Below are positions 1-6,393 of a stretch of 6,393 nucleotides of DNA, in pieces. Every line of letters begins with the position of its first letter. The first letter of the stretch is position 1. Position numbers and translations under genes: made by a program. This stretch comes from a virus. The DNA is taken from IMG/VR virus record IMGVR_UViG_3300029445_000308, positions 1 to 6,393 of that record; one strand, given 5' to 3'. The notes under the pieces are model-generated. The model ran no database searches and had not been told where the DNA came from. It saw only the letters and a program-made list of their open reading frames with translations.

Positions 1-123
1 ACTAGCCCTTGTGGTATGGAATGGTTACCCCTCAACCATTGTCATCTTTGATGACCGACTTCAAAGGTACTATCCTTATATGTCGCCAATTTCAGCAAAA
101 AAGAGTAATATTTTTGCGTGATG
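1..123. repeat. Terminal redundancy of the window: bases 1-123 are identical to 6271-6393. The replicon is circular with a 6270-nt unit and has been read 123 nt past the junction
   Basis: Direct comparison shows actagcccttgtggtatgga...tttttgcgtgatg at both ends of the window. Confidence 0.9.
20..55. repeat. Two adjacent short hairpins: aatggtt-acccctc-aaccatt (20-40) and gtcatc-ttt-gatgac (41-55)
   Basis: Perfect 7-bp and 6-bp inverted repeats seen directly. They belong to the hairpin-dense non-coding block that spans the circular junction. Confidence 0.4.
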
Positions 124-146
124 TGCGAAAAAATTTTTCGCTTTTT
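95..146 (+). terminator. Two A/T-rich palindromic hairpins: gcaaaaa-N9-tttttgc (95-117) and gcgaaaaa-a-tttttcgc followed by a T-run (125-146). The second resembles an intrinsic terminator
   Basis: Inverted repeats seen directly, and the second stem is followed by ctttttg. The GC content of the stems is low, so terminator strength is uncertain. Confidence 0.3.
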
Positions 147-170
147 GTTAACACTAATTAATACAAAAAA

Positions 171-223
171 CTTGCCTTTATCAAAAAATATAGATTACTT
201 TTGTAATATAAAAAAAGAGGAGG
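171..223 (+). promoter_or_regulatory. Candidate Bacteroidota-type promoter (-33-like cTTG at 171-174, -7 TActTTTG at 196-203) followed by a strong Shine-Dalgarno AGAGGAGG (216-223) 5 nt upstream of the ATG at 229
   Basis: The -7 element matches the TAnnTTTG consensus described for Bacteroides sigma-A promoters, with about 21 nt spacing to a TTG-like -33 element. AGGAGG with a 5-nt spacer is an ideal SD. No other gene start in this window has an SD. Confidence 0.3.
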
Positions 224-228
224 TATAT

Positions 229-429
229 ATGAAAAGAAAAAGCTATGCACGTGACCACATCACACTCCGTTTGACTTTTGAGGAGGTTTCTGTCTTGTCC
301 GTTCAGATTTTGTCTCAAATTTCAGAGGACCGATGTACTTTGGAGCAATCTCTAACTCCTGTTTTACGTCGGATTGTTGAACATCGAGCAGAAGTCTTGC
401 AAAGATTGTATGATATCATCAAGTCTTAG
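229..429 (+). CDS. Small hypothetical protein (67 aa; the alternative GTG/ATG start at 118/121 gives 103 aa). Possible ribbon-helix-helix or MobC-like DNA-binding protein
   Basis: ORF with a perfect SD and a TAG stop at 427-429. The N-terminus is basic (MKRKSYAR), then a predicted beta strand HITLRLTF, then two amphipathic helices (EEVSVLSVQILSQ and TLEQSLTPVLRRIVEHRAEVLQRLYDII). This is the beta-alpha-alpha pattern of RHH repressors. The fold assignment is inferred and has not been checked against homologs. Confidence 0.45.
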   Translation: MKRKSYARDHITLRLTFEEVSVLSVQILSQISEDRCTLEQSLTPVLRRIVEHRAEVLQRLYDIIKS

Positions 430-441
430 CAATTTTCAGAG

Positions 442-475
442 TATAGGACGGCACTACCGAGTGTGCCGTTCTATA
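442..475. repeat. Strong GC-rich hairpin: 13-bp stem (tataggacggcac / gtgccgttctata, one G.T) with an 8-nt loop, immediately after the stop of ORF 229-429
   Basis: Inverted repeat seen directly. No T-run follows, so it is not a canonical intrinsic terminator. Confidence 0.5.
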
Positions 476-558
476 CGCCACGACACAAGACGCGGACCAA
501 AGGGACGCCCTGCATCAACATCAAAAACGTGACTTTTTTTGAATAGAAAAAAGGACAC

Positions 559-582
559 AAAAATCGGTCAATCCCGATTTTT
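559..582 (+). terminator. Hairpin aaaaatcgg-tcaatc-ccgattttt, with the A-run and T-run forming the stem flanks. Resembles a bidirectional terminator
   Basis: Perfect 9-bp inverted repeat with a 6-nt loop, seen directly. Confidence 0.3.
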
Positions 583-585
583 CCG

Positions 586-622
586 CTGCACCTTGTGTGC
601 AGATAGGGCGATACTTCGCCCT
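586..622. repeat. Two tandem 6-bp GC hairpins (ctgcac-cttgt-gtgcag at 586-602 and agggcg-atactt-cgccct at 605-622) about 35 nt upstream of the Rep start. The motif CGCCCTGCA(A)TC occurs twice (506-516 and 617-628)
   Basis: Inverted and direct repeats seen directly. A role as Rep-binding iterons or promoter-region structure is inferred. Confidence 0.4.
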
Positions 623-656
623 GCAATCTAACATTTCATCCTAATATTTCAAGTGT

Positions 657-2009
657 ATGTGTACAAACCCTTTGACTATCAAAAATAATCGTTTAGATTA
701 CCGTGCCGACTTGCATGCACGTCTACTCACTGTGCCCTGTGGTTGTTGCGCCGAATGTATAGATATCAAACGTAATGAGATACAAATTAGAGCTATGTAT
801 GAGGCACGCCGTGAGTGCTGGACACATCATGTCATGTTGCTTTTTACGTATGACGATTCACATGTTCCGTATTTGTATTATCATCATGACCACATCATGT
901 GCCATGATATGAAACATATTTCTCTCATGATTGATATATTGCGTAGACTCTACGGAAAGGAACACTTTTGGTATATGATTGGTGCTGAGTATGGTATAGA
1001 TTTGTTATATACACAACGCCCTCATTATCATGGTCTTTTTGGTCTTGATGATACTATTGATTATCGTGAATTTTGTGAAACTTGTCGTAAAATTTGGACT
1101 GGTCAAAATTATTGTCGAGATGAAAAACAGGACTTTCGTACGCCCTTCGGTAACCTTGGCTTCATGTTCCCTGCACCAGACGAACCGTCTACAAAGTTTC
1201 TCTGTCGTGACGAGCAGAAAAGCGCTGCCTATTGTGCAAAATATTGTTGTAAACAGCTTGGTTTTATCGAAAAGAATTTGGTAAAACAGCTTAAAAAATA
1301 TGACGTTCCAAAGTGTGATTATCGTGACTCAATTCCTCGTATGATTGCCACTCGAGGTTTCGGTATAGATGCCATTCTTTCTGATTCTCATACAAATATT
1401 GTGGATTGTACTTGTTATAATTATCTATGGCAGAAGACAGTATCTTTGCCTACTGCTTGTGTTGAACGTATTCGGTATCATCGTAAAGCTTATAAACGTG
1501 TACCCCTTCGTGATAATAATGGAGTACAACGTAAGACAAAAAAAGGTGTCCCAATGACACGTTTGGTATATGACCGTCTCAAGACTAATCTCGGTGAGAA
1601 ACAGCAGATGGTAATGCTTGACTCTGCTATTAAACATCGCTATGAACTTTACAAAGCTTTAAAATGTGATGATAAGACAGCATATCGGCTTTCTATATAT
1701 CACTATGTTTATAAACATCTTCCGGCAACCATAATACCTTCATTTGGTATTAATGATAGTAATGTCTACACACCCGACATGTACCGTAAGGTATATTACA
1801 AGACACGTGTCGAGCAATTCCTTCATTCTAAGCCTAATCGTAGCTGTGATGTGCAATATTTCACAATGGATTTATGGCTCGGTATAGATTTCACACTATA
1901 TGATTCTCTCAATGAGAAATTGACTAAAGAAAAGTTAAACACGCTCGAGAAACGTTTAAATAATATGAATAATTCTGATAAATATCGTCAATTTCAGAAC
2001 CCGCATTGA
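657..2009 (+). CDS. Rolling-circle replication initiator protein (Microviridae VP4 / gene A-like, HUH endonuclease superfamily), 450 aa
   Basis: Motif 1 is LLFTYDD (nt 837-857). Motif 2 is the HUH sequence HYHGLFG (nt 1023-1043). Motif 3 is YCAKYCCK (nt 1230-1253), a two-tyrosine uYuxKYuxK motif like YVAKYVNK in the phiX174 A protein. The N-terminal Cys cluster PCGCCAEC resembles the CxxC region of gokushovirus VP4. The start codon has no SD. Confidence 0.9.
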   Translation: MCTNPLTIKNNRLDYRADLHARLLTVPCGCCAECIDIKRNEIQIRAMYEARRECWTHHVMLLFTYDDSHVPYLYYHHDHIMCHDMKHISLMIDILRRLYGKEHFWYMIGAEYGIDLLYTQRPHYHGLFGLDDTIDYREFCETCRKIWTGQNYCRDEKQDFRTPFGNLGFMFPAPDEPSTKFLCRDEQKSAAYCAKYCCKQLGFIEKNLVKQLKKYDVPKCDYRDSIPRMIATRGFGIDAILSDSHTNIVDCTCYNYLWQKTVSLPTACVERIRYHRKAYKRVPLRDNNGVQRKTKKGVPMTRLVYDRLKTNLGEKQQMVMLDSAIKHRYELYKALKCDDKTAYRLSIYHYVYKHLPATIIPSFGINDSNVYTPDMYRKVYYKTRVEQFLHSKPNRSCDVQYFTMDLWLGIDFTLYDSLNEKLTKEKLNTLEKRLNNMNNSDKYRQFQNPH

Positions 2010-2029
2010 TATTTTATATATATTTGCGG
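2001..2029 (+). other. Candidate (+)-strand rolling-circle origin: a 5-bp stem ccgca/tgcgg around a 19-nt AT-rich loop TTGATATTTTATATATATT, overlapping the Rep stop codon
   Basis: The loop begins with TTGATATT, which matches the phiX174 origin core CAACTTG/ATATTAATAAC, where gene A protein nicks between G and A. The stem-loop context is typical of HUH Rep origins. A similar TTGATATATT also occurs inside rep at 931-940. Confidence 0.35.
2019..2026 (+). promoter_or_regulatory. Candidate Bacteroidota -7 promoter element TAtaTTTG about 20 nt upstream of the start of the lipoprotein ORF
   Basis: Matches the TAnnTTTG consensus. No clean TTTG -33 element is present (TTTc at 1992-1995). Confidence 0.25.
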
Positions 2030-2047
2030 TATTATTAATTAATCTCT

Positions 2048-2236
2048 ATGCTTATGAATATTAAAACAAAATGGATTTTAGGTCTAATTGCCTTTCATTT
2101 ATTAATTTCTACTTACATTCTTTCGTCCTGCTCCGCTGCACAATCCTTCATGGATTCTAAAGGACACACTACTATTGTCACCACAGACACGACTCATGTG
2201 CAACATGGTGGTATTGTTTCAATCAAAATCAAGTGA
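2048..2236 (+). CDS. Small predicted lipoprotein (62 aa, alternative start at 2054). It has a signal peptide with a lipobox (ILSSC), and the mature part is about 34 aa
   Basis: N-region MLMNIKTK, hydrophobic core WILGLIAFHLLISTYIL, lipobox L-S-S-C. The ORF sits in its own slot between rep and the next gene with no out-of-frame overlap. Its TGA stop (2234-2236) lies 1 nt before the next ATG (2238), which suggests translational coupling. Confidence 0.55.
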   Translation: MLMNIKTKWILGLIAFHLLISTYILSSCSAAQSFMDSKGHTTIVTTDTTHVQHGGIVSIKIK

Positions 2237-2237
2237 T

Positions 2238-2525
2238 ATGCACTTACAACGTGTTTTTACTTTGGCTCATGACCAAACTTCTTCAAAAAAGATTGTGGAG
2301 AAAGAAAAACGCAATGTCAACAATTTATGTGTCGTTGTTGATGTCGACCCTTGTGAATTGACACCTATTATGGACCGTTCTTTATGGAGTGTTGAAGTAA
2401 TGATGAAGAACCCTTCAATGGCTGTACCTCTGAATCCTTCGGTTCTTGATTCTCCTGACTTTGTAAAAGTAGATGCTATTGAAAAAATCTTAAAAGCTCA
2501 AGAAAATGAAAGTACAAGTAAATAA
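2238..2525 (+). CDS. Hypothetical protein, 95 aa, mildly acidic. Possibly an internal scaffolding or other assembly protein. A TTG start at 2175 would give 116 aa but would overlap the lipoprotein ORF
   Basis: It is ORF-coupled to the upstream gene (TGAtATG) and overlaps the VP1 start by 20 nt. It lies between rep and the major capsid gene, where phiX174 carries its scaffold and J genes. I recognise no motif, so the function is inferred from position only. Confidence 0.5.
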   Translation: MHLQRVFTLAHDQTSSKKIVEKEKRNVNNLCVVVDVDPCELTPIMDRSLWSVEVMMKNPSMAVPLNPSVLDSPDFVKVDAIEKILKAQENESTSK

Positions 2526-4758
2526 ATCTAATTCTCGCAGTTACGCACACAATTATCGTATCACTAATTCAACTACATGTGATTTTGGTTTCGTTCAACC
2601 GCTTTTCATGCGCCAACTGTTCAACTCTTCTACTAAAGGTAAGGTATCTATAAAAGGTACCCTTGGCCAGTTCATGCGTCTTGCTCCGATGCCTTTTCCA
2701 ACTTTTGGTGAGGTCAAGTTGGATACATTGGCTGTTGGCGTGCCCATTGAGCAGGTTTTTCCTGCTTGGGCTTCATTTATGTCTGGTAAGGATTATCAGT
2801 ACGGTTCTGAAGCTGCATATTATCCAACGTATTTACCTTCGACTACTAATGCAGTACTAACTCTAGAGTTGTACAATTTATTTGGAATTCAGAAATTTTA
2901 TGTCAATGATAATGACTCTCAGCCTCGCAGTGCTCCCTCTGCCTTGTCTTCATCCTCAAGTCTTGATGATGATGTTCTTTTAGAACTTTCAAATGTATCT
3001 CTTTTGCCTTTTGACGTTCTCGAATCTGAATGTCGTAAGGTATATGATACCAATGACCATACATTACCGTCCACTTACGTAGTTTTTAAATATAAGGATG
3101 GTGATATTTCTATTTCTATCCCTACATTGACAATCTTCTTTGATTATTTCGATGGAAAGATTTCAAAGTCCTATGTCATGCAGTTGCTAGGTTATACTGA
3201 GACTACCTCTAAGGTAGCTTCTCTTGCTCAGTCTGAATCACAGCTTAATGAAGCTTTGTCTTATCTTAATTCAGCTGATTATGTTCATTTTAGTGTAGGT
3301 GGTTTTACTACTTATAAATTATCCGATAAAGGTCGTGCTTTGCGCAAGGTTTTAGTCGGTCTTGGGTATAATCTCTCTATGGATGATACTACGTCTGTTT
3401 CTATTCTTCCGCTCCTCGCTTGTTATAAGGCCTATTTTGATAATTTTTACCCTAATCGTGGTATTGATTGGCAGGCTACAGTATGTGTATCTTTAATTAA
3501 TGTCATTCAGCGTAAAAACATCTTCGATGTGTACTCTGACCCTGTTTCTCGGCCTATTTTTGAAAGGTTCTTGACTGAGGAATTGTCCTCGATGTACAGC
3601 ACTCATGCAATGGATTTCATTTCATTGCACACAAACAATGTATCAAATGGAAATAATCCGTTTAAGGAAAATATCGGTATTCCTAATAGCTATGAAACAG
3701 CCATGTCTTGGCAGCAGGAAGCTTCATATAAACCTAATGCTTCAGGTGAAAATCTTCATAACTCTGCTGTGTCTGAAGGTTTAGCTGGAGCCCATCCTAT
3801 CATTCCGAAAGATAGAGATATCACATCATGGTCTATTCAGTTTGTTTTGGCTTTGCAAAAGTATGTCAATAAGGATTCGATTATCGGGAACCGTGTTAAA
3901 ACATGGCTTAAGTCTCATCTCAATCAAGATGTTTTCAATAGTCTGTATAATACTACCGATTTTGTGTCCCGTAATAGTATTGACGTACAAATCGGTGATA
4001 TTGACAGTAATGCATCTACCGATACAGCCGAGCTTGGCTCTTATGCTGGTAAAGGTATTGCTAAAGGAAATGGTTTGTCCTTTTTCTATGAATGCTCTAC
4101 AGCTTCGATATTTTTTATCTTTGCATATATTTCGCCAACTACTGGGTATTATCAAGGTACAGACGCCACTTTGTGTATGGTAGATAAGTGGAGTATGCCG
4201 TCTTCTGAGTTTGACGCTTTGGGATATGAATTGACACCACGTTCGGTAATGTTTACAGACAATGGCATATCATGTATTGATGCCATACCTTCAAATCAGA
4301 ACTTTAATAAAAACATGTATGTATGTTCTAATCATGACGGATTTGGATTCATGCCTCGTGGTTCGGTTTGGAAGTATGCTAAAAACATAGTAAATGGTGA
4401 TATGTCCCTTCGCTCTAAGCGTAATACATATAAATCCTTTTATCTTGACCGTGAGTTGATTTTGCGGTATGCCGTCATAGAAAATAAACTAGGTTCTACG
4501 GATAAAACGATTCATGTAAAATTGAATCGATGTCCTCTGGCTTCTTCTGCCTGGCAATACATTAGTCGGTACGACTACCTGAGCAATTACAACCGCATAT
4601 TTTATAATAGCGGTAATGAGAATTTGCAGATAAACTATATCGACGATAATTTCATTCTTCATAATGTAATAGACTTCACTGAAGTCAATAGCCTAAAACC
4701 GCTCTCAATTTCGTATGATGTTGAAGACGGTGCCCCAATGGATATTGAAAAAGCTTAG
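2506..4758 (+). CDS. Major capsid protein (Microviridae VP1 / F-like), 750 aa
   Basis: Largest ORF, lying between the rep/small-gene module and the pilot-protein gene. The N-terminal region (SNSRSYAHNYRI...FGFVQPLFMRQLF...GTLGQFMRLAPMPFPTFGEVKLD) has the basic-then-beta-rich character of microvirus VP1 N-termini. A length of about 750 aa is typical of Alpavirinae-like capsids, against about 550 aa in gokushoviruses. TAG stop at 4756-4758. Confidence 0.8.
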   Translation: MKVQVNKSNSRSYAHNYRITNSTTCDFGFVQPLFMRQLFNSSTKGKVSIKGTLGQFMRLAPMPFPTFGEVKLDTLAVGVPIEQVFPAWASFMSGKDYQYGSEAAYYPTYLPSTTNAVLTLELYNLFGIQKFYVNDNDSQPRSAPSALSSSSSLDDDVLLELSNVSLLPFDVLESECRKVYDTNDHTLPSTYVVFKYKDGDISISIPTLTIFFDYFDGKISKSYVMQLLGYTETTSKVASLAQSESQLNEALSYLNSADYVHFSVGGFTTYKLSDKGRALRKVLVGLGYNLSMDDTTSVSILPLLACYKAYFDNFYPNRGIDWQATVCVSLINVIQRKNIFDVYSDPVSRPIFERFLTEELSSMYSTHAMDFISLHTNNVSNGNNPFKENIGIPNSYETAMSWQQEASYKPNASGENLHNSAVSEGLAGAHPIIPKDRDITSWSIQFVLALQKYVNKDSIIGNRVKTWLKSHLNQDVFNSLYNTTDFVSRNSIDVQIGDIDSNASTDTAELGSYAGKGIAKGNGLSFFYECSTASIFFIFAYISPTTGYYQGTDATLCMVDKWSMPSSEFDALGYELTPRSVMFTDNGISCIDAIPSNQNFNKNMYVCSNHDGFGFMPRGSVWKYAKNIVNGDMSLRSKRNTYKSFYLDRELILRYAVIENKLGSTDKTIHVKLNRCPLASSAWQYISRYDYLSNYNRIFYNSGNENLQINYIDDNFILHNVIDFTEVNSLKPLSISYDVEDGAPMDIEKA

Positions 4759-4770
4759 TATATCACAAGA

Positions 4771-4807
4771 GTAGGTACATTTGTTTGTGCCTACCCTTGT
4801 TTTTTTT
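4771..4807 (+). terminator. Rho-independent-type terminator after VP1: gtaggtaca-tttgtt-tgtgcctac (9-bp stem, one G.T) followed by cc and then a TTGTTTTTTTT run
   Basis: Inverted repeat plus a T-run seen directly, 13 nt after the VP1 stop. Confidence 0.6.
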
Positions 4808-4828
4808 AACAACTAAAAAAATACATAT

Positions 4829-5956
4829 ATGGGATTTTTTGATAAATTCGGTGGCGCCATTATAAATGGATTTGGTGCTCTTGCAGGTACTGCCACTTCA
4901 GCAATAAATTCTGCTGCTAATCGTAGATTTATGCAGCAGCAGCAAAAAAGAGAGTTTGAACAACAAAATGCAATGTATGATAAACAGCGTAAGGACGCTT
5001 TGTCGGATTACGCCACCCAGCGTCAAGACTATGTAAATGATTTGTTGATGTCGCGCTCTCGTGACGTTCAAGCATTACAAAATGCTGGACTTTCTACCGC
5101 TTTAGCTGGTGAGCAGTCCGTTGGCGGAAATGCTTTAGGCTCCGCCGTACAACAATCTTCTTTTGCTTCTCCAAATAGTGTCGCTTCTTCGCAGCCTTAT
5201 GACATTCAGGCTCCAAACATGATGTTTACTGCACAACTCGCTAATCTTATTGCAGATACTAATAAAAAGGATGCCGAAGCTAATAAGACAAAGACTGAAG
5301 CCGAACGAGCACAAGCCGAGTTCGTGAATTGGCGTGATGTTCAGAAGGATGTCATTAATGACACAATGAAAGCAGCTCTCACTAAGATAAATTCGGAAAA
5401 GAATTCAGCCTGGTTTAAAGCTGCACAAGATGCCAATCAGTATTCATTTGATATGCAAGAAGTTGATGAAATGGACGAAAATGGAAAGCCAACAGGTAAG
5501 AAGATTTTCCGCTATGAGCAAAATTTGCGTAATTCTATGAAGCAGTTGCAATTGCAAGTCGATACAATGACCTTCAATTATAATAAGGCTAAGGATTTCA
5601 AGCCTTGGGAGTTGAAGCAATTGCAGGAGACTATCAATCAGATTACAGCTAATGTAGCCTTACTTAAAGATAAGGACGAGCAACAGAAGATTTTAAATAT
5701 GTTCAATCGTGCAGGAATTGGCATTGGTCATGGTTTGATTGATTCTCTTGCCGCCTTGCTCTATTCTGATAAAGGTAATGAACTTGCTACACGTGCGGTA
5801 TCTACTTTGACGGATTTTGTAAAAGGTATTTTTACAAGTATGTTCAAGCTTGTAAAAGGAGAAGGTGTTTCTTCTGGTCCTTTTGGTGGAGAAGTTTCTG
5901 GCACACCAACACACTTGGTTGACCCTAGAGCACACGGTGCCACCTCTTCATGGTAA
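4829..5956 (+). CDS. Minor capsid / DNA pilot protein (Microviridae VP2 / H-like), 375 aa
   Basis: Gly/Ala-rich N-terminus (MGFFDKFGGAIINGFGALAGTATSAINSAA), then a poly-Q stretch (QQQQKREFEQQ) and long Q/A/K/E-rich segments predicted to be helical or coiled-coil, then a Gly-rich C-terminus (GEGVSSGPFGGEVSGT). It lies immediately downstream of VP1, as in Microviridae. The start context is A-rich with no SD. Confidence 0.7.
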   Translation: MGFFDKFGGAIINGFGALAGTATSAINSAANRRFMQQQQKREFEQQNAMYDKQRKDALSDYATQRQDYVNDLLMSRSRDVQALQNAGLSTALAGEQSVGGNALGSAVQQSSFASPNSVASSQPYDIQAPNMMFTAQLANLIADTNKKDAEANKTKTEAERAQAEFVNWRDVQKDVINDTMKAALTKINSEKNSAWFKAAQDANQYSFDMQEVDEMDENGKPTGKKIFRYEQNLRNSMKQLQLQVDTMTFNYNKAKDFKPWELKQLQETINQITANVALLKDKDEQQKILNMFNRAGIGIGHGLIDSLAALLYSDKGNELATRAVSTLTDFVKGIFTSMFKLVKGEGVSSGPFGGEVSGTPTHLVDPRAHGATSSW

Positions 5957-5957
5957 T

Positions 5958-5999
5958 ATGTGCGCGCGTGCGTGCGTTTTCGCGTGCGTGCGTGCGCAT
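5958..5999. repeat. Alternating purine/pyrimidine tract atgtgcgcgcgtgcgtgcg-TTTT-cgcgtgcgtgcgtgcgcat: two 19-nt perfect Pu/Py alternating blocks (GC/GT dinucleotides) separated by TTTT. Classic Z-DNA-forming sequence
   Basis: Seen directly. Every position in 5958-5976 and in 5981-5999 alternates R/Y. It sits 2 nt after the VP2 stop in an otherwise AT-rich genome. Confidence 0.8.
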
Positions 6000-6027
6000 T
6001 TTTATCTTACAGGTAAAAGCGTAGCGT

Positions 6028-6055
6028 TTCTTTTTTCTTCGAAGAAAAAAAAGAA
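6028..6055. repeat. A/T-rich near-perfect palindrome tttcttttttcttc|gaagaaaaaaaagaaa centred on TTCGAA (10 bp perfect, extendable with a 2-nt bulge)
   Basis: Seen directly. 6031-6040 is the exact reverse complement of 6041-6050. Confidence 0.7.
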
Positions 6056-6124
6056 TTTACCATACGTTTTATATCCACGAACACATCGAACCATAGCAAA
6101 TGAAAAGAAAATCAGTGAAACGGT

Positions 6125-6265
6125 GCTTTTTAGGCGACTGGTCGCCGGTGCGGAGCAAAAAAGCAGATTTTCACATATACGTTTGTCGGAACACTCCGGA
6201 GCCTTGGCGTCGTCGGTCGCTCGAGGCTTCGGTGACTCTGCCTTCATTCCGTTCAGCGAACGGAG
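6125..6265. other. GC-rich cluster of hairpins. (a) 6125-6164: outer stem gcttttt/aaaaagc enclosing ggcga-ctgg-tcgcc. (b) 6187-6198: cgga-acac-tccg. (c) 6196-6232: ccggagcc...ggcttcgg, 8 bp with one G.T. (d) 6247-6265: ttccgttc-agc-gaacggag. Candidate complementary-strand origin or priming site, or a structured RNA
   Basis: Inverted repeats seen directly. Local GC content is far above the genome average, and no credible ORF is present. In phiX174 and G4, intergenic hairpin clusters serve as primosome-assembly or primase-recognition sites for (-)-strand synthesis. The function here is inferred. Confidence 0.3.
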
Positions 6266-6393
6266 CATATACTAGCCCTTGTGGTATGGAATGGTTACCC
6301 CTCAACCATTGTCATCTTTGATGACCGACTTCAAAGGTACTATCCTTATATGTCGCCAATTTCAGCAAAAAAGAGTAATATTTTTGCGTGATG

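Follow-up and report, generated by a model that had tools for sequence, protein, structure and literature searches.

A conserved small lipoprotein family of Bacteroidota-associated gut microviruses is a candidate lysis factor

Colicin release lipoproteins (BRPs) are made as precursors of about 45 to 60 residues that carry a signal peptidase II (SPase II) lipobox, and their mature forms have about 28 to 35 residues. A single BRP gene causes lysis or quasi-lysis without a muralytic enzyme, and the cleaved, stable signal peptide contributes to the effect. The BRP genes are carried on plasmids of Enterobacteriaceae, and their products act through OmpLA. The E protein of phage phiX174 is an N-in transmembrane protein which is overprinted in gene D and is not a lipoprotein. 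To our knowledge, none of the known single-gene lysis (Sgl) proteins is a lipoprotein. Small phage lipoproteins are also found among the o-spanins (Rz1) and u-spanins, which act in lysis, and in Llp of phage T5 and Cor, which are oriented towards the periplasm and bind an outer-membrane protein of the host.

Microviruses rank among the most abundant phages in the gut of humans and animals, and like every phage they must release their progeny. The mechanism of lysis of microviruses outside phiX174 has been described as unknown (PMC3394797). The first-pass annotation of the DNA studied here took the same position for gokusho- and alpavirus-type microviruses, which is too broad, since an endolysin role has been proposed for M15 peptidases of some gokusho- and alpaviruses (PMC3394797, PMC9239249). 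The microvirus isolate phiHBP1 of B. fragilis H1 carries an M15 peptidase (PMC13064476), and we found a Peptidase_M15_3 match in it (E of 4e-17). Surveys of the accessory genes of microviruses have listed only peptidases and methyltransferases (PMC9239249).

In this study, we analyzed a stretch of 6,393 nt (the window), which comprises a microvirus genome that is complete and circular, with a length of 6,270 nt, plus 123 nt of terminal redundancy. All genes of the window are on the plus strand (Table 1), and none of the remaining coding content overlaps the open reading frame (ORF) that is the subject of this report. The Phage_F capsid protein, the Rep protein, the circular genome of about 6 kb and the integrated relatives described below place the window in the Bacteroidota-associated (Alpavirinae-type) group of the Microviridae. 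No near-identical DNA was found among the GenBank phages, and Rfam and tRNA scans of the window returned nothing. The 95-aa protein encoded immediately downstream of the ORF has no hydrophobic segment and no family match in Pfam, PHROGs and NCBIfam scans; its position and composition suggest a scaffold-like protein.

Table 1. Positions of the small lipoprotein gene, its predicted parts and the neighboring genes in the window
Feature	Position	Strand	Remarks
ORF, 66-103 aa	ends at 429	+	
Rep	657-2009	+	phrog_942
TATATTTG, matching -7 element TAnnTTTG	2019-2026	+	28 nt upstream of probable start codon; candidate promoter
Reported ORF, 62 aa plus stop	2048-2236	+	stop TGA 2234-2236
Probable true start (ATG 2054) and signal peptide MNIKTKWILGLIAFHLLISTYILSS	2054-2128	+	ATG conservation; gene-caller start; AlphaFold2 helix 5-32
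Lipobox L-S-S-C	2120-2131	+	Cys codon 2129-2131
Predicted mature lipopeptide CSAAQSFMDSKGHTTIVTTDTTHVQHGGIVSIKIK, 35 residues	2129-2233	+	cleavage predicted
Predicted beta-hairpin, signature G39...D47-T-T...H53	2150-2218	+	strands at residues 35-44 and 48-57; turn T-T-D
95-aa acidic protein gene	2238-2525	+	ATG 2238-2240, 1 nt past ORF stop; overlaps VP1 start at 2506
VP1	2506-4758	+	Phage_F
Pilot-like gene, 375 aa	4829-5956	+	

The ORF had been reported as a 62-aa frame, and that translation matched the DNA exactly. Alignment of the relatives showed that the first ATG (2048) is ACG in one relative (L052) and is absent from another (L015), while the second ATG (2054) is invariant. Gene callers also pick ATG 2054 (P0001, 60 aa, MNIKTKW...). 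Since the second ATG is both the conserved one and the gene callers' choice, the real start is most likely ATG 2054, and the product would have 60 aa. We use the name FAM here for the unannotated lipoprotein family of this ORF. The tight junction with the following gene was described previously as TGAtATG and was found as such in the window. A junction of this kind is retained in all lineages with the order Rep-FAM-p9x-VP1, in the form of TGAtATG, TAAtATG, an ATGA overlap or TAActATG.

The signal region of the protein contains two Lys residues in the n-region, a hydrophobic stretch of 17 residues (W9-L25) and the sequence L-S-S-C, in which Cys is residue 28. We applied a rule of the PROSITE PS51257 type, which calls for K or R in the first 7 residues, six uncharged positions before the box, the box [LIVMFWSTAG](2)-[LIVMFYSTAGCQ]-[AGS]-C, and Cys at position 15 to 35. 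The window protein passes the rule with K4/K6, the box I-L-S-S-C and Cys 26 in the 60-aa numbering (28 in the 62-aa numbering), which confirms the SPII-type signal, with its basic n-region, 17-residue core and lipobox, that the first-pass annotation had described. The mature peptide, previously put at about 34 aa, has 35 residues with Cys included. Among 313 family members, 295 satisfy the same rule, and Ser is found at position -1 in 265 of these 295. The results support the idea that the gene product is a small SPII-type lipoprotein, which would be lipidated at Cys.

The surface-export signal (LES) of Bacteroidota lipoproteins consists of acidic residues in the first positions after Cys. The residues at this site of the window protein are C-S-A-A-Q-S, with no acidic LES-type signal, and D or E is absent from positions +2 to +6 in 249 of the 295 family members. 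Because acidic residues are missing after Cys, the mature lipopeptide is predicted to face the periplasm.

AlphaFold2 modeling on the family alignment produced the helix and the hairpin listed in Table 1, with a mean pLDDT of 80 for the whole protein and of 89 for residues 41-50. From the strand register of this model, we infer that G39 may pair with H53 and that one face of the hairpin (G39, T41, I43, T49, V51, and H53) may bear the conserved residues. Such a conserved face would imply a specific binding partner. Foldseek searches against the PDB and BFVD returned no match at E ≤ 0.001, the helix plus hairpin being too small to be informative. A sequence-profile search of the PDB that accepted E values up to 10 gave only five hits, all by chance, to antibody light chains and LGR4, with no small lipoprotein among them.

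The 29 nt that separate the rep stop codon from the ORF contain the promoter-like element of Table 1. Its pattern, TAnnTTTG, is the Bacteroides -7 promoter consensus. TAnnTTTG was matched 17 times in the window when 7.6 matches were expected, and 2 of 200 shuffled sequences reached 17 matches. The plus-strand matches lie in the 5' non-coding region and in the intergenic DNA that precedes the ORF and the pilot-like gene at 4829. The block TTTTATATATATTTGC around the promoter-like motif is invariant across six relatives. The promoter motif and the similarity to smalltalk peptides described below also agree with a Bacteroidota host.

A profile search of a set of 5.8 billion proteins identified at least 3,003 FAM clusters at E ≤ 0.001, with lengths of 52 to 124 aa, and a profile search of 1.84 billion representatives identified 53 FAM proteins of 52 to 94 aa. 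The source names of the FAM proteins are limited to 'hypothetical protein [Microviridae sp.]' and one UniRef 'Lipoprotein' (Dulem virus 267), and the window protein has nothing above the cut-off in Pfam, PHROGs and NCBIfam. In the literature that we searched, no paper pairs microviruses with a lipobox, or Alpavirinae with a lipoprotein in a relevant way, and FAM is new to that literature.

The alignment of 56 FAM representatives has a mean column identity of 22%; C28, G39, D47, and H53 are invariant, and S27, T48, and T49 are conserved in at least 90% of the sequences. The family layout consists of a basic N-terminus, a hydrophobic helix of 20 to 25 residues, the box x-[ST]-S-C and then, some 10 residues downstream, a hairpin with the signature G-[KRH]-T-T-I-V-T-x-D-T-T-x-[VI]-x-H-x-G. 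There are also mini forms of 32 to 34 aa, which have just four residues beyond Cys and no hairpin. The hairpin therefore cannot be the whole mechanism everywhere, and the mini forms hint that the membrane segment may be active on its own.

Six close homologues, with 84 to 100% identity, are located in the same Rep-X-p95-VP1 slot, their contigs being 5.8 to 6.8 kb long. The first-pass annotation had regarded the loss or disruption of the ORF in close relatives as evidence against its reading; the homologues were intact in all of them. The small lipoprotein ORFs that it had looked for in the same slot of related microviruses were present in all close relatives and, as full FAM, in 23 of the 30 nearest GenBank relatives of the window by VP1. 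The other seven comprise three that have, at the FAM position, either a mini form of 32-34 aa or a variant lipobox ORF, two with an M15 peptidase instead of FAM, and two partial records which were left unassessed. The ORF is under purifying selection: pairwise dN/dS over the whole ORF was 0.06 to 0.28 among the close relatives, and in the mature domain pN/pS was 0.11, with 6, 0, and 23 variable sites at the first, second, and third codon positions, respectively.

FAM was found in free gut microviruses of human, pig, dog, lemur, chicken, and macaque. A single FAM query matched 39 GenBank records, in most of which the ORF is unannotated. Two positions were observed in the microviruses, Rep-FAM-p9x-VP1 and non-coding region-FAM-(small genes)-Rep. 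In addition, microvirus prophages with FAM were found in Bacteroidota chromosomes (L055-L058), where their neighbors are SusC/SusD pairs or leu genes and yidC; the VP1 of the prophage flanked by SusC/SusD is 32% identical to the window VP1 over 768 aa. The integration of FAM microviruses in these chromosomes settles Bacteroidota as the host phylum of the group. An identical FAM (P0056) was present in prophages with differing Rep and VP1. IMG/VR contained only four FAM loci, and VP1-based scans there returned no or few relatives. When 185,579 species genomes were scanned for the hairpin pattern, only a mis-binned podovirus contig was returned; the pattern was too narrow, as it missed the P0056-type prophages.

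The gene is not microvirus-specific, as FAM also occurs in phi29-like podoviruses of about 11 to 11.5 kb that encode DNA_pol_B_2, Podovirus_Gp16, a connector and Phi29_MCP. The sharing of FAM between ssDNA and dsDNA phages is notable because microviruses have been said to take up only peptidase and methyltransferase genes (PMC9239249).

Among the curated models, only smalltalk (NF033879) and DUF6486 (PF20096) touch FAM; the curated cut-offs are 24.7 bits for the 29-position NF033879 model and 22.7 bits for PF20096. These models describe Bacteroidota peptides of 29 to 31 residues, and the N-termini of some FAM proteins, through the lipobox, match the whole smalltalk model above its cut-off (31.8 bits for MG945906, 31.4 for P0035, and 25.1 for P0027). 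DUF6486 matched 7 of the 56 representatives, with a best E of 4e-8, and the window protein had no match to either model at E up to 1. The smalltalk peptides end where the mature domain of FAM begins, and the models cover only the signal-peptide part of FAM. In MT150091, a 30-aa smalltalk peptide (L061, 27.3 bits, no Cys) overlaps the end of an M15 peptidase gene by 4 nt, which is the arrangement expected of a holin-endolysin pair. B. thetaiotaomicron has a smalltalk-named gene (PMC10434189). A tblastn search for bacterial smalltalk genes in plasmids found nothing, and a search with a padded smalltalk-type profile returned phage FAM members, not bacterial smalltalk genes.

We then considered whether FAM functions in lysis or in exclusion, and the comparative evidence leans towards lysis. 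The first-pass annotation had noted that gokusho- and alpavirus-type microviruses lack an obvious E-like gene. No lysis gene was recognized in the window, be it for a muralytic enzyme or for a holin, and FAM is the sole product with a membrane-targeting signal. No hydrolase domain was found in the accessory ORFs of FAM-containing genomes. Using four microviral hydrolases as queries in an iterative jackhmmer search of 51 FAM-containing loci, 33 of which are microvirus loci of at least 5.5 kb, we found no homologue of the M15 peptidases or of the lysozyme-like protein of L038 in any locus. Likewise, none of the nine hydrolase-bearing microviruses, phiHBP1 included, had FAM or any lipobox ORF. 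This complementarity is confounded by ancestry and sampling, as the FAM-containing loci were collected via FAM and the hydrolase-bearing ones via the hydrolase, and only the OR148990/OR149010 pair of the latter falls inside the nearest VP1 group. The gene order in OR148990 is Rep, 79 aa, M15 peptidase, p90, and VP1, the peptidase occupying the FAM slot; the VP1 of OR148990 is 36% identical to that of the window over the main aligned segment.

The smallest gene sets point in the same direction. L042 and L044 have just five genes, which encode Rep, a scaffold-like protein, VP1, VP2, and FAM. The podoviruses have a 64-68 aa gene between the ATPase and connector genes that is a PHROG holin (E of 5e-9 and 3e-10), and in the podovirus L012 it is FAM that sits in this holin slot. 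The complete podovirus L053 has neither a holin nor DUF5675, and FAM is its only small membrane protein. FAM occupies the post-MCP slot in L053, and L030 and L054 carry DUF5675 in that slot. The hydrolase complementarity, the slot replacement, the five-gene genomes and the smalltalk link together suggest that FAM behaves as an alternative lysis module. The occurrence of identical FAM with different VP1s and its sharing with tailed phages argue for a target that is independent of the virion receptor. Since FAM is conserved in phages that lack a cell-wall-degrading enzyme, it is the best current candidate for how these microviruses may burst their hosts.

On the other hand, several observations speak against a lysis effector. 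FAM is carried by Bacteroidota prophages, for which constitutive expression of a lysis gene would be harmful but an exclusion gene would be of benefit. The podoviruses L030, L054, and L032 have FAM plus a holin, with FAM in the early left-end region. In the FAM-negative microvirus L037, no hydrolase and no lipoprotein is apparent, which means that unrecognized lysis genes exist and could hide in FAM-containing genomes too. In the window's own lineage, hydrophobic alternative-frame ORFs in rep could be E-like genes, and the mini forms lack the conserved hairpin. Judging from the genomic comparisons, we propose only tentatively, at somewhat less than an even chance, that FAM is the phage lysis effector; when the accessory variant discussed below is counted as well, a role in lysis becomes slightly the more probable outcome.

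If FAM is a lysis effector, it would be transcribed from the Bacteroidota-type promoter directly upstream, and its long hydrophobic N-terminus would be inserted into the inner membrane (Sec-exported). The invariant Cys would be lipidated and the signal peptide removed by SPase II, so that a 35-residue lipid-anchored beta-hairpin would remain on the periplasmic side. The hairpin face that is conserved in thousands of phages may then bind a conserved component of the Bacteroidota envelope; the most plausible targets would be a step in the synthesis of peptidoglycan and the regulation of a host autolysin. The cell wall would then fail although the phage encodes no muralytic enzyme, as happens with phiX174 E and the other Sgl proteins. 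The smalltalk-related membrane segment may add a holin-like lesion, comparable with the contribution of the stable signal peptide of the colicin release proteins.

A wider proposal would have FAM as the first lipoprotein-type single-gene lysis factor and the main lysis system of Bacteroidota gut microviruses, with thousands of variants. It would be a smalltalk mini-holin which gained a lipobox and a target-binding hairpin, which moved horizontally between microviruses (ssDNA) and phi29-like podoviruses (dsDNA), taking the place of holin/endolysin cassettes, and whose hairpin marks an unexploited periplasmic weak point of the Bacteroidota envelope. As a whole, this proposal is possible, but we would not expect all of its parts to hold together.

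Alternatively, FAM could be a superinfection-exclusion or receptor-masking lipoprotein of the T5 Llp/Cor type, with lysis achieved by something else. The hairpin would attach, from the periplasmic side, to an outer-membrane receptor or to a DNA-entry component; further infection would be blocked, and progeny would be spared inactivation on cell debris. The size and architecture of FAM are as in the known exclusion lipoproteins, and the conserved hairpin face would imply a specific partner. FAM is also found in Bacteroidota prophages beside SusC/SusD transporters, is the first gene after the non-coding region in many microviruses, and is an early-region gene in podoviruses that have a holin. 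Exclusion genes, however, are normally sporadic accessory genes, whereas FAM is nearly universal in its clade and is kept in five-gene genomes. Neither the complementarity with peptidoglycan hydrolases nor the slot swaps with hydrolase and holin genes is predicted by exclusion. Furthermore, one motif is found across microviruses with about 30% identical VP1s and tailed podoviruses, and identical FAM is found with different VP1s, although one would expect a receptor-specific blocker to vary together with the receptor-binding protein. The Pfam, PHROGs and NCBIfam scans revealed no similarity to exclusion families, and no likeness to Llp or Cor was found in these databases, in PDB sequences or by Foldseek. 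We consider exclusion unlikely, but it is the main alternative to lysis.

FAM could also be an accessory to lysis only, whether holin-like, acting in timing, or disrupting the outer membrane in the manner of a spanin or disruptin. The lethal step would then come from a host autolysin or from an unrecognized embedded gene (E-like, in the +1 frame of rep). FAM does occur alongside a holin and DUF5675 in L030 and L054, and its N-terminus is related to the smalltalk peptides that accompany M15 peptidases. The hydrophobic +1-frame ORFs at 1030-1284 and 1369-1557 of rep are mostly retained in the close relatives, and rep shows mild dips in synonymous variability at 1017-1121 and 1287-1451 (0.12 to 0.15 versus a mean of 0.23). 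However, embedded ORFs of this kind are compositional, as they are present in every genome examined at varied positions (0.09 to 0.87 of rep) with no conserved site, and ORF 1369 is interrupted in L050. An E-like gene embedded in rep was largely rejected, as a weaker rival, on the basis of the non-conserved positions and the L050 interruption, although it keeps some probability in the window lineage, in which the two dips coincide with such ORFs. The lack of an i-spanin partner and of a C-terminal membrane segment, and the presence of FAM as the sole small membrane protein of L053, also count against an accessory role, which we regard as improbable.

Another interaction with the host, such as envelope remodeling, lysogenic conversion or anti-defense, is marginally less probable again. 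It might involve, for example, outer-membrane vesiculation, nutrient transporters or a periplasmic defense sensor. Prophage carriage, a transfer across viral realms that is typical of moron-like genes, and the absence of homology to anything of known function would fit with such a role, but near-universality in tiny genomes and hydrolase complementarity would be unexpected for a dispensable moron. Finally, a non-functional chance reading frame in AT-rich intergenic DNA, which the short length and the missing annotation in most GenBank records might suggest, is refuted by the family conservation with its invariant Cys, Gly, Asp, and His, by the number of homologous clusters, and by dN/dS, pN/pS and the codon-position bias, and has practically no chance of being correct.

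The analysis thus provides a concrete candidate gene for lysis in most members of a large gut clade, in which it is unannotated in most GenBank records, and the long-open question of lysis in microviruses other than phiX174 becomes experimentally approachable. The integrated prophages tie the microvirus group to Bacteroidota, and gene flow is documented by one family common to ssDNA and dsDNA phages. FAM also offers the first functional lead for the smalltalk/DUF6486 peptides of Bacteroidota, among which one has its gene coupled to that of an M15 endolysin. Should FAM prove to be a lysis effector, the component that it targets would offer a new 'protein antibiotic' site in Bacteroidota, and the protein could be used to lyse gut anaerobes in a controlled way. 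Should it act in exclusion instead, competition among gut phages would be widely determined by FAM.

Compared with the known systems, FAM differs from the spanins in that no i-spanin gene lies next to it or within it and no transmembrane segment is present at its C-terminus, and the microvirus genomes have neither endolysin nor holin. With neither partner gene nor C-terminal anchor, FAM is not a spanin. YgdI/YgdR (DUF903) proteins are, like FAM, small lipoproteins with a beta-rich mature part, and weak matches to them (NF033216, DUF903) were found in 21 of the 56 representatives (best E of 4.4e-4). Homology was rejected, since the window protein scored 15 bits and the best family member 20 bits against a cut-off of 42 bits, and the match was mostly to the signal peptide and lipobox. 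Llp and Cor are sporadic accessory genes of large tailed phages, whereas FAM is near-universal in genomes of five to seven genes.

The functionally nearest analogues of FAM are probably the colicin release lipoproteins and the single-gene lysis proteins. FAM is like a BRP in its tiny precursor, lipobox and short mature lipopeptide, and unlike a BRP in being a phage gene of Bacteroidota with a conserved beta-hairpin. An alignment by eye (C-x-A-x-[YF]-[IM]-x-D-x-x-G-x-T) raised the possibility of BRP homology, which was rejected because the FAM profile scored 6 bits against the CloDF13 BRP, in the signal peptide only. The CloDF13 BRP sequence used here was matched with at least 99% identity by 92 plasmid records annotated as 'colicin release lysis protein'. 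Lysis_col was absent among the best 25 of the 50 Pfam families listed for the FAM representatives. With phiX174 E and the other Sgl proteins, FAM shares a small genome without an endolysin, one small membrane-targeted protein and, in the proposed logic, a block of wall synthesis. Unlike phiX174 E, FAM is a stand-alone gene between rep and the capsid module, and its product has a lipobox and a conserved domain that is predicted to be periplasmic.

Since nucleotides 1-123 of the window are identical to nucleotides 6271-6393, the stretch covers a complete circular genome, 6,270 nt long, and its assembly carries a terminal redundancy of 123 nt. The long non-coding region of this genome appears to be more conserved than the lipoprotein gene is at synonymous positions (dS 0.28-0.85). 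An origin, promoters or an attachment site may lie within it. Rfam and tRNA scans of the window found no family and no tRNA, and the ORFs listed in the region on both strands (e.g., 5865-6275, 6002-6268 and 6100-6321) are probably not genes. In the compared genome L050, about 650 nt are inserted into the region, with three additional small ORFs. The window ORF listed from position 118 (103 aa) probably starts at an internal ATG to give a 66-aa product; a gene of that length, 66 aa, occupies the corresponding place in relatives L007 and L052. A TAnnTTTG motif is located at 196-203.

Coordinates of features in the window and in compared loci (L0xx)
Feature	Location	Strand	Details
Small ORF	Window 229-429	+	Probably 66 aa, from internal ATG, MKRKSYARDHITLRL...
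Hydrophobic overprinted ORFs	Window 1030-1284 and 1369-1557		+1 frame of rep
Acidic 95-aa protein gene	Window 2238-2525	+	Homologues: L036 2033-2299; L039 2393-2659
Long non-coding region	Window 5957-6270 and 1-656		92-96% identity among close relatives
Mini versions of the lipoprotein	L046 4308-4406; L049 5810-5914 (origin-spanning)		Also proteins P0306-P0309 and P0316
M15 peptidase gene	L061 (MT150091) 647-1141
Hydrolase-adjacent membrane peptides	L061 (MT150091) 1138-1230; L038 2716-2805; L043 5745-5840

It is possible that an E-like lysis gene is present among the overprinted ORFs in rep. Both ORFs are largely intact in close relatives, and the synonymous variability of rep is slightly lower over their starts. 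The two ORFs are, however, probably compositional. A peptidoglycan hydrolase was also sought, and an iterative search returned zero matches in the loci carrying the mini-lipoprotein family. GenBank gives the label 'similar to peptidase' to the 88-aa acidic homologue of the window's 95-aa protein, which is likewise encoded upstream of VP1; a Pfam search matched neither the 95-aa acidic protein of the window nor the proteins that fill its slot in L040, L042 and L044 to any family. Position and composition suggest that the 95-aa protein is an internal scaffolding protein or one of the VP3/VP5 type.

The 67-aa family member P0056 is 100% identical across prophages L055-L058 and is accompanied by the same upstream 68-aa ORF, while the Rep, scaffold-like and VP1 genes of these prophages differ. 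Since the pair accompanies differing genes, and P0056 has two chromosomal locations (a SusC/SusD locus and leuB-TPR / DUF3078), the sequences point to an exchange of modules between microviruses.

In the mini versions, 30-34 aa long, just four residues follow the signal peptide and lipobox, e.g., MESKSIKQLIVNIIVAILSAIVTFLTSCTFNL. Their genes immediately precede rep, and the microviruses concerned encode neither another family member nor a hydrolase. L047 (MG945337) has an N-terminus as in the mini versions but an unrelated mature part of 43 residues.

In hydrolase-bearing microviruses L061, L038 and L043, a tiny membrane peptide adjoins the hydrolase. The peptide of MT150091 scores above the NCBI 'smalltalk protein' cut-off, and its gene overlaps the stop codon of the M15 peptidase gene (ATGA). 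This arrangement suggests a mini-holin role for the smalltalk/DUF6486 peptides.

The family also occurs in very small phi29-like podoviruses (about 11-11.5 kb) from gut metagenomes (L030, L031, L032, L033, L053, L054 and L012). All their genes lie on the same strand and include those for the connector, Phi29_MCP, a protein-primed PolB and the Gp16 ATPase. Three sets of lysis genes occur among them: holin, DUF5675 and the lipoprotein; holin and the lipoprotein; or the lipoprotein only. While PDB and PHROG searches gave no function supporting a YkuD-type likeness of DUF5675, the protein contains an H-S-G...G-C-I-L motif, which we take to be reminiscent of YkuD-type L,D-transpeptidases.

What the first reader, a model, noticed from the sequence alone, without database searches (positions are those of the whole stretch)
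5958..5999. 42-nt (GTGC/GCGC)n alternating purine-pyrimidine tract, a potential Z-DNA element, immediately after VP2
Two 19-nt perfectly alternating R/Y blocks rich in CG and TG steps, separated by TTTT. This is a textbook Z-DNA-forming sequence and is highly anomalous in an AT-rich phage genome. Z-prone tracts can act as recombination hotspots, transcriptional barriers or protein-recognition sites. The 3' end (GTGCGCAT followed by an AT-rich stretch) also loosely resembles the XerC-binding arm of a dif site (E. coli GGTGCGCATAA). Bacteroidota microvirus prophages have been proposed to integrate through host Xer recombination at dif-like sites.
Basis: partly seen in the sequence, partly recalled or inferred. 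Interest (0 to 1): 0.55.

Follow-up and report, generated by a model that had tools for sequence, protein, structure and literature searches.

The report
Conserved wobble-paired hairpin after VP2
The GC-rich alternating tract just after the VP2 gene of this small gut phage is a strand-specific 19-pair hairpin, kept almost unchanged in many related phages; it most likely ends the capsid-gene transcript, and it is not a host recombination (dif) site.

Summary
Positions 5958-5999 hold two 19-nt alternating purine/pyrimidine blocks around TTTT, one base after the VP2 stop codon. On the + strand they form a 19-bp hairpin in which about a third of the pairs are G.U/G.T wobbles (RNA -33 kcal/mol). 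The - strand folds half as well. TTTTTATCTT follows the stem, making this the top terminator-like site in the genome.

The tract is 98-100% identical in four relatives whose VP1 genes are only about 70% identical. A bipartite (GY)n hairpin of the same design occurs once per genome in 10 of 12 GenBank relatives sampled without regard to the tract, always on the coding strand, and in scattered gokushovirus-like contigs.

Pairing, not alternation, is the constrained feature: A always faces T, a short central loop separates the two arms in every lineage, and one lineage breaks alternation but keeps pairing.

The dif idea fails. The match is 15/28, below chance, and the prophage junction in a related clade lies about 600 nt away.

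Best reading: an RNA hairpin acting as intrinsic terminator or 3'-end stabiliser of the VP1-VP2 transcript. A role as a virion-strand DNA hairpin, for example in complementary-strand priming, is a serious rival. Z-DNA is physically possible but is not what the evidence points to.

The parts
4829..5956 (+). VP2-like (pilot protein) gene, the last gene of the VP1-VP2 block; stop codon TAA at 5954-5956
   Evidence: ORF list. BLASTP E 6e-26 to the ORF annotated 'similar to VP2' in MG945350. It follows VP1 2506-4758 (Phage_F, phrog_514).
5958..5976 (+). 5' arm of the hairpin (ATGTGCGCGCGTGCGTGCG)
   Evidence: RNA and DNA folds; terminator scan; pair table.
5977..5980 (+). TTTT loop; the only break in purine/pyrimidine alternation
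   Evidence: The loop is T-rich (TT, TTT, TTTT) in most lineages, but other lineages carry tcac, tcc, ct, c, attta or a 12-nt AAATAGCTTGCT.
5981..5999 (+). 3' arm of the hairpin (CGCGTGCGTGCGTGCGCAT)
6000..6009 (+). T-rich tail TTTTATCTTA; with T5999 it makes a run of five T
   Evidence: The tail is T-rich but variable in the four close relatives.
4771..4808 (+). Second terminator-like hairpin (GTAGGTACA-loop-TGTGCCTAC) plus a T run, 13 nt after the VP1 stop. It shows that the genome uses hairpin+T elements after its capsid genes.
   Evidence: conserved in all five related genomes.
6010..6393 (+). Start of the roughly 540-nt conserved, structured non-coding region that the hairpin borders. It continues at 124-228, because 6271-6393 repeats 1-123.
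   Evidence: Alignment and identity profile; compensatory pairs; no Rfam match.
172..203 (+). Bacteroidota-type promoter-like motif, TTG at 172-174 and TACTTTTG at 196-203, ahead of ORF 229-429; the next transcription start after the hairpin
   Evidence: Sequence; conserved in all five relatives. The motif consensus TTTG/TAnnTTTG is from my own knowledge.

Best explanation
The tract is a strand-specific hairpin. On the + strand, which is the coding strand, its two (GCGY)n arms pair into 19 base pairs around a TTTT loop. About a third of the pairs are G.U wobbles.

In this genome it sits one base after the stop codon of the last capsid-block gene. A T-rich tail follows, then about 540 nt of non-coding DNA and the next promoter. 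The hairpin therefore most likely forms in the nascent VP1-VP2 mRNA, where it terminates transcription and/or protects the 3' end as an intrinsic terminator or stabiliser.

Because wobble pairs are good in RNA and poor in DNA, the same sequence makes a strong RNA hairpin and only a moderate DNA one, and cannot form on the complementary strand.

Shown: the hairpin, its strand asymmetry, its conservation and its position. Inferred: that RNA polymerase actually stops there, and that this is the selected function rather than a role of the same hairpin in the single-stranded virion DNA.
For: - Fold energies: + strand RNA -33.2 kcal/mol, z -3.9; + strand DNA -15.3, z -2.2; - strand RNA -14.6, z -0.4.
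- It is the best terminator-like site in the window: 19 pairs, a 4-nt loop, tail TTTTATCTTA.
- Position: 1 nt after the VP2 stop. All recognised genes are on the + strand.
- A shorter hairpin plus T8 follows VP1 and is conserved.
- Relatives that lack the tract carry ordinary GC hairpins with T runs at the same place after VP2: L012, L019, L025, L199, L201.
- Conservation: the tract is 98-100% identical where VP1 is about 70% and VP2 82-89%.
- Pairing is the constrained feature. Helices are continuous at 12-19 bp in all 21 lineages. All 21 A residues in stems face T. L024/L027 carry a double transversion that keeps pairing but breaks alternation.
- Bacteroidota terminators are reported to be close to the classical hairpin+U type (PMC13613805).
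Against: - Outside this clade the T-rich tail is present in only about half of the lineages.
- Location varies from 6 nt to about 480 nt after VP2. In L202 the hairpin lies between Rep and VP1.
- The L006 clade, L162 and L197 also have a canonical hairpin+T terminator upstream: immediately upstream in the L006 clade, about 45 nt in L162, about 300 nt in L197.
- Sequence-level conservation of GCGTGCGTGCG-TTT-CGCGTGCGTGCG across very different microviruses is more than a terminator normally shows.
- In L150 and L174 the G/T hairpin is on the strand opposite to VP1 and Rep, so it cannot be an mRNA element there.
- No transcript data are available.
Confidence: 0.45

Rival explanations
1. The hairpin acts in the single-stranded virion DNA rather than in RNA. 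It would be a stable duplex island that survives SSB coating and serves as, or is part of, the signal for host-driven complementary-strand synthesis, or another replication step. It may work together with the structured non-coding region it borders. Termination in this genome would then be a side effect or a second job.
For: - It forms in + strand DNA (-15.3 kcal/mol, z -2.2).
- There is one copy per genome, it is always non-coding, and its location varies within intergenic DNA.
- In 25 of 25 microvirus genomes the G/T version is on the T-rich strand. This includes L150 and L174, where the genes are on the other strand.
- It coexists with canonical terminators in several lineages.
- It borders a non-coding region that is more conserved than the genes and shows compensatory pairs.
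- The literature expects such hairpins in microviruses but has not identified them (PMC9865509 section 3.8).
Against: - G.T mismatches weaken a DNA hairpin, so selection for a DNA structure would favour Watson-Crick pairs.
- The tract is absent from 2 of 12 sampled Alpavirinae-like genomes and from 6 of 6 sampled gokushoviruses, including Chlamydia phage phiCPAR39. It is therefore not a universal replication signal.
- L150 and L174 are probably one lineage, so the orientation argument rests on a single event.
- Which strand those viruses package is unknown.
Confidence: 0.3
2. The tract works in double-stranded replicative-form DNA as a Z-DNA-forming element, for example a supercoil sink, a transcription barrier or a recombination hotspot.
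For: - Each arm alternates strictly with CG and TG steps.
- Alternation is preserved in almost all lineages, and differences between lineages are transitions.
- A crude B-Z energy balance becomes favourable at superhelical density of -0.04 or lower (parameters from memory).
- d(CGCGTG) is known to crystallise as Z-DNA with G.T wobbles (my recollection, not checked).
Against: - Transitions preserve alternation automatically in a wobble-tolerant hairpin, so conserved alternation need not be selected.
- Every lineage has a central non-alternating loop between its two arms, which Z-DNA does not need.
- A always faces T.
- L024/L027 break alternation and keep pairing.
- Strand asymmetry is irrelevant to Z-DNA, yet it is universal.
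- At in vivo effective supercoiling of about -0.025 to -0.03 the estimate is unfavourable.
Confidence: 0.07
3. The 3' end of the tract (GTGCGCAT plus AT-rich DNA) is a dif-like XerC/XerD site used for prophage integration.
For: - GTGCGCAT matches 8 bases of the E. coli XerC arm.
- Bacteroidales microvirus proviruses are flanked by dif-like sites (PMC3091885).
- A related clade really does carry such a site.
Against: - The best alignment to dif is 15/28, with 5/16 in the inner conserved part. Shuffled genomes reach 17-18, and other places in the window score 17.
- The would-be XerD arm is deleted in L002 and variable in the others.
- In prophage L006/L007 and related contigs the 16-bp att core ATCATAATGTCCATTA lies about 600 nt downstream of the tract, and the tract is internal to the prophage.
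- The window has no match to that att or to the dif core.
- No prophage of the window's clade was found.
Confidence: 0.02
4. The two arms are direct repeats (CGCGTGCGTGCG twice, 16 nt apart) bound by Rep or another protein, like the iterons of other rolling-circle replicons.
For: A 12-nt perfect direct repeat lies at 5965-5976 and 5981-5992.
Against: - In other lineages the arms are complementary but are not direct repeats. In L006 they are TGCGTGCGCGCGCGCGC and CGTGTGTGCGTACGCAT.
- The same sequence occurs with very different Rep proteins, 250-300 aa in gokushovirus-like contigs and 450-500 aa here.
Confidence: 0.04

Closest known systems
Rho-independent (intrinsic) terminators, including the intergenic hairpins after genes J, F, G and H of phiX174 (from my own knowledge)
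   Same: A GC-rich stem-loop on the transcribed strand, immediately after a structural gene and followed by a T run. A second such element follows VP1. Relatives without the tract have ordinary terminators in the same place.
   Different: The stem is very long at 19 bp, and a third of its pairs are G.U in regular 5'-UG/3'-GU tandems. Purine/pyrimidine alternation is strict. The sequence, not only the structure, is conserved across distant viruses. The T tail is not conserved across the family. One lineage carries the tract antisense to its genes.
Complementary-strand origins of ssDNA replicons: the phiX174 PriA (n') site, G4 oric, the M13 minus-strand origin hairpins, and the sso elements of rolling-circle plasmids (from my own knowledge; see also PMC9865509)
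   Same: A stable hairpin on the virion or coding strand in an intergenic region, one per genome, next to other conserved hairpins.
   Different: There is no sequence similarity to any of them. No priming evidence exists. The wobble-rich stem is weaker in DNA than in RNA. Many microviruses lack it.
Z-DNA-forming (CG)n/(TG)n tracts
   Same: Alternating purine/pyrimidine tracts rich in CG and TG steps, each arm 19 bp.
   Different: The tract is split by a T loop into two complementary arms. It is strand-asymmetric, and the constraint follows pairing rather than alternation.
dif-like attP sites of Bacteroidales microvirus proviruses (BMV/Alpavirinae; Krupovic and Forterre 2011, PMC3091885)
   Same: The same virus group. 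A genuine dif-like att exists in a related clade, in the same long non-coding region.
   Different: That att (ATCATAATGTCCATTA core) is a separate element about 600 nt from the tract. The window's tract does not match dif above chance.

Membership tests
Intrinsic (Rho-independent) terminator | Stable GC-rich stem-loop in the RNA of the transcribed strand | tested here: met
   -33.2 kcal/mol, z -3.9, 19 pairs, 4-nt loop. The opposite strand folds to only -14.6.
Intrinsic (Rho-independent) terminator | U-rich tract directly 3' of the stem | tested here: met
   In the window, T5999-T6003 are followed by ATCTT. Across the family the tail is T-rich in only about half of the lineages, so the result is inconclusive for the element as a class.
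Intrinsic (Rho-independent) terminator | Lies at the end of a co-directional transcription unit, before the next promoter | tested here: met
   It lies 1 nt after the VP2 stop. About 540 nt of non-coding DNA follow, then a Bacteroidota-type promoter-like motif at 172-203.
Intrinsic (Rho-independent) terminator | RNA 3' ends map to the U tract | not testable with these tools
   No transcript data are available.
dif / XerCD recombination site | 28-bp site with two 11-bp arms and a 6-bp spacer matching the dif consensus above chance | tested here: not met
   The best match is 15/28 at 5991, with 5/16 in the inner part. Shuffles reach 17-18, and other window sites score 17. There is no match to the dif core pattern.
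dif / XerCD recombination site | Prophage-host junctions fall at the site | tested here: not met
   In L006/L007 and the L014-L022 contigs the junction repeat ATCATAATGTCCATTA lies about 600 nt downstream of the tract. No prophage of the window's own clade was found.
dif / XerCD recombination site | Both arms conserved in relatives | tested here: not met
   The sequence 3' of GCGCAT is variable, and it is deleted in L002.
Z-DNA-forming element | Long alternating purine/pyrimidine run with CG/TG steps | tested here: met
   Runs of 22 and 19 nt.
Z-DNA-forming element | B-to-Z transition favourable at physiological supercoiling | tested here: inconclusive
   A crude estimate for one arm gives +5 to +7.5 kcal/mol at sigma -0.03 to -0.025 and -5 to -11 at -0.05 to -0.06 (parameters from memory).
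Z-DNA-forming element | Alternation itself, rather than pairing, is what evolution preserves | tested here: not met
   L024/L027 keep a 13-bp helix but break alternation (GGG/CC). A always faces T. A central loop separates the two arms in every lineage.
Complementary-strand (minus) origin hairpin of ssDNA phages | Stable hairpin on the packaged strand | tested here: inconclusive
   The DNA fold is -15.3 kcal/mol, z -2.2. It is always on the T-rich strand. The packaged strand is inferred, not known.
Complementary-strand (minus) origin hairpin of ssDNA phages | Supports primer synthesis by host primase, RNA polymerase or PriA | not testable with these tools
   This needs a biochemical or M13-rescue assay.

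The most novel reading that the evidence does not exclude
The (GCGY)n wobble hairpin is a previously undescribed, horizontally shared cis-element of Microviridae that acts on the single-stranded virion DNA. On this reading it is the missing complementary-strand initiation signal of Bacteroidota microviruses, and its orientation marks the packaged strand. Genomes such as L150 and L174 would then package the strand antisense to their genes.
Probability: 0.25. Interest if true: 0.75.

Novelty: new variant of a known kind. Interest (0 to 1): 0.5.

Why it matters
Cis-acting signals of uncultured gut microviruses are essentially unmapped. This element is a simple, recognisable marker. It occurs once per genome and is strand-locked. 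It is found in most sampled Alpavirinae-like genomes and in some gokushovirus-like ones.

- If it is a terminator, it defines the 3' end of the capsid operon. It also shows an RNA-only hairpin design that suits an ssDNA genome.
- If it acts in ssDNA, it would locate the complementary-strand origin, which has long been expected but not identified outside the E. coli phages.

It also corrects a tempting but wrong assignment of the integration site.

Tried and rejected
- DNA search of the whole window and of 5700-6393 against GenBank phages found nothing.
- Rfam at E<=1 found nothing.
- VP2-based search of IMG/VR gave no relatives. The exact tract in IMG/VR gave nothing.
- VP1-profile search of GTDB genomes for prophages gave nothing.
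- A pattern scan of GTDB genomes returned 120 or more hits. Judged from the organism list alone (mostly high-GC taxa; sequences not inspected), these look like compound (GCGT)n microsatellites and were uninformative.
- The conserved downstream motif TTCATTCCGTTCAGYGAACGG is absent from IMG/VR.
- Literature searches for Microviridae plus Z-DNA, for gokushovirus hairpins and for the motif string found nothing relevant.
- Chi-like site (Lactococcus Chi GCGCGTG, from memory): GCGCGTG is present at 5964-5970 but is lost in L001 and L005, so I rejected it.
- Iteron or direct-repeat reading: the arms are not direct repeats in other lineages, so I rejected it.
- Coding reading of ORF 6100-6321: a 2-nt indel in L001 and a deletion in L002 break the frame, so I rejected it.
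- An internal promoter at TACGTTTG (about 6179-6186) is not conserved in L004 or L005.
- Formal alignment-based covariation of the tract was abandoned. (GY)n repeats pair in several registers, so the alignment is ambiguous. I used a permutation test instead, with the caveat that choosing the MFE register biases it.

Full report
**What the window is.** The 6393 bases are a circular Microviridae genome of 6270 nt. Positions 1-123 repeat 6271-6393 exactly. All recognisable genes are on the + strand:
- Rep at 657-2009 (phrog_942);
- VP1 at 2506-4758 (Phage_F, phrog_514);
- a 375-aa ORF at 4829-5956, homologous to ORFs annotated 'similar to VP2' in GenBank relatives (E 6e-26).

VP1 is long (750 aa). 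GenBank relatives at 30-38% identity come from pig, human and lemur gut. A TTG...TAnnTTTG promoter-like motif lies at 172-203 (consensus from my own knowledge). Together these place the genome in the Bacteroidota-associated, Alpavirinae-like group.

**The observation.** The tract is as described: ATGTGCGCGCGTGCGTGCG, TTTT, CGCGTGCGTGCGTGCGCAT at 5958-5999, one base after the TAA of VP2. The alternating runs are 22 and 19 nt, and the next longest in the genome is 14 nt. A single run of 19 nt or more arises in 1.6% of dinucleotide shuffles.

The two blocks pair.
- On the + strand they give 19 consecutive pairs around the TTTT loop: 11 G-C, 6 G.U and 2 A-U. The RNA energy is -33.2 kcal/mol, z -3.9.
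- As DNA the hairpin is weaker, at -15.3 kcal/mol, z -2.2.
- On the - strand the wobbles become C.A mismatches and the fold is ordinary, at -14.6 kcal/mol, z -0.4.
- With the tail TTTTATCTTA it is the top terminator-like site in the genome.

**Conservation in close relatives.** Four genomes with VP1 about 70% identical (L001, L002, L004, L005) carry the tract at the same place. Nucleotide identity to the window, by segment:

| Segment | Identity to window |
|---|---|
| VP1 | about 70% |
| VP2 | 82-89% |
| Tract | 98-100% |
| Non-coding 6000-6237 | 88-95% |
| Intergenic 430-656 | 92-95% |

Within the stem the only substitution is C/T at 5965, which turns a C-G pair into U.G; in L001, L002 and L004 the closing A5958 is T, and in L004 T5999 is A, so the A5958-T5999 pair at the base of the stem is lost. 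The T-rich tail varies: TTTATTGT, TTCTTACC, ATTCTTTT, TTCTTTAT.

**Wider distribution.**
- More distant VP1 relatives at 29-37% identity (L006-L011, L013-L015, L017, L021, L022) have a bipartite (GY)n tract of the same design.
- In a GenBank sample chosen only by VP1 similarity, 10 of 12 genomes have one. It is always single and always on the + strand.
- Pattern scans also found it in gokushovirus-like contigs of 4.7 kb and very different GC content (L150, L158, L161, L162, L165, L174), in L156, and in the Alpavirinae-like L186-L188.
- An unbiased sample of six gokushoviruses, including Chlamydia phage phiCPAR39, has none.

The element is therefore common in the Alpavirinae-like group and sporadic elsewhere. 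I found no description of it in the literature or in Rfam.

**Hairpin or Z-DNA?**
- All 21 distinct versions fold into uninterrupted helices of 12-19 bp on the G/T-rich strand, with about one third wobble pairs. The other strand folds about half as well.
- Purines are almost always G, so (GY)n arms pair automatically. The informative positions are the rare A residues. All 21 in stems face T, never C. A permutation test gives summed log10 P of -7.8, inflated somewhat because the register was chosen by MFE.
- Every lineage has a short central loop that breaks alternation, which Z-DNA has no use for. In most lineages it is T-rich (TT, TTT, TTTT); others have tcac, tcc, ct, c, attta or a 12-nt loop.
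- L024/L027 carry GCGCGTGCGGGTG-TTCTTT-CGCCTGCGCGCG, a compensated double transversion that keeps 13 pairs but destroys alternation.
- Differences between lineages are otherwise transitions. In a wobble-tolerant stem these are near-neutral steps and preserve purine/pyrimidine class automatically. Conserved alternation therefore does not by itself argue for Z-DNA.
- A crude B-Z balance, with parameters from memory, is favourable only at sigma -0.04 or lower.

Z-DNA remains physically possible, but it is not what the comparative data point to.

**Not a dif site.**
- The best alignment of 5991-6018 to E. coli dif is 15/28, with 5/16 in the conserved inner half-sites. Shuffled genomes reach 17-18.
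- The supposed XerD arm is missing in L002.
- L006 is a related microvirus integrated in a 47-kb bacterial contig between a nitroreductase gene and a GHMP-kinase gene.
- That prophage is bounded by a perfect 16-bp repeat, ATCATAATGTCCATTA, 6660 nt apart. The context of the repeat (ATAATGTCCATTATGTT) does resemble dif, in line with Krupovic and Forterre 2011 (PMC3091885).
- The same core bounds L007 and four IMG/VR prophage cut-outs, and it occurs once as an intact attP in L021.
- In all of these the (GY)n hairpin lies inside the phage, about 600 nt upstream of the junction.
- The window and its close relatives have no copy of that att.

**Function.**

*For a terminator in this genome.* The position, the strand, the RNA stability and the T tail all fit. 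A second conserved hairpin plus T8 follows VP1. Relatives without the tract have ordinary GC hairpins with T runs right after VP2. Bacteroidota terminators are reported to be close to the classical type (PMC13613805). The wobble design gives a strong RNA hairpin with a much weaker DNA counterpart and none on the template strand, which seems sensible for an ssDNA genome; that last point is inference.

*Against a terminator as the whole story.*
- The T tail is present in only about half of the lineages.
- The location varies from 6 to about 480 nt after VP2, and in L202 the hairpin lies between Rep and VP1.
- The L006 clade, L162 and L197 also have a canonical terminator upstream: immediately upstream in the L006 clade, about 45 nt in L162, about 300 nt in L197.
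- The sequence itself recurs across very different viruses.
- In L150 and L174 the G/T hairpin is on the strand opposite to VP1 and Rep.
- Those two genomes have a mirror-image composition. The coding strand has T at 4-11% of third codon positions, against A at 4% in L165.
- As a result, in 25 of 25 genomes the hairpin sits on the T-rich strand.

These points fit a role in the single-stranded virion DNA, for example complementary-strand priming, which is expected for microviruses but not located (PMC9865509). However, L150 and L174 are probably a single lineage. In addition, C-to-T drift on one strand preserves wobble pairing on that strand without any selection. Many microviruses also lack the element.

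I therefore rank the readings as follows:

| Reading | Confidence |
|---|---|
| Terminator / 3'-end hairpin, for this genome | about 0.45 |
| ssDNA hairpin | about 0.3 |
| Z-DNA | about 0.07 |
| Iteron | about 0.04 |
| dif | about 0.02 |

**Context worth noting.** The hairpin is the 5' border of a non-coding region of about 540 nt (6000-6270 plus 1-228).
- That region is more conserved than the genes.
- It contains several hairpins with compensatory changes: 7 of 40 and 4 of 89 predicted pairs.
- It has no Rfam match.
- The ORF at 6100-6321 inside it is broken by indels in relatives.

This region and the conserved intergenic stretch 430-656 upstream of Rep are the natural candidates for the replication origins.

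**Verdict.** It is wrong on dif, and it misses the central point that the tract is a conserved, strand-specific, wobble-rich hairpin. That hairpin is an unusual variant of a known kind of element, of moderate interest, with a testable and more novel alternative reading.

Noticed in passing
window 1-123 and 6271-6393: Exact 123-nt terminal redundancy. The sequence is a circular genome of 6270 nt.
   Followed up: yes
window 6000-6393 and 124-228: About 540 nt of non-coding DNA that is more conserved than the genes (88-95% against about 70% for VP1). Several hairpins show compensatory changes, for example 6312-6326 GTCATC-TTT-GATGAC against GTCAAC-TAT-GTTGAC and GTTTC-GTT-AGAAAC, and AAGG..CCTT against AGCG..CGCT at about 6336-6349. 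There is no Rfam match. L002 lacks about 6003-6225. It could be a structured RNA or an ssDNA origin domain.
   Followed up: partly
window 4771-4808: Hairpin GTAGGTACA-loop-TGTGCCTAC with one T.G wobble, followed by a T8 run, 13 nt after the VP1 stop. It is conserved in all five related genomes and is probably an attenuating terminator between VP1 and VP2.
   Followed up: partly
window 430-656: The intergenic region upstream of Rep is 92-95% identical across relatives. It has a strong hairpin at about 441-476 (-24 kcal/mol) and further hairpins at about 587-630. It is a candidate plus-strand origin or regulatory region.
   Followed up: no
window 172-231: Bacteroidota-type promoter-like motif (TTG at 172-174, TACTTTTG at 196-203), a GGAGG ribosome-binding site and ATG at 229, starting a 66-aa ORF (229-429). 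That ORF is poorly conserved among relatives.
   Followed up: no
L150 (IMGVR_UViG_3300012286_000227) and L174 (IMGVR_UViG_3300030243_000080), whole contigs: Gokushovirus-like genomes whose coding strand is A/C-rich, with T at only 4-11% of third codon positions. This is the mirror image of L165 (A at 4%). The (GY)n hairpin sits on their non-coding, G/T-rich strand. They may package the antisense strand, or they may carry an inverted origin module.
   Followed up: partly
L006 7479-7494 and 14139-14154; L021 6365-6380: A microvirus prophage of 6660 nt in a 47-kb bacterial contig, bounded by the perfect repeat ATCATAATGTCCATTA. The intact attP TTTGTAATCATAATGTCCATTATGTTTGGA is seen in L021, and the site is dif-like. 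Four IMG/VR 'genomes' (L014, L015, L017, L022) are really prophage cut-outs with host flanks.
   Followed up: partly
L008 (ENA ERZ28668901 NODE_A427), 1-11478: The contig holds two different but related microvirus genomes in tandem, each with its own (GY)n hairpin (1198-1227 and 7662-7701). It is either a tandem or co-integrated prophage or an assembly chimera.
   Followed up: no
window 6022-6027: TAGCGT, conserved in the window, L001, L004 and L005, equals the CS-6 motif of ssoA single-strand origins of rolling-circle plasmids as I remember it. It is a 6-mer, so it may be chance.
   Followed up: no
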